64,000 nucleotides of DNA. It comes from Escherichia coli. GTDB taxonomy: Bacteria; Pseudomonadota; Gammaproteobacteria; Enterobacterales; Enterobacteriaceae. This document shows, in pieces, positions 1-64,000 of this stretch. The position numbers and the translations under genes are program-made. The DNA lies in assembly GCF_051903065.1 (NCBI RefSeq), contig NZ_CP178438.1; one strand, given 5' to 3'. The notes below the pieces were generated by a model that worked only from the letters and a program-made list of their open reading frames with translations, searched no databases and had not been told where the DNA came from. Numbering within the stretch: position 1 is the stretch's first letter; the number at the start of each line of letters is the position of its first letter.

Positions 1-771
1 ATGTCTGGCGGTAAATGTCACCCAGCGACACCACTGGCTTACTGACTCCGCATCGACAATCTGCAGAGTATCTTCAAATTCGCTATAAATAGCCTGCTCT
101 GAAAGCTCTGGCTCCATCTCCTGGAAATCAGCCAATGATTCGCGTTCGCCTACCAGAATGACTTTCAGCTTCAATGGCATCGAAGGCACAGAGACGGGGA
201 GAGGGCGCGACTCATCAAACGCAACCCAGTCAAAACGCTCGCGGTTAACGATATTTTTCAGCCGCATCCACAGCAGAGGTTGCGCCAGCAGTGTACGCAA
301 AGAGATGATGAGAATACCGCCATTTGCCTGATGCACCAGACCAGGTTGCAGGGTAATGTCGCCATTAAACTGGCGCAGGCAGCCAAAGAGTTGCTCCGCT
401 TCTACCCAGTCGGCAGCGACAACTTGCGTTAAAGTCGCAAAATTATCATCTGCACTCACTGCGTTACGTAAGCGGATGGTGTGGCCGGAAACCTCATAGT
501 GACCGCCCACCAGTTGGCCTGCATCGCTTTGCAGCGTACGCGCGGCATCGGCAATAAGATTCAGATACTCAGACTCTTCCGGAGCCTTCGCCAGCATAAA
601 AGAGGAGGATGCTCGCGTATGCAGCAATTGCTCCAGCGCAAATTGCAGTCGCGGTTGAGTATCACTGAATAAAGGATCGTTTTCGTCAATCAAATGTGGC
701 TGAGCAAATATTTCCTGATAGCTATCGGTATCAGGAACCAGGTCACGCCATGCAAGTTTCGTAATGGTCAA
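1..771 (-). CDS. ycbZ: Lon-like protease homolog, N-terminal part (partial; continues beyond window start)
   Basis: Reverse complement of 730-771 reads TTG-ACC-ATT-ACG-AAA-CTT-GCA-TGG (MTITKLAW...), matching the YcbZ N-terminus as I recall it; ORF runs off the window edge so it is absent from the ORF track; TTG start inferred. Confidence 0.7.
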   Translation of the reverse strand, partial: MTITKLAWRDLVPDTDSYQEIFAQPHLIDENDPLFSDTQPRLQFALEQLLHTRASSSFMLAKAPEESEYLNLIADAARTLQSDAGQLVGGHYEVSGHTIRLRNAVSADDNFATLTQVVAADWVEAEQLFGCLRQFNGDITLQPGLVHQANGGILIISLRTLLAQPLLWMRLKNIVNRERFDWVAFDESRPLPVSVPSMPLKLKVILVGERESLADFQEMEPELSEQAIYSEFEDTLQIVDAESVSQWCRWVTFTARH

Positions 772-956
772 AGTTGATGTTTTTTAGTCTGTTGTCAAAG
801 CCGCGATTATACCGTAACCGGCACTACAGCACACGTAGAAAGCACCGACAATACTCCTGGCATGGGCGTTAAAGCTCACAGGATGGAGATTCTTTTCTTC
901 ACTGGCCTAAAAAGCTGATATTCTGTAAAGAGTTACACGGTAACATTGAGATCGCT

Positions 957-1409
957 ATGAAATATCAACAACTTGAAAATCTTGAAAGCGGTTGGAAATG
1001 GAAGTATCTGGTGAAGAAGCATCGCGAAGGGGAGTTAATCACCCGTTACATAGAAGCCAGTGCCGCCCAGGAAGCCGTCGATGTGTTGCTCTCGCTGGAA
1101 AATGAACCCGTGCTGGTAAATGGCTGGATTGACAAGCATATGAATCCGGAACTGGTCAATCGCATGAAGCAAACCATTCGGGCCAGACGGAAGCGCCATT
1201 TTAATGCGGAACACCAGCATACGCGCAAAAAATCGATCGATCTGGAATTTATTGTCTGGCAACGTCTGGCTGGTCTTGCACAGCGTCGCGGTAAAACGCT
1301 TTCTGAAACGATTGTTCAGCTGATTGAAGATGCGGAAAACAAAGAGAAATACGCGAATAAAATGTCTTCTTTGAAGCATGATCTGCAGGCATTGCTGGGT
1401 AAGGAATAA
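957..1409 (+). CDS. matP: Ter macrodomain organiser MatP
   Basis: 150-aa [29 protein letters not shown]...; position immediately upstream of ompA as in K-12. Confidence 0.93.
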
Positions 1410-1440
1410 CTGACGAAGTCAGTTCAATTTACTAAAGGCG

Positions 1441-1469
1441 AAAAAAAACCCCGCAGCTGCGGGGTTTTT
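1441..1469. terminator. Bidirectional Rho-independent terminator between convergent matP and ompA
   Basis: A8 - CCCCGCAGCTGCGGGG perfect palindrome (1449-1464) - T5. Confidence 0.85.
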
Positions 1470-1484
1470 CTACCAGACGAGAAC

Positions 1485-2540
1485 TTAAGCCTGCGGCTGA
1501 GTTACAACGTCTTTGATGCCTTTAACTTCGATCTCAACGCGACGATCCGGAGCCAGGCAGTCGATCAGTGCAGCACGCTGTTTCACGTTGTCACAGGTGT
1601 TGCCAGTAACCGGGTTGGATTCGCCCATACCACGTGCGGAGATCTTGTCTGCCGGGATACCTTTAGAGATCAGGTAATCAACAACAGACTGAGCACGGCG
1701 CTCGGACAGACCCTGGTTGTAAGCGTCAGAACCGATGCGGTCGGTGTAACCCAGAACAACTACGGAGCCGTCTTTCGGATCCAGGTTGCTCAGCTGGCTG
1801 TACAGCTGATCCAGAGCAGCCTGACCTTCCGGTTTCAGGGTTGCTTTGTTGAAGTTGAACAGAACGTCAGACTTCAGAGTGAAGTGCTTGGTCTGTACTT
1901 CCGGTGCCGGAGCTGGAGCCGGAGCAACTACCGGAGCTGCTTCGCCCTGACCGAAACGGTAGGAAACACCCAGGCTCAGCAGGCCGTTGTCCGGACGAGT
2001 GCCGATGGTGTGTGCGTCACCGATGTTGTTGGTCCACTGGTATTCCAGACGGGTAGCGATTTCAGGAGTGATGGCCCATTCAACACCACCTGCGAATACC
2101 GGAGAAACGCCGGTATCGTGGTTTTTCTCAGATTCACCTGTCACATTGTTGTGAGCTTTGGTGTCTGCACGCCAAACCATACCACCCAGACGAGTGTACA
2201 CGTCCAGGTCGTCAGTGATTGGGTAACCCAGTTTAGCGGTCAACTGAACGCCCTGAGCTTTGTATGCACCGTTTTCAACGCTGCCTTTGTACGGCATACG
2301 ACCTAACCAGTCGTAACCCATTTCAAAGCCAACATACGGGTTAACCTGGTAACCACCAAAAGCACCAGCGCCCAGTTGGTTTTCATGGGTCGGGCCATTG
2401 TTGTCGATGAAACCAGTGTCATGGTACTGGGACCAGCCCAGTTTAGCACCAGTGTACCAGGTGTTATCTTTCGGAGCGGCCTGCGCTACGGTAGCGAAAC
2501 CAGCCAGTGCCACTGCAATCGCGATAGCTGTCTTTTTCAT
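1485..2540 (-). CDS. ompA: Outer membrane protein A (beta-barrel plus OmpA-like peptidoglycan-binding domain)
   Basis: ORF contains [21 protein letters not shown] signal peptide, AP-repeat hinge ([13 protein letters not shown]) and C-terminal OmpA domain; start trimmed to ATG at 2540 (track ORF extends to 2612). Confidence 0.97.
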
Positions 2541-2673
2541 TTTTTGCGCCTCGTTATCATCCAAAATACGCCATGAATATCTCCAACGAGATAACACGGT
2601 TAAATCCTTCACCGGGGGATCTGCTCAATATTAACTCTACCGATATCTTCGGCTTATGCCGAGCACCCCTGGC
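2541..2673 (-). promoter_or_regulatory. ompA long 5' UTR / promoter-proximal region
   Basis: Established knowledge that ompA has a ~130-nt stabilising 5' UTR; boundaries not verifiable from sequence alone. Confidence 0.4.
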
Positions 2674-2896
2674 GATGTAAAGTCTACAACGTAGTTGAAA
2701 ACTTACAAGTGTGAACTCCGTCAGGCATATGAAAAAAAAGTCTTGTATAAGGTATGTTTAATCTTTTTTGTCAGCGACAATTTACAGAAGAAAATCGCGG
2801 AAACCGCTTCAGACAAGCCTCCGCAAGGAAAATTAATCACGACTGAAAGCATTGGCTGGACGACAAAAAAAGTTCCAGGATTAATCCTAAATTTAC

Positions 2897-3406
2897 TTAA
2901 TGATACAAATTAGAGTGAATTTTTAGCCCGGAAAGTTGTCTCGTTGCGTGAGAGGATGCGCTTACCGGACGCATAATAAACCCCATCGCGTTACCTTCAT
3001 TTGCCGCATCAACAAGTTCAGCATGCTCTTCTTCAGTCAAATCATCTGCCAACCAACCGATCACCACACTGTAATTGCCCGTGCGTAAAGCGCGAACCAT
3101 TGACTCCACGGTGTGGCAAGGGGAGAGCTGGCTAATCTGCATTACTTTTGTTAAGGGTAGCCCAGATGCCTGAACCCATTCCCGACTCAGTTTTTGTTGC
3201 GGTGTTAACCAGAGTTGCCAGCGCGATTGCTGACCGAGTTGCTGTAACAATGGCAACAGTAGAAGTTGCGTCATCATGGGCTGATCTTCGCGATAGACAA
3301 CTTCACTGATAAGCCCGGCTGTAGTGTTTTCCGTAGAGACACGCGCAATTTTACTTGCTGCGGATGAGAACGACGAAGAACGATGTGCATAGCCTGAAGT
3401 GTACAT
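2897..3406 (-). CDS. sulA: SOS cell-division inhibitor SulA
   Basis: [41 protein letters not shown]...; LexA box immediately upstream; start trimmed to ATG at 3406. Confidence 0.95.
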
Positions 3407-3428
3407 AATCAATCCAGCCCCTGTGAGT

Positions 3429-3448
3429 TACTGTATGGATGTACAGTA
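3429..3448. promoter_or_regulatory. LexA operator (SOS box) of sulA
   Basis: TACTGTATGGATGTACAGTA: CTGT-N8-ACAG palindrome 23-42 nt upstream of the sulA start. Confidence 0.9.
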
Positions 3449-3624
3449 CATCCAGTGACAACAAAGATCAACCCTATTTTCGGAAAGAGCCTCGCAAATT
3501 TTGTCGTTGGTGACGGGAAAACATAAATTAATCTTGCCCCTTAAGAATAAGTTGCCTATTTTCGTAGTTAACGGATCCGTTAATGTGAATCATTCTTTTA
3601 TGTTATGATTTTAAAAGGAATTTT

Positions 3625-4254
3625 ATGAAAAGCCTCTCCTATAAGCGGATCTATAAATCACAAGAATACCTGGCAACGTTGGGCACAATTGAATACCGAT
3701 CATTGTTTGGCAGTTACAGCCTGACCGTTGACGACACGGTGTTTGCGATGGTTTCTGATGGTGAGTTGTATCTTCGGGCTTGTGAGCAAAGTGCACAGTA
3801 CTGTGTAAAACATCCGCCTGTCTGGCTGACATATAAAAAGTGTGGCCGATCCGTTACCCTCAATTACTATCGGGTTGATGAAAGTCTATGGCGAAATCAA
3901 CTGAAGCTGGTGCGTCTGTCGAAATATTCTCTCGATGCAGCGCTGAAAGAGAAAAGCACGCGCAATACCCGGGAAAGACTGAAAGATTTGCCCAATATGT
4001 CTTTTCATCTGGAAGCGATTCTCGGGGAGGTGGGGATTAAGGATGTACGGGCGTTACGTATACTTGGGGCAAAAATGTGTTGGTTGCGACTGCGGCAGCA
4101 AAACAGTCTGGTGACAGAAAAGATTCTGTTTATGCTTGAAGGTGCCATTATCGGCATTCATGAAGCTGCGCTCCCGGTGGCACGCCGCCAGGAGCTTGCA
4201 GAATGGGCTGACTCTCTTACGCCGAAACAGGAGTTTCCTGCGGAACTTGAGTAA
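3625..4254 (+). CDS. sxy: Competence regulator Sxy/TfoX
   Basis: 209-aa ORF MKSLSYKRIYKSQEYLATLGTIEYRSLFGSYSLTVDDTVFAMVSDGELYLRA... (TfoX N- and C-domains); conserved position after sulA. Confidence 0.9.
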   Translation: MKSLSYKRIYKSQEYLATLGTIEYRSLFGSYSLTVDDTVFAMVSDGELYLRACEQSAQYCVKHPPVWLTYKKCGRSVTLNYYRVDESLWRNQLKLVRLSKYSLDAALKEKSTRNTRERLKDLPNMSFHLEAILGEVGIKDVRALRILGAKMCWLRLRQQNSLVTEKILFMLEGAIIGIHEAALPVARRQELAEWADSLTPKQEFPAELE

Positions 4255-6370
4255 TCTGGCGTTGCAGACGACCAATCTCTGGCAGTAATGCAATCAATAA
4301 CCCAACTTGTTGTACGACCAGAGGTTCTTTGCTGTCTGCCCGTGGTTCAAGTTGCTGCATCCGCTGTTTCAGGCCAGCTAATGCCTGATTGACGCGTTCT
4401 TCGTCAGCAGGTTGATGATGTAACGCGTCATCAACATAGCAAACTGCGTCATCAAGAAACGCCAGAATTTCAGGATTAGTTAACTGCTCCCGGTGAGCAC
4501 CGAGGGCTGAGATATAGCTGGTAAACGTATGGTTAAGGCACAGCAACCGAAACGCGGCTTCGCGAATTTGCGGGGTAACGTTCGGTTCGCTGGACATATT
4601 TGATACCACCGACGCCAGTTCAGCATCACGGTTGTGTGCATCGCGGCGGGCAATACGATACGCCAGACGGTTATCACGCCCCTGATGGTATTGCTCCAGT
4701 ATGGCATCGAGATACCGGCAGTTGGCCTCTGTGGCGCGTTCGAGCATTCGCGGCAGATTGCGAAACTTCCAGTCAGGCCAGATGTAGCTCACTGCCGCCC
4801 ACGCAATGGCACAACCAATCAGCGTATCGATTACGCGAGGTAACGCTACTTCAAAACCTTCACCCAGCAAGTTAAAACACAGTAGCACCAAAAGTGTGAT
4901 GAACATCGTTGCATGGGCATATTGCACGTTACGGAAGGCAAAAAAGAGCACGCCGGTAATAACCAGTAGCACCAGCTGCCCTTCCAGTGATGGCACAAAC
5001 CACAGCACAGGAATGCCAATGGCGATACCTACCAGCGTACCAATAATCCTTAACTTCAGGCGGTGGCGCGTGGCGTTATAGTTTGGCTGGCAGACAAACA
5101 AACTTGTCAGCAAGATCCAATACCCGTGATGCATTCCGGTTATTTGAATGATGGCGTAGCCGAAGCACAACACCAGCGACATTCTTACCGCATGACGGAA
5201 GAGGGCGGATTCCGGCGTGAAGTGACGGCTAAGACGCAGCCAGATATCACTCAATCCGTGCGGGCTGTCATCAGCGAGCTCATTTTCGTCATTATTATGG
5301 GGCAGTGCCTGGGCCTGTTCTGATTCAATTGTTGCCAGTTGGGCATCAATGGCGCGTAAATTGTTCAGCAAAAATCCCAGTGTTTTGAGTAAATCGGCAG
5401 GCGCGCCGTTATCGCGCATCCGCTCCAGGGCAGCATCAATATGCGTAAAAGCGCGCTCAAAATGCGGATCATGTTGATAAGGCTGACGCAGCAAAATACA
5501 GCGTGACAGTTGCTGGCACGCCTGGCCCTGCATCGACATCAGCCGCTGAAAACGGAACAGCACGTCGCTGTGGCGAAAATGTTCACGCAATGTTTGATAC
5601 TGAATATGAGAAGAGCTGGCACGCTCGTGAATATCCTGTGCGACAAAGTAATAATGCAGCGTGCGACGCGTTCCCCGTTGACCACGATCGCCACGTAAGC
5701 GGGTCAGCAGCGAGAGTTTCGTCTGATTCAATGTCGCCATCAACTGACCGTTGGCGAGAGCCAAATCGTACAGCGGTGCCTGGCTTTCATCTTCAATATC
5801 AGGATCAAACATGCGCGACTTGAGCTCAAGATAACGCGCCAGTTGTTCATAGCAACGCGCCAGGTTGTCCTGCAGCGGGCGGACCGGGAACAGCAGATGA
5901 CCAATAAGTGTCAGGACGTTGTACCAGACGGCACCGGCCAGCAGATACATCGGCTGCTGATACCAGTGCTCATACAGTGATGTTCCCAACATAGTGTAAA
6001 TGGCGATCAGCAATGCACCGAAGGCAATTGTTGCATAGCGTTGACCCAGACCGCCGAGCAAAATGAAGCCGCTGGTAGAGAGCGTTAAGCCAATCGCAAA
6101 TAGCCAGGGCCAGGGAAACAGCAATTCTACTGAGGCCGAGGCGATAAAAAAGCAGAACAGCGTAATGATGAGGTTACGCAAACGTCCCGCCAGTCGGTCA
6201 TCGAGATCGGTCAGCGCCGCTGCCACCATCCCCAGCGTCAGCGGAATCGTCAGTTTTACATCACCCAGCCACCACGGAAACGCTGTGGTTCCACAAAGCG
6301 CAATAAAAATACGCGCGTAATACAGCCAGGCGCTGTTCCAGGTATAGCGTTTGAGCAAAGGACTTAGCAT
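4217..6370 (-). CDS. yccS: Inner-membrane protein YccS (FUSC-like putative transporter)
   Basis: 720-aa ORF with many hydrophobic segments; start set to ATG at 6370 (717 aa) but the ATG at 6379 is equally possible; 3' end overlaps sxy convergently. Confidence 0.85.
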   Translation of the reverse strand: MLSPLLKRYTWNSAWLYYARIFIALCGTTAFPWWLGDVKLTIPLTLGMVAAALTDLDDRLAGRLRNLIITLFCFFIASASVELLFPWPWLFAIGLTLSTSGFILLGGLGQRYATIAFGALLIAIYTMLGTSLYEHWYQQPMYLLAGAVWYNVLTLIGHLLFPVRPLQDNLARCYEQLARYLELKSRMFDPDIEDESQAPLYDLALANGQLMATLNQTKLSLLTRLRGDRGQRGTRRTLHYYFVAQDIHERASSSHIQYQTLREHFRHSDVLFRFQRLMSMQGQACQQLSRCILLRQPYQHDPHFERAFTHIDAALERMRDNGAPADLLKTLGFLLNNLRAIDAQLATIESEQAQALPHNNDENELADDSPHGLSDIWLRLSRHFTPESALFRHAVRMSLVLCFGYAIIQITGMHHGYWILLTSLFVCQPNYNATRHRLKLRIIGTLVGIAIGIPVLWFVPSLEGQLVLLVITGVLFFAFRNVQYAHATMFITLLVLLCFNLLGEGFEVALPRVIDTLIGCAIAWAAVSYIWPDWKFRNLPRMLERATEANCRYLDAILEQYHQGRDNRLAYRIARRDAHNRDAELASVVSNMSSEPNVTPQIREAAFRLLCLNHTFTSYISALGAHREQLTNPEILAFLDDAVCYVDDALHHQPADEERVNQALAGLKQRMQQLEPRADSKEPLVVQQVGLLIALLPEIGRLQRQITQVPQETPVSA

Positions 6371-6388
6371 AAAGGCCATATTAGTGGA

Positions 6389-6835
6389 TTATTCAAAACG
6401 ACGACGTGCATTGGCTTCACGCGCAGCTTGCGCTGTTTCTACCGATACCACGCGACGACCGACCGGCCATAGTGCAATAGCGGCAATTTTAAAGTTCGCA
6501 ATGCCGACAGGAATGCCAATGATTGAAATACATTGTGCGATGCCCGTTGCAATGTGCATCAGGCATAACCACCAGCCAAAGAAAATCAGCCAGAAAATAT
6601 TCAATACCGTACCGCCAGTATTCAGCAGCACATTTTTGCCAGCCGGGTTCAGTTCATCGACATGAATAGCTTCATTGCCATAAGGCACCAGAGACAGTTT
6701 AGTGATCTCCCAGCAGGATCGTGTCAGCGGTAAGGTAAAAATCAGCACAATACTGACCAGAGTCGCCAACAGCCAGCCCAGAGTGGTGGCAAATCCGCCA
6801 AGCACAAAGTTCAGAATGTTCAAAACGGTACGCAT
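6389..6835 (-). CDS. yccF: Inner-membrane protein YccF (DUF307)
   Basis: 148-aa hydrophobic ORF MRTVLNILNFVLGGFATTLGWLLATLVS...; conserved position. Confidence 0.9.
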   Translation of the reverse strand: MRTVLNILNFVLGGFATTLGWLLATLVSIVLIFTLPLTRSCWEITKLSLVPYGNEAIHVDELNPAGKNVLLNTGGTVLNIFWLIFFGWWLCLMHIATGIAQCISIIGIPVGIANFKIAAIALWPVGRRVVSVETAQAAREANARRRFE

Positions 6836-6957
6836 AAAACCTCGCTTTACTGTGGTTTTCAGTAATGGGCGGCAATTGTAACGTTTTTTTGGGCTGGAGC
6901 ACGTTTTCTCTGACGGTTACACTGATAAGAAATAATTTCGTGTGGATCTACAGAGTC

Positions 6958-9012
6958 ATGGAACTGAAAGCGACAACGCTTGGAAAACGTCTGGCACAGC
7001 ACCCTTACGATCGGGCGGTGATCCTCAATGCCGGGGTTAAAGTCTCCGGCGATCGCCACGAATACCTTATTCCTTTCAATCAATTACTGGCGATTCACTG
7101 TAAGCGCGGTCTGGTATGGGGCGAGCTGGAATTTGTACTGCCGGACGAAAAAGTGGTGCGTCTGCACGGCACCGAATGGGGCGAGACGCAGCGTTTTTAC
7201 CATCATCTTGATGCTCACTGGCGGCGGTGGAGTGGCGAGATGAGCGAAATTGCGTCTGGTGTTTTACGCCAGCAACTGGATTTGATTGCCACGCGCACTG
7301 GAGAAAATAAATGGCTGACGCGTGAGCAAACCTCTGGCGTTCAGCAACAAATCCGCCAGGCTTTGTCGGCGTTGCCGTTGCCGGTTAACCGACTGGAAGA
7401 ATTCGATAACTGCCGTGAGGCGTGGCGTAAATGTCAGGCCTGGTTGAAAGATATTGAAAGCGCTCGGTTGCAGCATAACCAGGCATATACCGAAGCCATG
7501 CTTACCGAGTATGCGGATTTTTTCCGCCAGGTCGAGTCTTCACCGCTGAATCCGGCGCAGGCCCGGGCAGTCGTTAATGGCGAGCATTCTCTGTTAGTGC
7601 TGGCAGGTGCAGGAAGCGGAAAAACGTCGGTGCTGGTGGCCCGTGCAGGCTGGTTGCTGGCGCGTGGTGAAGCGTCCCCTGAGCAAATTTTATTGCTGGC
7701 GTTTGGTCGCAAAGCCGCTGAAGAGATGGACGAGCGTATTCGCGAACGGCTACATACCGAAGACATTACCGCACGCACGTTTCATGCGCTGGCGCTGCAT
7801 ATTATTCAGCAGGGCAGCAAAAAAGTTCCGATAGTCAGCAAACTGGAAAATGATACCGCTGCCCGTCATGAACTCTTTATTGCTGAGTGGCGCAAGCAAT
7901 GCAGCGAAAAGAAAGCGCAGGCGAAGGGCTGGCGGCAATGGCTGACGGAAGAAATGCAGTGGTCAGTGCCAGAAGGTAACTTCTGGGATGATGAAAAATT
8001 ACAGCGTCGTCTTGCCTCACGCCTCGATCGTTGGGTAAGTCTGATGCGGATGCACGGTGGTGCACAGGCAGAAATGATTGCCAGTGCACCCGAAGAGATT
8101 CGCGATCTGTTCAGTAAACGTATCAAGTTGATGGCCCCGTTATTAAAAGCCTGGAAAGGTGCGTTGAAGGCAGAAAACGCTGTCGATTTTTCGGGCCTTA
8201 TTCATCAGGCGATTGTGATTCTGGAGAAAGGTCGCTTTATCAGCCCGTGGAAGCATATTCTGGTTGATGAATTTCAGGATATCTCGCCGCAGCGGGCAGC
8301 GTTGTTAGCGGCATTACGCAAGCAAAACAGTCAGACGACGTTGTTCGCCGTTGGTGATGACTGGCAGGCGATTTACCGATTCAGCGGTGCGCAAATGTCG
8401 CTCACCACCGCTTTCCATGAAAACTTTGGTGAAGGCGAACGCTGTGATTTAGACACGACTTACCGTTTTAACAGTCGTATCGGTGAGGTGGCAAACCGGT
8501 TTATTCAGCAGAACCCAGGCCAGCTGAAAAAGCCGCTAAACAGCTTAACCAATGGAGACAAAAAAGCCGTCACGTTATTGGATGAGAGTCAACTTGACGC
8601 TTTGCTGGATAAGCTCTCTGGTTATGCCAAACCGGAAGAGCGCATTCTGATCCTGGCGCGTTACCATCACATGAGGCCTGCCAGCCTGGAAAAAGCGGCA
8701 ACACGCTGGCCGAAGTTGCAAATCGACTTTATGACCATTCATGCCAGCAAAGGGCAACAGGCGGATTACGTCATCATCGTTGGCTTGCAGGAGGGAAGTG
8801 ATGGTTTTCCGGCTGCGGCGCGGGAGTCGATTATGGAAGAGGCGCTACTGCCACCGGTTGAGGATTTCCCGGACGCTGAAGAACGGCGGTTAATGTACGT
8901 GGCGCTGACCCGGGCACGTCATCGGGTATGGGCACTGTTTAACAAAGAGAATCCCTCTCCCTTTGTGGAAATACTGAAAAATCTGGATGTGCCGGTGGCG
9001 AGAAAACCGTAA
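6958..9012 (+). CDS. helD: DNA helicase IV (UvrD/Rep superfamily 1)
   Basis: ORF with Walker A AGAGSGKTSVLV and SF1 helicase motifs; start trimmed to MELKATTLGKRL (ATG 6958) giving 684 aa. Confidence 0.95.
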   Translation: MELKATTLGKRLAQHPYDRAVILNAGVKVSGDRHEYLIPFNQLLAIHCKRGLVWGELEFVLPDEKVVRLHGTEWGETQRFYHHLDAHWRRWSGEMSEIASGVLRQQLDLIATRTGENKWLTREQTSGVQQQIRQALSALPLPVNRLEEFDNCREAWRKCQAWLKDIESARLQHNQAYTEAMLTEYADFFRQVESSPLNPAQARAVVNGEHSLLVLAGAGSGKTSVLVARAGWLLARGEASPEQILLLAFGRKAAEEMDERIRERLHTEDITARTFHALALHIIQQGSKKVPIVSKLENDTAARHELFIAEWRKQCSEKKAQAKGWRQWLTEEMQWSVPEGNFWDDEKLQRRLASRLDRWVSLMRMHGGAQAEMIASAPEEIRDLFSKRIKLMAPLLKAWKGALKAENAVDFSGLIHQAIVILEKGRFISPWKHILVDEFQDISPQRAALLAALRKQNSQTTLFAVGDDWQAIYRFSGAQMSLTTAFHENFGEGERCDLDTTYRFNSRIGEVANRFIQQNPGQLKKPLNSLTNGDKKAVTLLDESQLDALLDKLSGYAKPEERILILARYHHMRPASLEKAATRWPKLQIDFMTIHASKGQQADYVIIVGLQEGSDGFPAAARESIMEEALLPPVEDFPDAEERRLMYVALTRARHRVWALFNKENPSPFVEILKNLDVPVARKP

Positions 9013-9015
9013 GAA

Positions 9016-9040
9016 ACAGGTGGCGTTTGCCACCTGTGCA
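9016..9040. terminator. Hairpin between convergent helD and mgsA
   Basis: CAGGTGGC-GTTT-GCCACCTG inverted repeat. Confidence 0.6.
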
Positions 9041-9043
9041 ATA

Positions 9044-9502
9044 TTACTTCAGACGGTCCGCGAGATAACGCTGATAATCGGGGATCAGAATATCGACCGC
9101 GTCGTTGAAATGCGGCGACTGGATAATGAAGTCTGCCGTTGCCACGTTGGTGGCGACCGGAATGTTCCATACCGTCGCCAGACGCAGCAAGGCTTTCACG
9201 TCAGGATCGTGCGGCACGGCATTTAGTGGATCCCAGAAGAAAATCAATACATCAATTTTCCCTTCTGAGATCAATGCGCCAACCTGCTGGTCACCCCCCA
9301 TTGGGCCACTCAACATCGCGTTGACGTTCATGCCGGTTGCGCGGGAAATCAAGTTACCGGTAGTGCCTGTTGCATACAGTACGTGTTGTTCCAGTAACGG
9401 TTGATGTCGTTCCACCCAGCTCATCAGCATTTGTTTGCAGTGATCGTGTGCTACCAGCGCAATATGTTTCCGCGCAGGTAAAGTGCGAGTCGTCAGTTCC
9501 AT
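9044..9502 (-). CDS. mgsA: Methylglyoxal synthase
   Basis: [52 protein letters not shown]...; start trimmed to ATG 9502 (152 aa). Confidence 0.95.
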
Positions 9503-9597
9503 AATGTACATCCGTAGTTAACTTTCCTACAGATTACTGTAAGCACTTATCGCTGCAAGATAAAGACCGAAAAAGCCTGCGCACAGGCACAAAAATC

Positions 9598-10260
9598 TCA
9601 GGAAGATGGTTGTTTTTCCGCCCATTGCAGGAAAGTATTTCGCGTTTGTGGGTCAGCCAGTTTAAACCAATACTTCAGCCGTTGTTCTGTGAGCACCTGA
9701 GACTGCGGTGGAATAGCATCCAGCTCGGAAACACCCGAAAGCAGCGTACTGTCATCTGCCATCATCGTGGCAAATTGCGGTAGTGAAGCGCGTTTCGCGG
9801 ATTTGTTATAGCGTTCAACCTCGACCTCATAATCAATCGTTTTTGCCGTTGAGGTAATGGCGAGAATATCCAGCTTTACCGGAATCGGCGTCGCATCGCC
9901 ATCCAACAATTCAAGGCGCGGCGCGGCATCAAAATGGTTAGCTTCCCGTTCATTCTCCAGGCGAGGCAGGCGAAAATTGACCTGGTTGATGAGCTGGGTA
10001 TTAAAACTGACCACCAGCGGTGGGGAGATATACAGCCGTTCTTCACTATTGGAAAGATGAATCGTCTTCTCAACGCGAAACACTAACTGATGCGGTCCAT
10101 TATCCAGTTCAATGCTGTCCGCACCGCGCAGCAGAGAGCTGGAAACCTTCTTGCCGTCGAGTACCAGAAGATCGACATCGGTTGAAAGCCGCAGCGTGGT
10201 GGCAAAAACGGATACCGGCAAACATAATGCAATCAAGGTGGTCACGATGCCGGTTTTCAT
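9598..10260 (-). CDS. yccT: Secreted protein YccT (DUF2057), signal peptide
   Basis: 220-aa ORF with N-terminal signal peptide [20 protein letters not shown]. Confidence 0.9.
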
Positions 10261-10432
10261 AGGTAGCTCCTGTCAAAAGACCGCCCGAATAATAATGTGT
10301 CAAAATTTTTCTTTAATCATACTTACTAACATATAGACATATTTCCCGCTTTTGCTCTCATTCATTCGTATTAGCTGCATGGTTGGCATGTCGGCTTTGT
10401 CGTACACTTTGTTAAACAGTCTGGAGGAAATA

Positions 10433-10846
10433 ATGAAAGAAACCGATATTGCAGGCATTTTAACGTCCACTCACACCATTGCGCTGGTGGGGGCAAGCGA
10501 CAAACCCGATCGTCCCAGCTATCGCGTGATGAAATATCTACTCGACCAGGGGTATCACGTCATTCCGGTTTCGCCAAAAGTTGCCGGCAAAACGCTGCTA
10601 GGCCAGCAGGGGTATGGCACGCTGGCAGACGTTCCGGAAAAGGTCGATATGGTCGATGTTTTCCGTAATTCAGAAGCGGCGTGGGGCGTGGCGCAGGAAG
10701 CTATCGCCATTGGCGCGAAAACCCTCTGGATGCAACTGGGGGTGATTAATGAGCAAGCGGCAGTACTGGCAAGGGATGCCGGGTTAAATGTGGTGATGGA
10801 TCGCTGCCCGGCTATTGAGATCCCTCGCCTGGGCCTGGCCAAATAA
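10433..10846 (+). CDS. yccU: CoA-binding domain protein YccU
   Basis: [44 protein letters not shown]...; GGAGG RBS upstream of ATG 10433. Confidence 0.9.
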
Positions 10847-10884
10847 AAAATCCCCGGAAGGCAAAAACCTTCCGGGGATTTGTT
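10845..10884. terminator. Bidirectional Rho-independent terminator between yccU and hspQ
   Basis: A6-TCCCCGGAAGG-loop-CCTTCCGGGGA-TTTGTT. Confidence 0.85.
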
Positions 10885-10890
10885 CAGGGA

Positions 10891-11265
<375 letters not shown>

Positions 11266-12456
11266 TTACATGACGCGACAGGCAAACCCTTTCAGATATA
11301 GCCCTTCCGGGTAGGTAGCGATCACCGGATGATCGGCCGCCTGACGGAACTGCTCTATAAATTGTACATCACGACCGGCATCAATTGCGGCATCCGCGAT
11401 GATTTTCTGAAATAAATCGCTGGTCATCAGACCGGAACAGGAGAAAGTCAGGAGAATACCGCCTTCATTCAGCAACTGAATCGCCAGCATGTTGATGTCT
11501 TTATAGCCACGACACGCGCCCATCAACTGGCTTTTATTCTCAACAAACTTCGGCGGGTCCATCACGATAACGTCAAATTTTTCACCGCGATCGCGATAAG
11601 TACGTAGCAATTTAAAGACATCATCACGGACAAACTCAGCCTTGCTCAGATCCAGTTTGTTCAGCTCAACGTTCTGCCGTGCAATATCCAGCGCTTCCTG
11701 GGAGGTATCAACGCTGACAACCTGGCTGCAACCGCCCATCAGTGCCGATACGGCGAAACCACCGGTATAGGAGAAACAGTTCAGTACGCGTTTATTTTCA
11801 ACGTAGCGGCGGGTAGCCAGGCGACTGTCACGCTGGTCCAGGTAGTAGCCCGTTTTGTGTCCGTGCTGAATATCTACCAGCAGTTTCATGCCGTGTTCTT
11901 CAATCGGCAACAGGGCAGGCGGCAACTCGCCGGTGACGGGGCCCTGGGTCAGCTCCATTCCTTCTTTTTTACGTACCGCGACGTCGCTGCGATCGTAAAT
12001 CGCACATTCCGGGTACAGCGTTTGCAGGGCACTAATTAATGCCGCGCGCTGATATTCTGCGCCAGCACTCAGCAGTTGCAGCACCAGAAAATTACCGAAA
12101 CGATCGATAGTAATACCCGGCAGGCCATCAGATTCACCGGCGATTAAACGATAGCTGTCGAGGCCATCTTTTTGCGCCAGCCAGTCACGCCATTTTTGTG
12201 CTTGTTGCAAACGGCGGGAAAAAAAAGCAATGTCGATAGACTCAGACGGGTCAAACGTCCAGACGCGCGCCCGGATTTGCGAAGCTGGCGAATAAGCGCC
12301 GCGTGCTAACCATTTTCCCTGATGATCAACAATATCGATGGTTTCACCGAGGCTGGCTTTACCTTCCATGCGGGCAACGGCCCCGGAAAAGACCCACGGA
12401 TGGCGACGAAGTAATGATTTTTCGCGCCCTTTGGCTAACACTAAACGTACACTCAT
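11266..12456 (-). CDS. rlmI: 23S rRNA m5C1962 methyltransferase
   Basis: 396-aa ORF with PUA-like N-terminus and SAM-dependent methyltransferase core (DPPKF motif). Confidence 0.9.
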
Positions 12457-12550
12457 AATTTACTTTTCTGTCGATGCAAAGAAATGGGCGTCATTGTCCG
12501 GAGTTTTCCATGGATTTGCAACGCGTCCATTAAGGATAAGGAGAGCAGCA

Positions 12551-12829
12551 ATGTCGAAAGTCTGCATAATTGCCTGGGTTTACGGGCGAGTTCAGGGCGT
12601 AGGATTTCGCTATACCACGCAGTACGAAGCGAAAAAACTCGGGTTAAGCGGGTACGCCAAAAATCTTGACGATGGCAGCGTGGAAGTGGTTGCCTGCGGT
12701 GAAGAAGGGCAGGTAGAAAAATTAATGCAGTGGTTAAAGAGTGGCGGCCCGCGTTCTGCGCGTGTAGAACGGGTGCTCAGCGAGCCGCATCATCCCTCGG
12801 GTGAATTAACCGATTTTCGTATCCGTTAA
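12551..12829 (+). CDS. acyP: Acylphosphatase
   Basis: 92-aa [49 protein letters not shown]... (acylphosphatase signature VxGxVQGVxFR); ATG at 12551. Confidence 0.9.
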
Positions 12830-13155
12830 ATACACTTTACCGGTTTTGGCAGGCCAGCAATTTTGGTGGCTTGCTTAGCCGGACCTTTCGGAAACAGTCG
12901 GTATAAATAGCGGCTGTTACCTTTTTCTTCGCCAAATTTATTCGCCATCGCTTTTACCAGCATACGAATCGCCGGAGAAGTATTGAATTCCAGATAGAAA
13001 TCACGCACAAAACGCACCACTTCCCAGTGTTCTGGCGACAGCGAAATCCCTTCGTTCTCTGCAATCACCACTGCCAGCGGCTCACTCCACTGGCTGCTTT
13101 CTTTGAGATAGCCTTCGGTATCCGTTTCTATCTCTTTACCTTCGAAGATCAGCAT
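12826..13155 (-). CDS. tusE: Sulfur-relay protein TusE (DsrC-like)
   Basis: [26 protein letters not shown]...GLPKPVKCI with C-terminal Cys; start trimmed to ATG 13155. Confidence 0.9.
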
Positions 13156-13245
13156 AATTATTACTACCTTAATCAGACTGCCGGCAGTGTAACAAAAAAC
13201 AAAGCCCCGCATAAAGCGAGGCTATGAAAGTGTTAGCGGGTGAGA

Positions 13246-13905
13246 TTAATCGCGGCTGGCGAAGCCCAGAATGCTCAGCAGGCTGACGAAGATGTTGTAC
13301 AGCGAAACATACAGGCTAACCGTGGCACGAATATAGTTCGTTTCACCGCCATGAATGATGTTGCTGGTTTCAAACAAAATAGCGCCAGAGGAGATCAAAA
13401 TGAAGACCGCGCTGATCGCCAGATGCAGGGCAGGCAGTTGCAGGAAGATATTAGCAACCATACCAATCAGCACCACCACAATACCCGCCATCAGCATACC
13501 GCCGAGGAACGACATATCTTTGCGGGTGGTCAGCACATATGCAGAGCAGCAGAAGAACACTAACGCCGTTCCGCCCAGTGCCATAGCGATTACGTCACCC
13601 ATTCCGGCAGACAGATAGGTGTTCAGAATTGGTCCGAGGATATAACCCAGAAAACCGGTAAAGGCGAATGCGGAGATAATCCCGGTCGGCTTATTCGCCG
13701 TTTTATAGGTCAGGAACATCAAACCATACATACCCACCAGCGTCAGAATCAGACCCGGAGATGGCAGCATCAGCACCGTACTGGCAGTTGCGGTAATCGC
13801 CGAAAAGGCCAGCGTCAGGCTCAGCAGAAAATAGGTATTACGCAGCACCTTATGGGTGCTAAGCAGTGATGTACGGTCATGTGAAGAACTAACAATACGA
13901 TCCAT
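13246..13905 (-). CDS. yccA: Bax-inhibitor-1 family inner-membrane protein, modulator of FtsH
   Basis: 219-aa seven-[44 protein letters not shown]... Confidence 0.93.
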
Positions 13906-14082
13906 TGAGTCACTCTCTATGACAGATGTAATTAATTAAGCAGCATAATGATAATGCGTAAGGGCACCCAGAAGTTTTACCCATCTTTACGCATTTGATC
14001 TGGAACAGGTTTAACAGCGGATTATCAGGTCATTAAGCAAATATAACGCCCTGAGAATTTCGACAGGCAAAAGAAAAAGGGG

Positions 14083-14107
14083 TTAGCATTTAGCTAACCC
14101 CTTATCT
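14083..14107 (-). terminator. Rho-independent terminator of serT
   Basis: On the minus strand GGGGTTAGC-TAAATG-CTAACCCC followed by a T-run, immediately 3' of the tRNA. Confidence 0.8.
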
Positions 14108-14111
14108 TATC

Positions 14112-14199
14112 TGGCGGAAGCGCAGAGATTCGAACTCTGGAACCCTTTCGGGTCGCCGGTTTTCAAGACCGGTGCCTTCAACCGCTCGGCCACACTTCC
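14112..14199 (-). tRNA. serT: tRNA-Ser (anticodon UGA), 88 nt with long variable arm and CCA end
   Basis: Reverse complement GGAAGTGTGGCCGAGCGGTTGAAGGCACCGGTCTTGAAAACCGGCGACCCGAAAGGGTTCCAGAGTTCGAATCTCTGCGCTTCCGCCA folds as a class II tRNA. Confidence 0.95.
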
Positions 14200-14624
14200 G
14201 GAATGACGCGCACTATAAACATCCCGATGCGGCGTGTAAACCCCTAATTTGTTTGTTTGCCTGAAAAACAGCCAAATGTGCATTGATAGCGTGAAATAAC
14301 AGCAGGTTGATCATTTAATCACCATGAATTCCTTCTCTTTTACTCGTTTAGCAACCGGCTAAACATCCCCACCGCTCTGCCAAAGAAAAATAGGTCCATT
14401 TTTATCGCTAAAAGATAAATCCACACAGTTTGTATTGTTTTGTGCAAAAGTTTCACTACGCTTTATTAACATTACTTTCTGGCGACGTGCGCCAGTGCAG
14501 AAGGATGAGCTTTCGTTTTCAGCATCTCACGTGAAGCGATGGTTTGCCTTGCTACAGGGACGTCGCTTGCCGACCATAAGCGCCCGGTGTCCTGCCGGTG
14601 TCGCAAGGAGGAGAGACGTGCGAT

Positions 14625-15743
14625 ATGAATAACGAGGAAACATTTTACCAGGCCATGCGGCGTCAGGGCGTTACCCGGCGCAGCTTTCTCAAATATTGTA
14701 GTCTGGCTGCCACGTCGCTGGGATTAGGCGCGGGAATGGCACCAAAGATTGCCTGGGCGCTGGAGAACAAACCCCGCATTCCAGTGGTATGGATCCACGG
14801 TCTGGAATGCACCTGCTGTACCGAATCTTTTATCCGCTCCGCTCACCCGCTGGCAAAGGACGTCATCCTTTCCCTGATTTCCCTCGATTACGACGATACT
14901 TTGATGGCTGCCGCCGGAACCCAGGCGGAAGAAGTCTTTGAAGACATCATCACGCAATACAATGGCAAATATATCCTCGCAGTAGAAGGTAATCCGCCGC
15001 TGGGCGAGCAGGGGATGTTCTGTATCAGCAGCGGTCGACCGTTTATTGAGAAACTCAAACGTGCCGCTGCCGGAGCCAGCGCGATTATCGCCTGGGGAAC
15101 CTGCGCGTCCTGGGGCTGCGTGCAGGCCGCGCGACCTAATCCGACACAGGCAACGCCTATCGACAAAGTCATCACCGACAAACCCATTATCAAAGTACCT
15201 GGCTGCCCGCCGATCCCGGATGTGATGAGCGCCATCATTACTTACATGGTGACCTTTGATCGCTTGCCAGATGTCGACAGAATGGGTCGTCCACTGATGT
15301 TTTATGGTCAGCGTATCCACGATAAATGCTATCGCCGCGCTCACTTCGACGCCGGAGAGTTCGTCCAGAGTTGGGATGATGACGCTGCCCGCAAAGGTTA
15401 CTGCCTGTACAAAATGGGCTGCAAAGGGCCTACCACCTATAACGCCTGTTCCTCCACACGCTGGAATGATGGCGTTTCTTTCCCAATCCAGTCTGGTCAC
15501 GGCTGCCTGGGCTGTGCGGAAAATGGTTTCTGGGATCGCGGTTCGTTCTACAGCCGCGTGGTCGATATTCCACAAATGGGTACTCATTCCACCGCCGATA
15601 CCGTCGGTTTAACCGCGCTTGGCGTGGTGGCAGCGGCTGTTGGTGTGCACGCAGTCGCCAGCGCCGTTGACCAGCGCAGACGTCATAACCAGCAACCTAC
15701 AGAAACCGAACATCAGCCAGGCAATGAGGATAAACAGGCATGA
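14625..15743 (+). CDS. hyaA: Hydrogenase 1 small subunit (Tat signal RRxFLK)
   Basis: [32 protein letters not shown]... with Fe-S cysteine clusters; AAGGAGGAG RBS before ATG 14625. Confidence 0.95.
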
Positions 15744-17533
15744 GCACTCAGTACGAAACTCAGGGATACACCATCAATAATGCCGGACGCCGCCTGGTGG
15801 TCGACCCGATTACGCGCATTGAAGGCCACATGCGCTGCGAAGTGAATATTAACGATCAGAATGTGATCACCAATGCCGTCTCCTGCGGCACCATGTTTCG
15901 CGGGCTGGAGATCATCCTGCAAGGGCGCGACCCGCGCGATGCGTGGGCGTTCGTTGAACGTATCTGCGGCGTCTGTACTGGCGTACACGCCCTGGCTTCG
16001 GTTTACGCCATCGAAGATGCAATCGGTATTAAAGTGCCGGACAACGCCAATATCATCCGCAACATTATGCTGGCAACGCTCTGGTGCCACGATCATCTGG
16101 TGCACTTCTATCAGCTCGCCGGGATGGACTGGATCGATGTGTTAGATGCGCTGAAAGCCGACCCGCGGAAAACCTCCGAACTGGCGCAAAGTCTCTCCTC
16201 TTGGCCGAAATCATCCCCTGGCTATTTCTTCGACGTACAAAATCGCCTGAAGAAATTCGTTGAAGGCGGGCAGTTGGGGATCTTCCGCAATGGCTACTGG
16301 GGGCACCCGCAATACAAACTGCCGCCAGAAGCTAACCTGATGGGCTTTGCCCACTATCTCGAAGCTCTCGATTTCCAGCGTGAAATTGTCAAAATCCACG
16401 CGGTCTTTGGCGGTAAAAACCCGCATCCAAACTGGATTGTCGGCGGGATGCCTTGCGCCATTAACATTGACGAAAGCGGCGCGGTCGGGGCGGTCAATAT
16501 GGAACGCCTGAACCTGGTGCAGTCGATTATCACCCGCACGGCAGACTTCATTAACAACGTGATGATCCCCGACGCCTTAGCCATCGGTCAGTTCAACAAA
16601 CCGTGGAGCGAAATCGGCACGGGTCTTTCTGATAAATGTGTCCTCAGCTACGGCGCATTCCCGGATATTGCCAACGACTTTGGTGAGAAAAGTCTGCTGA
16701 TGCCTGGCGGCGCGGTGATTAACGGCGACTTCAACAATGTGCTGCCAGTGGATTTGATTGATCCGCAGCAGGTGCAGGAGTTTGTCGATCACGCCTGGTA
16801 TCGTTATCCCAACGATCAGGTCGGGCGTCATCCATTCGATGGCATTACCGACCCGTGGTACAACCCCGGCGATGTCAAAGGCAGCGATACCAACATTCAG
16901 CAGCTGAATGAACAGGAACGCTACTCGTGGATCAAAGCGCCGCGCTGGCGCGGTAACGCGATGGAAGTGGGGCCGCTGGCACGCACGTTAATCGCTTATC
17001 ACAAAGGCGATGCTGCGACCGTTGAGTCGGTCGATCGCATGATGTCGGCGCTGAACCTGCCGCTTTCCGGTATCCAGTCAACGTTGGGCCGCATTTTGTG
17101 CCGCGCGCACGAAGCACAGTGGGCCGCAGGTAAGTTGCAATATTTCTTCAACAAGCTGATGACTAACCTGAAAAACGGCAATCTTGCCACCGCCTCCACG
17201 GAAAAATGGGAACCCACAACCTGGCCGACAGAGTGCCGTGGCGTCGGCTTTACCGAAGCGCCGCGCGGGGCGTTAGGCCACTGGGCCGCCATTCGCGATG
17301 GCAAGATTGATCTCTACCAGTGCGTGGTGCCGACCACCTGGAACGCCAGCCCGCGCGATCCCAAAGGGCAGATTGGCGCTTATGAAGCGGCGCTGATGAA
17401 TACCAAAATGGCGATCCCCGAGCAACCGCTGGAGATCCTTCGTACTCTGCACAGCTTTGATCCGTGCCTCGCCTGTTCAACACACGTGCTGGGCGACGAC
17501 GGTAGCGAGCTGATCTCCGTGCAGGTGCGTTAA
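15740..17533 (+). CDS. hyaB: Hydrogenase 1 large [NiFe] subunit
   Basis: 597-aa ORF with N-terminal RICGVC and C-terminal DPCLACSTH Ni-binding motifs; ATGA overlap with hyaA. Confidence 0.97.
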
Positions 17534-17551
17534 CAGCGAAGGAGAATCATC

Positions 17552-18259
17552 ATGCAACAGAAAAGCGACAACGTTGTCAGCCACTATGTCTTTGAAGCGC
17601 CAGTCCGCATCTGGCACTGGCTGACGGTGTTATGCATGGCGGTATTGATGGTCACCGGATACTTTATCGGCAAGCCGCTACCTTCCGTCAGCGGCGAGGC
17701 GACGTATCTGTTCTATATGGGCTACATCAGGTTAATTCACTTCAGCGCCGGGATGGTTTTTACCGTGGTCTTGCTGATGCGGATCTACTGGGCTTTTGTT
17801 GGCAATCGATACTCCCGCGAGCTGTTTATCGTGCCGGTATGGCGTAAAAGCTGGTGGCAGGGCGTGTGGTATGAAATCCGCTGGTATCTGTTTCTGGCAA
17901 AACGTCCGAGTGCCGATATAGGCCATAACCCCATCGCCCAGGCGGCGATGTTCGGCTATTTCCTGATGTCGGTCTTTATGATCATCACCGGCTTTGCGCT
18001 GTACAGCGAACACAGCCAGTACGCTATTTTTGCGCCGTTCCGTTATGTGGTGGAATTTTTCTACTGGACGGGAGGCAACTCAATGGACATTCACAGCTGG
18101 CATCGGCTGGGGATGTGGCTGATTGGCGCGTTTGTGATCGGTCATGTCTATATGGCGCTGCGTGAAGACATCATGTCCGACGACACGGTGATCTCCACCA
18201 TGGTCAACGGCTACCGTAGCCACAAATTTGGCAAAATAAGTAACAAGGAGCGTTCATGA
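17552..18259 (+). CDS. hyaC: Hydrogenase 1 cytochrome b subunit
   Basis: 235-aa membrane ORF, conserved operon position. Confidence 0.95.
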
Positions 18260-18843
18260 GCGAGCAACGCGTGGTGGTAATGGGGCTGGGCAACCTGCTG
18301 TGGGCCGATGAAGGTTTCGGCGTGCGGGTGGCGGAACGGTTGTATGCCCATTACCACTGGCCCGAGTATGTGGAGATTGTCGATGGCGGTACTCAGGGAC
18401 TGAACTTGCTGGGGTATGTCGAAAGCGCCAGCCATCTGTTGATTCTCGATGCCATTGACTACGGGCTGGAACCTGGAACGCTGCGAACCTATGCCGGAGA
18501 ACGTATTCCGGCTTATCTCAGCGCGAAGAAAATGAGCCTGCACCAGAACAGTTTCTCCGAAGTGCTGGCGCTGGCAGATATCCGCGGACATCTGCCAGCA
18601 CATATTGCCCTCGTCGGTCTGCAACCCGCAATGCTCGACGACTACGGCGGCAGCCTGAGCGAACTGGCACGGGAGCAACTGCCCGCAGCGGAACAGGCGG
18701 CGCTGGCGCAGCTGGCTGCATGGGGAATTGTGCCGCAACCGGCTAATGAATCGCGCTGTCTCAATTATGACTGTCTGTCGATGGAAAATTACGAAGGCGT
18801 TCGCTTGCGCCAGTACAGGATGACACTGGAGGAGCAGGGATGA
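18256..18843 (+). CDS. hyaD: Hydrogenase 1 maturation endopeptidase
   Basis: 195-aa [32 protein letters not shown]... (HybD/HyaD protease family); ATGA overlap. Confidence 0.95.
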
Positions 18844-19238
18844 GCAACGACACGCCATTTGATGCGTTGTGGCAACGAATGCTGGCGCGCGGCTGGACGC
18901 CGGTCAGTGAATCCCGTCTTGACGACTGGCTTACGCAAGCGCCAGACGGCGTGGTGTTATTAAGCAGTGACCCGAAACGCACGCCAGAGGTCAGCGATAA
19001 TCCGGTAATGATTGGCGAATTACTGCGCGAGTTTCCCGACTATACATGGCAGGTGGCGATTGCTGACCTTGAGCAGAGCGAAGCCATCGGCGATCGCTTT
19101 GGCGTCTTTCGCTTTCCCGCCACTTTAGTGTTTACCGGCGGAAACTATCGCGGCGTGCTGAATGGTATTCACCCGTGGGCGGAACTGATAAACCTGATGC
19201 GTGGGCTTGTCGAACCACAACAGGAGCGTGCCTCATGA
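18840..19238 (+). CDS. hyaE: Hydrogenase 1 operon chaperone-like protein HyaE
   Basis: 132-aa ORF, overlapping start/stop with neighbours. Confidence 0.93.
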
Positions 19239-20092
19239 GCGAAACTTTTTTCCATCTGCTGGGGCCAGGAACGCAACCGAACGATGACAGTTTCAGCATG
19301 AATCCACTGCCGATCACCTGTCAGGTGAATGATGAACCGAGTATGGCGGCCCTGGAGCAATGTGCTCACAGCCCGCAGGTGATTGCGCTGTTAAACGAGT
19401 TACAACATCAACTAAGTCAACGCCAGCCGCCGTTGGGCGAGGTGCTGGCAGTCGATCTGTTAAATCTCAACGCCGACGATCGTCACTTTATCAATACGCT
19501 TCTCGGGGAAGGGGAAGTGTCAGTGCGCATTCAGCAGGCTGACGACAGCGAAAGTGAAATACAGGAGGCGATCTTCTGCGGATTATGGCGGGTGCGCAGA
19601 CGTCGCGGCGAAAAGTTGCTGGAGGACAAACTGGAGGCCGGCTGCGCGCCGCTGGCGTTGTGGCAGGCGGCCACGCAAAATCTCTTGCCGACAGATTCGC
19701 TGTTACCGCCGCCCATTGATGGCCTGATGAATGGCCTACCGTTGGCGCATGAGTTACTGGCGCATGTACGTAACCCCGACGCGCAGCCGCACAGCATTAA
19801 TCTGACGCAATTACCCATCAGCGAGGCTGATCGGCTTTTTCTCTCACGTCTCTGTGGGCCGGGAAATATTCAGATTCGTACCATTGGCTATGGCGAGAGC
19901 TATATCAACGCCACGGGGTTACGCCATGTCTGGCATTTACGCTGTACGGACACCTTAAAAGGCCCTTTACTGGAAAGTTATGAAATCTGCCCAATACCGG
20001 AAGTGGTGCTGGCAGCGCCAGAAGATTTGGTCGACTCTGCGCAGCGGCTTAGCGAGGTATGTCAGTGGCTGGCGGAAGCTGCACCGACGTAA
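19235..20092 (+). CDS. hyaF: Hydrogenase 1 operon protein HyaF
   Basis: [23 protein letters not shown]...; start trimmed to ATG 19235 overlapping hyaE stop (285 aa). Confidence 0.93.
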
Positions 20093-20225
20093 AAAGACGG
20101 TAAGTATCGCTTTCAGTCTTATGAATATCGCAATCGGCGAATACCTCTGGTCGTAGAGTTTCAGGATAAAGAGGGAGATCTACCATTATCGGGTTATTTT
20201 TCTCTCTTCGCCTACAGGAGTGCGC

Positions 20226-21770
20226 ATGTGGGATGTCATTGATTTATCGCGCTGGCAGTTTGCTCTGACCGCGCTGTATCACTTTTTATTTGTACCCCTT
20301 ACCCTGGGGCTGATTTTTTTGCTGGCTATCATGGAAACCATTTACGTGGTCACCGGCAAAACAATCTACCGCGATATGACGCGCTTCTGGGGTAAGCTCT
20401 TCGGTATCAACTTTGCTCTTGGCGTGGCTACCGGCCTGACCATGGAGTTTCAGTTTGGTACTAACTGGTCATTTTATTCCAACTATGTGGGCGATATTTT
20501 TGGCGCACCGCTGGCGATGGAAGCATTAATGGCCTTCTTCCTCGAATCCACCTTTGTCGGGCTGTTCTTCTTCGGCTGGCAGCGGCTGAATAAATACCAG
20601 CACCTGCTGGTGACGTGGCTGGTGGCGTTCGGTTCAAATCTCTCTGCATTGTGGATATTGAATGCCAACGGTTGGATGCAATACCCGACCGGTGCGCATT
20701 TTGATATCGACACCCTGCGTATGGAGATGACCAGCTTCAGCGAGCTGGTCTTTAACCCGGTCAGCCAGGTGAAATTTGTGCACACCGTAATGGCGGGCTA
20801 CGTAACCGGGGCCATGTTTATTATGGCGATCAGCGCCTGGTATTTACTGCGCGGACGGGAGCGCGATGTCGCATTACGCTCGTTTGCCATCGGTTCCGTC
20901 TTCGGTACTCTGGCGATTATTGGCACGCTGCAACTCGGAGACAGTTCTGCGTATGAAGTCGCGCAAGTACAACCGGTAAAACTGGCGGCGATGGAAGGGG
21001 AGTGGCAAACGGAACCTGCACCTGCACCGTTCCATGTGGTTGCCTGGCCGGAACAGGATCAAGAGCGTAACGCCTTTGCCATCAAAATTCCCGCGCTGCT
21101 AGGGATCCTCGCCACTCACTCATTAGATAAACCCGTGCCGGGTCTGAAGAATTTGATGGCTGAAACCTACCCACGCTTGCAACGCGGACGTATGGCCTGG
21201 CTGTTAATGCAGGAAATATCGCAAGGCAATCGTGAGCCGCATGTGTTGCAGGCATTCCGGGAGTTGGAAGGCGACCTGGGCTACGGCATGTTGCTCTCCC
21301 GCTATGCGCCGGATATGAATCATGTCACAGCCGCACAGTACCAGGCGGCGATGCGTGGTGCAATACCTCAGGTTGCACCGGTATTCTGGAGTTTCCGCAT
21401 CATGGTGGGCTGTGGTTCCCTGCTGCTACTGGTGATGCTGATTGCGCTTGTCCAGACGCTGCGTGGCAAAATCGACCAGCATCGCTGGGTGCTGAAAATG
21501 GCGCTCTGGAGTTTGCCGCTGCCGTGGATTGCGATTGAAGCCGGGTGGTTTATGACCGAGTTTGGTCGTCAGCCGTGGGCGATACAGGACATCTTACCGA
21601 CATACTCCGCGCACTCCGCCTTAACCACAGGACAACTGGCTTTCTCACTGATCATGATCGTAGGGCTTTACACCCTGTTCTTAATCGCCGAAGTCTACCT
21701 GATGCAGAAATATGCCCGTCTGGGGCCGAGCGCGATGCAGAGTGAACAACCGACGCAGCAACAGGGGTAA
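20226..21770 (+). CDS. appC: Cytochrome bd-II ubiquinol oxidase subunit I
   Basis: [33 protein letters not shown]... (CydA family, 514 aa). Confidence 0.96.
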
Positions 21771-21781
21771 AGGAGAAAATC

Positions 21782-22918
21782 ATGTTTGATTATGAAACAT
21801 TGCGCTTCATCTGGTGGCTGCTGATTGGCGTGATCCTGGTGGTCTTTATGATCTCCGACGGATTTGACATGGGGATTGGCTGTTTGCTGCCGCTGGTGGC
21901 GCGTGATGATGATGAACGCCGGATAGTGATTAATAGCGTTGGTGCGCACTGGGAAGGCAATCAGGTCTGGTTGATCCTCGCAGGTGGGGCATTATTTGCC
22001 GCCTGGCCCAGAGTGTATGCAGCGGCGTTTTCCGGCTTTTATGTGGCTATGATCCTGGTGCTGTGCTCGCTGTTCTTCCGCCCGCTGGCCTTTGATTATC
22101 GCGGAAAAATCGCCGATGCACGCTGGCGTAAAATGTGGGATGCCGGTCTGGTCATCGGCAGTCTGGTGCCGCCGGTAGTCTTCGGTATCGCCTTCGGCAA
22201 CTTGTTGCTCGGCGTGCCGTTTGCCTTCACACCGCAATTACGCGTGGAGTATCTCGGCAGCTTCTGGCAACTGCTGACGCCATTCCCTTTATTGTGCGGA
22301 TTGCTCAGCCTTGGGATGGTGATTTTGCAAGGTGGCGTCTGGTTACAACTGAAAACTGTTGGTGTGATTCATCTGCGTTCACAGCTGGCGACTAAACGCG
22401 CTGCACTGTTGGTGATGCTGTGCTTTTTGCTGGCGGGTTACTGGCTGTGGGTCGGTATTGATGGCTTTGTACTGCTCGCCCAGGATGCTAACGGTCCTTC
22501 CAATCCGTTAATGAAACTGGTGGCAGTGCTACCTGGTGCCTGGATGAATAATTTTGTCGAGTCGCCCGTTTTGTGGATCTTCCCGCTGCTGGGGTTCTTC
22601 TGCCCATTGCTGACGGTGATGGCGATTTATCGTGGTCGCCCGGGTTGGGGATTTTTGATGGCATCATTGATGCAATTTGGCGTGATTTTCACGGCAGGCA
22701 TCACGCTGTTCCCCTTTGTCATGCCGTCAAGCGTGAGTCCAATCTCCAGCCTGACGTTGTGGGACAGCACTTCCAGTCAGCTGACGCTGAGTATTATGTT
22801 GGTAATCGTGCTGATATTTTTGCCCATTGTGTTGCTCTACACTCTCTGGAGCTACTACAAAATGTGGGGGCGCATGACGACAGAAACTCTCCGCCGTAAC
22901 GAAAACGAGCTGTACTAA
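21782..22918 (+). CDS. appB: Cytochrome bd-II ubiquinol oxidase subunit II
   Basis: 378-aa CydB-family membrane ORF. Confidence 0.96.
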
Positions 22919-22930
22919 GGAGCAGGAACA

Positions 22931-23023
22931 ATGTGGTATTTACTTTGGTTCGTCGGCATTTTGTTGATGTGTTCGCTCTCCACCCTTGTGTTGGTATGGC
23001 TGGACCCGCGATTGAAAAGTTAA
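22931..23023 (+). CDS. appX: Small single-TM subunit of cytochrome bd-II (CydX paralog)
   Basis: 30-codon ORF MWYLLWFVGILLMCSLSTLVLVWLDPRLKS directly after appB; too short for the ORF track. Confidence 0.8.
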   Translation: MWYLLWFVGILLMCSLSTLVLVWLDPRLKS

Positions 23024-23031
23024 CGAACGTA

Positions 23032-23063
23032 AGTCTGATGCGGCGCATTAGCGTCGTATCAGA
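23032..23063. repeat. REP/palindromic-unit-like hairpin between appX and appA
   Basis: GTCTGATGCGGCGC-ATTA-GCGTCGTATCAGAC imperfect palindrome. Confidence 0.5.
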
Positions 23064-23102
23064 CAATCAATAATGTCGGATTTGAAAAGCGGAAACATAT
23101 CG

Positions 23103-24407
23103 ATGAAAGCGATCTTGATCCCATTTTTATCTCTTCTGATACCGTTAACCCCGCAATCTACATTCGCTCAGAGTGAGCCAGAGCCGGAGCTGAAGCTGGA
23201 AAGTGTGGTGATTGTCAGTCGTCATGGTGTGCGTGCCCCAACCAAGGCCACGCAACTGATGCAGGATGTCACCCCAGACGCATGGCCAACCTGGCCGGTA
23301 AAACTGGGTTGGCTGACACCGCGCGGTGGTGAGCTAATCGCTTATCTCGGACATTACCAACGCCAGCGTCTGGTAGCCGACGGATTGCTGACGAAAAAGG
23401 GCTGCCCGCAGCCTGGTCAGGTCGCGATTATTGCTGATGTCGACGAGCGTACCCGTAAAACAGGCGAAGCCTTCGCCGCCGGGCTGGCACCTGACTGTGC
23501 AATAACCGTACATACCCAGGCAGATACGTCCAGTCCCGATCCGTTATTTAATCCTCTAAAAACTGGCGTTTGCCAACTGGATAACGCGAACGTGACTGAC
23601 GCGATCCTCAGCAGGGCAGGAGGGTCAATTGCTGACTTTACCGGGCATCGGCAAACGGCGTTTCGCGAACTGGAACGGGTGCTTAATTTTCCGCAATCAA
23701 ACTTGTGCCTTAACCGTGAGAAACAGGACGAAAGCTGTTCATTAACGCAGGCATTACCATCGGAACTCAAGGTGAGCGCCGACAATGTCTCATTAACCGG
23801 TGCGGTAAGCCTCGCATCAATGCTGACGGAGATATTTCTCCTGCAACAGGCACAGGGAATGCCGGAGCCGGGGTGGGGAAGGATCACTGATTCACACCAG
23901 TGGAACACGTTGCTAAGTTTGCATAACGCGCAATTTTATTTACTACAACGCACGCCAGAGGTTGCCCGCAGCCGCGCCACCCCGTTGTTGGATTTGATCA
24001 TGACAGCGTTGACGCCCCATCCACCGCAAAAACAGGCGTATGGTGTGACATTACCCACTTCAGTGCTGTTTATCGCCGGACACGATACTAATCTGGCAAA
24101 TCTCGGCGGCGCACTGGAGCTCAACTGGACGCTTCCAGGTCAGCCGGATAACACGCCGCCAGGTGGTGAACTGGTGTTTGAACGCTGGCGTCGGCTAAGC
24201 GATAACAGCCAGTGGATTCAGGTTTCGCTGGTCTTCCAGACTTTACAGCAGATGCGTGATAAAACGCCGCTGTCATTAAATACGCCGCCCGGAGCGGTGA
24301 AACTGACCCTGGCAGGATGTGAAGAGCGAAATGCGCAGGGCATGTGTTCGTTGGCCGGTTTTACGCAAATCGTGAATGAAGCACGCATACCGGCGTGCAG
24401 TTTGTAA
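23103..24407 (+). CDS. appA: Periplasmic pH 2.5 acid phosphatase / phytase (histidine acid phosphatase, RHGVRAP motif)
   Basis: ORF MKAILIPFLSLLIPLTPQSTFAQSEPEPELKLESVVIVSRHGVRAPTK...; start trimmed to ATG 23103. Confidence 0.95.
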   Translation: MKAILIPFLSLLIPLTPQSTFAQSEPEPELKLESVVIVSRHGVRAPTKATQLMQDVTPDAWPTWPVKLGWLTPRGGELIAYLGHYQRQRLVADGLLTKKGCPQPGQVAIIADVDERTRKTGEAFAAGLAPDCAITVHTQADTSSPDPLFNPLKTGVCQLDNANVTDAILSRAGGSIADFTGHRQTAFRELERVLNFPQSNLCLNREKQDESCSLTQALPSELKVSADNVSLTGAVSLASMLTEIFLLQQAQGMPEPGWGRITDSHQWNTLLSLHNAQFYLLQRTPEVARSRATPLLDLIMTALTPHPPQKQAYGVTLPTSVLFIAGHDTNLANLGGALELNWTLPGQPDNTPPGGELVFERWRRLSDNSQWIQVSLVFQTLQQMRDKTPLSLNTPPGAVKLTLAGCEERNAQGMCSLAGFTQIVNEARIPACSL

Positions 24408-24413
24408 TGCATA

Positions 24414-24443
24414 AAAAAGAGCATTCAGCTACCTGAATGCTCT
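24414..24443 (-). terminator. Rho-independent terminator downstream of etk
   Basis: AGAGCATTCAG-CTACC-TGAATGCTCT stem-loop followed on the minus strand by U6. Confidence 0.75.
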
Positions 24444-24526
24444 GAGGCTGATGACAAACGAAGAACTGTCTAATGCGTAGACCGGAAAAGGCGTTCACGC
24501 CGCATCCGGTCACTTTACCTTCAGTT

Positions 24527-26707
24527 TTACTCTTTCTCGGAGTAACTATAACCGTAATAGTTATAGCCGTAACTGTAAGCGGTGCTGGCGCGTTTAATCA
24601 CACCATTGAGGATTGCGCCTTTAATATTAACGCCAGCCTGTTCCAGACGCTGCATTGACAAACTCACCTCTTTGGCGGTGTTCAGGCCAAAACGTGCAAC
24701 CAGCAGGCTGGTGCCGACAGAGCGCCCCACGACCGCAGCATCGCTCACCGCCAGCATCGGCGGCGTATCGACAATCACCAGATCGTAATGGTCGTTCGCC
24801 CATTCCAGTAATTGACGCATCCGATCGCGCATCAGCAGTTCAGACGGGTTAGGTGGCACCTGACCGCGAGTAATCACATCAAAGCCTCCTTTGCCAAAAT
24901 GCTGGATCACTTTGTTGAGCTCATCTTTACCTGCCAGATATTCCGACAAGCCATGTTCATTACTCACGGTAAACAGGTTATGCGAATAACCACGGCGTAA
25001 GTCGGCATCAATAAATAACACTTTTTGATCGGACTGGGCGATCACCGCTGCCAGAGTTGAACTGACAAATGTTTTACCACTGTCTGGCGTCGCACCGGTG
25101 ATCATCAGAATGTTATTCTCAGTCTCCATCATAGCGAAATGCAGACTGGTTCGTAGCGCACGTACGGCTTCCACAGCAGAATCCGCCGGGTTATCCACCG
25201 CCAGGAAGGGGATATTTTTAGTACGATGGCGCTGCTGATTAGAAAATAAATTTTTCTTACGCAGACGGGTGCGTTTATCCAGCCACTCGGACATCGGGAT
25301 GGTGGCATAAACGCTGATGCCGTGCTCTTCCAGTTGTTCCGGGGCTTCTACACCACGACGCAACATCGCACGCGCCAGCACGGCACCCACCGAAATAAAC
25401 AGGCCAAGAATAAAACCAAGCACCACATTCAACGCTTTTTTCGGTTTCACTGGCTGCGGCTGAGTGACTGCCGGGTCGATAATCCGCACGTTACCAATCG
25501 CACTGGATTTCGAAATACTCAACTCCTGCTGGCGGTTAAGTAATTGCAGATATACCGCACGGCCCGCTTCTACGTCACGACTTAAACGCAACACTTCCTG
25601 TTGGGTGGAAGGCATTGCCGATACCCGCTTATTCAGGCGTTTGCGTTCTTGCTCCAGCGTCTGGCGTTTTTCCAGCAGCGCACGATAAGTTGGGTGATCT
25701 TTCTTATACAGCTGGGAGATCTCTGCCTCGCGGAAGGTCAGCTCATTGAGTTGATTATCAACGTTCACAATCTGCTCAAGAACGGCTTTGGCTTCCAGGT
25801 TAAGGTCAACCGAATCGCGCTGCTGGCGATAAACGTTGAGTTTTTCTTCCGCCTGGTCCAGCTCGCTGCGCACTTCAGGCAACTGGCGCTGTAAGAATTC
25901 AAGGCTTTGTGAATCCTGCGCCGCCTGGCGAGCGATATTCTGTTGCAAATAGTTGTTAGCGATGCTGTTCAGTATACGGGTAATCAACTGGGGATCATCA
26001 CCGGTCATGGTAAGTTCCAGCATCCCGCTTTCTTTACTGCGTTCGCTAACGGTAAAGGTTTCCTGCAACGCGTTAATCGCTTCCAGTTCGGTACGTTGGC
26101 TCAGGACAAACTGTGTTCCTGGTTTGGCCTTAATATCCGCGATAGTCAGCGCAACGCCATCTTTTTCCAGACGCTGGCCGACCATACCATTGACGGTGAA
26201 CTCTTCACCTTCCAGCGTATAGTGGCCGTTTTCCCCAACCGTGAGTGTCAGTAGCTGATCCTGACCATTCAGTTGTGGAATATGCATCCAGCTGATCGCC
26301 AGCTCACCTGGTTTCTCTTTGGTTAATCTCGCCCAGCCGCGACCCACAATCGGAAAATACTTCTGCTCAACCATGTCGCGCAGATTCAGTTCAGCAATGG
26401 TTTTACCGAGAATCATGCGCGATTGCAGCAGTTGGATCTCCGGTGCAGACTCGGGCGATGAGTTAGGGATCATATCACTCAGGCCGCTGAGAATGGCGTT
26501 GCCCTGTTTTTGCTCAACCTGGACCAGAGTATCTGCCTGATAAATTGGTGTGCTTAACAGCGAGTAAGCGACAGCGATCAGCGTGAATAACGCGGTCACG
26601 CTGATAATAAACTTACGGTGATCCCATAACTCGCCGACCAGACGAAGCAGATCGATCTCATTTTCCTGAGTGCTGCCTGGTGGCGTATTCATATTTTTAG
26701 TTGTCAT
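24527..26707 (-). CDS. etk: Tyrosine autokinase (BY-kinase, Wzc paralog) of the group 4 capsule cluster
   Basis: 726-aa ORF with Walker A GKT and C-terminal tyrosine cluster YSYGYNYYGYSYSEKE. Confidence 0.95.
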   Translation of the reverse strand: MTTKNMNTPPGSTQENEIDLLRLVGELWDHRKFIISVTALFTLIAVAYSLLSTPIYQADTLVQVEQKQGNAILSGLSDMIPNSSPESAPEIQLLQSRMILGKTIAELNLRDMVEQKYFPIVGRGWARLTKEKPGELAISWMHIPQLNGQDQLLTLTVGENGHYTLEGEEFTVNGMVGQRLEKDGVALTIADIKAKPGTQFVLSQRTELEAINALQETFTVSERSKESGMLELTMTGDDPQLITRILNSIANNYLQQNIARQAAQDSQSLEFLQRQLPEVRSELDQAEEKLNVYRQQRDSVDLNLEAKAVLEQIVNVDNQLNELTFREAEISQLYKKDHPTYRALLEKRQTLEQERKRLNKRVSAMPSTQQEVLRLSRDVEAGRAVYLQLLNRQQELSISKSSAIGNVRIIDPAVTQPQPVKPKKALNVVLGFILGLFISVGAVLARAMLRRGVEAPEQLEEHGISVYATIPMSEWLDKRTRLRKKNLFSNQQRHRTKNIPFLAVDNPADSAVEAVRALRTSLHFAMMETENNILMITGATPDSGKTFVSSTLAAVIAQSDQKVLFIDADLRRGYSHNLFTVSNEHGLSEYLAGKDELNKVIQHFGKGGFDVITRGQVPPNPSELLMRDRMRQLLEWANDHYDLVIVDTPPMLAVSDAAVVGRSVGTSLLVARFGLNTAKEVSLSMQRLEQAGVNIKGAILNGVIKRASTAYSYGYNYYGYSYSEKE

Positions 26708-26726
26708 CGTATTTTATAAACTCAAA

Positions 26727-27173
26727 TTACCGGCTGAGGCGCTTCGCCCATTCCTGACTGGCGCGCTCCAACATACCGTAGACATGTTCAAATGCGTCCT
26801 GACTTTTACGATAGGGATCCGGGATCTCTTTCTGTTCCAGCCATTGCCCAAACAGCATTGTCTTCCCGCGGACCTCGGGAGCGATTGCGGTAACCTGAGC
26901 AATATGTTCCGACTCCATTGCCAGAATCAGATCGTAATTTCGTGCCATCTCAGCAGTGAGCTTACGTCCGGCATGTCCTTCAAGAGATACGCCATGATTA
27001 GCGGCAACATCTGCTGCTGTCGCATCTGCAGGGTGTTTTACCAGACCATGAACACCTGCCGATTTGACTTTTACGCCTGGCAGACGTTTACGCAGCAAGC
27101 GCTCGCCAATGGGCGAACGGCAAATGTTGCCGGTACAAACCACCAGGATTGAGTTAAATTTTAGTTGGGCCAT
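26727..27173 (-). CDS. etp: Low-molecular-weight protein-tyrosine phosphatase
   Basis: [27 protein letters not shown]... (CX5R P-loop); start trimmed to ATG 27173. Confidence 0.95.
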
Positions 27174-28300
27174 GTTTGAATCCACCGTGAAGTCTCTGTC
27201 AGGTCATGCACCCCGGAAATCGTCGGTACCAGCAGGGAAATCACACGGTTCCAACGAGCCAGCGGCGCGGTAGTGACATAAACAATGTCGTAAGGTTCAA
27301 GCTGGAATTCCGTTCCGAGTATCATTGCCGATGCGTCCTTCGCATTCAGCTGATAAATATTGGCGATTTTGCCATTCTGCTTGTTTTGCGTTGCACGAAT
27401 AACAAAAATCCCCGTCGCATCAGCGACATCCTGATTCATACCCTCAGCGTTACCCAGCGCTTCCGCCAGGGTCATACCGCTGCGGTCCATTTTCAGCGTG
27501 CTCTGTTTACCCACTTCACCCATCACGAAGACTTTCAGATCATCGTTGCGCGGAATAAATAAAATATCGCCCGGGTGCAGCAGTTTGTTCTGGCGCAAGT
27601 CGCCACGCTGCATCAGCGCATAGAGGTTCACTTTGGTCTTTACGCCATTCTGGGTGAGCACCACATTGCGCCAGTCTGCATCTGCGGTCAGACCGCCCGC
27701 GGCGTTAATCGCATCCATGATGGTCAGAGGAATATTGGTAATCGGCTGCTGACCCGATTTGCTGACTTCGCCGGTGACGTACGCTTTTTGCGAGCGGAAC
27801 GCCGCGACGCTGACATCGACCTGCGGGCTTTCAATGACTGAATCCAGACGCGCTGTAATCTCGTTGCGTACCTGGGTAAGTGTTTTCCCGGCCACTTTCA
27901 GGCGACCAATATAGGGGTAGAAAATCGCACCATCGGCGTTAACCCAGTTGCCGGTATCACTGGCGCTACGGTATTGCCCTGCGGGGGTGGTTAGTTCCGG
28001 GTGATCCCAGACCGTAACCATCAACACATCACCAATGCCGATACGATATTCATAGTTCGCGATTTGCTGCTCCAGCTCCGGGTTAGCCTGCGACATAATC
28101 GGTTTGGCGCGCAGCTGATCAATCAATCCTGGCGTGACGGGATAGATATTGACCATTTTGTCCAGGTCATACTGATTGTCAGGTAGTTCAATGACATCTT
28201 TGTTACTGGTCGATAAATTCTGACCAGGAACAAGGGTACATGCTGTCAAAGACAGAACAGCCAATGTCAGTACCGAAAACTTAAAAATGTTCTTTTTCAT
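27161..28300 (-). CDS. gfcE: Wza-like outer-membrane polysaccharide export lipoprotein
   Basis: [26 protein letters not shown]... (lipobox); overlaps etp by 13 bp. Confidence 0.93.
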
Positions 28301-28345
28301 TGGTTTATATTTATCAGTCAATGTAATGTTATGAATTACGTCAGG

Positions 28346-30442
28346 TTATTGTCCAACCGGTACTTCTCGCTCTGCCGTCATTGGATAGAGCTGGTATTTG
28401 CGTGACAGCATTTGTCCACCATCACGCGTCAATGGTGTCCACGAAACCACCGCGCGGTTGCGGTTAGGTCCAATGGTCATCAAGTCGAACGGAATCGAGA
28501 TATAAAAACCTTTACTAAAGCCGCCTTCGCCGTAGTCATCTTTAGATACGTTACTGATTGCCGCCCATACCCCTACCGCCACGCCGCTGTCAAAGCGTTT
28601 GGCGACGTCGATCGTTGCGCCTTTATCTTTTGCCAGATATTGCCCAACGCTAAGTTTCATCAGTACGCCATTGAGCGTCGGCGGGTTCCAGTAAGCCGTC
28701 ACGAAACCTGTGGGCGTGGAATAATCGGTGAAGCGCATCATGTTGTCCCAGTCACGTTGCTTCACGTAGTTAACGTCCACACCCAGCGCCCAGCTGGCAT
28801 CTAGCGGGCGATAAAGCAGCTCGGAACCGACACCGGCGTACATCGTTTCCAGATAACCGCCATACACCTGGCCATAGAAACCATTGCCTAAGTCGGCAAA
28901 GTAGTTCGCCTGCAAGTTGTTGAGATAAACGTCATTGCGAACGTAATCACGGATATGCGTGCGCACGCGGGGCAGGGTAGAGTCCGCGGGCAACAGTGAA
29001 GACTTAAACTTGTCGTAGTTGTTGTAAATATTGGTGAAAATACCGCCATCAAGCAGCAGGTGGTCGGTAAACCAGTAGCGGGCGCTGGACATCAGCCCCA
29101 GCTGGAACATATAGAAATCTTCCGGGCCGCCCAGCGACTGTGAAAGTGTTGGGTTGAAAGAGTAGCTAAAGCGATCTTCACGAATACGGTAGCCCCGACC
29201 AAAGGCAGAAAGATCTTCAGCTTCAACACGTTGTTGTTGCAGTGGCTCTGATTGACCAGGCGCTGTACCTGCCAGCTGTTTGCGCAGGCTGGCTACGTCG
29301 GTTTCGGTAGTCACCATCGCCATATGCTCGCGCTTTTGCGTCACGCTAATCTTCTCAACGCCTTGCGGCAGGTTATTCACCAGAATCCGGTTGGCACGAT
29401 CGACCGCTTCACGAGAGTCACGGTATTTGTATTGCTGACCAGACATATACAGCGTCTTATCGCGTAGCTGAATTTCTGGCGCGTCAAAGCCCGCGTTATA
29501 CTTCAGGGCGGTAAGTTGGTTTGCTACCGTGGTGTACTGCAATCCTTCAGATTCAGGCGCAGGTTGATATGCCGGTTTTGGCGTATCGCGCAGGGCAGGG
29601 CGCAGATCGTTGAAATTGGTCCGTAAAGTGAAACCAAACATCAACGTGTTACCGCGTTCATAACTCAGGTTGAGGTCTGCCCAGCTGGCAGCGCGATAAA
29701 CTGCACCGACGTTGAAATGGCTTGCCTGAGGCAGTTTGCCAGCGAAATCATTCTGGTAATTGTTGCCGTCGTATTCGAGTTTCAGACGCAGGGGATTCCA
29801 CGGCGTTTGATACTCAATGCCGCCAAAGATGGAGGCTGGGCCACGAAAGATATCGCTAAAGCTGATATCGCCCGCATCGTGAGACTCTGCGCGATGACAA
29901 TATTTATCGCTCACCCGGCAAAACGGGTTGGTAATATTGCCCGCATTACCGGCGTAGCCCCATGCCATCCCGAGGGTGAAATCAAATGGCCCCGCTTGCT
30001 TGCTGGCCACCAGATACTCACTGTCAAACCGACCCGTACCAGCAATATCACGTTTACCAAACGCCACTTGCGGTAGCCAGTAACCTTCTTCCCACAGGCG
30101 AAGTTTAAAATCGAATGATTTGTCTTTGTATGACTGATCGCCGCTGAAATCTTCCCACTGGCTATATTTGCGTGTGCGCACATCCGTATAACGAATGGTG
30201 CCTTCCAGCCATGGGAACAGCGCCACGGACGTGGAGTAGAAACGGTACTGATCGTTATCCCGGTAGTTGACGCTGAATTCACCTTCCGGTGCGATGCGCG
30301 CATTTGGCATCTGCAACAATCCTGTACCGCCAAAGTCCGATTGCGACGAACCCAGCGGATCCGGGTAGGTTAATACTTCAGCATGACAGGCACTGGAGAC
30401 GGCAATGGCCAGGCAGCTTAAAAGATAAGAATTCTTCTTCAT
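28346..30442 (-). CDS. gfcD: Group 4 capsule outer-membrane protein GfcD
   Basis: 698-aa ORF with signal peptide, conserved operon position. Confidence 0.9.
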
Positions 30443-31188
30443 CAGTCAGGAACACGTTGCGTTAAAACAGACACAATCTGGTCATTTAAATCAGCATATT
30501 TTTCGGGCAGTACATGCGCAGAAAAGCCTAACCAAAGCTGGCTGCCAGGCGGTGGTTCCACATGTCTTTTATTCCACAGGGCAACAGGGGCGACGACAGT
30601 CTCACCCTCAGGCGTAATCACGATAACGTTATTCTTGTCCGCGCCTGCAAGACGGGGGTGATCTTGCAGATAATCGGTAACGCTACGGCCTGCCTGCCAC
30701 GGCAATTGCCCAGCCCCAGAAACCGCACCCAGCAGAGTAATAGTCACCGGGCGCTGTACGGTATAGAGCGTATAGTCCCCGACCAGCGGGGGATTGCTGT
30801 TCTCATCCACTCGTACAAAATCAGGGTCCAGTTTGATCGGTAAGCGACCAGTGATATTGAGATTGAGTAACTGCTGGCGCACGGATTTAATCGTTGCCGC
30901 CACATCGTCGTCAGCTTCTGCTTCCCAGGAAGCAAGCTGTGCCATGACATGTTGGTAGTCTTTAAGCGCTTTAGCTTTCACCGCAGAGTCGGTCAGCAAG
31001 GCACCAGGCCACCAGAGGCGATCGCGCAGTTGCGGTTGTGTCACCAACTGGACAACATTTTCCACGGGGCCAACGGAAAGTGTCTGTTGTTCGCCAGGCA
31101 GATAAATAGTCACCGTTCCTTGCGCAAAGGCATGGGGTGTCATTACGTAAAGTACGCTGGCAATGAAATACGACTGTAATATATTCAT
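30442..31188 (-). CDS. gfcC: Group 4 capsule periplasmic protein GfcC
   Basis: 248-aa ORF with signal peptide [22 protein letters not shown]. Confidence 0.9.
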
Positions 31189-31829
31189 GGTGCGGGTTTA
31201 AGAAACGTCATTTCTACGGGAATAACCCCTGCGCCTAACATTTGTCGACTTTGACGAACCTGGCCAGTAGCCGAATCGACCCAGAATATGTTTTGCCACT
31301 GTTTTTCTGGCAGCGTGGAAGTCACCTCTTCCTGCCAGACATTACACAGCACATCGCGACCCGCAATATGCAGCGTCTCTAATCCAGCAAAGGAAAAAGT
31401 GGAACTCAGGGTCGCAGAGCGAAAATGGTTGTCTTCACTCCAGAGAATATCGCGCGTCCAGCGGCTGCCGTCTTTTATTGCCAGCGCGTTACGCAGAGGG
31501 TCCTGCCCGGAATTTGTCACTTCCAGCAGATTATTATTAAGTTTGACGGTCTTTAAAAGACGTCCATTGTGGGTAACCAGCATGGCGTTATCCTGGGATA
31601 ACCATTTGCTTTGTTCTTGTTCTATATATCCCAGTACCACAAAGATTCGTTGCCCTTCATTAAGGCGTAAATACATCGTGGAATAAGGCAACGCCTGGAT
31701 CTGCTGATCCGCTACGGTGATATCCTGATTATCGAAAAGGCTGGCGCGAAATGTATCGACCATACTTTGCTGGCTGTGCGTACATCCCGCAAGAAATAGT
31801 GCGAAAATCGATAAAATAAGAGGGCGCAC
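31185..31829 (-). CDS. gfcB: Group 4 capsule lipoprotein GfcB
   Basis: 214-aa ORF MRPLILSIFALFLAGCTHS (lipobox). Confidence 0.9.
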   Translation of the reverse strand: MRPLILSIFALFLAGCTHSQQSMVDTFRASLFDNQDITVADQQIQALPYSTMYLRLNEGQRIFVVLGYIEQEQSKWLSQDNAMLVTHNGRLLKTVKLNNNLLEVTNSGQDPLRNALAIKDGSRWTRDILWSEDNHFRSATLSSTFSFAGLETLHIAGRDVLCNVWQEEVTSTLPEKQWQNIFWVDSATGQVRQSRQMLGAGVIPVEMTFLKPAP

Positions 31830-31935
31830 CTTTAATCCTTGAAAGGTTAATTAAAAAAATGCAAATCTCTAAAGCCCGGTACGAATATCGCAACCGGGTA
31901 TTATTTAACTTTAATTTCGACGCGTTTAAGCAGAA

Positions 31936-32241
31936 TTAGCGCGTAGTGGACGTGGTGGTTGAGGTGTTATGAGAACCGCCATCGCCACTGTCATTTGCTG
32001 CAACTACTGCCAACGTCGCCACACCAACAGCCGTTGCCACACCGACAACTGTCGCCGTGCCGACAGCGCCAGCAGCCACGCCACCAGTGGTAGCAGCCGT
32101 CGTGGTTGCACCGGTAGTGGTCGTTGTGGTGCCAGTAGTACCCGTCGTTGCCTCGGTCCCGTTTGCTGCTTCAGGGGCAGCAAACGCAGCTGGCGTCGTC
32201 AACATGAAGGCCATAAGGATTGCAGAAAGCTTGTGTTTCAT
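31936..32241 (-). CDS. gfcA: Thr-rich small membrane protein GfcA
   Basis: ORF MKHKLSAILMAFMLTTPAAFA followed by Thr/Gly/Ala/Val low-complexity; start trimmed to ATG 32241. Confidence 0.85.
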   Translation of the reverse strand: MKHKLSAILMAFMLTTPAAFAAPEAANGTEATTGTTGTTTTTTGATTTAATTGGVAAGAVGTATVVGVATAVGVATLAVVAANDSGDGGSHNTSTTTSTTR

Positions 32242-32681
32242 AACTTTTCCTTTATTCATCGCATGGACAATACGTACGCTTGAGATCAGGATTGTCTACT
32301 TTGAGTATAACATCCTTGTGAAATCTCCCTTTCCTCATACCACTTGCACTATATACAGCGGGTGAGAAAGGCGCGCAGAGGGAAATATAAGATTGTTAAC
32401 GATTTCCCTCTGGAAATACGACTTGTAGGCATAAGATAAATCTTAGAAAAATACAAATTAAAGATAAAAAATTGTTAAGAAAGCTATTAACTATTGTTGG
32501 TGATATAGTTTCAAGTGGTACTATAACTGGCTGTTAAGTGGCATTTATAACTATTAGTTGCAGAGATATTCGGTTAAATGGATTAGTTTCCTGGTAAAAA
32601 AGTAACTTGCGTTCTAATGCATGGTGTTGACTATTGAACTATTCCAATAAAACCAGTCAGCTTTAAACAAGCAGCGTCATA

Positions 32682-32894
32682 TTAAGAGAGATAAACATTT
32701 GCCGCTGTTGGTCCTCGCAGGCCATTTACGCGACAAAATTCCACGCGTAATCCTGGTATAAGCACTTCTGCGTCGCGGGGAGTGAATGCGGAAATATGGA
32801 CCTGGACTTCTTTACGACCGTCGGAGGGGATAATGAATCCTTTGCCGCTTTTGCGATCAAAGGTTTTGACAATTCCTGTCATTTTACGGGACAA
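32682..32894 (-). CDS. cspH: Cold-shock-domain protein CspH
   Basis: 70-aa [40 protein letters not shown]... (CSD fold). Confidence 0.92.
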
Positions 32895-33180
32895 ACAAAT
32901 TCCTTACTGAAAATACTGCGCTGCACTATACGGGGTTAATAAAATAAAGCCAGCGATATTTAAGACCGCCGGACGGCTAAAATAAAATTTGCTTAATCTC
33001 AATTATCATGCGTTAATAGCTGCGTCGGTTTGAAAGACAGACAGCATACAAAGTAGTTTACTAAAGCAGTTCTCATTATCAGGCATTATCCCCTTCTTTT
33101 GAGTCTCTCTCCTGAACACTAAGTAGTTTCTGTATTAAAGCCCTGTTTGCCGAAAGGCCCAACAATGAAGGAAGTAAAAT

Positions 33181-33393
33181 ATGTCTAATAAAATGACTGG
33201 TTTAGTAAAATGGTTTAACGCAGATAAAGGTTTTGGCTTTATCACTCCTGATGATGGCAGCAAAGACGTTTTCGTCCATTTCACCGCCATCCAGAGCAAT
33301 GAATTCCGCACGCTGAACGAAAATCAGAAAGTTGAATTTTCTATTGAGCAGGGGCAACGTGGCCCCGCGGCAGCGAACGTTGTTACGCTCTAA
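33181..33393 (+). CDS. cspG: Cold-shock protein CspG
   Basis: 70-aa [41 protein letters not shown]... with RNP motifs. Confidence 0.95.
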
Positions 33394-33394
33394 G

Positions 33395-33592
33395 GTTGCC
33401 GTTATTACTCAACATCTCCATTTCCGCTGTCCATGTTGTCATGGTTCACAGTACCGTACATCGGCATTCGATGTGACGGAGCGAAACCCTTTGGGCGCTA
33501 AGTGTATTTTTTGTAAATCGACGATGATCACCTTTGATAACGTCGCGCTGCAAATACGCACTGACCATGCGCCGCTGGATTTCACAAAATAA
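33395..33592 (+). CDS. ymcF: Small CxxC zinc-ribbon-like protein downstream of cspG (start codon uncertain)
   Basis: Open frame ...HFRCPCCHGSQYRTSAFDVTERNPLGAKCIFCKSTMITFDNVALQIRTDHAPLDFTK ending at 33592; the track ORF 33332-33592 overlaps cspG so the true start must be a non-ATG or internal codon. Confidence 0.45.
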   Translation, partial: VAVITQHLHFRCPCCHGSQYRTSAFDVTERNPLGAKCIFCKSTMITFDNVALQIRTDHAPLDFTK

Positions 33593-33797
33593 TCTCAGGC
33601 TCCCTCGTGGAGCCTTTTTTATATCTGCCTTATTTTTCTTCAACGCTGTATGTATAGTAAGCGATAACCTGTTGATTATTGAATCTTTCGGGGAGATGGC
33701 TTATAACATTTCTTACCTGACCAGGGTACCGGGAACCAACACCTTACTGGCGTGTTGCTGTCTTTCAAGACCAGACGAGGTTAACAGTGAATATTGA
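33567..33797 (+). CDS. ymcE: Small protein YmcE/Sfa (questionable gene)
   Basis: 76-codon frame MRRWISQNNLRLPRGAFFISALFFF... from ATG 33567; note that a strong terminator lies inside it. Confidence 0.4.
   Translation: MRRWISQNNLRLPRGAFFISALFFFNAVCIVSDNLLIIESFGEMAYNISYLTRVPGTNTLLACCCLSRPDEVNSEY
33598..33620 (+). terminator. Rho-independent terminator of the cspG/ymcF transcript
   Basis: GGCTCC-CTCGT-GGAGCC followed by T6. Confidence 0.8.
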
Positions 33798-33960
33798 AGA
33801 GTTAAAAAAACAAGCCGAAACGGAAATCGCCGACTTTATCGCGCAAAAAATCGCCGAGCTGAACAAGAATACAGGGAAAGAAGTCTCTGAAATTCGCTTC
33901 ACCGCACGAGAAAAAATGACCGGGCTTGAAAGTTATGATGTCAAAATCAAAATAATGTGA
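33787..33960 (+). CDS. gnsB: GnsB (GnsA/GnsB family small protein)
   Basis: GTG-initiated 57-codon ORF VNIEELKKQAETEIADFIAQKIAELNKNTGKEVSEIRFTAREKMTGLESYDVKIKIM; too short for the ORF track. Confidence 0.8.
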   Translation: MNIEELKKQAETEIADFIAQKIAELNKNTGKEVSEIRFTAREKMTGLESYDVKIKIM

Positions 33961-34008
33961 TTTTGTGAACATCACCCCGTGCGAGGTGATGTTCCGCTTG
34001 TTGCTAAT

Positions 34009-35082
34009 TTAGTGACCAATCATTGGCGCTTGTGGAATTAAGCGTCGGTACAATTCCTCCGGCACCGGGCTTTGCCATACTCCCGCATACATTGCGTAAC
34101 CAATCACCGCAAACATAATCCCCAAAACCAGTAGTGTCATTAACCAGCCAGACAACGCAAAGGCTTTTTTATTTGCCGCAGGTTTTTGCAGTGAAAAGGT
34201 CAATGTTGAGGCTACCGGACATGACTCTACGCAAGTCATACAGCCGGTACATTCCACTGTTCGTACCTGAATTAATTTATCGACCGGGATCCGTGATGGG
34301 CAATTTTTTGCGCATTTGCCACAATCGATACAACTTTCGGCATTGCGACGAATCTTAAACGGCGATAATAGCGAAACCACGCCCATCAGCGCGCCATATG
34401 GGCAAAGATAACGACACCAGGCATGGCGAATAAACAGGCTGGCAATCAGCAAAACGGTCACGCTGATTAATGTCGCGGTCCCCATATGACGAAAGAAATC
34501 GAGCATTTTAACGTCCATCACCACGCTGTAGGGCGACAACATAAAATAGTGAATCGCCTGAGCGGGCATCAATAACGCGATATAGAGAAAAAAACTCAAC
34601 AGCACATACTTCACGCCGCGCAGAGGAATATCCAACCAGCGGGGAAGGACACATTGCCGACCAAACAGTTTGTTACCGAGAGCGCCGATTAATTCAGAAA
34701 GCGTACCAACCGGGCATAACCATGAGCAAAAGGCCTTTTTGAGTAATAGACTGATGACGATAAAAGCGACCAATAACAGCATCGCGGCGGCGTGGACGGA
34801 CGGTAACTGACCTGTTGCAAGGCTATATTTCAGATTCATCAGACCGGCAATCGGTAGCCAGCCTTCGATACCTCCCGGTCTGGCGACAAATGTCGTGCTA
34901 CTTGCCGTTTCGTAATAGCGCACCCAATACCAGAACGTGATGGCAATATAAATATTCATTGCCAACAGCAATAATTGCGTCGCTTTACGCCAGGTCGTGG
35001 CATTGTGCCAGTCATTCCACGGTAATTTGCCGCCCGTCGTGCCTGGCCGCCGCTGCCAGCGGGTTCTTTTATTCTCTGCCAT
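34009..35082 (-). CDS. yccM: NapH/MauN-like membrane-bound 4Fe-4S ferredoxin
   Basis: 357-aa ORF with TM segments and CxxCxxCxxxCP ferredoxin motifs (CIDCGKCAKNCP, CTGCMTCVESCP). Confidence 0.9.
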   Translation of the reverse strand: MAENKRTRWQRRPGTTGGKLPWNDWHNATTWRKATQLLLLAMNIYIAITFWYWVRYYETASSTTFVARPGGIEGWLPIAGLMNLKYSLATGQLPSVHAAAMLLLVAFIVISLLLKKAFCSWLCPVGTLSELIGALGNKLFGRQCVLPRWLDIPLRGVKYVLLSFFLYIALLMPAQAIHYFMLSPYSVVMDVKMLDFFRHMGTATLISVTVLLIASLFIRHAWCRYLCPYGALMGVVSLLSPFKIRRNAESCIDCGKCAKNCPSRIPVDKLIQVRTVECTGCMTCVESCPVASTLTFSLQKPAANKKAFALSGWLMTLLVLGIMFAVIGYAMYAGVWQSPVPEELYRRLIPQAPMIGH

Positions 35083-35153
35083 GATTTTGCCAGTCCGTTA
35101 AGTTGCATGCCAAATGCCACTATTCTAATTATTCTTAACTGGCTGATATTGAT

Positions 35154-37898
35154 TCAAATCGCGTTCAGGTCTTTCTTATGCAACCATGCTTCCAGAGCGG
35201 CAACACTGCGTGTAATTTCTTCGTGTGGAAGGGGGGCAGATAATGGCTGCTGCTCCAGTTGTGCGCATATCTGGCTGGCGACACGCATTCCCAGACTCGA
35301 GCAACTGCTTTTTAACTGATGCGCGGCACGCTTTATTTTCTCGCTATCCTGACTGGCGCGGGCAATGTCGATTTCATCGAGAAGCGGCAGGGCATGTTGT
35401 TTAAATAATGCCAGCCATTCGTGGATCTTCTCTGTCCCCATTAACTGAGCGTCTTCATTGAGTTGCGAGACATCCAGTGGTAGATCGTTATTGGCTTGCA
35501 GTTGGAGATAGTGCGCCAGTAACTGACCGAGCACTTCACGCGGCACCGGTTTAGGGATAATCCCGCGAAATAGTAAACTGGTACGCTGGCGCAGCGTTTC
35601 GTCAATGACATGGGCGCTAAAGCCAATCAAAACCAGCGACGGATATTGCTGTGCCAGTTGCCGGGCAAGGGTAATGCCGTCGATATCCGGCAGATCAAAA
35701 TCCACCAGTGCGGCAGCAAACGGTTCGCTATTTTGCAGTGTCTCTAAAGCCTGCGCGGCATTGCCAATAGCAACAACCTGCGCACCACTGGTGTTCAGCA
35801 TCTCAACGGTAATTCGCTGGGTTAGCGGGTTATCTTCAATTAACAGCAAACGTAAACCGTCAAGACGCACCGCCTGATTGACTGTTTTTGGCACGGGTGC
35901 CGTGGCAACACGTAACGGCAAGCGTAAACAAAAACAGCTTCCAACCTCCGGCGTGCTGGTGGCGCTCAGTTCGCCGCCCATCGCCTGGGCCAGACGGCTA
36001 CTGATAGTCAGCCCCAGCCCGGTGCCGCCGCGTTTGCCGCTTACCTGCACAAATGGCTGGAAGATTTCTGCCAGTTTCGCGGGATCAATACCGCAGCCGC
36101 TGTCTTCCACTTCGACCAGCCATTGCTCGCCATCAGTGCGGCTACGTAAAACGATCTGCCCTTCGTCAGTAAAACGTAGGGCGTTGCTCAACAGGTTGGT
36201 TATAACCTGACGAATACGTCGCGGATCGCCCATTAACGCAGTCGGTACATCGTCGGCCATTTCAGTTGTCAGGCGAATCGGCCGACCTTTCACCCGTCCG
36301 CTCATTAATTGCAGGGTACTTTCCAGCAGCGGGCGCGGTTCAAAGGGCTCATCGCTGACCGAAACATTCTTGCCACCTGCTTCGATAGCGGAATAATCGA
36401 GAATATCGTTGAGGATGGTCAGCAACGATTCGCCGGAGTCGGTAATTGCCCGCAAATCATCACGCTGGGCGTTAAGTGCGGGGTTATCTGCCAGTAGCTG
36501 TGCGGTGCCGAGAATACCGTACAGCGGTGTGCGGATCTCATGGCTCATCGCCGCCAGAAACGCCGATTTTGCCTGGCTGGCTTTTTCTGCTTCCGCCCGT
36601 GCTTGTCGGTGTTCTATCACCAGTTCCTGCAATTCAGCTGTACGCGCTTTGACCTGTGCCGCCAGCTGTTCGCGGTGGCGATTCAGTGCATGAACACTGC
36701 TGCGAAACGCATCCATCAGCCGCCCGATGGTGTCCAGCTCCCGTACACCAGCGGTTTCCGGGAAAGGGGAGTCAATATCACCGTCCAGCAGCCGTTGCAG
36801 CGCCTGCGTTTGTTCGGCAAGTGGACGCGTGACTGAGCGATAAACCACGCGCCAGAGGATCAGAATCAGTGCGCAAAGTGAAACCATCCCCAGCAATAAC
36901 AGGCTGTATTGCCCGCGTGCACTGGCTTTTTCCAGATGCGCCAGTCCATGCTGATTGCGCAGCTCAATGGTGTCGACCAGCTGACTGACTTCGCTACTAA
37001 ACAGCGCGAACTGGGCGATATTATTTTGGGCGAGAGTTTGCAGGTGATTGCTGATTTCACTGTCCTGCTGGAACAGCGCCAGCAAATCGCTATATTGGCT
37101 AACGGTAGTTAACGTTGTTGCGACCTGCGCACGAACTCCCGGATCTTCAATGCGTATTTGCCGACGTTGCAGAATTTTCACCGCATTATTGAGCTGCTTT
37201 TCCAGCGTTGGTGCATTTTTCTGGAGCTGCTCCAGCCCCAGATTCATCACCATTTGCTGCACCCGCAGAGCGCTAAGGCGCAGTTCATTCATCTGGTTAA
37301 CATACTCAAGATCGATATCAATCAGCCGATCGAGTGCACTTTCAGCAGCCTGACGCTGATGTTGTTCGATCAAATCGTAAATCCCGGCCTGGGTCGCTCC
37401 GGCGGAGGTTGCCGCATTATTCGCCTGACCTTGCGCCAGGCGTGCGATCTCATCGGCGGCAGCGACTATCTGCTGACTGAGTTGCTGTTGTTGCTGGCGC
37501 AGTTGCAAACGCTGCCCCACCAGTTCCCCTTGCTGACGTAACGAACGGGAGATCTCCTGCTCCTGTTGTTCAATAGCGGTGGTATCAAAACCTTGTTCCC
37601 GTAACGCTTGCAGCAACGCATTAATCTTCAGGCTTTGTGCGGTGAGCATTCGCCCCTGCGCCTGCCACATCTTTTCGTTATCGGCACTGGTCAGGTTCTG
37701 CGCGGCGAAAAGTTCCCAGGCGCTGGCTTCGCTCAACTGGCGCGCCATATTCATGGTAGGAATCAATGCCTGAGTATTGTCTTTTTCCACCTGGCTGATA
37801 AAGCGCAGGTTGTACCATCCCACCAGGGTACTGGTCAGGGTTAACAGCGCCATCAGGGCAAAGCCCATCCAGAGTCTTCGGGTCAGGGTTAAATTCAC
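35154..37898 (-). CDS. torS: TMAO-sensing hybrid histidine kinase
   Basis: 914-aa ORF with HisKA/HATPase, receiver and HPt domains. Confidence 0.95.
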
Positions 37899-37980
37899 GG
37901 TCGGTGCACTTTAGGTGAAAAATGTTGAGTCGCAAAGCGGAATGCATCTAGCATAAAGTCTTATTATTGATGAGGCTATC

Positions 37981-39009
37981 ATGCGCGTACTGCTATTTTT
38001 ACTTCTTTCCCTTTTCATGTTGCCGGCATTTTCGGCTGATAACCTGTTGCGCTGGCATGATGCGCAGCATTTCACGGTGCAAGCCTCTATGCCGCTAAAA
38101 GCCAAACGCGTATGGAAACTGTGCGCGCTTTATCCCAGCCTGAAAGATTCATACTGGTTATCGTTGAACTATGGTATGCAGGAGGCTGCTCGCCGCTACG
38201 GTGTGGATTTAAAAGTGCTGGAGGCAGGCGGCTACAGCCAGTTGGCTACCCAGCAAGCACAAATCGACCAGTGTAAACAGTGGGGCGCAGAGGCCATTTT
38301 GCTCGGTAGTAGCACGACGTCATTTCCCGATCTGCAAAAGCAGGTAGCAAGTCTGCCGGTGATCGAACTGGTAAATGCTATTGATGCTCCCCAGGTGAAA
38401 AGCCGCGTTGGTGTACCCTGGTTTCAGATGGGCTATCAACCTGGGCGATATCTGGTGCAATGGGCGCACGGTAAACCACTGAACGTGCTGTTGATGCCCG
38501 GACCCGATAACGCCGGGGGCAGTAAGGAGATGGTCGAGGGTTTTCGCGCAGCCATTGCCGGAAGCCCGGTGCGTATTGTTGATATTGCGCTCGGTGATAA
38601 CGATATTGAAATCCAGCGTAACCTGTTGCAGGAGATGCTGGAACGCCATCCAGAAATCGACGTCGTTGCCGGAACGGCCATTGCGGCAGAGGCGGCAATG
38701 GGTGAAGGGCGCAACCTGAACACGCCGCTTACCGTGGTGTCGTTTTATCTTTCACATCAGGTGTATCGCGGGCTGAAGCGGGGAAGAGTGATTATGGCTG
38801 CCAGCGATCAAATGGTCTGGCAGGGGGAACTGGCGGTTGAGCAGGCCATCAGGCAGTTACAGGGGCAATCGGTGTCTGATAATGTCAGCCCACCGATTTT
38901 AGTTCTGACGCCGAAAAATGCCGACCGAGAACATATCCGCCGCTCGCTGTCACCGGGGGGATTTCGTCCGGTCTATTTTTATCAGCACACATCAGCGGCT
39001 AAGAAATAA
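37981..39009 (+). CDS. torT: Periplasmic TMAO-binding protein
   Basis: 342-aa ORF with signal peptide MRVLLFLLLSLFMLPAFSA, periplasmic binding-protein fold. Confidence 0.95.
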   Translation: MRVLLFLLLSLFMLPAFSADNLLRWHDAQHFTVQASMPLKAKRVWKLCALYPSLKDSYWLSLNYGMQEAARRYGVDLKVLEAGGYSQLATQQAQIDQCKQWGAEAILLGSSTTSFPDLQKQVASLPVIELVNAIDAPQVKSRVGVPWFQMGYQPGRYLVQWAHGKPLNVLLMPGPDNAGGSKEMVEGFRAAIAGSPVRIVDIALGDNDIEIQRNLLQEMLERHPEIDVVAGTAIAAEAAMGEGRNLNTPLTVVSFYLSHQVYRGLKRGRVIMAASDQMVWQGELAVEQAIRQLQGQSVSDNVSPPILVLTPKNADREHIRRSLSPGGFRPVYFYQHTSAAKK

Positions 39010-39674
39010 CCTTCGCCATGTTGTGTCACCAGTAAATCCGCGCTGAGTTTATGGCGTAAACGACGAATTAACACATCGACGGTGCGCAGGTCAGGGTTTT
39101 CCACCCGACGCGCAGAGAGCATACGCAGCAGACGTTCACGGCTGAGAATTTCTCCCGGATTCGTCACAAATGCCACCAACATTTCATACTCTGCGCGGGT
39201 CAGTTTAATCGGCTCACCATCCCGCTCCAGCGTATGGCGCGACACATTCAGGCAATAACCCGCAAAGCGATAGCAGTTGTCCTGAGTGAGCGGTTGAACT
39301 TGTCGCGCGAGGTCGATTCGCCAGAGCAGATTTTTTACCCGTACTACCAGTTCGCGCAGTTCCAGCGGTTTGGTGACGTAATCGTCTGCGCCCATTTCCA
39401 GCCCAACAATACGGTCAATCCGATCGCTGCGTCCGGTAACCAGAATAATCCCCACCGTTGAGCGTTCTCGCAGGGCGCGGGTTAACATCAGGCCATTTTC
39501 ATCGGGCAAGTTGATATCCAGCAGAATTAAATCCACCGGCTGATTCTGCATAATTTCCCGTAGCCCGGCACCGCTCGCCGTAACGGAAACGGTATACCCC
39601 TCCTGAGTGAAGTAGGATTGTAATCGCGCCTGGGTAACCGGCTCATCTTCAACAATAACAATGTGATGTGGCAT
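38982..39674 (-). CDS. torR: Response regulator TorR (OmpR family)
   Basis: 230-aa ORF MPHHIVIVEDEPVTQARLQSYFTQEGY...; 3' end overlaps torT by 28 bp. Confidence 0.95.
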   Translation of the reverse strand: MPHHIVIVEDEPVTQARLQSYFTQEGYTVSVTASGAGLREIMQNQPVDLILLDINLPDENGLMLTRALRERSTVGIILVTGRSDRIDRIVGLEMGADDYVTKPLELRELVVRVKNLLWRIDLARQVQPLTQDNCYRFAGYCLNVSRHTLERDGEPIKLTRAEYEMLVAFVTNPGEILSRERLLRMLSARRVENPDLRTVDVLIRRLRHKLSADLLVTQHGEGYFLAADVC

Positions 39675-39692
39675 CAGAGGGTTTTACTCATT

Positions 39693-39755
39693 CTGTTCAT
39701 ATCTGTTCATATTCTGCCGTAAGCCATTCATCCTGACCAGTGCCGCTGTTCATAT
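39693..39755. promoter_or_regulatory. tor boxes (TorR binding decamers) in the torR-torC divergent control region
   Basis: Direct repeats CTGTTCATAT (39693-39702), CTGTTCATAT (39703-39712), CCATTCATCC (39724-39733), CTGTTCATAT (39746-39755). Confidence 0.9.
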
Positions 39756-39803
39756 TTGCTCATTAAGATCGCTTCACTAAACCATAATTTTACAGGGGCT
39801 ATT

Positions 39804-40976
39804 ATGCGGAAACTCTGGAACGCGCTACGCCGACCCAGTGCTCGTTGGTCGGTACTGGCGCTGGTCGCTATTGGGATTGTGATTGGCATTGCGCTGATTG
39901 TATTGCCACACGTTGGGATCAAAGTCACCAGCACAACCGAATTTTGTGTCAGTTGCCACAGTATGCAACCGGTGTATGAAGAATATAAACAGTCGGTGCA
40001 TTTCCAGAACGCCTCCGGCGTGCGAGCTGAATGCCATGACTGTCATATCCCGCCGGATATTCCAGGCATGGTGAAGCGCAAACTGGAAGCGAGCAACGAC
40101 ATTTACCAGACCTTTATTGCTCACTCCATTGATACACCTGAAAAATTCGAAGCCAAACGCGCGGAACTTGCCGAGCGTGAATGGGCGCGAATGAAAGAAA
40201 ACAACTCGGCAACCTGCCGCTCCTGCCATAACTACGACGCGATGGATCATGCGAAGCAGCATCCTGAAGCGGCACGTCAGATGAAGGTGGCAGCGAAAGA
40301 TAATCAATCCTGCATCGACTGTCATAAAGGTATTGCCCACCAGTTACCGGATATGAGTAGCGGCTTCCGTAAGCAGTTCGATGAGCTGCGCGCCAGTGCT
40401 AATGACAGTGGTGACACGCTGTACTCTATTGATATTAAGCCGATTTATGCGGCGAAAGGCGATAAAGAAGCCTCTGGTTCTCTGCTGCCTGCTTCGGAAG
40501 TGAAAGTCCTTAAACGTGACGGCGACTGGCTGCAAATTGAAATTACCGGCTGGACAGAAAGCGCCGGACGTCAGCGTGTACTCACCCAATTCCCAGGTAA
40601 ACGCATCTTTGTTGCCTCGATTCGTGGTGATGTGCAGCAGCAGGTGAAAACGCTGGAGAAAACCACCGTTGCCGACACCAATACCGAGTGGAGCAAGTTG
40701 CAGGCCACCGCGTGGATGAAGAAAGGCGACATGGTGAACGATATCAAACCGATCTGGGCTTATGCGGATTCGCTGTACAACGGCACCTGTAACCAGTGCC
40801 ACGGCGCACCGGAAATCTCCCACTTTGACGCTAACGGTTGGATCGGCACGCTCAACGGCATGATTGGCTTTACCAGCCTCGATAAACGTGAAGAACGCAC
40901 CTTGTTGAAATATCTGCAAATGAATGCGTCTGACACCGCAGGTAAGGCTCACGGCGATAAGAAGGAAGAAAAATAA
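39804..40976 (+). CDS. torC: Pentaheme c-type cytochrome TorC
   Basis: ORF MRKLWNALRRPSARWSVLALVAIGIV... with CxxCH heme motifs; start trimmed to ATG 39804. Confidence 0.95.
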   Translation: MRKLWNALRRPSARWSVLALVAIGIVIGIALIVLPHVGIKVTSTTEFCVSCHSMQPVYEEYKQSVHFQNASGVRAECHDCHIPPDIPGMVKRKLEASNDIYQTFIAHSIDTPEKFEAKRAELAEREWARMKENNSATCRSCHNYDAMDHAKQHPEAARQMKVAAKDNQSCIDCHKGIAHQLPDMSSGFRKQFDELRASANDSGDTLYSIDIKPIYAAKGDKEASGSLLPASEVKVLKRDGDWLQIEITGWTESAGRQRVLTQFPGKRIFVASIRGDVQQQVKTLEKTTVADTNTEWSKLQATAWMKKGDMVNDIKPIWAYADSLYNGTCNQCHGAPEISHFDANGWIGTLNGMIGFTSLDKREERTLLKYLQMNASDTAGKAHGDKKEEK

Positions 40977-43522
40977 TGAACAATAACGATCTCTTTCAGG
41001 CATCACGTCGGCGTTTTCTGGCACAACTCGGCGGCTTAACCGTCGCCGGGATGCTGGGGCCGTCATTGTTAACGCCGCGCCGTGCGACTGCGGCGCAAGC
41101 GGCGACTGAGGCTGTCATCTCGAAAGAGGGTATTCTTACCGGGTCGCACTGGGGGGCTATCCGCGCGACGGTGAAGGATGGTCGCTTTGTGGCGGCAAAA
41201 CCGTTCGAACTGGATAAATATCCGTCGAAAATGATCGCCGGATTGCCGGACCACGTACACAACGCGGCGCGTATTCGTTATCCGATGGTACGCGTGGACT
41301 GGCTGCGTAAGCGCCATCTGAGCGACACCTCCCAGCGCGGTGATAACCGTTTTGTGCGTGTGAGCTGGGATGAAGCCCTCGACATGTTCTATGAAGAACT
41401 GGAACGCGTACAGAAAACTCACGGGCCGAGTGCCTTGCTGACCGCCAGTGGTTGGCAATCGACGGGGATGTTCCATAACGCTTCGGGGATGCTGGCGAAA
41501 GCTATTGCCTTGCATGGTAATAGCGTTGGTACGGGCGGAGATTACTCTACTGGTGCTGCGCAGGTGATCCTGCCGCGCGTAGTCGGTTCGATGGAAGTGT
41601 ATGAACAGCAAACCTCCTGGCCGCTGGTATTGCAGAACAGCAAAACCATTGTGCTGTGGGGCTCCGATTTGCTGAAAAACCAGCAAGCGAACTGGTGGTG
41701 CCCGGATCACGATGTTTATGAATATTACGCGCAGTTGAAAGCGAAAGTCGCCGCCGGTGAAATTGAGGTCATCAGCATCGATCCGGTTGTCACATCCACC
41801 CATGAGTATCTGGGGCGCGAGCATGTGAAGCACATTGCGGTTAACCCGCAAACTGACGTGCCGCTGCAACTGGCGCTGGCGCATACGCTGTACAGTGAAA
41901 ACCTGTACGATAAAAACTTCCTCGCTAACTACTGTGTGGGTTTTGAGCAGTTCCTGCCGTATCTGCTGGGTGAGAAAGACGGTCAGCCGAAAGATGCCGC
42001 ATGGGCTGAAAAACTGACCGGCATTGATGCCGAAACCATTCGTGGACTGGCGCGGCAGATGGCGGCGAACAGAACGCAGATTATTGCTGGCTGGTGCGTA
42101 CAGCGTATGCAGCACGGTGAACAGTGGGCGTGGATGATTGTGGTTCTGGCGGCGATGCTGGGGCAAATTGGCCTGCCAGGTGGTGGCTTTGGTTTTGGCT
42201 GGCACTATAACGGCGCAGGCACGCCGGGGCGTAAAGGCGTTATTCTGAGTGGTTTCTCCGGCTCTACGTCGATTCCGCCTGTTCACGACAACAGTGATTA
42301 CAAAGGCTACAGCAGCACCATTCCGATTGCCCGTTTTATCGATGCGATCCTCGAACCGGGGAAAGTGATCAACTGGAACGGTAAATCGGTAAAACTGCCG
42401 CCGCTGAAAATGTGTATTTTTGCCGGAACTAACCCATTCCATCGCCATCAGCAGATCAACCGCATTATTGAAGGCTGGCGCAAGCTGGAAACGGTTATCG
42501 CCATAGATAACCAGTGGACCTCAACCTGCCGCTTTGCCGATATCGTGCTGCCTGCGACCACGCAGTTTGAGCGTAACGATCTCGACCAGTACGGCAACCA
42601 CTCCAACCGTGGCATTATCGCCATGAAACAGGTCGTGCCGCCGCAGTTCGAGGCGCGCAACGACTTTGATATTTTCCGTGAGCTGTGCCGCCGCTTTAAT
42701 CGCGAAGAAGCCTTTACCGAAGGGCTGGACGAAATGGGCTGGCTGAAACGCATCTGGCAGGAAGGTGTTCAGCAAGGCAAAGGACGCGGCGTTCATTTGC
42801 CAGCGTTTGATGACTTCTGGAATAACAAAGAGTACGTCGAGTTTGACCATCCGCAGATGTTTGTTCGCCACCAGGCATTCCGCGAAGATCCGGATCTCGA
42901 ACCGCTGGGCACGCCGAGTGGCCTGATTGAGATCTATTCGAAAACCATCGCCGATATGAACTACGACGATTGTCAGGGGCATCCGATGTGGTTTGAGAAA
43001 ATCGAACGCTCCCACGGTGGGCCTGGCTCGCAGACGTATCCGTTGCATCTGCAATCTGTGCATCCGGATTTCCGACTTCACTCGCAGTTATGTGAGTCGG
43101 AAACTCTGCGTCAGCAATATACGGTAGCGGGTAAAGAGCCAGTGTTCATTAACCCGCAGGATGCCAGCGCGCGCGGTATTCGTAACGGTGATGTGGTACG
43201 CGTCTTTAACGCCCGTGGTCAGGTGTTGGCAGGGGCAGTAGTTTCTGATCGCTATGCACCCGGCGTGGCGCGAATTCACGAAGGGGCATGGTACGATCCA
43301 GATAAAGGCGGCGAGCCTGGTGCGCTGTGCAAATACGGTAACCCCAACGTGTTGACCATCGACATCGGTACTTCGCAGCTGGCGCAGGCGACCAGTGCGC
43401 ACACTACGCTGGTGGAAATTGAGAAGTACAACGGAACAGTGGAGCAGGTAACGGCGTTTAACGGCCCCGTGGAGATGGTGGCGCAGTGCGAATATGTTCC
43501 CGCGTCGCAGGTGAAATTATGA
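40976..43522 (+). CDS. torA: TMAO reductase catalytic subunit (molybdopterin, Tat signal)
   Basis: 848-aa [31 protein letters not shown]... (twin-arginine leader). Confidence 0.97.
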
Positions 43523-44118
43523 CCACGCTGACAGCACAACAGATTGCCTGTGTTTACGCCTGGCTGGCGCAGTTGTTCTCCCGTGAACTGGACGATGAAC
43601 AACTGACGCAAATCGCCAGTGCGCAGATGGCTGAATGGTTTTCGTTGCTGAAATGCGAACCGCCGCTCACTGCGGCGGTGGATGAGCTGGAAAACCGTGT
43701 TGCCACTCTGACAGTACGTGACGATGCCCGTCTGGAACTGGCCGCTGACTTTTGCGGCCTGTTTCTGATGACTGACAAACAAGCGGCGCTGCCGTATGCA
43801 TCGGCCTACAAACAGGACGAGCAAGAGATTAAACGCTTGTTAGTTGAGGCAGGGATGGAAACCAGCGGCAATTTCAACGAACCGGCAGATCATCTGGCGA
43901 TCTATCTCGAGTTGTTGAGTCATCTGCATTTTTCGCTGGGAGAGGGGACGGTTCCTGCGCGAAGAATCGACAGTTTACGGCAAAAAACACTCACGGCGCT
44001 GCGGCAATGGTTACCAGAGTTTGTTGCGCGTTGCCATCAGTATGACAGCTTTGGTTTTTACGCGGCACTAAGCCAGTTATTGCTGGTGTTAGTTGAGGGC
44101 GACCACCAAAACAGATAA
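43519..44118 (+). CDS. torD: TorA-specific chaperone
   Basis: [32 protein letters not shown]...; ATG 43519 overlapping the torA stop. Confidence 0.95.
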
Positions 44119-44129
44119 CGTCGTTTGTT

Positions 44130-44148
44130 GGCCTGATAAGACGCGTTT
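44130..44148. repeat. Left arm of a REP/palindromic unit split by the IS insertion
   Basis: GGCCTGATAAGACGCG+TTT directly abuts the IS left end; complementary to the arm at 45584-45598. Confidence 0.75.
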
Positions 44149-44678
44149 TGAACTGCACCCCAAATGTTGGACATAATCTGACATCTGAAGGTGCAGTTTA
44201 TGAAACATTCATTTGAAGTAAAACTTGCCGCTGTAAATCATTACCTGGCCGGTCATGCAGGCATCATTTCTACGGCAAAACTCTTTCAACTTTCTCACAC
44301 CAGCCTCTCACACTGGATTAATCTTTTTCTTCTTCACGGTCCTCAGGCACTGGATTGCAGACACAAGCGTAGCTATTCTCCTGAAGATAAACTTTGCGTG
44401 GTTCTTTATGCTCTCGGGCATTCTGAGTCTCTACCCCGGGTAGCTGCCCGGTTTAACATTCCCAGCCACAACATGGTTAAAAACTGGATAAAAGGCTACC
44501 GCAAATCTGGTAATGAGGCCTTTATCAGGCGCAGGAAGGAGAAAAGCATGACCCGTTCTGATGATACCCATGAAAACGAGGCAAACATGACGCCGGAAGA
44601 GATGAAGAATGAGCTGCGTTATCTTCGCGCAGAAAATGCATATCTGAAAGCCATGCAGGAGCATCTCCTGGAAAAAAA

Positions 44679-45574
<896 letters not shown>

Positions 45575-45580
45575 TGTTCA

Positions 45581-45643
45581 TTTAGCGTCGCATCAGGCAT
45601 TAGGGCACCGCCGCCGGATGCGGCGTGAACGCCTTATCCGGCC
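45581..45643. repeat. BIME: right arm of the split palindromic unit plus a second REP
   Basis: TTT+AGCGTCGCATCAGGC, then GCCGGATGCGGCGTGAACGCCTTATCCGGCC (classic REP sequence). Confidence 0.8.
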
Positions 45644-45704
45644 CACAGGAAAAGTACTCTTTGCAGGCAGGCTAAGATGCGTCATCACATCCGGCAAACA
45701 CACA

Positions 45705-46010
45705 TCACGGATGAGCTACAAACCGGGAAAGCCGCTGGCGCAGCAGGCGGTTTTCCTGCTTCAGGTGCGCAATATCATCCATTAACGTCAGCGCCACCGC
45801 GATCCCCGGCCAGTCCAGAGCCAGTTCATTACGCAGGCGCACCGCGCGTTGCACCACGATGGCGGCATGGTCGTCAAATACCCAGGTTGTTTCCTGGATC
45901 TCACGCGGTTCAACCACCCCCAAACCGACAATTTCATTCAATTCCTCTTCAGAGATGCCGGTATGCAGGCAAAATTCGGTAATAGTAAAAGTCACCGTAA
46001 CATTAGCCAT
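45705..46010 (-). CDS. cbpM: Chaperone modulator CbpM
   Basis: [38 protein letters not shown]...; start trimmed to ATG 46010 overlapping the cbpA stop. Confidence 0.93.
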
Positions 46011-46930
46011 TATGCTTTCCCCCAATCTTTACGTGGATCAAAAGACGACTGGGCGTCTGCCAGTTGCTGCCACAGCGCGGCAGTGTTTTCATCCGGTTTC
46101 GGCGGCATCACGATTTTCAGTACCGCATACAGATCGCCGGTCTGTTTTTTGCTCACCAGACCTTTGCCTTTAACGCGCAATCGTTGCCCGGCCTGGCTGC
46201 CAGGCGGGATAGTCAGCAAAATGCTTTCTTTCAGTGTTGGAACGGTGACTTTAGCACCCAGCGCCGCTTCCCACGGGCTAACCGGCACCACAATTTCCAG
46301 ATCCTGGCCGACAATATCAAACAGCGGATGTGGCGCAATATGAATCACCAGCCACAAATCGCCATTTGGACCGCCGTTTTCGCCCGGCGTCCCCTGGCCT
46401 TTCAGGCGGATGCGTTGACCATTGCCGACGCCTGCCGGGATCTTCACATTCAGCGTTTTCGGGATTTCCTGTTCGATCATGCCAAAGGCGTTATAAACCG
46501 GCAGGTTATAGCTGATGGTACGCTTATGCTCAGTAAGCGTTTCTTCGAGGAATACCGCCACTTCGATTTCAATATCGTGGCCGCGTGCGGCGGGGCGTTG
46601 ACGGCTCTGGCGGGCATGCTGACCGAAAATTGACGAGAAGATATCGTCAAAATCTTCGGCATTAAAACTCTGACCGTCGCCATGATGGAACTGACGGTTA
46701 AATTGCGGATCGTTGCGATGTTGCCACATCTGATCATACTCAGCGCGACGTTGTTCATCACTTAACACTTCCCAGGCTTCAGCGACCTCTTTGAAGCGGG
46801 CTTCGGCATCCGGTTCTTTGCTGACATCAGGATGATATTTACGGGCCAGTCGACGATAGGCGGTCTTGATTGTCTTGAGATCGTCCGTCGGTTTCACGCC
46901 CATGATGGCGTAATAATCCTTTAATTCCAT
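46010..46930 (-). CDS. cbpA: Curved-DNA-binding DnaJ homolog CbpA
   Basis: 306-aa ORF with J-domain [39 protein letters not shown]. Confidence 0.96.
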
Positions 46931-47190
46931 AGCGTTATCTCGCGTAAATCAACACAAATTGAAGGAACCCCTGTAAGGTAACTCCTATAAGTGTAGGGTA
47001 ATCCTCAAAATTTCATATGCCAACACAGAATATGTTATTGAAATCATCGCGGAGAGGAGGTCGCCATCAAGATGGGTTGCTGAACATATTTTAAACAGGT
47101 GAAAAAGGGTGAGCGATTTTTGATAGTTGAACCAGGCACTTTAAGTTTAACTAGGGCGTCATTATTTATTAAATTTTATAGGCGCTATAT

Positions 47191-64000: not shown

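Follow-up and report, generated by a model that had tools for sequence, protein, structure and literature searches.

A long loop 3 in Escherichia coli OmpA: a known natural allele of probable mosaic origin

How does an otherwise conserved porin gene come to carry a surface loop that is longer than its K-12 counterpart, and does the difference matter to the cell? The question is raised by the ompA gene in a stretch of 64,000 nucleotides of Escherichia coli DNA (the window hereafter), in which a reading made from the letters alone had described an extended loop 3 and several further substitutions. The coding sequence occupies positions 1485..2540 on the minus strand and specifies 351 amino acids plus a stop codon, as assigned by translation, Pfam and the annotation of a near-identical genome; the latter, NZ_AP045789.1 (E. 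coli 23CRST027, from human faeces in Ecuador), differs from the whole 64-kb window by 3 bases across its positions 1366518-1430517. The product shows the Pfam organisation of OmpA, in which a signal peptide is followed by the barrel, a proline-rich linker and a peptidoglycan-binding domain, with OmpA_membrane (PF01389) covering residues 23-200 at 275 bits (cutoff 21) and the OmpA domain (PF00691) covering residues 227-322 at 85.5 bits. It matches PDB entry 3NB3 with a phmmer E-value of 1e-228 and equals RefSeq protein WP_000750414.1, named by NCBI 'MULTISPECIES: porin OmpA [Enterobacteriaceae]'. The gene order ycbZ-matP-ompA-sulA-sxy-yccS is that of K-12 MG1655, so that ompA stands at the orthologous chromosomal position, and its promoter and 5' UTR depart from K-12 by a few scattered single-base changes only. 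The terminator (1443-1470) has one altered loop base, CCCCGCAGCTGCGGGG against CCCCGCTGCTGCGGGG in K-12, with the stem intact, and single-base indels relative to K-12 are found just past its T-run. A scan of Rfam returned no match tied to ompA.

The remainder of the window offers some observations of its own. An IS3-family element lies between torD and cbpM (44200-45548) and is annotated in the near-identical genome as an IS1397 transposase with a programmed frameshift. The etk-etp-gfcE-D-C-B-A operon (24527-32241) is annotated as complete, and no IS element is annotated between gfcA (end 32241) and cspH (start 32682); in K-12 an IS1 upstream of the etk-etp-gfc operon silences it, and to judge from the annotation the operon may be expressible in the window strain. 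The Rfam cspA thermoregulator RF01766 matches 33024-33447, which takes in the cspG 5' UTR and the beginning of that gene, at 159.7 bits.

The OmpA of MG1655 (NC_000913, b0957), fetched and aligned, served as the K-12 reference. Loop 3 of the window protein is five residues longer than that of K-12 (RADTKSNVYGKNHDTG) by this alignment, and the MG1655 region reads TKSNVYGKNHDTG in the fetched gene; the K-12 loop sequence given by the sequence-only reading is correct, and the loops are not identical to K-12. Translation of 2109-2171 on the minus strand, taken with the alignment, confirms the extension and puts the loop 3 region at 2109..2162 (minus strand), where the window protein has five residues and two glutamates more than K-12; the changes consist of serine to alanine, tyrosine to threonine and the five inserted residues. 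The boundaries first given for the loop, 2112-2162, do cover T127-T143 of the precursor but miss the final glycine at 2109-2111 and thus fall 3 nt short. The further substitutions noticed at the outset are likewise real in the alignment (GFIDNNG in the window for GFINNNG in K-12, DVYT for DIYT, VEWAIT for VEYAIT and NGLLSL for NGMLSL). On the minus strand, codon 46 (mature residue 25; 2403..2405) is GAC for aspartate where K-12 has AAC for asparagine, in the mobile part of loop 1; codon 114 (mature 93; 2199..2201) has valine for isoleucine where strand 5 begins, close to the periplasmic turn; codon 155 (K-12 mature 129; 2076..2078) has tryptophan for tyrosine at the end of strand 6, again near the periplasmic turn; and codon 187 (K-12 mature 161; 1980..1982) has leucine for methionine at the start of strand 8, where it adjoins loop 4. 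Everywhere else the protein is that of K-12, which holds for loops 2 and 4 as well as for the linker and the C-terminal domain. The changes had been said to concentrate in extracellular loops, and this describes 8 of the 11 residue-level differences but not I93V, Y129W and M161L, which fall in barrel strands.

It is next to inconceivable that the long loop is an artefact, be it of assembly, of sequencing or of a wrong K-12 reference. The only point in its favour was the caveat of the original reading that its reference sequence might be wrong, and the fetched and aligned MG1655 gene showed that sequence to be correct. The explanation was rejected, the identical gene being present in 8 independent complete genomes, a near-identical one in 66, and the exact protein in thousands of assemblies.

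The position of the differences in the barrel can be read from an AlphaFold2 model built on an alignment of 57 sequences, in which the pLDDT of the barrel strands is about 80-92. The eight modelled strands comprise residues 28-39, 54-65, 70-85, 90-107, 112-129, 138-156, 161-170 and 185-195. Loop 1 (residues 40-53) has D46 inside it, residues 130-137 form the loop 3 tip of the long hairpin of strands 5 and 6 with a pLDDT of about 66-75, lower than that of the strands, and the strands to either side of loop 3 carry V114 and W155 at their periplasmic ends. The same placement of these positions in strands and loops is given by Liao et al. (2017; PMC5413513), and the mapping onto the barrel that had been proposed as a check is consistent between model and literature. 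The three strand substitutions, I93V, Y129W and M161L, are conservative, and their states recur elsewhere: among 99 other Enterobacterales species representatives, tryptophan occupies position 129 in 28, valine position 93 in 45 and leucine position 161 in 30. Owing to D25 and the two extra glutamates, the barrel carries 3 more units of net negative charge than that of K-12.

The natural allele in the window has been described before, as pattern (V, alpha) by Liao et al. (2017). The K-12 alignment and Tables 3A, 4 and 5 of that study agree at 10 of 10 scored positions: the N-terminal states are those of pattern V (25 D, 66-68 SVE, 93 V, loop 3, 129 W, 149 H and 161 L), the C-terminal states those of pattern alpha (175 A, 203 N and 251 G), and K-12 itself is (I, alpha). 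A literature search for the loop peptide had Liao et al. (2017) as its sole match. The (V, alpha) pattern made up 6.4% of 78 environmental isolates, and W129 was limited to pattern V and linked to the long loop 3 with rho=1.00 (Table 4; PMC5413513). A clone of the allele taken from isolate 62 was expressed in MG1655 delta-ompA, where attachment to corn stover was greater than with the K-12 allele (P=0.020), the sole property that differed (PMC5413513). In subsequent work (V, alpha) could not be told apart statistically from the K-12 allele in zeta potential, hydrophobicity and biofilm formation, nor in neutrophil-elastase killing and growth under eight stresses (Liao 2022, PLoS One; PMC9560509). 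The bulk surface phenotypes are unchanged despite a published loop-charge prediction that is the most negative for (V, alpha), at -6.9 against -3.9 for the K-12 allele, in accord with the 3-unit charge difference computed for the barrel.

The nucleotide sequence suggests how the long loop came to reside in a K-12-like gene. Background divergence from K-12 is about 1% over 5.5 kb, and positions 1982-2244 of the window hold 25 substitutions and a 15-nt indel. Codons 1-98 have no synonymous difference from K-12, a single nonsynonymous one (N46D, or N25D in mature numbering, the sole K-12 difference in this part) and no indel; codons 99-156 have 13 synonymous and 4 nonsynonymous differences and a 5-codon (15-nt) indel; codons 157-351 have 5 synonymous differences, 1 nonsynonymous difference and no indel. 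When tested for evenness across the gene, the synonymous differences proved not to be even, 13 of the 18 lying within the 53 aligned codons of the 99-156 interval (binomial P=1e-7, Fisher P=3e-8). Codon comparison and the clustering test together delimit a divergent cassette at 2073..2246 on the minus strand that spans strand 5, loop 3 and strand 6, and the clustering of synonymous changes argues for a segment with a separate ancestry, not for point mutations selected in place. The 269-nt block 1982-2250 is 86.6% identical to K-12, in comparison with 99.7% over the first 290 nt of the gene and 99.0% over the last 497 nt. Its identity to the pattern II/III allele is 88.8%, to Salmonella arizonae 87.4% and to E. 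albertii 87.8%, the same level as that of other E. coli alleles (86.6-89%). Judged by these comparisons, a cassette of roughly 175-265 bp has an ancestry of its own. Chen et al. (bioRxiv 10.1101/2021.09.21.461324) count ompA among the E. coli porins that evolve by local recombination in hypervariable regions coding for loops. Most likely, the cassette was placed by homologous recombination within ompA and then passed between E. coli lineages; codons 1-98, save for N25D, and the C-terminal half are K-12-like, and the cassette between them is of much older, separate ancestry.

The distribution of the cassette was determined in a sample of 5,426 complete E. coli genomes. The whole 1,056-nt gene is at least 99% identical in 66 of them and 100% identical in 8. 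Over a 151-nt cassette around loop 3, 67 genomes reach at least 99% identity and a further 4 lie at 95-99%, a total of 71 (1.3%), while the remaining matching genomes reach about 83% or less over the same 151 nt with nothing in between. This gap in identity from 83% to 95% marks a discrete allele class, as the sequence-only reading had proposed. Among the carriers are many STEC O145:H28 strains, along with O157:H16 Santai and strains of O78 and APEC type, and the isolates were obtained from cattle, poultry, pigs, mink, fish and water as well as from humans and a baboon. The annotations of O145, O78 and O157:H16 strains and of the baboon isolate give the protein as WP_000750414.1. Public assemblies record the exact protein in 8,017 blocks, and in 10 of 10 retrieved assemblies that encode it ompA lies between sulA and matP. 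Three carriers of different serotypes show zero differences from the window within 1982-2250 and differ from it by 0.4-0.6% over 10.5 kb of flanks.

The cassette also occurs outside its usual context. Strain CUVET18-789 from cat urine (NZ_CP115312.1, ompA at 371-1426 of the retrieved locus) is a sub-variant whose OmpA pairs the long loop 3 with loop 1 N, loop 4 N and 203 T, a combination that does not figure among the patterns of Liao et al. considered here (PMC5413513); the 95-99% identity band, which includes this type, amounts to 4 of the 5,426 genomes. Such a combination indicates that the cassette reassorts with other variable sites. The 3' half of ompA appears to have been reassorted even within the allele class: the window differs from K-12 at the synonymous sites 1518, 1536, 1665, 1767 and 1932 in the C-terminal domain, and other pattern V carriers agree with K-12 at three or four of these five. 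The expectation that the allele would be a quick strain marker holds in so far as it is rare (about 1.3%), but it is common to unrelated serotypes and hosts and the sub-variant combines the long loop with other loop 1, loop 4 and C-terminal states, so that the allele narrows the possibilities and identifies no lineage.

Where did the cassette come from? A degenerate pattern, MVWRAD(7-17 aa)HDTGV, was run against 100,044 species-representative genomes and yielded at least 120 OmpA loci. In the loci listed, loop 3 is hypervariable both in sequence and in length, with 7-15 residues separating the invariant RAD from HDTG. A K-12-type loop 3 of 9 residues (TK..KN counted) is also present in Citrobacter, Enterobacter, Kluyvera and Yokenella among the matches listed, and the window-type length of 14 residues in Klebsiella, Raoultella, Serratia, Photorhabdus and Phytobacter. 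The loop closest in form among these matches is that of Escherichia sp. ESNIH1, AKAQRPGTGESFKD. The long-loop motif of the window occurs in none of the at least 120 Enterobacterales matches listed, nor does any of them have a block more than 89% identical to the cassette; the best are Escherichia alleles. With no donor among the matches listed, either the donor has yet to be sampled or the cassette has long been polymorphic in E. coli and Shigella. Recent acquisition from a different species or genus of the Enterobacteriaceae, in place of an old E. coli polymorphism, would fit the fact that the cassette is as far from other E. coli alleles as from S. arizonae and E. albertii, that a 14-residue loop 3 and Trp 129 are usual in Klebsiella, Raoultella, Serratia and further genera, and that ESNIH1 shares the ..TGES.K.HDTG motif. 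Such an import is nevertheless quite improbable in our estimation, since the scan brought to light neither the motif nor a closer block among the matches listed, its best matches were Escherichia alleles, and both codon usage and flanks are E. coli-like.

The product is a standard eight-stranded OmpA barrel, most likely fully functional, with a longer hairpin tip and a more acidic surface, and diversifying or frequency-dependent selection most likely keeps discrete loop variants such as this one at low frequency. The candidate selecting agents would be the adhesins (Gp38) of T-even-type phages, colicins and host immune effectors. Phages K3 and Ox2 depend on loops 1-4 and on residues 25, 70, 110 and 154, and mature residue 25 is a classical phage-resistance site according to statements quoted from Morona (1984) and Koebnik (1999); residue 110 is a resistance site in K-12 as well. 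Two of these four sites, 25 and 110, coincide with changes in the window allele. Gp38 phages are divided into type 1 and type 2, the latter with narrow adhesins (PMC12032242). Eight natural OmpA variants from the ECOR collection, expressed in MG1655 and challenged with Gp38 phages, decided infection by those of narrow host range, for which only two loop 3 types were permissive, combined with one loop 2 type. By analogy, recognition of the window allele by phages, colicins or antibodies may be altered, and the K3/Ox2 sites and the ECOR results together make a receptor-surface variant, shuffled under phage, colicin or immune pressure, the best-supported reading.

It could be argued instead that the polymorphism is neutral, an old loop 3 variant that drifts or hitch-hikes by way of recombination and whose longer loop has no selective role. 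The failure to tell (V, alpha) from the K-12 allele in four surface properties and in growth under eight stresses (PMC9560509) agrees with this view, as do the conservative strand substitutions with their states common in other species, and the low frequency of about 1.3%. We deem neutrality unlikely all the same: the protein differences are concentrated in the exposed tip, and nearly all differences in the strands are synonymous; between invariant flanks, loop 3 is hypervariable across at least 120 listed species; natural loop variants shift the host range of phages in isogenic backgrounds; and the cassette is without differences among the compared carriers despite their divergent backgrounds. 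The locus is very probably an intact, normally placed chromosomal ompA, representing a known mosaic allele with a recombined loop 3 cassette that is likely kept by selection on the loops. More specifically, and only as a tentative and rather doubtful proposal, the long acidic loop 3 and D25 might form a receptor-escape module against type 2 Gp38 T-even-type phages or colicins U/L, held at low frequency by frequency-dependent selection and carried from lineage to lineage (e.g. STEC O145:H28) by intragenic recombination from an unsampled donor.

Since the allele has already been catalogued, cloned and phenotyped, the locus is of little significance in itself. As a rare (about 1.3%), polyphyletic ompA type it bears on the prediction of host range for OmpA-dependent phages and on OmpA-based vaccine or typing schemes, where its practical value is modest, and it shows in textbook fashion how recombination swaps a cassette that codes for a loop within an otherwise conserved porin gene.

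Among known OmpA proteins, that of K-12 (b0957; 1BXW, 1QJP, 1G90, 2GE4, 3NB3 and 9FZC) is encoded at the same locus and has 98% protein identity to the window protein. The two share the signal peptide, strands 1-4, loop 2, loop 4 and the periplasmic domain; K-12 differs in a loop 3 that reads SNVYGKN and is 5 residues shorter, in 25 N, 93 I, 129 Y and 161 M, and in a net loop charge about 3 units less negative. The long loop of the window is absent from the five best-matching solved E. coli OmpA barrels; 9FZD is a further match to the protein. The common E. coli patterns II/III, found also in E. albertii, resemble the window in having a long loop 3 at the same position (+4 residues relative to K-12) but have other sequences in loops 1, 2 and 3 (loop 1 P, loop 2 DNI, loop 3 ANVPGGASFKD) and tyrosine at 129; their identity to the window is 88-89% over the cassette and 93.8% over the first 290 nt. 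The Klebsiella pneumoniae OmpA barrel (PDB 2K0L) is the only solved structure found with a loop 3 of equal length (SKGNYASTGVSRSEHDTG), and it has tryptophan at the equivalent of position 129 (VEWAVT), yet it belongs to another genus, its loop 1 is longer, its loop 3 differs in sequence and its overall identity is lower. The OmpA of Shigella dysenteriae that Braun and Cole described in 1982 is reportedly 351 amino acids long, with the long loop 3 of the window protein. Chen et al. (bioRxiv 10.1101/2021.09.21.461324) distinguish three groups of E. coli and Shigella OmpA, one of them typified by S. dysenteriae Sd197 and its loop 2 SVE. The S. dysenteriae protein may differ from that of the window by at least one residue, because the UniRef100 cluster of the exact window OmpA holds E. 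coli entries only. Compared with the (V, alpha) allele of Liao et al. (2017; Front Microbiol 8:708, PMC5413513) there is no protein-level difference, and what is new here is the absence of the long loop from other species representatives among the at least 120 matches listed, its frequency in 5,426 complete genomes and the boundaries of the cassette at the nucleotide level.

Follow-up and report, generated by a model that had tools for sequence, protein, structure and literature searches.

The window analysed here is a 64,000-nt stretch of the Escherichia coli chromosome (contig NZ_CP178438.1 of assembly GCF_051903065.1), in which the convergent genes sxy and yccS, and likewise torT and torR, share coding sequence at their 3′ ends (Table 1). 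This arrangement raises the question of where transcripts end when two genes face each other without a spacer, and whether each gene can interfere with the expression of its partner. The sequence-only reading of the window had held that no terminator can lie between such genes, that the transcripts must run into the partner gene, and that this creates scope for mutual antisense interference. The explanation favoured in this work, to which a probability of about 0.75 was assigned, is that both overlaps are the outcome of passive genome compaction and not dedicated regulatory devices, that termination occurs inside the partner gene, and that any interference is rare and weak.

Table 1. Genes, shared coding stretches, RNA tracts and hairpin-bearing spacers of the window (coordinates of the window unless stated; for RNA tracts, the strand is that of the RNA).
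Feature	Position	Strand	Size or value	Source or remark
sxy (tfoX), CRP-S regulon coactivator	3625-4254	+	209 aa	ORF listing and RefSeq
yccS, FUSC-like putative inner-membrane transporter	4217-6379	-	720 aa	ORF listing and RefSeq
yccF, located upstream of yccS in yccFS, the operon converging on sxy	6389-6835	-		Annotation; Conway 2014
sxy/yccS common coding stretch	4217-4254		38 bp, 2 mod 3	TTACGCCGAAACAGGAGTTTCCTGCGGAACTTGAGTAA
C-rich, G-poor tract in RNA past the yccS stop, antisense to sxy	3967-4166	-	C/G up to 2.47
yccX	12551-12829	+
tusE	12826-13155	-
yccX/tusE convergent overlap, third in the window	12826-12829		4 bp, TTAA	Annotation and sequence
torT, periplasmic TMAO-binding protein	37981-39009	+	342 aa	ORF listing and RefSeq
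torR, OmpR-type response regulator	38982-39674	-	230 aa	ORF listing and RefSeq
torT/torR common coding stretch	38982-39009		28 bp, 1 mod 3	TCAGCACACATCAGCGGCTAAGAAATAA
C-rich, G-poor tract in RNA past the torR stop (100-300 nt), antisense to torT	38682-38881	-	C/G up to 2.11
Rho termination region, antisense to torT	~38550	-		MG1655 1056830; Adams et al. 2021, supplementary file 2
matP/ompA spacer with hairpin	1409-1485
helD/mgsA spacer with hairpin	9012-9044
yccU/hspQ spacer with hairpin	10846-10891
appA/etk spacer with hairpin	24407-24527
gnsA/yccM spacer with hairpin	33960-34009
agp/yccJ spacer with hairpin	49964-50002
ymdF/rutG spacer with hairpin	51392-51475
rutR/putA spacer with hairpin	57844-57884

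The gene names and the lengths of both overlaps given in the sequence-only reading were exact to the base, and the ORF listing, RefSeq and the K-12 MG1655 reference concurred. In MG1655, the identical 38-bp overlap was found between sxy (1021138-1021767) and yccS (1021730-1023883), and the identical 28-bp overlap between torT (1056261-1057289) and torR (1057262-1057954). The window differed from E. coli NZ_AP045789.1 (1366518-1430517) at 3 of 64,000 bases, and the gene ends called there by PGAP were identical. Among 5,426 complete genomes of E. coli, approximately 5,400 contained both loci. The start codon of yccS was placed at 6379 by PGAP (720 aa), whereas the K-12 reference gives 717 aa (2154 nt); this 9-nt difference (6371-6379) left the 3′ overlap unaffected. 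Both pairs were convergent overlapping genes of the 3′ extension type, with shared 3′ coding bases.

A true stop lying earlier in one gene of each pair would make the overlaps an artefact of annotation. This possibility was considered solely because corrected gene ends had been named beforehand as an outcome that could undo the overlaps, and no point was found in its favour. Each gene end was the first in-frame stop codon and was unambiguous, PGAP and the K-12 reference annotation agreed, and gene ends set by stop codons are therefore not removable by re-annotation. Moreover, neither reading frame was interrupted within the overlap in any of the relatives, and their relative phase did not change: the sxy/yccS overlaps were all 2 mod 3 in length, and those of torT/torR (28 and 31 bp) were both 1 mod 3. 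An annotation artefact is thus extremely improbable, and the overlaps stand. They are also already known, being present in the reference annotation, and the transcript overlap has been catalogued by name.

The origin of the overlaps was explored according to the shape of the junctions in relatives. A scan with Sxy, restricted to one genome per species, gave 20 usable sxy/yccS loci from Escherichia, Citrobacter, Intestinirhabdus, Enterobacter and Lelliottia. The two genes overlapped in 20 of 20 loci, with lengths of 11, 23, 32, 35, 38, 41, 44 or 47 bp, and both stops shifted while both tails varied in sequence. In the junction alignment, the conserved protein cores were approximately 47 nt apart, and both stops wandered in between. 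This intervening stretch had hardly any invariant columns and the flanks had many, the overlap being the least conserved stretch of the junction across genera. As a side observation, a Sxy fragment 99% identical to that of E. coli was found on a 276-bp contig (NZ_VLXZ01000190.1, coverage ~1.1) of an Alkalicoccobacillus porphyridii assembly; this fragment almost certainly stems from contaminating E. coli DNA.

For torT/torR, the TorT relatives were taken from representatives of 50%-identity clusters and from look-ups of their contigs. In a relative whose TorT is 61% identical, the overlap was of identical length (28 bp), as seen on two independent contigs, and in one with 44% TorT identity it was 31 bp. 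In another relative (L031, 45% TorT identity), two genes were inserted between torT and torR and there was no overlap, and in two further TorT relatives torR was not adjacent to torT. The torT/torR overlap was ~64% identical to that of the 61%-identity relative by hand count, which was judged to be about the same as the remainder of the genes. Extra conservation, as a sign of dual constraint, was sought at both overlaps, and none was seen among the sxy/yccS relatives or in one tor relative. In both pairs (11-47 bp for sxy/yccS; 28 and 31 bp for torT/torR), the stop codons had moved while the protein cores stayed in register.

Other elements were observed around the tor locus. In another E. coli strain (L001, 37986-50000, and L002; NZ_CM128595.1), a lambdoid prophage was located between torS and torT, with genes for an integrase, an excisionase, bet/exo/gam, N, cII and O/P-like proteins; the strain of the window had no prophage there. 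This site is the attachment site of HK022, whose integration is reported to raise torS transcription and turn off aerobic torCAD expression (PMC6814406). Between torD and cbpM (44200-45548), the strain of the window carried an element of the IS3 family, annotated as IS1397, whose transposase involves a programmed frameshift.

The overlaps of the window sat mostly in terminal tails or in the final few residues of Pfam domains. The overlap encoded residues ~198-209 of Sxy, in which the TfoX_C domain (Pfam) ends at 194 of 209, and residues ~709-720 of YccS, in which the last Pfam match ends at 685 of 720. In the other pair, residues ~334-342 of TorT and ~222-230 of TorR were encoded, and the Pfam domains end at 337 of 342 and 225 of 230, respectively. 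The tails of Sxy, YccS and TorT (for TorT, after FRPVY) were variable among relatives. The tail of TorR, GEGY(F/L)(L/F)AA.., was conserved, also in L031 where the genes do not overlap, and the torT/torR overlap is therefore not wholly a junk tail. Judging from these alignments, the end of torR is probably crossed passively by the reading frame of torT.

The lengths of the overlaps were compared with those expected by chance. When the 57 annotated genes of the window were considered, a run-on into the antisense 3′ end of a neighbour met its first stop after a median of 63 nt, with values of 28 nt for the torT/torR phase and 68 nt for the sxy/yccS phase. Overlaps of 28-38 bp are thus no more than chance is expected to give once the spacer is gone. 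Within the window, 3 of 13 convergent pairs overlapped. In E. coli as a whole, 75 convergent overlapping pairs were reported as against 2 divergent ones, with stop-codon movement as the cause (Huvet and Stumpf, 2014, PMC4161906). Tail-to-tail overlaps have been described as arising via loss of the stop codon and 3′ extension (Huvet and Stumpf, 2014; Palleja et al., 2009, PMC2716372); both pairs are ordinary members of this class, and the wandering stops of sxy/yccS fit with such an origin.

The overlapping state was nevertheless shared by all 20 sxy/yccS loci, although these had eight or more different stop configurations, and that of torT/torR was seen down to 44% TorT identity. No lineage with a gap between sxy and yccS was found among these loci, although such lineages would be expected if the stops drifted freely, and some pressure may therefore keep the genes interlocked. 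Deletion bias together with a minimum tail length could explain the conserved overlapping state equally well. That the interlocked arrangement was selected because the expression of the partners is coupled is distinctly unlikely.

The presence of terminators at the junctions was evaluated via consensus scans, RNA folding and Rfam. The consensus terminator scans of the window gave nothing at sxy/yccS or torT/torR, and their totals were no higher than those of shuffled sequence. Folding of 121-nt segments on both strands of both junctions revealed no structure beyond the shuffled expectation (z between -0.1 and -0.8), and no Rfam family matched at either junction. When the convergent pairs were folded, there was no hairpin at sxy/yccS, and the values for torT/torR and yccX/tusE were just -5 to -9 kcal/mol. 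By contrast, most of the non-overlapping convergent pairs in the window, eight in number, had spacer hairpins of -14 to -27 kcal/mol. Some of these were clearly bidirectional, as in yccU/hspQ (10848-10881; -23 and -27 kcal/mol on its two strands) and matP/ompA (1437-1474). Neither the sxy/yccS nor the torT/torR junction had a bidirectional intrinsic terminator, that is, a G+C-rich hairpin with an A-tract and a U-tract. These results fit the view that a spacer holding a terminator hairpin persists and that a hairpin-less spacer collapses into an overlap.

A relaxed terminator scan returned only weak candidates, among them a hairpin within torT directly ahead of the overlap with torR, namely ACCGGGGGGATTTCGTCCGGT (38952-38972, plus strand) followed by CTATTTTT (to 38982). 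It was rejected as a terminator. Its energy was -9.4 kcal/mol with a large loop, termination there would cut the torT mRNA ahead of its stop codon, and the U-tract was missing in the relative with 61% TorT identity (L028); the feature is probably due to chance.

At the third overlapping pair, yccX/tusE, a stem-loop internal to tusE was observed on the plus-strand RNA leaving yccX (12840-12882). The 121-nt fold had an energy of -44.3 kcal/mol and z = -3.4, the fold of the opposite strand gave z = -0.7, and the stem-loop was accompanied by a weak U-tract. It may serve yccX as a terminator or pause site that acts in one direction, inside the coding sequence of tusE. The only Rfam matches in the window were a tRNA-Ser (14115-14199) and the cspA thermoregulator (33024-33447, plus strand, 159.7 bits), the latter extending over both the leader and the coding part of cspG (CDS 33181-33393).

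With neither a spacer nor a junction hairpin, termination occurs inside the partner gene. The claim that no terminator lies between the genes was borne out as regards the junctions, and fell short in that a terminator can sit inside the partner. The latter was seen for the strand leaving torR, for which a bicyclomycin-sensitive region was mapped on the minus strand of MG1655 (Rho score 4.34, significance 2.2e-5; Adams et al., 2021, PMC7815308). When the coordinates were mapped from MG1655, this Rho region lay 432 nt beyond the end of torR, a position that is approximate since windows of 800 nt were compared in that study. The read counts near the site were a few tens. It was located downstream of the C-rich tract past torR, as Rho predicts. 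The torR strand was the only one of the four for which a bicyclomycin effect on read-through was found in the published data. No Rho region was listed there for sxy or yccS, and no Term-seq 3′ end for sxy, yccS or torR; the lack of a sxy/yccS entry is probably due to low expression. Rho is known to suppress antisense transcription, with 51.5% of the mapped Rho termination regions being antisense to genes (Adams et al., 2021), and the region antisense to torT and downstream of torR is one of the same kind.

The composition of the RNA was consistent with an ending by Rho for two of the four strands. The tract antisense to sxy lay 50-250 nt past the yccS stop, ranked in the top 0.35% of the antisense-of-CDS windows, and had more C than G in 19 of 19 loci. 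The tract antisense to torT was in the top 1.1% of windows. Both are predicted Rho loading regions on the basis of their base composition. The RNA downstream of sxy and torT was not C-rich, unlike that past yccS and torR. For torT reading into torR, the C-rich character was weak (C/G maximum 1.74). The RNA past the sxy stop (4255-4700, plus strand, antisense to yccS) was G-rich, with C/G of 0.6-1.2 over approximately 450 nt; this was so in every genus (L005-L024), and no obvious Rho loading site was present. Hence a conserved asymmetry exists at sxy/yccS: RNA leaving yccS meets a C-rich tract at once, and RNA leaving sxy meets none. Going by this composition, sxy read-through might extend far into yccS.

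These observations also bear on whether the opposing polymerases themselves end transcription. In the SEnd-seq model of collision-driven bidirectional termination, a hairpin pauses the polymerases, which are released by head-on and trailing collisions. Overlapping bidirectional terminators of this type (Ju et al., 2019; Wang et al., bioRxiv 10.1101/2022.10.23.513370) are likewise found in convergent pairs, with the transcript ends in the shared region; the model covers hundreds of E. coli convergent pairs, and the convergent geometry without a spacer would suit it. However, a pause-inducing hairpin in the shared region is required and the process works best at high expression, both of which were absent here: neither junction had a hairpin beyond the shuffled expectation, and expression is low. 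Furthermore, the bicyclomycin sensitivity past torR indicates Rho instead. Collision-driven termination is therefore very unlikely at these junctions.

The route of compaction considered most probable may be described as follows. Where convergent genes have no intrinsic terminator hairpin, nothing would hold the spacer, and the spacer would be lost. The unconstrained tails of Sxy, YccS and TorT would then read over the stop of the partner to the next chance stop. During expression, the ribosome would be released at the stop codon, and the untranslated antisense RNA would be exposed to Rho. An ending of the Rho type is shown by the published data for torR into torT, and for yccFS into sxy it is a prediction from the C-rich, G-poor tract. 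The overlaps, their place in the tails, the lack of hairpins and the Rho site past torR are observed facts; we infer this evolutionary route as well as the small size of any interference.

The extent to which the shared ends could matter for expression was examined against earlier transcript maps. A coding overlap implies that, in each pair, the 3′ end of one full-length mRNA is complementary to that of the other. The scope for mutual antisense interference proposed from the sequence is generic, as 276 of 370 convergent E. coli operons (~75%) have overlapping 3′ ends, 286 nt on average (Conway et al., 2014, PMC4161252); pairs of mRNAs with complementary 3′ ends are thus the norm among convergent operons of this species. 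The sxy and yccFS operons were drawn as converging in that study. In most of its cases, a terminator located in the spacer is leaky and is read through, whereas here there is neither a spacer nor an intrinsic terminator. A stationary-phase antisense transcript over sulA (2897-3406, plus strand) was also reported there, on the strand of sxy and heading towards it; this transcript ends or runs on ~200 nt upstream of the sxy start.

Both pairs are also named, together with yccX-tusE, among the 165 convergent excludons of MG1655 reported with ExcludonFinder (Sanmartin et al., NAR 2025, PMC12288877), where the excludome comprises those seen in half or more of 58 RNA-seq data sets. As in the present pairs, convergent excludons are opposite-strand neighbours with overlapping transcripts and with possible interference and RNase III cleavage. 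Hence the idea of read-through and interference raised from the sequence corresponds to the published excludon concept. Both pairs have overlapping transcripts in the sense of this concept, given the coding overlap, their place in the ExcludonFinder list and, for sxy/yccFS, the map of Conway et al. (2014). Several differences were noted. Excludons were called there by RNA-seq coverage and mostly overlap in untranslated regions, the intergenic distance averaging 95 nt, whereas here the coding sequences overlap. Overlapping terminators were predicted in 146 of 165 pairs, whereas no convincing intrinsic terminator was found at either junction here. The pair validated in that work was relBE-ydfV and not sxy-yccS or torT-torR. 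Excludon pairs in general show higher synteny (Sanmartin et al., 2025).

The two pairs may also be viewed as functional excludons, in which selection kept the interlocked 3′ ends and each gene, when transcribed, reduces the expression of its partner through collision, RNase III or both. Membership in the excludome agrees with this view, but any two transcribed genes with overlapping coding sequences are called an excludon automatically. The overlap arrangement was retained in all of the sxy/yccS loci and in distant tor loci; the sxy/yccS overlap itself, however, was the least conserved part of its junction, varying from 11 to 47 bp, and no structure or motif was found at the junctions. Minus-strand transcription reaches at least ~430 nt into torT, where it is restrained by Rho, and the G-rich RNA past sxy, ~450 nt in every genus, would allow read-through far into yccS. 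Such encounters should nevertheless be rare, all the partners being lowly expressed. The TorT:TorS ratio is known to control the noise of torCAD, and sxy is positively autoregulated; sxy and yccS have no obvious functional link. A search of the literature found no experiment on interference for sxy/yccS or torT/torR. On balance, functional excludons are an unlikely explanation, and passive compaction with termination inside the partner is retained.

The size of any interference was considered in light of expression levels. For sxy, no natural inducing condition is known in E. coli, and torT and torS are aerobically repressed to extremely low levels. Since sxy, yccFS, torT and torR are weakly transcribed, polymerase collisions and RNA duplexes would be rare and would have little effect on dosage. 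[quoted passage not shown] A large effect of interference is unlikely.

If selected coupling were true after all, two versions may be envisaged. In one, Rho-limited read-through RNA from torR would set the extremely low level of TorT and also the TorT:TorS ratio, which drives the cell-to-cell variability of torCAD. In the other, a long antisense transcript from autoinduced sxy would switch off yccFS. As regards experimental work, a 3′-end deletion or tagging of sxy, yccS, torT or torR changes the partner gene too; the published torT-lacZ fusion strains were delta-torR, and the reason was not given in that paper. Should interference between torR and torT prove real, it would provide a further, cis-acting input to signalling whose noise is tied to very low levels of TorT and TorS.

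Follow-up and report, generated by a model that had tools for sequence, protein, structure and literature searches.

The appA gene in the 64,000-nucleotide stretch of Escherichia coli DNA analysed here (the window) carries two copies of a hexanucleotide encoding Glu-Pro near the start of the mature protein, where the K-12 gene has one. This two-unit tract is very probably a slippage-derived, most likely neutral length variant of a coding microsatellite in appA. From position 23169 to 23192 the window reads CAG AGT GAG CCA GAG CCG GAG CTG, translated QSEPEPEL, and the precursor of 434 residues (ORF 23103-24407) starts with MKAILIPFLSLLIPLTPQSTFA followed by QSEPEPELKLESVV, with QSEPEPELKLESVVIVSRHGVRAP after MKAILIPFLSLLIPLTPQSTFA. 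The appA gene of K-12 MG1655 (1299 nt, 432 residues) reads GAGCCGGAGCTG, translated QSEPELK; at the tract itself, GAGCCA GAGCCG GAG of the window (QSEPEPELK) stands against GAGCCG GAG CTG of K-12 (QSEPELK). The first-pass annotation had proposed a 6-bp gain relative to K-12 that adds Pro-Glu at the start of mature AppA. The comparison of GAGCCA GAGCCG GAG with GAGCCG GAG confirms this gain and the lengths given for the two proteins, 434 and 432 residues, and the K-12 sequence it gave is right, QSEPELK being found in both MG1655 appA and PDB entry 1DKL. The repeat does lie inside the interval that had been assigned to it (23146-23190), but this interval also includes the end of the signal peptide, the repeat proper occupying 23175-23189 (Table 1).

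Table 1. Features of appA in the window, with positions counted from the first nucleotide of the window.
Feature	Position	Strand	Remarks
appA CDS	23103..24407	+	434 codons plus stop; predicted periplasmic acid phosphatase/phytase
Signal peptide, codons 1-22 (MKAILIPFLSLLIPLTPQSTFA)	23103..23168	+	cleavage expected between 23168 and 23169
Codon 20, ACA (Thr)	23160..23162	+	GCA (Ala) in K-12 and O157:H7; position -3 of the cleavage site
Tract (GAGCCR)2 GAG, encoding E-P-E-P-E	23175..23189	+	2.5 units; ancestral state 1.5
Unit 1, GAGCCA (Glu-Pro)	23175..23180	+	synonymous A versus GAGCCG of O157:H7
Unit 2, GAGCCG (Glu-Pro)	23181..23186	+	same sequence as the only unit of K-12
Partial unit GAG (Glu)	23187..23189	+	with the next C, direct repeat GAGC..GAGC; putative slippage-seeding role in the one-unit allele
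RHGVRAP, catalytic nucleophile motif	23220..23240	+	precursor residues 40-46, intact, 10 residues downstream of the tract
HDT, proton-donor motif	24081..24089	+	residues 327-329, intact

The tract is within the coding sequence, 72 nt beyond the start codon. As a pattern within a single sequence it is not beyond chance: its 2.5 units are below any single-sequence threshold, Tandem Repeats Finder reported no repeat in the window at a score of at least 30, and loci with at least eight of nine matches at a lag of six number 13 in the window versus 4.7 ± 1.8 in shuffles. The extra 6 bp are recognized as an indel because of the comparison with other alleles, not because of the repeat pattern. In an alignment, the extra unit fits either unit position, and the indel can be placed anywhere in mature residues +3 to +7.

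The appA gene and its surroundings

By every criterion applied (family score, motifs, cysteines and gene order) the predicted protein can be identified as AppA without ambiguity. Its score against the NCBIfam equivalog NF007552 is 839.5 bits (cutoff 585) with residues 1-434 covered, its match to the crystal structures of E. coli phytase (PDB 1DKL/7Z1J) has an E-value of ~1e-276, and its gene has 100% identity to appA as annotated in strain ECNB21-M121 (WP_047624059.1). The gene order appC-appB-cbdX-appA-etk is the same in the window and in annotated genomes. The roles of the RHGVRAP and HDT motifs have been described, and the catalytic histidine is mature residue 17 in AppA (PMC9181005). RHGVRAP does not vary among 15 orthologues, and eight of eight cysteines are kept in the window protein (residues 101, 132, 157, 202, 212, 406, 415, and 432). 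In AppA, the eight cysteines form four disulfides. Judged from its translation, the AppA of the window is a normal, intact phytase.

The C-terminus of AppA (window 24390-24407; L004:1590-1611) is dimorphic and ends in either ...RIPACSL or ...C[AST]L[HY]QDK. The former, followed by etk, occurs in K-12, O157, the window, and E. albertii; the latter, in proteins of 436 residues, is found in four divergent Escherichia lineages and in the B2 strains Nissle and PBP8. In the two B2 genomes that are annotated, the 3' end of appA is overlapped by cspH, with no etk behind it. At least in B2, the end of appA may have been reshaped when the etk-gfc region was gained or lost.

On a larger scale, positions 1-50834 of the window are collinear with ECNB21-M121 at 99.97-100% identity, and positions 50500-64000 are 100% identical to 23CRST027 and 23CRST031. 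The window is without the IS903B and ISKpn26 copies of ECNB21-M121 (in the gfcA-cspG interval) and without its prophage beside wrbA, and it keeps an IS1397 copy between cbpM and torD; the sites of these differences and of IS1397 are at 32586-32594, 32977-32980, 50834, and about 44200-45548. The gfcD gene (28346-30442, minus strand) is an intact ORF of 698 codons in the window; the annotation of the otherwise near-identical genome of ECNB21-M121 lists it as a pseudogene with an internal stop.

Distribution, copy number and ancestry of the tract

The search set comprised 5,426 complete E. coli genomes, which were compared with an 86-nt query centred on the tract; matches of at least 95% identity, a value impossible with a 6-nt gap, were taken as two-unit. 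With the window sequence as query, 338 genomes reached this identity, including one partial match to the five-unit allele of strain CEC13091, and the two-unit genomes thus number about 337 (~6%). Longer queries gave similar figures, with 338 genomes in the 6-nt-gap identity band of a three-unit query and 337 in the 12-nt-gap band of a four-unit query. About 5,080 of the 5,419 genomes with appA are not two-unit, and most genomes have one unit. The top-ranked two-unit genomes are overwhelmingly O157:H7, in which appA is annotated with 1305 nt and 434 residues (WP_001301957.1), and all O157:H7 genomes listed have the two-unit allele. The exact allele of the window (WP_047624059.1, 1305 nt) was found in three genomes, ECNB21-M121, 23CRST027 and 23CRST031. 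EPEPE is thus already contained in reference alleles, which the first-pass annotation had named as evidence against its reading; going by these database matches, the two-unit form is a common RefSeq allele that had already been catalogued and is not specific to the window.

These recurrences also leave a negligible probability that the second unit is an artefact of sequencing or assembly. Some platforms do miscall short repeats, but the change consists of one clean in-frame 6-bp unit, the same 1305-nt allele was found in three complete genomes of independent origin, and two units occur in several hundred. On account of these repeated finds the artefact reading was rejected, and length differences of 6n bp at the tract should not be read as errors or lesions.

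Some E. coli genomes (hits H220 and H225-H238) had two to three separate megablast places for appA, with five to six places on plasmids. These additional places could be extra or partial copies of appA.

Longer tracts were found in three genomes. Three units are present in two of them, the O157 strain AR-0427 (GAGCCG three times) and the river isolate D8 (GAGCCA GAGCCA GAGCCG), and five GAGCCG units in one, CEC13091 (QSEPEPEPEPEPELK, 440 residues). The unit counts observed are thus 1, 2, 3, and 5, with identical flanks, and all alleles examined, including those with three and five units, are full-length ORFs. Outside the tract, the alleles of AR-0427 and CEC13091 differ from the two-unit O157:H7 allele by no and one substitution, respectively, so that both are recent expansions by whole units. 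The tract of D8 corresponds to the interrupted tract of the window type with its GAGCCA unit duplicated again. No four-unit genome stood at the top of the four-unit search, which enumerates weakly because two-piece alignments to one-unit alleles ranked first; ranked BLAST lists could hide four-unit alleles with at least three mismatches in flanks or units, and alleles with at least six units. The three- and five-unit alleles on near-identical backgrounds show a tract that changes in whole 6-bp steps. Its head-to-tail copies, whole-unit steps and recurrence on near-identical backgrounds are those of a small coding variable-number repeat, as which we classify it from the alleles compared.

Outgroup sequences were recovered among the species representatives of the genome collection with a degenerate DNA pattern for VVIVSRHGVRAPTK. 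This pattern retrieved appA from E. albertii, E. whittamii, Escherichia sp. E1V33, and the divergent 'E. coli' SCPM-O-B-8794 and E69, and also homologues from Kosakonia and Edwardsiella. The short length is found in all five non-coli or divergent Escherichia lineages, which read NEPELK, GAPELK, SESELK, or SEPELK, and the divergent B2 allele (Nissle 1917) has one unit. Since the five outgroups and the B2 allele are short, one unit is the ancestral state and the extra 6 bp are a derived insertion.

The long alleles fall within a family of close appA alleles that are 4-12 substitutions apart and in which unit number and similarity do not go together. The allele closest to that of the window is the one-unit allele of the baboon isolate A30, at four substitutions, and the two-unit O157:H7 allele is nine away; the two-unit allele of Combat11I9 is closest to a one-unit O145 allele, at six substitutions. 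It would accordingly be conceivable that some tracts in this family have contracted, given that slippage can remove units as well as add them and that one-unit alleles lie so near to two-unit ones. A long ancestral form, from which K-12 and most E. coli lost one unit by deletion, is nevertheless extremely unlikely in view of the short form of all five outgroup lineages and the divergent B2 allele, and of the great majority of appA genomes that are not two-unit. The outgroups thus led to the rejection of a deletion in K-12 at the species level, although single tracts of the allele family may have reverted from two units to one.

The interleaving of one- and two-unit alleles among near-identical appA genes points either to recurrent gain and loss by slippage or to intragenic recombination. 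According to the latter explanation, the two-unit state had a single origin and came into the allele of the window by recombination and not by independent slippage, a scenario that we consider possible but rather doubtful. The variable sites form mosaic patterns among alleles that differ at very few positions, and the window combines Thr20 (ACA), as in the one-unit A30 and O145 alleles, with the unit number of O157:H7. However, the informative sites are too few to demonstrate recombination, and independent expansions do occur, both from two to three and from two to five units on O157 backgrounds and in the GAGCCA duplication of D8. With the clear expansions from two to three and from two to five units, recurrent slippage alone is sufficient to explain the distribution. 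The first unit of the window ends in CCA and the second in CCG; the duplication was thus followed by a synonymous substitution or by recombination.

Two observations concern appA-like sequences outside Escherichia. A 317-bp contig of Nocardioides antri (NZ_VUJW01000157.1; L015:1-317) carries appA of the E. coli K-12 type (EPELKLESVVIVSRHGVRAPTK...) and is almost certainly E. coli contamination of the assembly. The appA-like gene of Edwardsiella piscicida (L019:10821-10844) contains (CCGCTG)4, encoding PLPLPLPL, inside the signal peptide, and E. ictaluri and E. anguillarum have PLPL at this site; this is a second N-terminal hexanucleotide length polymorphism in an AppA homologue.

Proposed slippage mechanism and consequences for the protein

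In the ancestral Escherichia state, mature AppA would have started with QSEPELK and had one unit, GAGCCG GAG, in a tract three codons past the cleavage site. The one-unit sequence GAGCCGGAGC has a 4-nt direct repeat, GAGC, spaced 6 nt, which could serve as a minimal substrate for slipped-strand mispairing. Replication slippage between the GAGC-CG-GAGC repeats would then have added a second unit in one appA allele family (the O157:H7 lineage and the window), with QSEPEPELK and a precursor of 434 residues as the result, and in the lineage of the window the first unit would afterwards have gained a synonymous G-to-A change (CCG to CCA). A perfect two-unit tract probably slips more readily, with occasional growth to three or five units, and the GAGCCA interruption should damp further slippage. 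An in-frame gain of the slippage type just past the signal-peptide cleavage site, as had been suggested in the first-pass annotation, is supported by the short outgroups and by the alleles that differ in whole 6-bp steps.

The signal peptide of AppA comprises residues 1-22 (PMC9181005; PMC4726635), and the mature AppA chains in the PDB (1DKL, 410 residues) begin at Q23 with QSEPELK. Cleavage after residue 22 would be expected in the allele of the window as well. The 6-bp indel does not alter positions -3 to +3 of the cleavage site, and Thr20 is a separate substitution.

With this substitution, the signal-peptidase site reads T-F-A before Q in the window versus A-F-A before Q in K-12 and O157:H7. 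Threonine at position -3 is of a residue class that the -3/-1 rule allows. The ACA codon for Thr20 is common to the alleles of O145 RM12367-C1 and baboon A30 and is absent from most two-unit alleles.

In the AlphaFold2 model of the window protein, which is of moderate quality (mean pLDDT 77.7, from an alignment of 15 orthologues), residues 1-25 have a pLDDT below 50 and the first beta-strand starts at L30, directly after the tract. The extra Pro-Glu would thus lengthen the coil before the strand that leads into RHGVRAP, and the low confidence of this tail hints weakly at flexibility. From the intact RHGVRAP and HDT motifs, the eight intact cysteines, and the low-confidence coil before strand 1 we infer that the additional Pro-Glu is most likely a selectively neutral length polymorphism.

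The early mature region influences Sec export, and the first 12 mature residues have a net charge of -3 with the insertion versus -2 without it. The extra Pro-Glu could be adaptive by altering the activity of AppA, its signal-peptide processing, the efficiency of its Sec export, or its stability in the periplasm, and could have been selected in lineages related to O157:H7, where the two-unit allele is fixed in the genomes listed. This is very unlikely, however, as an allele can become fixed in a clonal lineage without selection, the indel does not touch the cleavage-site positions, the tract is situated in the low-confidence coil, and lengths of three and five units are tolerated as full-length ORFs, as would be the case for an unconstrained spacer. 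We give very little credence to the more far-reaching proposal that (Glu-Pro)n constitutes a tunable N-terminal spacer for export, processing, or stability, with expansions favoured in O157:H7-related lineages and a CCA interruption that stabilizes the preferred length. The importance of the length variant is very small; in practice, the residue numbers of the mature protein rise by 2 compared with those used for K-12 and in the PDB, and the catalytic His17 becomes His19.

Comparison with reference alleles and known repeat loci

The appA gene of K-12 is the same gene at the same locus as that of the window, from which it is 18 nucleotide substitutions and the 6-bp gap apart. Both proteins share the 22-residue signal peptide, RHGVRAP, HDT, and the eight cysteines, whereas the AppA of the window has two additional residues at mature positions 4-7 (EPEPE versus EPE) and six substitutions (A20T, A97T, S104P, K204N, K300M, and E398A, in the precursor numbering of the window). 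The AppA of O157:H7 (WP_001301957.1) has a two-unit tract and the same length of 434 residues as the window protein, and the two genes share 99.3% nucleotide identity. Its two units are identical (GAGCCG), in contrast to GAGCCA GAGCCG in the window, and four amino acids differ (T20A, T63N, T301I, and A398E, from the window to O157:H7).

With phase-variable contingency loci the tract has in common that it is a short repeat close to the 5' end of a gene whose product is exported, and that it mutates by slippage. Unlike these loci, however, it causes no frameshift and no on/off switching, because its unit length is a multiple of three, and all its alleles examined are full-length. Phase variation was rejected as a reading of the tract, since the 6-bp unit lies in frame inside the ORF and every length variant gives a full-length AppA.

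In-frame 6-bp VNTRs are known from coding regions of E. coli, for example among the loci used for MLVA typing of O157:H7. No evidence for use of the appA tract as a typing locus was found, searches with N-terminal peptide strings returned no papers on the polymorphism, and a literature search on appA, VNTR and O157 was uninformative, 'appA' having matched 'apparent'. The tract differs from MLVA-type loci in its very low copy number (1-5) and in the low frequency of variants, about three in roughly 340 genomes with a long allele. It could serve as a minor lineage marker of low resolution that occasionally expands inside O157, and it resembles MLVA-type VNTRs in its in-frame 6-bp unit, in its whole-unit changes, and in varying within the clonal O157 lineage.

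Follow-up and report, generated by a model that had tools for sequence, protein, structure and literature searches.

gfcA, the threonine-rich first gene of the Escherichia coli group 4 capsule operon: low complexity in the protein and a nearly constant length of the gene

The gfcA locus and the layout of its product

The window analysed here is a stretch of 64,000 nucleotides from Escherichia coli. Positions 31936-32241 on its minus strand correspond exactly to gfcA, an already known E. coli gene which opens the group 4 (O-antigen) capsule operon gfcABCDE-etp-etk. This capsule system, of which GfcA is a component, occurs in EPEC, EHEC and Shigella sonnei. According to the open reading frame list and the translation, the coding sequence comprises 101 codons and a TAA stop, and the RefSeq coding sequence measures 306 nt. 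The 101-aa product, MKHKLSAILMAFMLTTPAAFAAPEAANGTEATTGTTGTTTTTTGATTTAATTGGVAAGAVGTATVVGVATAVGVATLAVVAANDSGDGGSHNTSTTTSTTR, starts with MKHKLS and ends with TSTTR. Another in-frame ATG lies 18 nt further upstream, at 32259, and would yield a protein of 107 aa; the shorter form is favoured because a Shine-Dalgarno sequence, AAGGA, can be read at 32248-32252 (minus strand), 6 nt upstream of the ATG at 32241.

Three further genes of the operon lie on the same strand. The lipoprotein gene gfcB occupies 31185-31829 (Pfam PF11102 YjbF, E = 3e-68), gfcC occupies 30442-31188 (Pfam PF20616 and PF06251) and gfcD, which encodes an outer-membrane protein of the YjbH family, occupies 28346-30442 (Pfam PF06082, E = 2e-269). 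Upstream of gfcA, the window holds cspH and cspG. The 425-nt query taken from window positions 31886-32310, which contain the whole coding sequence of gfcA, matches O157:H7 genomes at 100% identity; in these, RefSeq names the product 'threonine-rich inner membrane protein GfcA'. The K-12 orthologue (b0987, formerly YmcD) also has 101 aa and also precedes gfcB; the two proteins share 98% identity and differ at two residues (A26T, A50T). K-12 carries an IS1D element 33 bp upstream of the gfcA ATG, whereas the upstream region of the window is intact over ~420 bp. Protein identity and the position before gfcB-gfcC-gfcD place the gene in the GfcA orthologue group. The name gfcA, which the initial annotation had given to the gene, is thus borne out by coordinates, neighbours and the identity to b0987.

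Other signals at the locus were also considered. Two antisense open reading frames, 31969-32283 and 32057-32365 (both plus strand), were rejected as genes; the antisense frame is open by construction because the reverse complements of ACN, GCN, GGN and GTN codons never form stops. A weak match to isrG over gfcA is noise, its 15.5 bits lying far below the gathering score of 100. Promoter and terminator scans, an Rfam search and a search for the ops element (GGCGGTAG) returned nothing tied to gfcA.

The composition of GfcA is strongly biased. Threonine (28), alanine (22), glycine (13) and valine (9) account for 72 of the 101 residues (~70%), and they make up all 27 residues from 34 to 60 and 55 of the 62 residues from 29 to 90. 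In the 28 long open reading frames of the window these four amino acids represent a fraction of 0.29, against which the GfcA content has a binomial P of 2e-18; for threonine alone, P is 4e-13. No 62-aa window in these 28 frames exceeds 0.55, versus 0.89 in GfcA. The low-complexity Thr/Gly/Ala/Val core proposed at the start, from which the string TTGTTGTTTTTTGATTTAATTGG (residues 32-54) had been quoted, is therefore real at the protein level (72/101 residues, P about 2e-18). The threonine richness is already known: the gene name records it and the composition is in print (PMC8592465, PMC8346858). For a genome scan the feature carries little weight, being a known peculiarity of a known gene.

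From the translation, we infer that the GfcA precursor is built of four modules: a signal peptide, a disordered Thr tract, a Gly/Ala/Val segment and an acidic linker with a Thr/Ser tail. The predicted Sec signal peptide (residues 1-21; 32179-32241, minus strand) combines a K-rich n-region and a hydrophobic core with an AxA site. Cleavage, placed by rule, would occur between A-F-A and A-P, and the motif A-[FWY]-A-A-P is conserved among GfcA and YjbE relatives. The Thr-rich low-complexity tract (residues 29-52; 32086-32157, minus strand) is delimited by composition and predicted to be disordered, and its length varies between species. An AF2 model of GfcA gave pLDDT values below 50 for residues 16-63 and a mean pLDDT of 46, which is low confidence.

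The conserved Gly/Ala/Val-rich hydrophobic segment (residues 53-82; 31996-32085, minus strand) hardly varies among the GfcA proteins of Escherichia and Enterobacter and may be a marginal transmembrane helix or a docking element. It contains an imperfect 18-nt repeat in three copies (32014-32067, minus strand; 72-83% identity), which encodes the hexapeptides AVGTAT, VVGVAT and AVGVAT (residues 59-76). The C-terminal part, NDSGDGGSHNTSTTTSTTR (residues 83-101; 31939-31995, minus strand), consists of an acidic, Gly-rich linker and a Thr/Ser tail; its GDG motif and the T-rich tail are collinear in GfcA, YjbE and P0032, a sequence which bridges the two families. Pfam and NCBIfam scans assigned GfcA to no family, and their only entry, a sub-threshold WGxxGxxG match, was regarded as a low-complexity artefact. 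PDB sequence searches with GfcA and GfcD gave no meaningful match.

Repetitiveness of the DNA and length of the gene across E. coli

The initial annotation had described the underlying DNA as correspondingly repetitive. This holds, but only weakly: enrichment in the gfcA core is confined to 6-7-mers, and Tandem Repeats Finder reports a single weak array (15 bp x 2.4 copies, 76% matches, score 44). A repeat search of gfcA returned short imperfect families only, the best of them being the 18-nt unit in three copies at 32014-32067. Within the 189-nt core, exact direct repeats reach 8 nt at most; by the same measure windows of gfcBCD average 6.9 nt with a maximum of 9, which puts the core in the range of ordinary coding sequence nearby. 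There is also no excess over synonymous-codon shuffles. In 2,000 such shuffles, which kept the protein and its codon usage, the observed repetitiveness turned out to be average or slightly low, with a longest repeat of 8 nt versus a shuffle mean of 9.3 and a k=8 score of 1 versus 4.2. A perfect tandem array, the mark of a slippage-prone contingency repeat, was not found in gfcA.

Exact repeats stay at or below 8 nt because codons are mixed. Threonine is encoded by ACG (12), ACC (9), ACT (5) and ACA (2), glycine by GGT (6), GGC (6) and GGG (1), and alanine by GCA (9), GCT (8), GCG (3) and GCC (2). When gfcA is recoded with one codon per residue, 15-nt repeats appear. The codon list given for the core, ACC/ACT/GGT/GCA, is accordingly wrong in detail: the commonest threonine codon is ACG (12/28) and synonymous codons are mixed.

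The length of the gene was followed in 5,426 complete E. coli genomes, of which 3,668 carry gfcA (3,614 by megablast). The census was read through samples and identity bins, and a few more alleles with small indels may have escaped it. When the ranking obtained with the 425-nt query was sampled twice at even spacing, every full-coverage row but one had a span of 425 nt; more than 200 full-length rows were sampled, and the span equalled the query length in all of them except the indel alleles described below. A second query of 126 nt, covering the Thr tract of the K-12 allele, retrieved 3,603 genomes and showed an equal span in 59 of 59 full-coverage rows sampled. By identity to this query, 2,528 genomes fall at >=99%, 1,037 at 95-99%, 36 at 90-95% and 2 at 80-90%, from which indels of at least 6 nt concern at most about 1.2% of alleles. 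At least part of the 90-95% bin is a SNP-rich allele of normal length, of the s100248 type; 16 genomes are >=99% identical to s100248.

Two indel alleles were identified. In H52, an in-frame deletion removes the 15 nt at 32107-32121 (minus strand), flanked by ACCAC microhomologies, to give a 96-aa allele; a query specific for the junction found 2 genomes. In strain RMDEC465, the 21-nt unit ACTACTGGCACCACAACGACC (encoding TTGTTTT; 32119-32139, minus strand) is present as a perfect tandem duplication, which produces a 108-aa allele and was found in this strain alone by a duplication-specific query. The duplication is bounded by the 8-nt direct repeat ACTACTGG, which is perfect in the s100248-type allele, while the second copy in the window reads ACTACCGG. 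Both alleles are in-frame, lie inside the Thr tract and are flanked by direct repeats of 5-8 nt.

Overall, GfcA is 101 aa long in about 99.9% of the E. coli genomes which carry the gene. Frequent length polymorphism among strains was not observed, with 3 variant genomes in about 3,600. The suggestion that such tracts expand or contract in frame is thus correct insofar as slippage does produce both events in the Thr tract (+21 bp, -15 bp), but their frequency is negligible. The initial annotation had proposed a comparison of lengths across E. coli and named identical length in diverse strains as the result which would contradict it; this is essentially the result obtained.

The main polymorphisms are of another kind: about 32% of genomes lack the entire operon, and insertion sequences account for further variation. 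gfcB is found in 3,702 and gfcD in 3,714 of the 5,426 genomes, and cspH adjoins appA where the gfc operon is lacking. Partial gfcA matches correspond to IS insertions (IS1 and IS3), in addition to the known IS1D upstream of K-12 gfcA. Between the window allele and that of s100248, 10 codons differ synonymously and 1 nonsynonymously, codons 43-52 included. Nonsynonymous changes in gfcA are confined to the T/A/V/G/L/I class, and synonymous changes inside the Thr tract leave the amino acids unaltered. Judged by these alleles, the mostly synonymous differences are the signature of purifying selection on the GfcA protein, which erodes DNA repeats at the same time.

These data bear on the idea that gfcA contains a slippage-prone tract, which would generate length variation between strains and possibly tune or switch capsule function. 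The two in-frame alleles at short direct repeats in the Thr tract, the lengths of 101, 94-96 and 85 aa in different species and the enriched 6-7-mers are in line with it. Nevertheless, 3 of about 3,600 carriers vary while more than 200 other sampled rows are equal in span, exact repeats stop at 8 nt with no real tandem array, and synonymous diversification breaks up the repeats. On/off switching does not take place, because every indel keeps the reading frame, and where the gene is really inactivated, an IS insertion or the loss of the entire operon is responsible. A slippage-prone, variable tract is largely refuted by the census, and we hold it to be very improbable. Since codons are mixed, exact repeats do not exceed 8 nt, differences are mostly synonymous and length is fixed, the region is not a slippage-prone DNA repeat; its low complexity is a property of the protein under purifying selection.

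Relatives of GfcA and the B-C-D module

Relatives of GfcA are barely detected by sequence searches: among 1.84 billion representatives, phmmer found just 15 matches. A word-indexed protein search mostly returned E. coli variants with frameshifts or truncations, together with E. albertii orthologues whose starts were extended too far, and told little about the breadth of the family. Relatives were retrieved by gene position instead, through GfcB/YjbF, at 19 genome loci. In all 19, and at 4 further loci, a small open reading frame with a signal peptide and low complexity lies directly before the gfcB/yjbF homologue. The order of this small frame, yjbF/gfcB, gfcC and yjbH/gfcD holds with or without wza/wzb genes after it, and two more distant phmmer matches also precede yjbF-gfcC-yjbH operons. 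A-B-C-D is the unit conserved across genomes, and wza/wzb/wzc may be present or absent.

The small frames have a common layout, which comprises a signal peptide, a low-complexity region, a conserved Gly/Ala/Val segment and a Thr-rich tail. GfcA-type proteins measure 101 aa in Escherichia, 94-96 aa in E. albertii and 85 aa in Enterobacter sp., and the change in length between species sits in the Thr tract. Of the 14 YjbE-type sequences, drawn from at least 8 genera, 13 have 80 aa and that of Buttiauxella has 81, a constancy in line with purifying selection. The Arsukibacterium form is longer (126 aa) and contains a poly-Pro stretch, a Cys pair and a Thr-rich tail. Aligned with Enterobacter sp., P0032 and YjbE, E. 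coli GfcA has its Thr tract (about residues 32-48) as an insertion; TTGGVAAGAVGTATVVGVATAVGVATLAVVAANDSGDG and the Thr tail are conserved.

YjbE (PF11106) is the first gene product of yjbEFGH and thus takes the operon position of GfcA, before the homologues YjbF/GfcB, YjbG/GfcC and YjbH/GfcD. Its layout is similar as well, with a signal peptide ending in A-x-A before A-P, an S/T/A/G region, an AVGVA-type patch, a GDG linker and a poly-Thr tail. In contrast to GfcA, YjbE has 80 aa, is Ser-rich and lacks both the long Thr tract and a transmembrane-grade segment. E. coli GfcA does not match the Pfam YjbE family (PF11106) even at E <= 10, and its relatives score below the gathering threshold of 27.9 bits (E. 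albertii GfcA 16 bits, Enterobacter sp. 15, P0032 24). hhalign of GfcA with YjbE aligned residues 1-25, the signal peptides (93.8%), and nothing beyond. BLASTP without composition correction gave 37% identity over 70 residues, with an E-value inflated by composition bias, and found no match with default filters. The case for homology between GfcA and YjbE is built on synteny, on collinear motifs and on P0032 as the one bridging sequence. GfcA, which shares the position and the collinear layout, is the positional and architectural counterpart of YjbE and probably a divergent relative, rather than a demonstrated member of PF11106.

Export, function and comparison with known systems

In EPEC, deletion of gfcA abolishes the buoyancy and the capsule staining of the cells, and a gfcA plasmid restores both (PMC3853201). 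The gene is therefore needed, in trans, for capsule formation. GfcB, GfcC and GfcD assemble at the outer membrane, and it has been suggested that GfcA is possibly directed to GfcD, its location being described as 'inner membrane or secreted' (PMC8592465). On the basis of its sequence and gene context, GfcA is most likely a largely disordered, Sec-exported accessory peptide of the GfcBCD module. In the mechanism which we favour, the signal peptide would be cleaved after A-F-A upon export, and the largely unfolded 80-aa mature protein would cooperate with the GfcB-GfcC-GfcD module of the periplasm and outer membrane, either as its client or as its cofactor. Docking or insertion would fall to the Gly/Ala/Val segment, and the Thr-rich parts would serve as hydrophilic spacers. 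We place this mechanism slightly short of an even chance. Taken as a whole, the explanation given here for gfcA (its identity, layout, low-complexity nature and function, with the mechanism at that lower level) has a probability of roughly 0.75.

The proposed partner of GfcA in this mechanism was modelled in part. A model of GfcD residues 1-330, from a 19-sequence alignment with AF2 (pLDDT 56), predicts a 12-stranded N-terminal barrel; no sequence match was found among PDB chains. With this model, Foldseek returned intimin/invasin (E = 6e-7), FapF (E about 2e-6) and KdgM, an oligosaccharide porin with the best target-normalised TM-score and rmsd among the barrel matches (0.74 and 3.9). Since these matches are about equal, the predicted barrel could pass a polypeptide or a sugar chain. 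The similarity of the GfcD barrel to FapF has been reported before (PMC8346858, PMC9603273). An IS1 element between yjbE and yjbFGH raises colanic-acid production, for which the authors inferred Rcs activation, unmeasured in that strain (PMC8117528). This result is compatible with an exported peptide and does not prove one.

The RefSeq name carries a different view, in which GfcA is a static single-pass inner-membrane protein acting with Etk or the Wzx/Wzy machinery; the signal peptide would be cut, the Thr tract would be periplasmic, residues 55-84 would form a transmembrane helix and the tail would be cytoplasmic. The 19-residue Kyte-Doolittle maximum of 2.16 passes as a membrane segment, AF2 places a low-confidence helix at residues 55-84 (pLDDT 50-59), and both are equally compatible with the annotated anchor; the near-invariance of the segment among GfcA orthologues points the same way. 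However, summation of the Hessa values gives a positive result (+0.35 to +2.0 kcal/mol), which makes the segment marginal. The flank which follows it is acidic, and mature GfcA has no K/R except for the last residue. The probable paralogue YjbE, with Hessa values of +3.9 to +7.7 kcal/mol, has no transmembrane-grade segment and still shares the tail and the partner genes. We favour full export for these three reasons, and an exported peptide working with GfcBCD because it is A-B-C-D that stays together across genomes, whether or not wza/wzb/wzc are present, and not GfcA with Wza/Wzb/Wzc. The inner-membrane topology, and with it a role beside Etk or Wzx/Wzy, comes second, with roughly one chance in three. 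A regulatory leader role is scarcely credible by comparison. As the operon's first open reading frame, with 28 Thr codons, gfcA could recall a Thr-codon-rich attenuator such as thrL, which makes no functional protein. Yet it encodes a signal peptide and a conserved non-Thr core, its synonymous changes far outnumber the nonsynonymous ones, no terminator-like site follows the frame and folding of the intergenic region gave no significant signal (z = -1.15). This role is excluded by trans complementation of the deletion (PMC3853201), together with the signal peptide and the lack of a terminator.

A further reading goes beyond export to the periplasm. GfcA and YjbE would not be membrane proteins but surface anchors or carriers of the O-antigen capsule, possibly mucin-like, with Ser/Thr residues O-glycosylated (for instance with O-antigen units), which pass through the GfcD barrel and anchor or seed the capsule. 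The A-B-C-D synteny, the marginal segment, the acidic flank, the Thr tail common to GfcA and YjbE and the modelled FapF/intimin-like barrel are all compatible with it. GfcA is predicted to be exported and disordered and it is Thr-rich, Thr-rich tails are kept in GfcA, YjbE and the Arsukibacterium relatives, and the barrel model matches the polypeptide-passing FapF as well as intimin and invasin. The long N-terminal Thr tract is nevertheless dispensable in relatives (Enterobacter sp., P0032), and the barrel resembles the sugar porin KdgM no less closely (TM-score to target 0.74, rmsd 3.9). The mucin-like idea, which the initial annotation also raised, was already published as a speculation (PMC8592465), and another published model has GfcD export a lipid-anchored polysaccharide (PMC11494523). 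A glycosylated or carrier role of this kind appears unlikely to us; if true, GfcA would represent a bacterial proteoglycan-like capsule anchor. For work on GfcA, the comparative layout offers a practical guide: the Thr tract varies, the Gly/Ala/Val segment is invariant, the Thr tail is conserved, and the whole is always tied to the B-C-D genes. It designates the segment and the tail, and not the conspicuous Thr tract, as prime candidates for mutation.

Several known systems help to situate GfcA. Ser/Thr-rich, O-glycosylated low-complexity regions of bacterial envelope proteins are the substrates of PglL-type enzymes. Like GfcA as predicted here, they are exported and disordered, with a high content of Thr, Ala and Gly, but the gfc operon holds no dedicated transferase and the Thr tract is absent from close relatives; we know of no glycosylation of GfcA.

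In the functional amyloid systems FapC/FapB-FapF and CsgA-CsgG, small Sec-exported unfolded proteins are encoded beside a dedicated outer-membrane barrel, an arrangement which the predicted properties of GfcA and GfcD recall. Unlike these amyloids, GfcA has three hexapeptides only and no Q/N-rich imperfect repeats of about 20-40 aa, and to our knowledge no amyloid phenotype is associated with it. Moreover, the FapF match of the modelled GfcD barrel is not unique, intimin and KdgM being equal or better.

The phase-variable simple-sequence contingency loci of Neisseria and Haemophilus consist of long perfect tandem arrays, with frequent length change and frame switching. gfcA resembles them as a biased coding sequence of short motifs in a surface-structure gene, but its exact repeats reach 8 nt at most, 3 variants occur in about 3,600 genomes and the indels are in-frame. 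Placed beside these loci, gfcA is a clean example of low complexity at the protein level without an unstable repeat at the DNA level.

Distribution of the capsule region and origin of the window

The group 4 capsule region that begins with gfcA is not universal in the species. The whole gfcABCD(E-etp-etk) region is absent from about 32% of the complete E. coli genomes (n=5,426), with gfcA detected in 3,668, gfcB in 3,702 and gfcD in 3,714 of these 5,426 genomes. In genomes without the gfc region, cspH directly adjoins appA. The window carries gfcABCD at 28346-32241, with cspH (32682-32894) as the upstream neighbor.

Over gfcD (28346-30442) and cspH/cspG (32600-33450), which flank gfcA, the window shares 100% identity with strain 23CRST027, but its identity to those O157:H7 genomes that were among the sampled matches reaches only 98.7-99.2%. 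The gfcA stretch itself (31886-32310), however, shows 100% identity to O157:H7. By these comparisons, the window probably does not derive from a typical O157:H7 strain, or the region is mosaic.

Allele length and insertion sequences

Strain RMDEC465 (locus L029, 235-561) encodes a 108-aa GfcA which results from a perfect 21-bp tandem duplication (TTGTTTT). The duplication sits between two copies of ACTACTGG, at a position equivalent to 32119-32139 in the window. Only the s100248-type allele, a SNP-rich allele of normal length, has this direct repeat in perfect form; in the window allele, a synonymous T>C change disrupts it.

Insertion sequences recur in the gfcA neighborhood (loci L001, L002, L003 and L028). 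K-12 carries an IS1D element 33 bp upstream from the gfcA ATG; this site corresponds to 32274/32275 in the window. IS1 is found at the gfcA 3′ end in one strain and inside the gene in another, and a third strain has gfcA interrupted internally by IS3. Of the two strains with the 15-bp gfcA deletion, one has an IS5 copy about 105 bp upstream.

Annotation, reading frames and RNA features

GfcA is not covered by any Pfam or NCBIfam model, and its naming therefore depends on near-exact identity. Full-length alleles with a single substitution (e.g. R101P, V74A or V65A) are labeled ‘hypothetical protein’ in RefSeq (genome matches H10, H39 and H48-H52, among others). Metagenome protein sets contain many frameshifted variants of 107-109 aa (P0008-P0029), which all share one alternative-frame C-terminal tail because other frames are open across the Thr-rich tract. 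In the window, other-frame ORFs occur at 31969-32283 (+), 32057-32365 (+) and 32004-32183 (-). The plus-strand ORFs of about 100 aa antisense to gfcA were rejected as spurious, the antisense frame being open by construction.

The gfcA-gfcB intergenic region (31830-31935, minus strand) contains a CCCGGU...ACCGGG hairpin followed by U-rich sequence. The hairpin fails the terminator scan, and the fold of this region is not significant (z = -1.15). In EPEC, gfcA expression was reported to be by far the highest among the surface-structure genes analysed (PMC3853201), and expression differences within the operon might therefore merit attention. The cspA thermoregulator RNA family RF01766 matches strongly (159.7 bits) at 33024-33447 (+), spanning the cspG 5′ UTR and coding region.

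Relatives at the gfcA position

Small proteins also open related operons. P0032 (86 aa; loci L031-L033) is encoded by the first gene of a yjbF-gfcC-yjbH-wza-LMWPc operon. With a phmmer match to E. coli GfcA (E = 4e-4) and a sub-threshold score of 24 bits against Pfam YjbE, it bridges the two families. A second protein, P0033 (105 aa; locus L030), is the first gene product of a yjbF-gfcC-yjbH operon adjoining malM/lamB. In Arsukibacterium (loci L025-L027), the ORF at the gfcA position comprises about 126 aa (about 1952-2353 in L025). With its run of 7-11 prolines, its CEGxDPLVDGEC cysteine pair and its TTTTVTVTGTGTGTNTG tail, it is a more elaborate version of the GfcA layout.

Follow-up and report, generated by a model that had tools for sequence, protein, structure and literature searches.

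The 440 bp that separate gfcA from cspH in this Escherichia coli genome, positions 32242-32681 of the analysed stretch of 64,000 nucleotides (the window), very probably represent the ordinary, ancestral cspH-gfcA intergenic region, in which gfcABCDE-etp-etk, the operon for export of the group 4 capsule, has its native promoter and regulatory sites. ORF coordinates, base composition and the alignment with K-12 define an uninterrupted interval of exactly 440 bp, in which no insertion sequence was found; its G+C content is 35%, with values of 30-34% across 32300-32700, compared with 51.6% for the whole 64-kb window, and the description given in an earlier note (about 440 bp, IS-free, AT-rich) is thus accurate. 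On the one side the interval is bounded by the gfcA coding sequence (31936-32241, minus strand, 101 amino acids, ATG at 32241-32239), which was assigned from the ORF list, the RefSeq annotation of a near-identical genome and 98% identity to GfcA of enteropathogenic E. coli (EPEC), and on the other side by cspH (32682-32894, minus strand), assigned from the ORF list and the same annotation. Because cspH and gfcA are transcribed in the same direction, the interval doubles as the 3' flank of cspH; cspG lies beyond cspH in divergent orientation, at 33181. The near-identical genome is that of E. coli 23CRST027 (NZ_AP045789.1; human faeces, Ecuador), from which the window differs at 4 positions over 64 kb, and its annotated order reads appA, etk, etp, gfcE, gfcD, gfcC, gfcB, gfcA, cspH, cspG. 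A Shine-Dalgarno sequence, AAGGAA (32247-32252, minus strand), could be read directly 5 nt before the gfcA ATG and is invariant in all ten sequences aligned for this study (eight E. coli lineages, Escherichia sp. MOD1 and E. albertii). Two short ORFs inside the interval, of 31 and 35 amino acids, were discarded as spurious, the 35-residue one spanning a 23-bp deletion present in strain G5. Instead of the disrupted K-12 allele, the isolate accordingly has the locus for group 4 capsule export in its usual and potentially functional form, a result of little importance past annotation; along the way, the map of the region was corrected, with selection placed on a promoter-proximal block and on a LuxR-type palindrome, and the target site of IS1D was determined exactly.

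The comparison with K-12 locates this target site to the base. BLAST of the window against a K-12 chromosome returned two flanks (97.6% and 95.2% identity) with a 9-bp overlap and a 768-bp insert between them; upon direct reading, the insert was found to have canonical IS1 ends and the 9-bp sequence GACAATACG duplicated on both sides, and the annotation of MG1655 (NC_000913.3) places IS1D at 1049778-1050545. The window has a single copy of GACAATACG at 32266-32274, which represents the empty IS1D target and precedes the gfcA ATG by 25-33 bp. The earlier note had placed an IS1 copy upstream of gfcA in K-12 that is missing here, and had named alignment with K-12 as the appropriate check; that alignment bears this out, with the IS1 position corresponding to window 32266-32274 and K-12 not being uninterrupted. 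The difference in IS1 between K-12 and other strains is already known: an IS1 in the ymc/gfc promoter of K-12, absent in pathogens, has been described (PMC2516531), and IS1D has been placed within the gfcA promoter region (PMC12428005). Despite this IS1, etk is apparently expressed in K-12 under some conditions (PMC2516531).

How common the uninterrupted state is among E. coli was surveyed in 5,426 complete genomes, with the site defined by 120 bp around the IS1 target. Within the 3,614 complete genomes having the site, it is uninterrupted in 3,194 (88%); the K-12 gfcA-IS1 junction was recovered from 416 genomes, or 389-391 under a stricter threshold. Almost all of the 60 junction carriers that were sampled are laboratory K-12 derivatives, such as MG1655, W3110, BW25113, J53, DH5alpha, JM109 and MC4100. 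The operon is wholly absent from ≈ 1,800 genomes, with cspH adjoining appA in the sampled rows of that class. Absence of IS1 is the usual state in E. coli and not a distinctive property of the window; K-12 is the exception, in which IS1D separates the entire upstream region from gfcA.

The genes downstream of the interval are complete. All seven, in the order gfcA-B-C-D-E-etp-etk, lie between appA and cspH, an order common to NZ_AP045789.1 and to the capsule-positive EPEC strain E2348/69. In a tblastn search with the seven E2348/69 proteins from GfcA to Etk every residue was covered, gap-free, at 96.8-100% identity; gfcB, gfcC, gfcD, gfcE, etp and etk (24527-31829, minus strand) are full length, and the near-identical genome carries no pseudogene flags for them, so that the claim of an operon with every gene intact holds. 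The O-antigen genes, which lie outside the window, were sought in NZ_AP045789.1, where wzx, wzy ('O38 family'), glycosyltransferases, wzzB and ugd are annotated, again with no pseudogene flags; a colanic-acid locus is present in that genome as well. As far as can be read from the sequence, the genotype permits an O-antigen capsule, with production depending on conditions and on the strain. To this extent the earlier prediction that the strain can make a group 4 capsule is justified, the operon being intact, the upstream region native and a Wzx/Wzy cluster present in the near-identical genome, but it was overstated, as E. coli O157:H7 has the same arrangement and no visible capsule. An intact region is no guarantee of a capsule, because the region is uninterrupted in enterohemorrhagic E. 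coli (EHEC) O157:H7 as well and yet, in one study, ≈ 30-fold less gfcA mRNA than in EPEC and no visible capsule were found (PMC3853201). Along these lines, group 4 capsule (G4C) genes have been reported to differ between EPEC subpopulations and to be tied to high-salt conditions in EPEC (PMC12456302). If a capsule were expressed by the present isolate, it would be relevant to sensitivity toward serum, defensins and phages and to the masking of the type III secretion system.

Which parts of the interval are under selection was assessed from the ten-sequence alignment. A scan for GfcB, with one genome per species, gave four loci, and the upstream DNA of Cedecea and Citrobacter could not be aligned with that of the window; consequently, the footprinting is based on comparison with E. 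albertii and a single further Escherichia species and on short words in common. The most conspicuous feature is a nearly invariant promoter-proximal block of 99 bp (32242-32340, minus strand), a putative core promoter with 5' leader, which is 94.9% identical to E. albertii and thereby exceeds the gfcB coding sequence (90.6%), cspH (87.3%) and the gfcA coding sequence (78.8%). Embedded in it is TGTTATACT (32304-32312, minus strand), an extended -10 element with a sigma-S-type TATACT hexamer (32304-32309), invariant in 10 of 10 sequences including E. albertii. TATACT is the -10 hexamer preferred by sigma-S. No good -35 element is paired with TGTTATACT, and a simple sigma-70 consensus scan gave no promoter-like site on the gfcA strand. 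By genomic SELEX in K-12, a peak for the RpoS holoenzyme, with an intensity of 167.2, was located at 1049830 between insB and cspH (PMC5493296); after checking of the coordinates against the MG1655 annotation, this peak corresponds to approximately window position 32327, within roughly 100 bp on either side, and in K-12 it adjoins IS1D. Transcription might thus begin near 32297, from TGTTATACT, and yield a leader of ≈ 56 nt, the promoter being of a weak -35, sigma-S/sigma-70 extended -10 type. We give this assignment, which is based on conservation and on a SELEX peak of ≈ 100-bp resolution, an even chance of being correct; the K-12 IS1 would then split the TGTTATACT promoter from gfcA. A second candidate just upstream of the palindrome described below (TTAACA ... 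TGTATT/TATTTT) was rejected (no -11 A, or a 19-20-nt spacer).

Experimental limits for the promoter can be taken from Shigella sonnei, for which Caboni et al. deleted g4c and restored the capsule with a clone that carried the operon 'with its own promoter' (PMC4368438). The primer at the upstream end of this clone, CAGCCAGTTATAGTACCACTTG, given in the same paper, matches the window exactly at 32512-32533 (minus strand). Since the fragment starts at 32533, a promoter sufficient for restoration of the capsule must lie within 32242-32533.

The second conserved feature within these limits is the palindrome TAAGATAAATCTTA (32432-32445; TAAGATTTATCTTA on the gfcA strand), which, from its consensus match and its conservation, is a candidate operator for a regulator of the LuxR/FixJ family akin to RcsB or YjjQ. 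No other sequence in the 64 kb matches TN(G/A)GAN4TC(T/C)NA, the RcsB-box consensus (PMC7913699). The palindrome is invariant in 9 of the 10 aligned sequences, E. albertii included, and was lost from strain G5 by the 23-bp deletion; a counterpart, TAGGATTTATCCTA, is located upstream of gfcA in Cedecea colo. Furthermore, it is identical at 12 of 14 positions to TAGGAAAAATCTTA, the box upstream of flhD. The RcsB box of flhDC sits just downstream of the flhDC transcription start. In this context YjjQ deserves mention, reportedly a LuxR-type repressor of flhDC, gfc, ompC, yfiRNB, ybhL and ymiA-yciX, whose binding site at flhDC is reported to overlap the RcsAB box (Wiebe et al. 2015, J Bacteriol 197:2713).

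With these reported targets, a shared-word test was carried out, in which the 14-mers upstream of gfcA were compared with the upstream regions of flhD, ompC, yfiR, ybhL and ymiA. The palindrome emerged as the best 14-mer common to gfcA and the five other promoters reported to be repressed by YjjQ, a score reached in 11 of 1000 shuffles by any 14-mer and in 1 of 1000 by the palindrome itself. The pattern derived from it, TARGATNNNNC, occurs in 5/5 of these promoters and in 0/5000 shuffles, and among nine control spacers it was present only upstream of the paralogous yjbE. A description of yjjQ as a repressor of capsule-formation genes is also available (bioRxiv 10.64898/2026.05.27.728231). On balance, it seems probable that the palindrome TAAGATTTATCTTA modulates gfc transcription, most plausibly as a LuxR/FixJ-type operator, with YjjQ as the most likely ligand and RcsB or RcsAB as the alternative; the regulator bound at 32432-32445 would act on transcription of the gfc operon. 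With a start at 32297 the palindrome would be centred near -141, a distance that is far for a repressor, so that the real promoter may lie closer to the palindrome. Its conservation is, moreover, open to other readings, because it resembles an AT-rich nucleation sequence for H-NS as well.

This resemblance leads to the best-placed of the other explanations, according to which the AT-rich tract serves mainly as a platform for binding and silencing by H-NS, and differences in expression between strains reflect H-NS and counter-silencing instead of a specific operator. The composition is suitable, with 30-34% G+C over ≈ 300 bp against 51.6% for the window. TCGATAAATT is a high-affinity H-NS motif, and the central AGATAAATC of the palindrome resembles it. 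The 30-fold difference in gfcA mRNA between EHEC and EPEC, despite nearly identical sequences, would fit as well (PMC3853201). Yet in the RpoD SELEX table, where many neighbouring spacers are marked 'HNS', the listed gfcA spacer is unmarked, and plain AT-richness explains neither the exact invariance of the palindrome nor its matches in five other promoters. While H-NS binding to the tract of 30-34% G+C is possible, we therefore consider it unlikely, if deserving of attention, that silencing by H-NS is the main function of the region.

A somewhat less likely proposal keeps the specific operator and assigns it to RcsB or RcsA-RcsB as activator, in which case the Rcs phosphorelay would induce gfc, as it does colanic acid, in response to envelope or osmotic stress. 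The paralogous yjbEFGH operon is also Rcs-dependent, and a related box, TAGGATTAACCTCA, is found upstream of yjbE; the palindrome itself is a perfect and conserved match to the consensus TN(G/A)GAN4TC(T/C)NA. The link of EPEC G4C genes to high-salt conditions (PMC12456302) points in the same direction. Against this, expression of ymcD (gfcA) was increased 1.48-fold in an O157:H7 isolate with disrupted rcsB, in which strongly RcsB-dependent genes were down 24-33-fold (PMC5343319); although this concerns one strain and one condition, it speaks against activation by RcsB in that setting. Furthermore, a literature search yielded no paper linking RcsB to the group 4 capsule. Activation by RcsB is therefore rather unlikely, and a LuxR/FixJ-type operator with YjjQ as its most likely ligand remains our preferred assignment of the palindrome.

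Between the proximal block and the palindrome, two further elements attracted attention. The 12-mer GCGCGCCTTTCT (32365-32376, minus strand) is also found upstream of gfcA in Cedecea colo, at -135 from the ATG here and at -145 there; it is invariant in all aligned E. coli and differs at one base in E. albertii. It is followed by an inverted repeat, CAGAGGGAAAT-N15-ATTTCCCTCTG (32376-32412), which was detected by a repeat search and is perfect in the allele of the window, with a predicted RNA fold of -14.4 kcal/mol (z = -3.4). Escherichia sp. MOD1 and E. albertii share the perfect repeat, while the left arm has one or two uncompensated mismatches in K-12, O157:H7 and EPEC; an essential conserved hairpin is ruled out by these mismatches, which occur even in capsule-positive EPEC. 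It is doubtful, too, that the repeat acts in a less stringent sense, as a functional hairpin or a dimer-binding site that could terminate or insulate read-through from cspH. In its favour one may count the perfect 11-bp stem with its z-score of -3.4, the perfect state in lineages as divergent as those of the window, Escherichia sp. MOD1 and E. albertii, and the outcome of a terminator scan with folding, in which no other terminator was seen after cspH, but the stem lacks a following U-run, is 270 nt past the stop codon of cspH and has uncompensated mismatches in the left arm in K-12, O157:H7 and capsule-making EPEC.

To a similarly low degree of likelihood, the 99-bp block, the inverted repeat and GCGCGCCTTTCT could together make up a cis-regulatory leader of the group 4 capsule operon that is as yet uncharacterised, for example a long, GGA-rich 5' UTR under post-transcriptional control. 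If this were true, allelic differences, for example between a perfect and a degraded repeat, might help to explain the large differences in capsule expression between strains whose operon is equally intact. Searches for known elements gave the following results. A permissive Rfam covariance-model scan of 31800-33300 returned no match within 32242-32681 at E ≤ 1. The sole real Rfam match in the scanned stretch was the cspA thermoregulator, located in the leader of cspG. The ops core GGCGGTAG, known from the JUMPStart/ops leaders of RfaH-dependent polysaccharide operons, is absent from the 500 bp upstream of gfcA; a consensus terminator scan combined with folding produced no convincing intrinsic terminator after cspH; and RNA folding of the cspH 3' flank and the presumed gfcA leader was comparable to that of shuffled sequences (z = +1.2, -0.3 and 0.0).

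The feature singled out in the earlier note was a different one, namely repeated (T/A)AACTATT motifs as candidate regulator sites or curved-DNA elements. As a matter of plain occurrence the words are there, with AACTATT at 32489, 32549 and 32637 and GACTATT at 32629, but the pattern as first written fits only two of them, those in TAACTATT at 32488 and 32548, the other two reading GAACTATT and TGACTATT, and the repetition is within chance. All are on the plus strand. The first copy (32489-32495, in TAACTATT from 32488) reads AATTATT in four of the E. coli lineages, K-12 among them, and is altered in E. albertii. The second (32549-32555, in TAACTATT from 32548) is kept in all eight aligned E. 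coli, with one mismatch in E. albertii. The third and fourth are adjacent (32629-32643), GACTATT at 32629 being followed by GAACTATT with the 32637 copy, and are situated close behind the 3' end of cspH; K-12, O157:H7, EPEC and E. albertii all have a broken version of the 32637 copy. E. albertii has no intact copy among the four (0/4), and only the 32549 copy persists throughout E. coli. The distal segment that contains three of the four (32541-32681) is the least conserved part of the locus, with 54.6% identity to E. albertii.

The statistics of repetition point the same way. In 2000 dinucleotide-preserving shuffles of the 440-bp interval, some 7-mer occurred at least three times in 352 (17.6%) and some 6-mer at least four times in 378 (19%), and over the whole 64-kb window AACTATT was found 6 times against 5.7 expected. 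Since the complementing fragment from S. sonnei starts at 32533, the copies at 32549, 32629 and 32637 lie outside it and are dispensable for restoration of the capsule from that plasmid. Control of gfcA through these words, whether as sites bound by a regulator or as phased elements of curved DNA, is very improbable: three exact copies and one GACTATT do fall within 155 bp of one strand, AACTATT itself reached three copies in 0/2000 shuffles, and the 32549 copy sits in a block, GTTATAAATGCC, kept across E. coli, but the word was chosen post hoc from a background in which some 7-mer reaches three copies in 17.6% of shuffles and some 6-mer four copies in 19%, three of the four copies are broken in at least one E. 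coli lineage and in E. albertii, the segment holding three of them is poorly conserved, three lie beyond the fragment that restores the capsule, and the spacings of 60, 80 and 8 bp are off the helical repeat. The AACTATT words owe their repetition to chance in AT-rich DNA, and most of them fall within the poorly conserved 3' flank of cspH; the regulatory role proposed for them does not hold, and it is the proximal block and the LuxR-type palindrome that deserve attention as regulatory elements.

Among known systems, the flhDC promoter offers the closest parallel for the palindrome. Its RcsB/RcsA-RcsB box, TAGGAAAAATCTTA, shares the 12 of 14 bases on the opposite strand, and both sequences fit TN(G/A)GAN4TC(T/C)NA; the flhDC box is situated 194 bp upstream of its ATG, whereas the gfc palindrome is a candidate site. 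The yjbEFGH exopolysaccharide operon encodes products paralogous to GfcA-D, as reflected in the annotation of gfcD as 'YjbH domain-containing protein', and it possesses, as gfc does, an AT-rich upstream region with a related half-palindromic box, TAGGATTAACCTCA. It is, on the other hand, a different locus, without etp or etk. The two operons differ further in that yjbEFGH is reported to depend on Rcs. For gfcA, in contrast, there was no fall in the rcsB-disrupted O157:H7 isolate (PMC5343319).

The gfcA::IS1D allele of K-12 has the same genes and the same flanking sequence as the window (95-98% identity), from which it is distinguished by the 768-bp IS1D between two copies of the 9-bp GACAATACG; at this position, 25-33 bp before the ATG, the window has the empty site. 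The nearest relatives are the gfc loci (g4c, ymcDCBA-yccZ-etp-etk) of EPEC O127:H6 E2348/69, EHEC O157:H7 and S. sonnei, with the same seven genes in the same order and an uninterrupted interval of 440-441 bp; O157:H7 is 98.1% identical to the window over 1,051 bp (31900-32950), a stretch that takes in gfcA and cspH with the interval between them. Every well-studied gfc-positive strain has both the proximal block and the LuxR-type palindrome, and the block, TGTTATACT and the palindrome are identical between this comparison set and the window. Throughout the interval the window departs from these three by point differences only, and in its own allele the inverted repeat at 32376-32412 is perfect, a T-run is shorter by 1 nt, and G is exchanged for T 2 nt upstream of the palindrome.

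At least 99% identity to the window over 31900-32950 was found in only 58 of 5,405 genomes. The gfcA upstream allele of the window's lineage differs from that of other E. coli in three respects. Its inverted repeat at 32376-32412, between gfcA and the conserved 14-bp palindrome at 32432-32445 (a candidate operator of the RcsB/YjjQ type), is perfect; the base 2 nt upstream of this palindrome is changed from G to T; and the T-run near 32465 has lost 1 nt. In strain G5, isolated from seawater in Lebanon, a 23-bp deletion corresponds to window positions ≈ 32421-32443; it takes out ≈ 12 of the 14 palindrome bases together with adjacent bases. Strain G5 is a natural mutant, which could reveal the role of the palindrome.

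On the minus strand, a second in-frame ATG at 32259 would extend GfcA by six codons at its N-terminus (MNKGKV-MKHK...). Because this upstream ATG lacks a Shine-Dalgarno sequence, preference is given to the annotated gfcA start, 32241. The whole gfc-etp-etk operon is absent from ≈ 1,800 of the 5,426 complete E. coli genomes; in the sampled members of this class, cspH directly adjoins appA, and similarity to the window ends ≈ 100 bp downstream of cspH, whose boundary on this side is at window position 32682.

In the near-identical genome of E. coli 23CRST027 (NZ_AP045789.1), a gtrA/gtrB/gtrC-like O-antigen glucosylation module lies outside the window at 2531455-2534116, with phage remnants alongside, and this module could modify the polymer forming any group 4 capsule. 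Within the window, the cspG leader on the plus strand (33024-33300) matches the Rfam cspA thermoregulator (RF01766) with 136.9 bits, the match being truncated where the searched stretch ends. Between torD and cbpM, the transposase of the IS3-family element IS1397 is located at ≈ 44200-45548 on the plus strand, as annotated in the near-identical genome; in the regions compared from K-12 and EPEC E2348/69, it was not seen at this position. The torS gene is intact in the window's lineage, unlike in E2348/69 (35679-39590 of the comparison locus), where it is frameshifted and a prophage integrase is immediately adjacent. Cedecea colo carries TGCGGTAGCGCG at about -118 from the gfcA ATG, a sequence resembling the ops element GGCGGTAGnnTG found in polysaccharide operons that depend on RfaH; nothing comparable precedes the E. 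coli gene.

Follow-up and report, generated by a model that had tools for sequence, protein, structure and literature searches.

Between the cold-shock gene cspG and the small gene gnsA, Escherichia coli is annotated with a 76-codon frame, ymcE (sfa), that starts within the preceding small gene, ymcF, and runs on into gnsA, crossing a terminator hairpin near its start. Is ymcE a gene, or is it a frame that happens to stay open across regulatory DNA? We addressed this question in a 64,000-nt stretch of E. coli DNA (contig NZ_CP178438.1), here called the window; every feature discussed lies on its + strand. Our reading, to which we give a probability of roughly 75% on sequence evidence, is that the locus comprises two transcription units, cspG-ymcF and gnsA, and that ymcE is most likely a frame across non-coding DNA.

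The region is the known cspG/ymcF/ymcE/gnsA locus, with the gene order and cspG-relative coordinates of its K-12 counterpart (cspG, b0990; ymcF, b4723; ymcE/sfa, b0991; gnsA, b4517). About 5,400 of the 5,426 complete genomes of E. coli have it; with presence defined as a match to 80% or more of the 951-nt query 33100-34050, the count was 5,393. Identity over the region is 97–100% in nearly all of 5,414 matching E. coli genomes, with five in the 90–95% band. Divergence within E. coli is thus too small to judge whether a reading frame is being maintained, so other Escherichia species were used instead. Relative to K-12, the window has an identical structure and three substitutions in the 291 bases of 33540-33830 (99.0% identity), with no differences in cspG or gnsA; all three fall in the stretch occupied by ymcE alone, and each alters a ymcE amino acid. 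The reference annotation already contains the genes, the terminator and the ymcF ATT start, so the picture of E. coli cold shock is unchanged; our contribution is a re-annotation argument, with a correction on ymcE. A first-pass annotation made from the letters alone had listed an overlapping CxxC frame, the 76-codon ymcE, a GTG-initiated 57-codon frame and a terminator inside ymcE, and all of these are present.

A consensus scan places an intrinsic terminator at 33597-33621, composed of a 7-bp stem with five G-C pairs and a 5-nt loop (AGGCTCC-CTCGT-GGAGCCT, 33597-33615) followed by T6 (33616-33621). It begins 5 nt after the ymcF stop and 31 nt into ymcE, bearing out the earlier call of a strong hairpin and T6 at 33598-33620, 30 nt into the frame. 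The predicted fold has an energy of −12 kcal/mol (z = −3.9), and none of 200 shuffles was as stable. Of 37 csp-linked loci, about 30 have a hairpin and T-run 3′ of the ymcF stop, their stems unrelated in sequence; a terminator with differing stems is kept in Escherichia, Citrobacter, Salmonella, Kosakonia, Siccibacter and Pluralibacter. As judged from these predictions, the terminator is the end of the cspG-ymcF operon, a role that the first-pass annotation did not recognize; nor did it note the promoter-like block for gnsA within ymcE, described below.

Downstream lies gnsA (33787-33960; 57 aa, GTG start). Its product matches PF08178 at 122.3 bits (cut-off 27), is 100% identical to K-12 GnsA, and matches PDB entries 4XO1 and 4XO2 (“Protein GnsA”); all the listed E. 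coli records name the gene gnsA, and it is flanked by yccM, as in K-12. The first-pass annotation had this frame right and its name wrong: it was called gnsB, the Qin prophage gene, whose K-12 product is 67% identical to the window protein. In 17 homologous loci the codon aligned to this GTG start is ATG or GTG.

Inside ymcE, 80–108 nt before gnsA, is a promoter-like block (33679-33707) made up of TTGAAT (33679-33684), a 17-nt spacer and TATAAC (33702-33707). Our consensus scan skips it, since its rule demands a −10 element that ends in T. A conserved copy of the block precedes the gnsA/gnsB homologs of Escherichia, nine Citrobacter loci and Qin, and we infer that it is active as a sigma-70-like promoter belonging to gnsA. 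Taking transcription to start near 33715, a position set solely by that of the −10 element, the gnsA leader would span 33715-33786 and include a Shine-Dalgarno GAGG (33777-33780). The leader sequence CTGGCGYGTTG...ACAGACCAGAAGAGGT is common to the Citrobacter and Qin loci. A structured or thermosensing leader was considered and rejected, as the single-sequence fold is weaker than those of shuffles (z = +1.46); likewise, RNAalifold gave a conserved structure of just a 3-pair helix, with no covariation. A CUGG...CCAG pairing noticed by eye was dropped because it needs a register shift between loci. An upstream ORF in the leader of some Citrobacter (ATG-CCG-TTA..., its stop overlapping the gnsA start) was also set aside; it is disrupted in C. 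braakii and C. amalonaticus and, in the window, lacks an ATG.

The conserved position of this block bears on an alternative in which the whole locus is one operon, gnsA having no promoter of its own and being expressed by read-through, with the hairpin at 33597-33621 as a cold-responsive attenuator. The stem is modest, at 7 bp and about −10 kcal/mol for the hairpin alone, and antitermination by CspA-family proteins, which Bae and colleagues reportedly described as transcription antiterminators in 2000, would fit. In addition, ymcE and gnsA appear as one unit in an operon listing (PMC12218254). A paralogous case comes from Qin, where ynfR also spans a terminator hairpin and an SPA-tagged YnfR was strongly cold-induced (PMC6001520); this implies read-through of that terminator, and that ribosomes and transcripts alike can cross such a structure. 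Yet the −35/−10-like block keeps a fixed distance to gnsA even where some 340 nt and ynfN separate it from the terminator, the gnsA-type genes of Citrobacter are 500–800 nt from ymcF, and a natural strain with IS4 between the terminator and the promoter-like block has an intact gnsA. We consider a single attenuated operon unlikely; the two routes to gnsA, from its own promoter and by read-through, could coexist.

The ymcE frame (33567-33797, ATG start) runs over the terminator and a 22-nt junction, then over the gnsA promoter-like block and leader, and ends inside gnsA. Its start codon or frame is lost in all six divergent Escherichia lineages, and ymcF and gnsA are intact in every one. E. albertii, Escherichia sp. 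MOD1, E. coli SCPM and sp. E1V33 have AGG or ATA in place of the ATG, and the frame is interrupted by frameshifts or stops in E. whittamii, E1V33, E69 and SCPM. The pN/pS ratio of ymcE is 0.8–1.5, about 1, versus 0.02–0.10 for its neighbors: 0.02 for gnsA, 0.06 for ymcF and 0.10 for cspG (against E. albertii). These losses and ratios show ymcE to be free of coding selection. Ratios of about 1 can also be seen in very young genes. Total divergence in the ymcE region is about 0.08, far under the synonymous divergence of the neighbors (0.25–0.43), indicating constraint that is independent of the frame.

The 28 protein clusters of YmcE homologs come from Escherichia/Shigella, the sole exception being a partial sequence, 99% identical, from a 532-nt contig with a Salmonella label; the clusters include IS-replaced N-termini and frameshift fusions. 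We found no Shine-Dalgarno sequence before the ymcE ATG. In all 11 non-Escherichia loci examined, the equivalent frame is closed within 3–43 codons upstream of gnsA, and the DNA of ymcE has its homolog in non-coding sequence that precedes gnsA-like genes in Citrobacter and phage. Alignment with C. braakii yields two blocks, 33394-33624 and 33647-33956 of the window, between which C. braakii has about 340 nt with ynfN. The idea of ymcE as a decayed ynfN was tried and rejected: tblastn of YnfN against the window gave E values of at least 0.9, and no ynfN block was found by blastn. When the 194 non-overlapping bases of ymcE were shuffled with dinucleotides preserved, 2.8% of shuffles kept the frame open, and an open frame here is by itself unremarkable. 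By these comparisons ymcE is most likely not a protein-coding gene. The first-pass annotation had left a choice between no real coding gene and one dependent on read-through; the comparative data (the six losses, pN/pS near 1, restriction to Escherichia/Shigella, homology to non-coding DNA) favor the former.

Could ymcE instead be genuine and young, an E. coli-specific protein, possibly an antitoxin of GnsA, translated from cold read-through transcripts? In E. coli sensu stricto the ATG and ORF are intact, with PGAP annotation, in nearly all sampled genomes; this is weak evidence either way, because those genomes differ by at most 3% here. The 11-nt overlap of ymcE with gnsA is of a kind seen in many antitoxin-toxin pairs, ymcE has Pfam and NCBIfam families of its own, and the cold-induced YnfR gives a precedent for translation across the hairpin. 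Overexpression phenotypes, for example butanol tolerance, have been reported for ASKA clones of ymcE (PMC3050900). Against a genuine ymcE, O157:H7 keeps it with a frameshifted gnsA, and IS elements just past the terminator in natural strains disrupt ymcE and leave gnsA intact. Homologs of gnsA/gnsB also occur with no YmcE ORF in 10 Citrobacter loci, in Qin and in phage Tritos. With these observations added to the losses across Escherichia, the pN/pS near 1 and the lack of a Shine-Dalgarno sequence, a young ymcE gene is improbable.

We are similarly doubtful that ymcE is a de novo gene at birth, that is, a 76-aa hydrophobic E. coli-specific protein whose frame was assembled when loss of ynfN joined the cspG-ymcF terminator to the gnsA promoter and leader, and which is translated only when antitermination in cold shock carries transcripts and ribosomes past the hairpin. 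Were it so, this read-through would also link the cspG cold-shock operon to gnsA, which modulates unsaturated fatty acids of the membrane.

The overlapping CxxC frame, ymcF (33404-33592), encodes a 62-aa protein with four cysteines (CxxC...CxxC) that scores 166.2 bits against PF23641 (cut-off 27) and covers profile positions 1–62 of 62. Its relatives make up at least 137 protein clusters in more than 20 enterobacterial genera. Among 32 diverse members, C12 and C37 never vary, while C9, C11 and C34 are kept in at least 90%; the window protein has all five, as well as the invariant core HFRCPCCHGSQYR...GAKCIFCK. The AlphaFold2 model of YmcF (mean pLDDT 73.5) has short strands near the Cys pairs. 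A fold search of the PDB gave zinc ribbons as best matches (TFIIE, TFIIB, ribosomal proteins), every one with E > 1 and none below 1, while the YmcF profile found just weak matches among PDB sequences, to the Rieske “CPCHGS” box and to UvrA. Two possible relatives, ydfK and ynaE, were discarded, as neither sequence resembles ymcF; its actual paralog is ynfQ (b4724) in Qin.

The ymcF frame is open from 33332, within cspG, to 33592 and has no ATG after the cspG stop, from which the first-pass annotation had reasoned that it must use a non-canonical start or be coupled to cspG. RefSeq annotates an ATT start 10 nt 3′ of the cspG stop, likewise for K-12 b4723, and an ATT start also for the K-12 paralog ynfQ. 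For the window by itself, candidate starts include TTG and GTG codons within cspG, and orthologs were used to decide. The codon homologous to the annotated start, compared over 78 loci, is ATT in 38, ATG in 33 and ATC in three. ATT or ATC is used in 35 of the 35 loci where a motif scan found an adjacent csp gene. The scan scored no adjacent csp at any of the 33 ATG loci; tblastn shows one exception, C. sedlakii (L017), with a truncated csp upstream. The standalone genes that start with ATG have an AGGAG site. Three further standalone genes (L049, L075, L080) start with ATT, so that an upstream csp is not strictly needed for this start. From the ATT back to the nearest in-frame stop, 12–60 nt upstream, 15 ATT loci offer no canonical start (ATG, GTG or TTG) in frame. 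Given the RefSeq annotation and the alternation of ATT with ATG at the homologous codon, we conclude from comparative evidence that ymcF is real and starts at ATT. We found no report of AUU initiation of ymcF in vivo in the literature searched, and the bioRxiv version of Weaver et al. 2019 makes no mention of cspG, ymc or ynfR.

The cspG stop and 10-nt spacer (33391-33403) contain a Shine-Dalgarno-like TAAGG that overlaps the stop, 8 nt before the ATT. TAAGG or TGAGG with 9–10 nt spacing is present in 35 of 35 csp-linked loci measured, and this fixed gap with the motif overlapping the csp stop suggests translational coupling of ymcF to cspG. The conserved association of ATT starts with an upstream csp would be a clean natural example of non-AUG initiation beside a highly translated gene, usable for studies of re-initiation. 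Synthesis of YmcF as a CspG-YmcF fusion, with ribosomes passing the cspG stop by programmed frameshifting or read-through, would suit a frame that is open back into cspG and has no ATG past its stop, but is highly improbable: the spacing from csp stop to ymcF is mostly 10 nt but is 9 nt in Kosakonia and relatives, which turns a +1 frame into the same frame, many loci have a ymcF-frame stop just upstream of the ATT, standalone orthologs have ATG exactly at the homologous codon, and CUC-UAA-G, read directly, is no known slippery site.

The gene at the head of the locus, cspG (33181-33393; 70 aa, ATG start, TAA stop), is preceded by a cspA-type thermoregulator leader (33024-33180). The covariance model RF01766 matches 33024-33447, extending past the leader, at 159.7 bits (gathering score 78; E = 4.6e-43), and the cspG 5′UTR is an RNA thermometer by experiment (PMC13271884).

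In the two-unit model, which replaces three or four stacked genes within the 570 bp, cspG and ymcF would form a cold-shock bicistron under the cspG promoter and thermometer leader. YmcF, predicted to be zinc-ribbon-like, would be begun at the AUU 10 nt past the cspG stop. Its production is probably at a low level and by ribosomes that have just finished CspG, through coupling or re-initiation, as the UAAGG overlapping the stop suggests. This unit would end at the hairpin and U6 of 33597-33621. The second unit would be gnsA, with its own promoter (TTGAAT-17-TATAAC), an unstructured leader of about 72 nt, the GAGG site and the GTG start. The ymcE frame would be open by chance from the end of ymcF into gnsA, and most likely no selected protein is made from it. 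Some cold read-through of the terminator is plausible, and would account for reports of “ymcE” cold induction.

The suppressor phenotype of sfa was reportedly attributed to gnsA by Sugai and colleagues in 2001. ymcE and gnsA have been treated as a type II toxin-antitoxin pair, among some eleven “well-characterised” E. coli pairs in modelling work (PMC8484670), and the profile names agree: PF15939 “YmcE_antitoxin”, which has an NCBIfam companion, and “GnsAB_toxin”. ymcE also gives gnsA its product name, “addiction module toxin”. For toxicity of GnsA or its neutralization by YmcE, the literature searched gave listings (PMC8484670) and no primary data that we could find. Because ymcE is most likely non-coding, the label of YmcE antitoxin and GnsA toxin is undermined. 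If ymcE is untranslated, the pairing is an annotation artefact; and if a terminator, promoter and leader have been misread as a protein, neither the toxin-antitoxin labels nor analyses that build on them are sound, and the function of GnsA has to be framed differently.

Compared with type II toxin-antitoxin modules, the locus is alike in having a small upstream ORF that overlaps a small downstream one. It is unlike them in that ymcE is not conserved alongside gnsA, the presumed antitoxin being absent from the Citrobacter, Qin and Tritos loci noted above; that ymcE shows no purifying selection, in contrast to gnsA; and that it contains a terminator and a promoter-like block.

The E. coli genes infC and pcnB use AUU start codons. 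Like them, ymcF has a conserved AUU start and a product that is presumably low or regulated. It differs in that a very highly translated gene ends 10 nt ahead of its AUU, an arrangement suggestive of coupling, and we know of no autoregulation by IF3.

At the terminator the comparison is with the Salmonella sRNA STnc220 (Rfam RF02077), a curated family whose 102-bit match in Salmonella takes in exactly the final ∼40 nt of the ymcF homolog and the terminator. The family ends at that terminator, which lends indirect support to transcripts ending there. The corresponding segment of the window, 33550-33630, is the only Rfam match in the region apart from RF01766, but scores 33.7 bits against a gathering score of 60 and so is not a member by the Rfam criterion. 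We found no mention of STnc220 in the literature searched.

The Qin/lambdoid phage cassette has the order cspI-ynfQ-ynfR-ynfN-gnsB (K-12 b1552 to b1550; phage Tritos genes 50–53). Between its terminator and gnsB lie ynfN (51 aa) and the 21-aa ynfR, and there is no ymcE; the window lacks ynfN, by the tblastn search above, and the ynfR ATG. The start codons of the last genes also differ, ATG in gnsB and GTG in gnsA. Common to the cassette and the window are the csp gene, the 10-nt gap, the ATT-initiated gene for a 62-aa CxxC protein, the hairpin and T-run, the promoter-like block, the AGAGG ribosome-binding site before gnsA or gnsB, and the GnsA/GnsB-family gene itself.

The cluster lies on the plus strand and comprises cspG (33181–33393, ATG start), ymcF (33404–33592, ATT start), ymcE (33567–33797, ATG start) and a final gene with a GTG start at 33787–33960, next to yccM (34009–35082, minus strand, ATG start). 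Of 5,426 complete E. coli genomes, 5,393 carry the 951-nt segment 33100–34050 over at least 80% of its length. The sequence features listed in the first-pass annotation are all real, as judged by reading the sequence and, for the hairpin, by consensus scan and folding. Its name for the last gene, gnsB, was wrong: 33787–33960 shows zero differences from K-12 gnsA, has yccM as its neighbor, and encodes a product matching PDB entries 4XO1/4XO2 (“Protein GnsA”), with 67% identity to GnsB of the Qin prophage. The gene is gnsA.

The same annotation had proposed that ymcE either is not a real coding gene or depends on read-through for its expression. The non-coding side is favored. Six lines of evidence (distribution, ORF integrity, selection, homology, translation signal and chance) agree, and from these sequence comparisons ymcE is most likely not a protein-coding gene. 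A search of 5.8 billion proteins yielded only 28 clusters of YmcE homologs, all from Escherichia/Shigella except for a single incomplete sequence, 99% identical, whose 532-nt contig bears a Salmonella label that is probably wrong. In several clusters the N-terminus has been replaced by IS sequence, part of the interior is deleted, or a frameshift fuses the frame to GnsA or YmcF. The comparison covered six further Escherichia species representatives from GTDB, of which two carry the label E. coli. Four of the six (E. albertii, sp. MOD1, E. coli SCPM and sp. E1V33) have AGG or ATA in place of the ymcE ATG, and four (E. whittamii, E1V33, E69 and SCPM) have a frame interrupted by indels or stops. 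All six carried at least one ymcE defect, and ymcF and gnsA were intact in all six.

Selection was assessed on the part of ymcE overlapping no other gene. Its pN/pS was 0.8–1.5, with similar values when the same bases were read in an alternative frame, compared with 0.10 for cspG, 0.02 for gnsA and 0.06 for ymcF (against E. albertii), the last under strong purifying selection. Divergence of the ymcE region from E. albertii is ∼0.08 per site, 3–5 fold below the synonymous divergence of its neighbors (0.25–0.43); with pN/pS near 1, this indicates that the ymcE DNA is constrained, though not as codons. Citrobacter braakii matched the window in two blocks, 33394–33624 (ymcF and the terminator; E 2e-35) and 33647–33956 (the upstream region and gnsA; E 3e-36), which in that genome lie ∼340 nt apart, flanking ynfN. 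In each of the 11 loci examined outside Escherichia, the ymcE-equivalent frame was closed within 3–43 codons of gnsA. No Shine-Dalgarno sequence was found before the ymcE ATG. Shuffling left a frame of this length open in 2.8% of cases, a rate at which some ORFs of this kind should turn up across a genome.

Aligning the 230-nt upstream regions from 18 genes of the gnsA/gnsB type (Escherichia, Citrobacter and Qin) revealed a conserved block, TTGATTATTGAAT...17 nt...TATAAC, placing a −35 at 33679–33684 and a −10 at 33702–33707 on the plus strand, then a conserved leader, CTGGCGYGTTG-MTGYC-TTACAGACCAGAAGAGGT, and a start codon (GTG or ATG) fixed in position. These elements look like a sigma-70 promoter, leader and ribosome-binding site of gnsA's own; we infer promoter activity, with a transcription start near 33715. 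The consensus scan omits the TATAAC block because its rule demands T at the last −10 position. Folding found no significant structure in the leader. In one natural E. coli strain with IS4 between the terminator and the promoter-like block, gnsA is intact.

The terminator, AGGCTCC-CTCGT-GGAGCCT followed by T6 (33597–33621), was found by the consensus scan and starts 5 nt past the ymcF stop; it folds at −12 kcal/mol (z = −3.9), a value equalled by none of 200 shuffles. A hairpin then a T-run, no more than about 20 nt from the ymcF stop, recurs in ∼30 of 37 loci with ymcF directly behind a csp gene. The stems differ in sequence (GGCTCC/GGAGCC, GCCCCC/GGGGGC, CAGGTCAG/CTGACCTG, GCCTCGCAGC/GCGGGGC and others), which points to conservation of the structure and not just of the sequence. 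By its sequence and placement, we assign this predicted terminator to cspG-ymcF. The Rfam sRNA STnc220 (RF02077) corresponds in Salmonella to the final ∼40 nt of the ymcF homolog together with its terminator. It matched subsp. diarizonae and arizonae of S. enterica (loci L014 and L025, 2647–2726) with 102 bits (gathering score 60); the homologous window segment, 33550–33630, scored 33.7 bits, below that threshold. A curated sRNA family ending at the hairpin gives indirect support for terminator action in vivo. STnc220, for which the literature searched gave no paper, may be a 3′UTR-derived RNA of the csp-ymcF mRNA rather than a free-standing sRNA gene.

Read-through in the cold deserves separate consideration. 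In Qin, the 21-codon ORF ynfR (K-12 locus L003, 7189–7254) starts 2 nt past the stop of ynfQ, the ymcF paralog, and extends across the equivalent hairpin after cspI-ynfQ, whose arms encode K-A-P-S-G-A-F. YnfR is a validated 21-aa protein, and its tagged form was strongly induced by cold shock (VanOrsdel et al. 2018, PMC6001520), so some transcripts cross the Qin terminator under cold conditions. A homologous hairpin exists in the window, without the ynfR ATG and hence without ynfR itself. By analogy, similar cold read-through may occur at 33597–33621, and would account for the “cold-shock protein” label given to ymcE in older annotation; it would not make ymcE a gene.

The CxxC frame, ymcF, had been said to need a non-canonical start or coupling to cspG. 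By comparison across loci it starts at ATT, as RefSeq annotates in K-12 for both ymcF (b4723) and ynfQ (b4724). We compared 80 loci, one genome per species, and could register the motif in 78, scoring adjacent csp genes by motif scan. ATT occupied the codon 1 position in 38 of the 78 (32 with csp directly upstream), ATC in 3 (all with csp) and ATG in 33 (all scored without adjacent csp, although tblastn found a truncated csp upstream of one, C. sedlakii L017); the other 4 had an ATG 1–3 codons off. All 35 loci with a csp end 9–10 nt upstream use ATT or ATC, and standalone genes with ATG have an AGGAG ribosome-binding site. In fifteen ATT loci the stretch from the prior in-frame stop (12–60 nt upstream) to the ATT holds no ATG, GTG or TTG in that frame, so the start there must be ATT or something a few codons away. 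ATT is also kept in three standalone genes, behind AAGGA and with no csp upstream (L049, L075 and L080, ∼2360–2520; Pseudescherichia vulneris and two unnamed Enterobacteriaceae); a stop lies 18–48 nt before the ATT and no canonical start is present. Coupling to csp therefore does not fully account for the ATT start. In csp-linked loci GG always follows the csp stop, giving a Shine-Dalgarno-like TAAGG or TGAGG 8 nt before the ATT; with the csp spacing, this makes coupling reasonable, and ymcF is probably translated by coupling to, or re-initiation after, CspG. A CspG-YmcF fusion by recoding is unlikely, since Kosakonia and relatives have a 9-nt spacing where most lineages have 10 nt, which alters the frame relation.

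YmcF scores 166 bits against Pfam PF23641 (YmcF-like; cut-off 27), and its homologs form at least 137 clusters from more than 20 enterobacterial genera, sharing the core HFRCPCCHGSQYR...GAKCIFCK. Two of the cysteines, C12 and C37, never vary, and three others (C9, C11 and C34) are conserved to at least 90%. The AlphaFold2 model has a mean pLDDT of 73.5; the closest matches in a PDB search were generic zinc ribbons, none significant. Residues 9–17 (33428–33454), the invariant CPCCHGSQY, are close to Rieske box II (CPCHGSQY, cytochrome b6f PetC), with weak PDB and NCBIfam matches (E 0.02–0.8). Cys11 and His13, conserved beside the CxxC pairs, leave room for a metal center differing from plain Zn(Cys)4. 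Experiments have shown that the cspG 5′UTR acts as a cold-activated RNA thermometer (PMC13271884), and YmcF, being co-transcribed with cspG, should be a cold-shock protein. An enterobacterial csp-ymcF-ynfN locus also appears on a contig titled Chryseobacterium sp. 18061 (L067); its layout equals that of Citrobacter sp. 18056 from the same study (L064), with closely matching flanks, and the assembly is probably mislabelled or contaminated.

Other observations concern the surroundings. Divergent from cspG, cspH (32682–32894, minus strand) has TTG as its annotated 70-aa start, making three non-ATG starts within 1.3 kb (cspH TTG, ymcF ATT, gnsA GTG). The stops of the convergent genes gnsA and yccM flank a perfect inverted repeat of 10 bp with an 8-nt loop (GAACATCACC/GGTGATGTTC, 33967–33994). 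The consensus scan omits this repeat because no T-run follows it on either strand; it may terminate transcription, bidirectionally or in a non-canonical way, or bind a protein. O157:H7 strain 86-24 (L085, 748–920) has gnsA annotated as a frameshifted pseudogene, with ymcE, ymcF and cspG intact, and the match is likewise 1 nt shorter in two other E. coli records of a spread sample, strains 134 and 26_141088, for which no serotype is stated. IS elements are drawn to this small region (L086, 88–1434; L001, 329–1309; proteins P0133, P0138 and P0139): strain 2022S01-140-18 has IS4 just behind the terminator of cspG-ymcF, strain ECNB21-M121 has ISKpn26 in the cspH–cspG interval, and a Shigella YmcE variant (135 contigs) has an unrelated N-terminus that we read as IS-derived.

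The first-pass annotation reasoned soundly, and a side can now be chosen in each of its alternatives: ymcE is most likely non-coding, and ymcF uses ATT with probable coupling. Little of this is new; its value is as an argument for re-annotation. Database names mark YmcE as an antitoxin and GnsA as a toxin, but unlike in type II modules the two do not co-occur, the “antitoxin” is without selection, and a terminator and a promoter-like block lie inside ymcE, so on these comparisons the assignment appears not credible by every test run. Active lambdoid phages carry a cspI/ymcF-type/ynfN/gnsB cassette immediately downstream of their lysis genes (Tritos, L089, 1978–3037; search matches H74–H77 and H79). 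The ymcF-type gene is unannotated in five of nine phage records, probably owing to its ATT start. Both the Qin prophage and lambdoid phage Tritos have cspI, the ymcF-type gene, ynfN and gnsB, without ymcE. The locus in the window is the known K-12 locus, a chromosomal paralog of this lambdoid-phage cassette.
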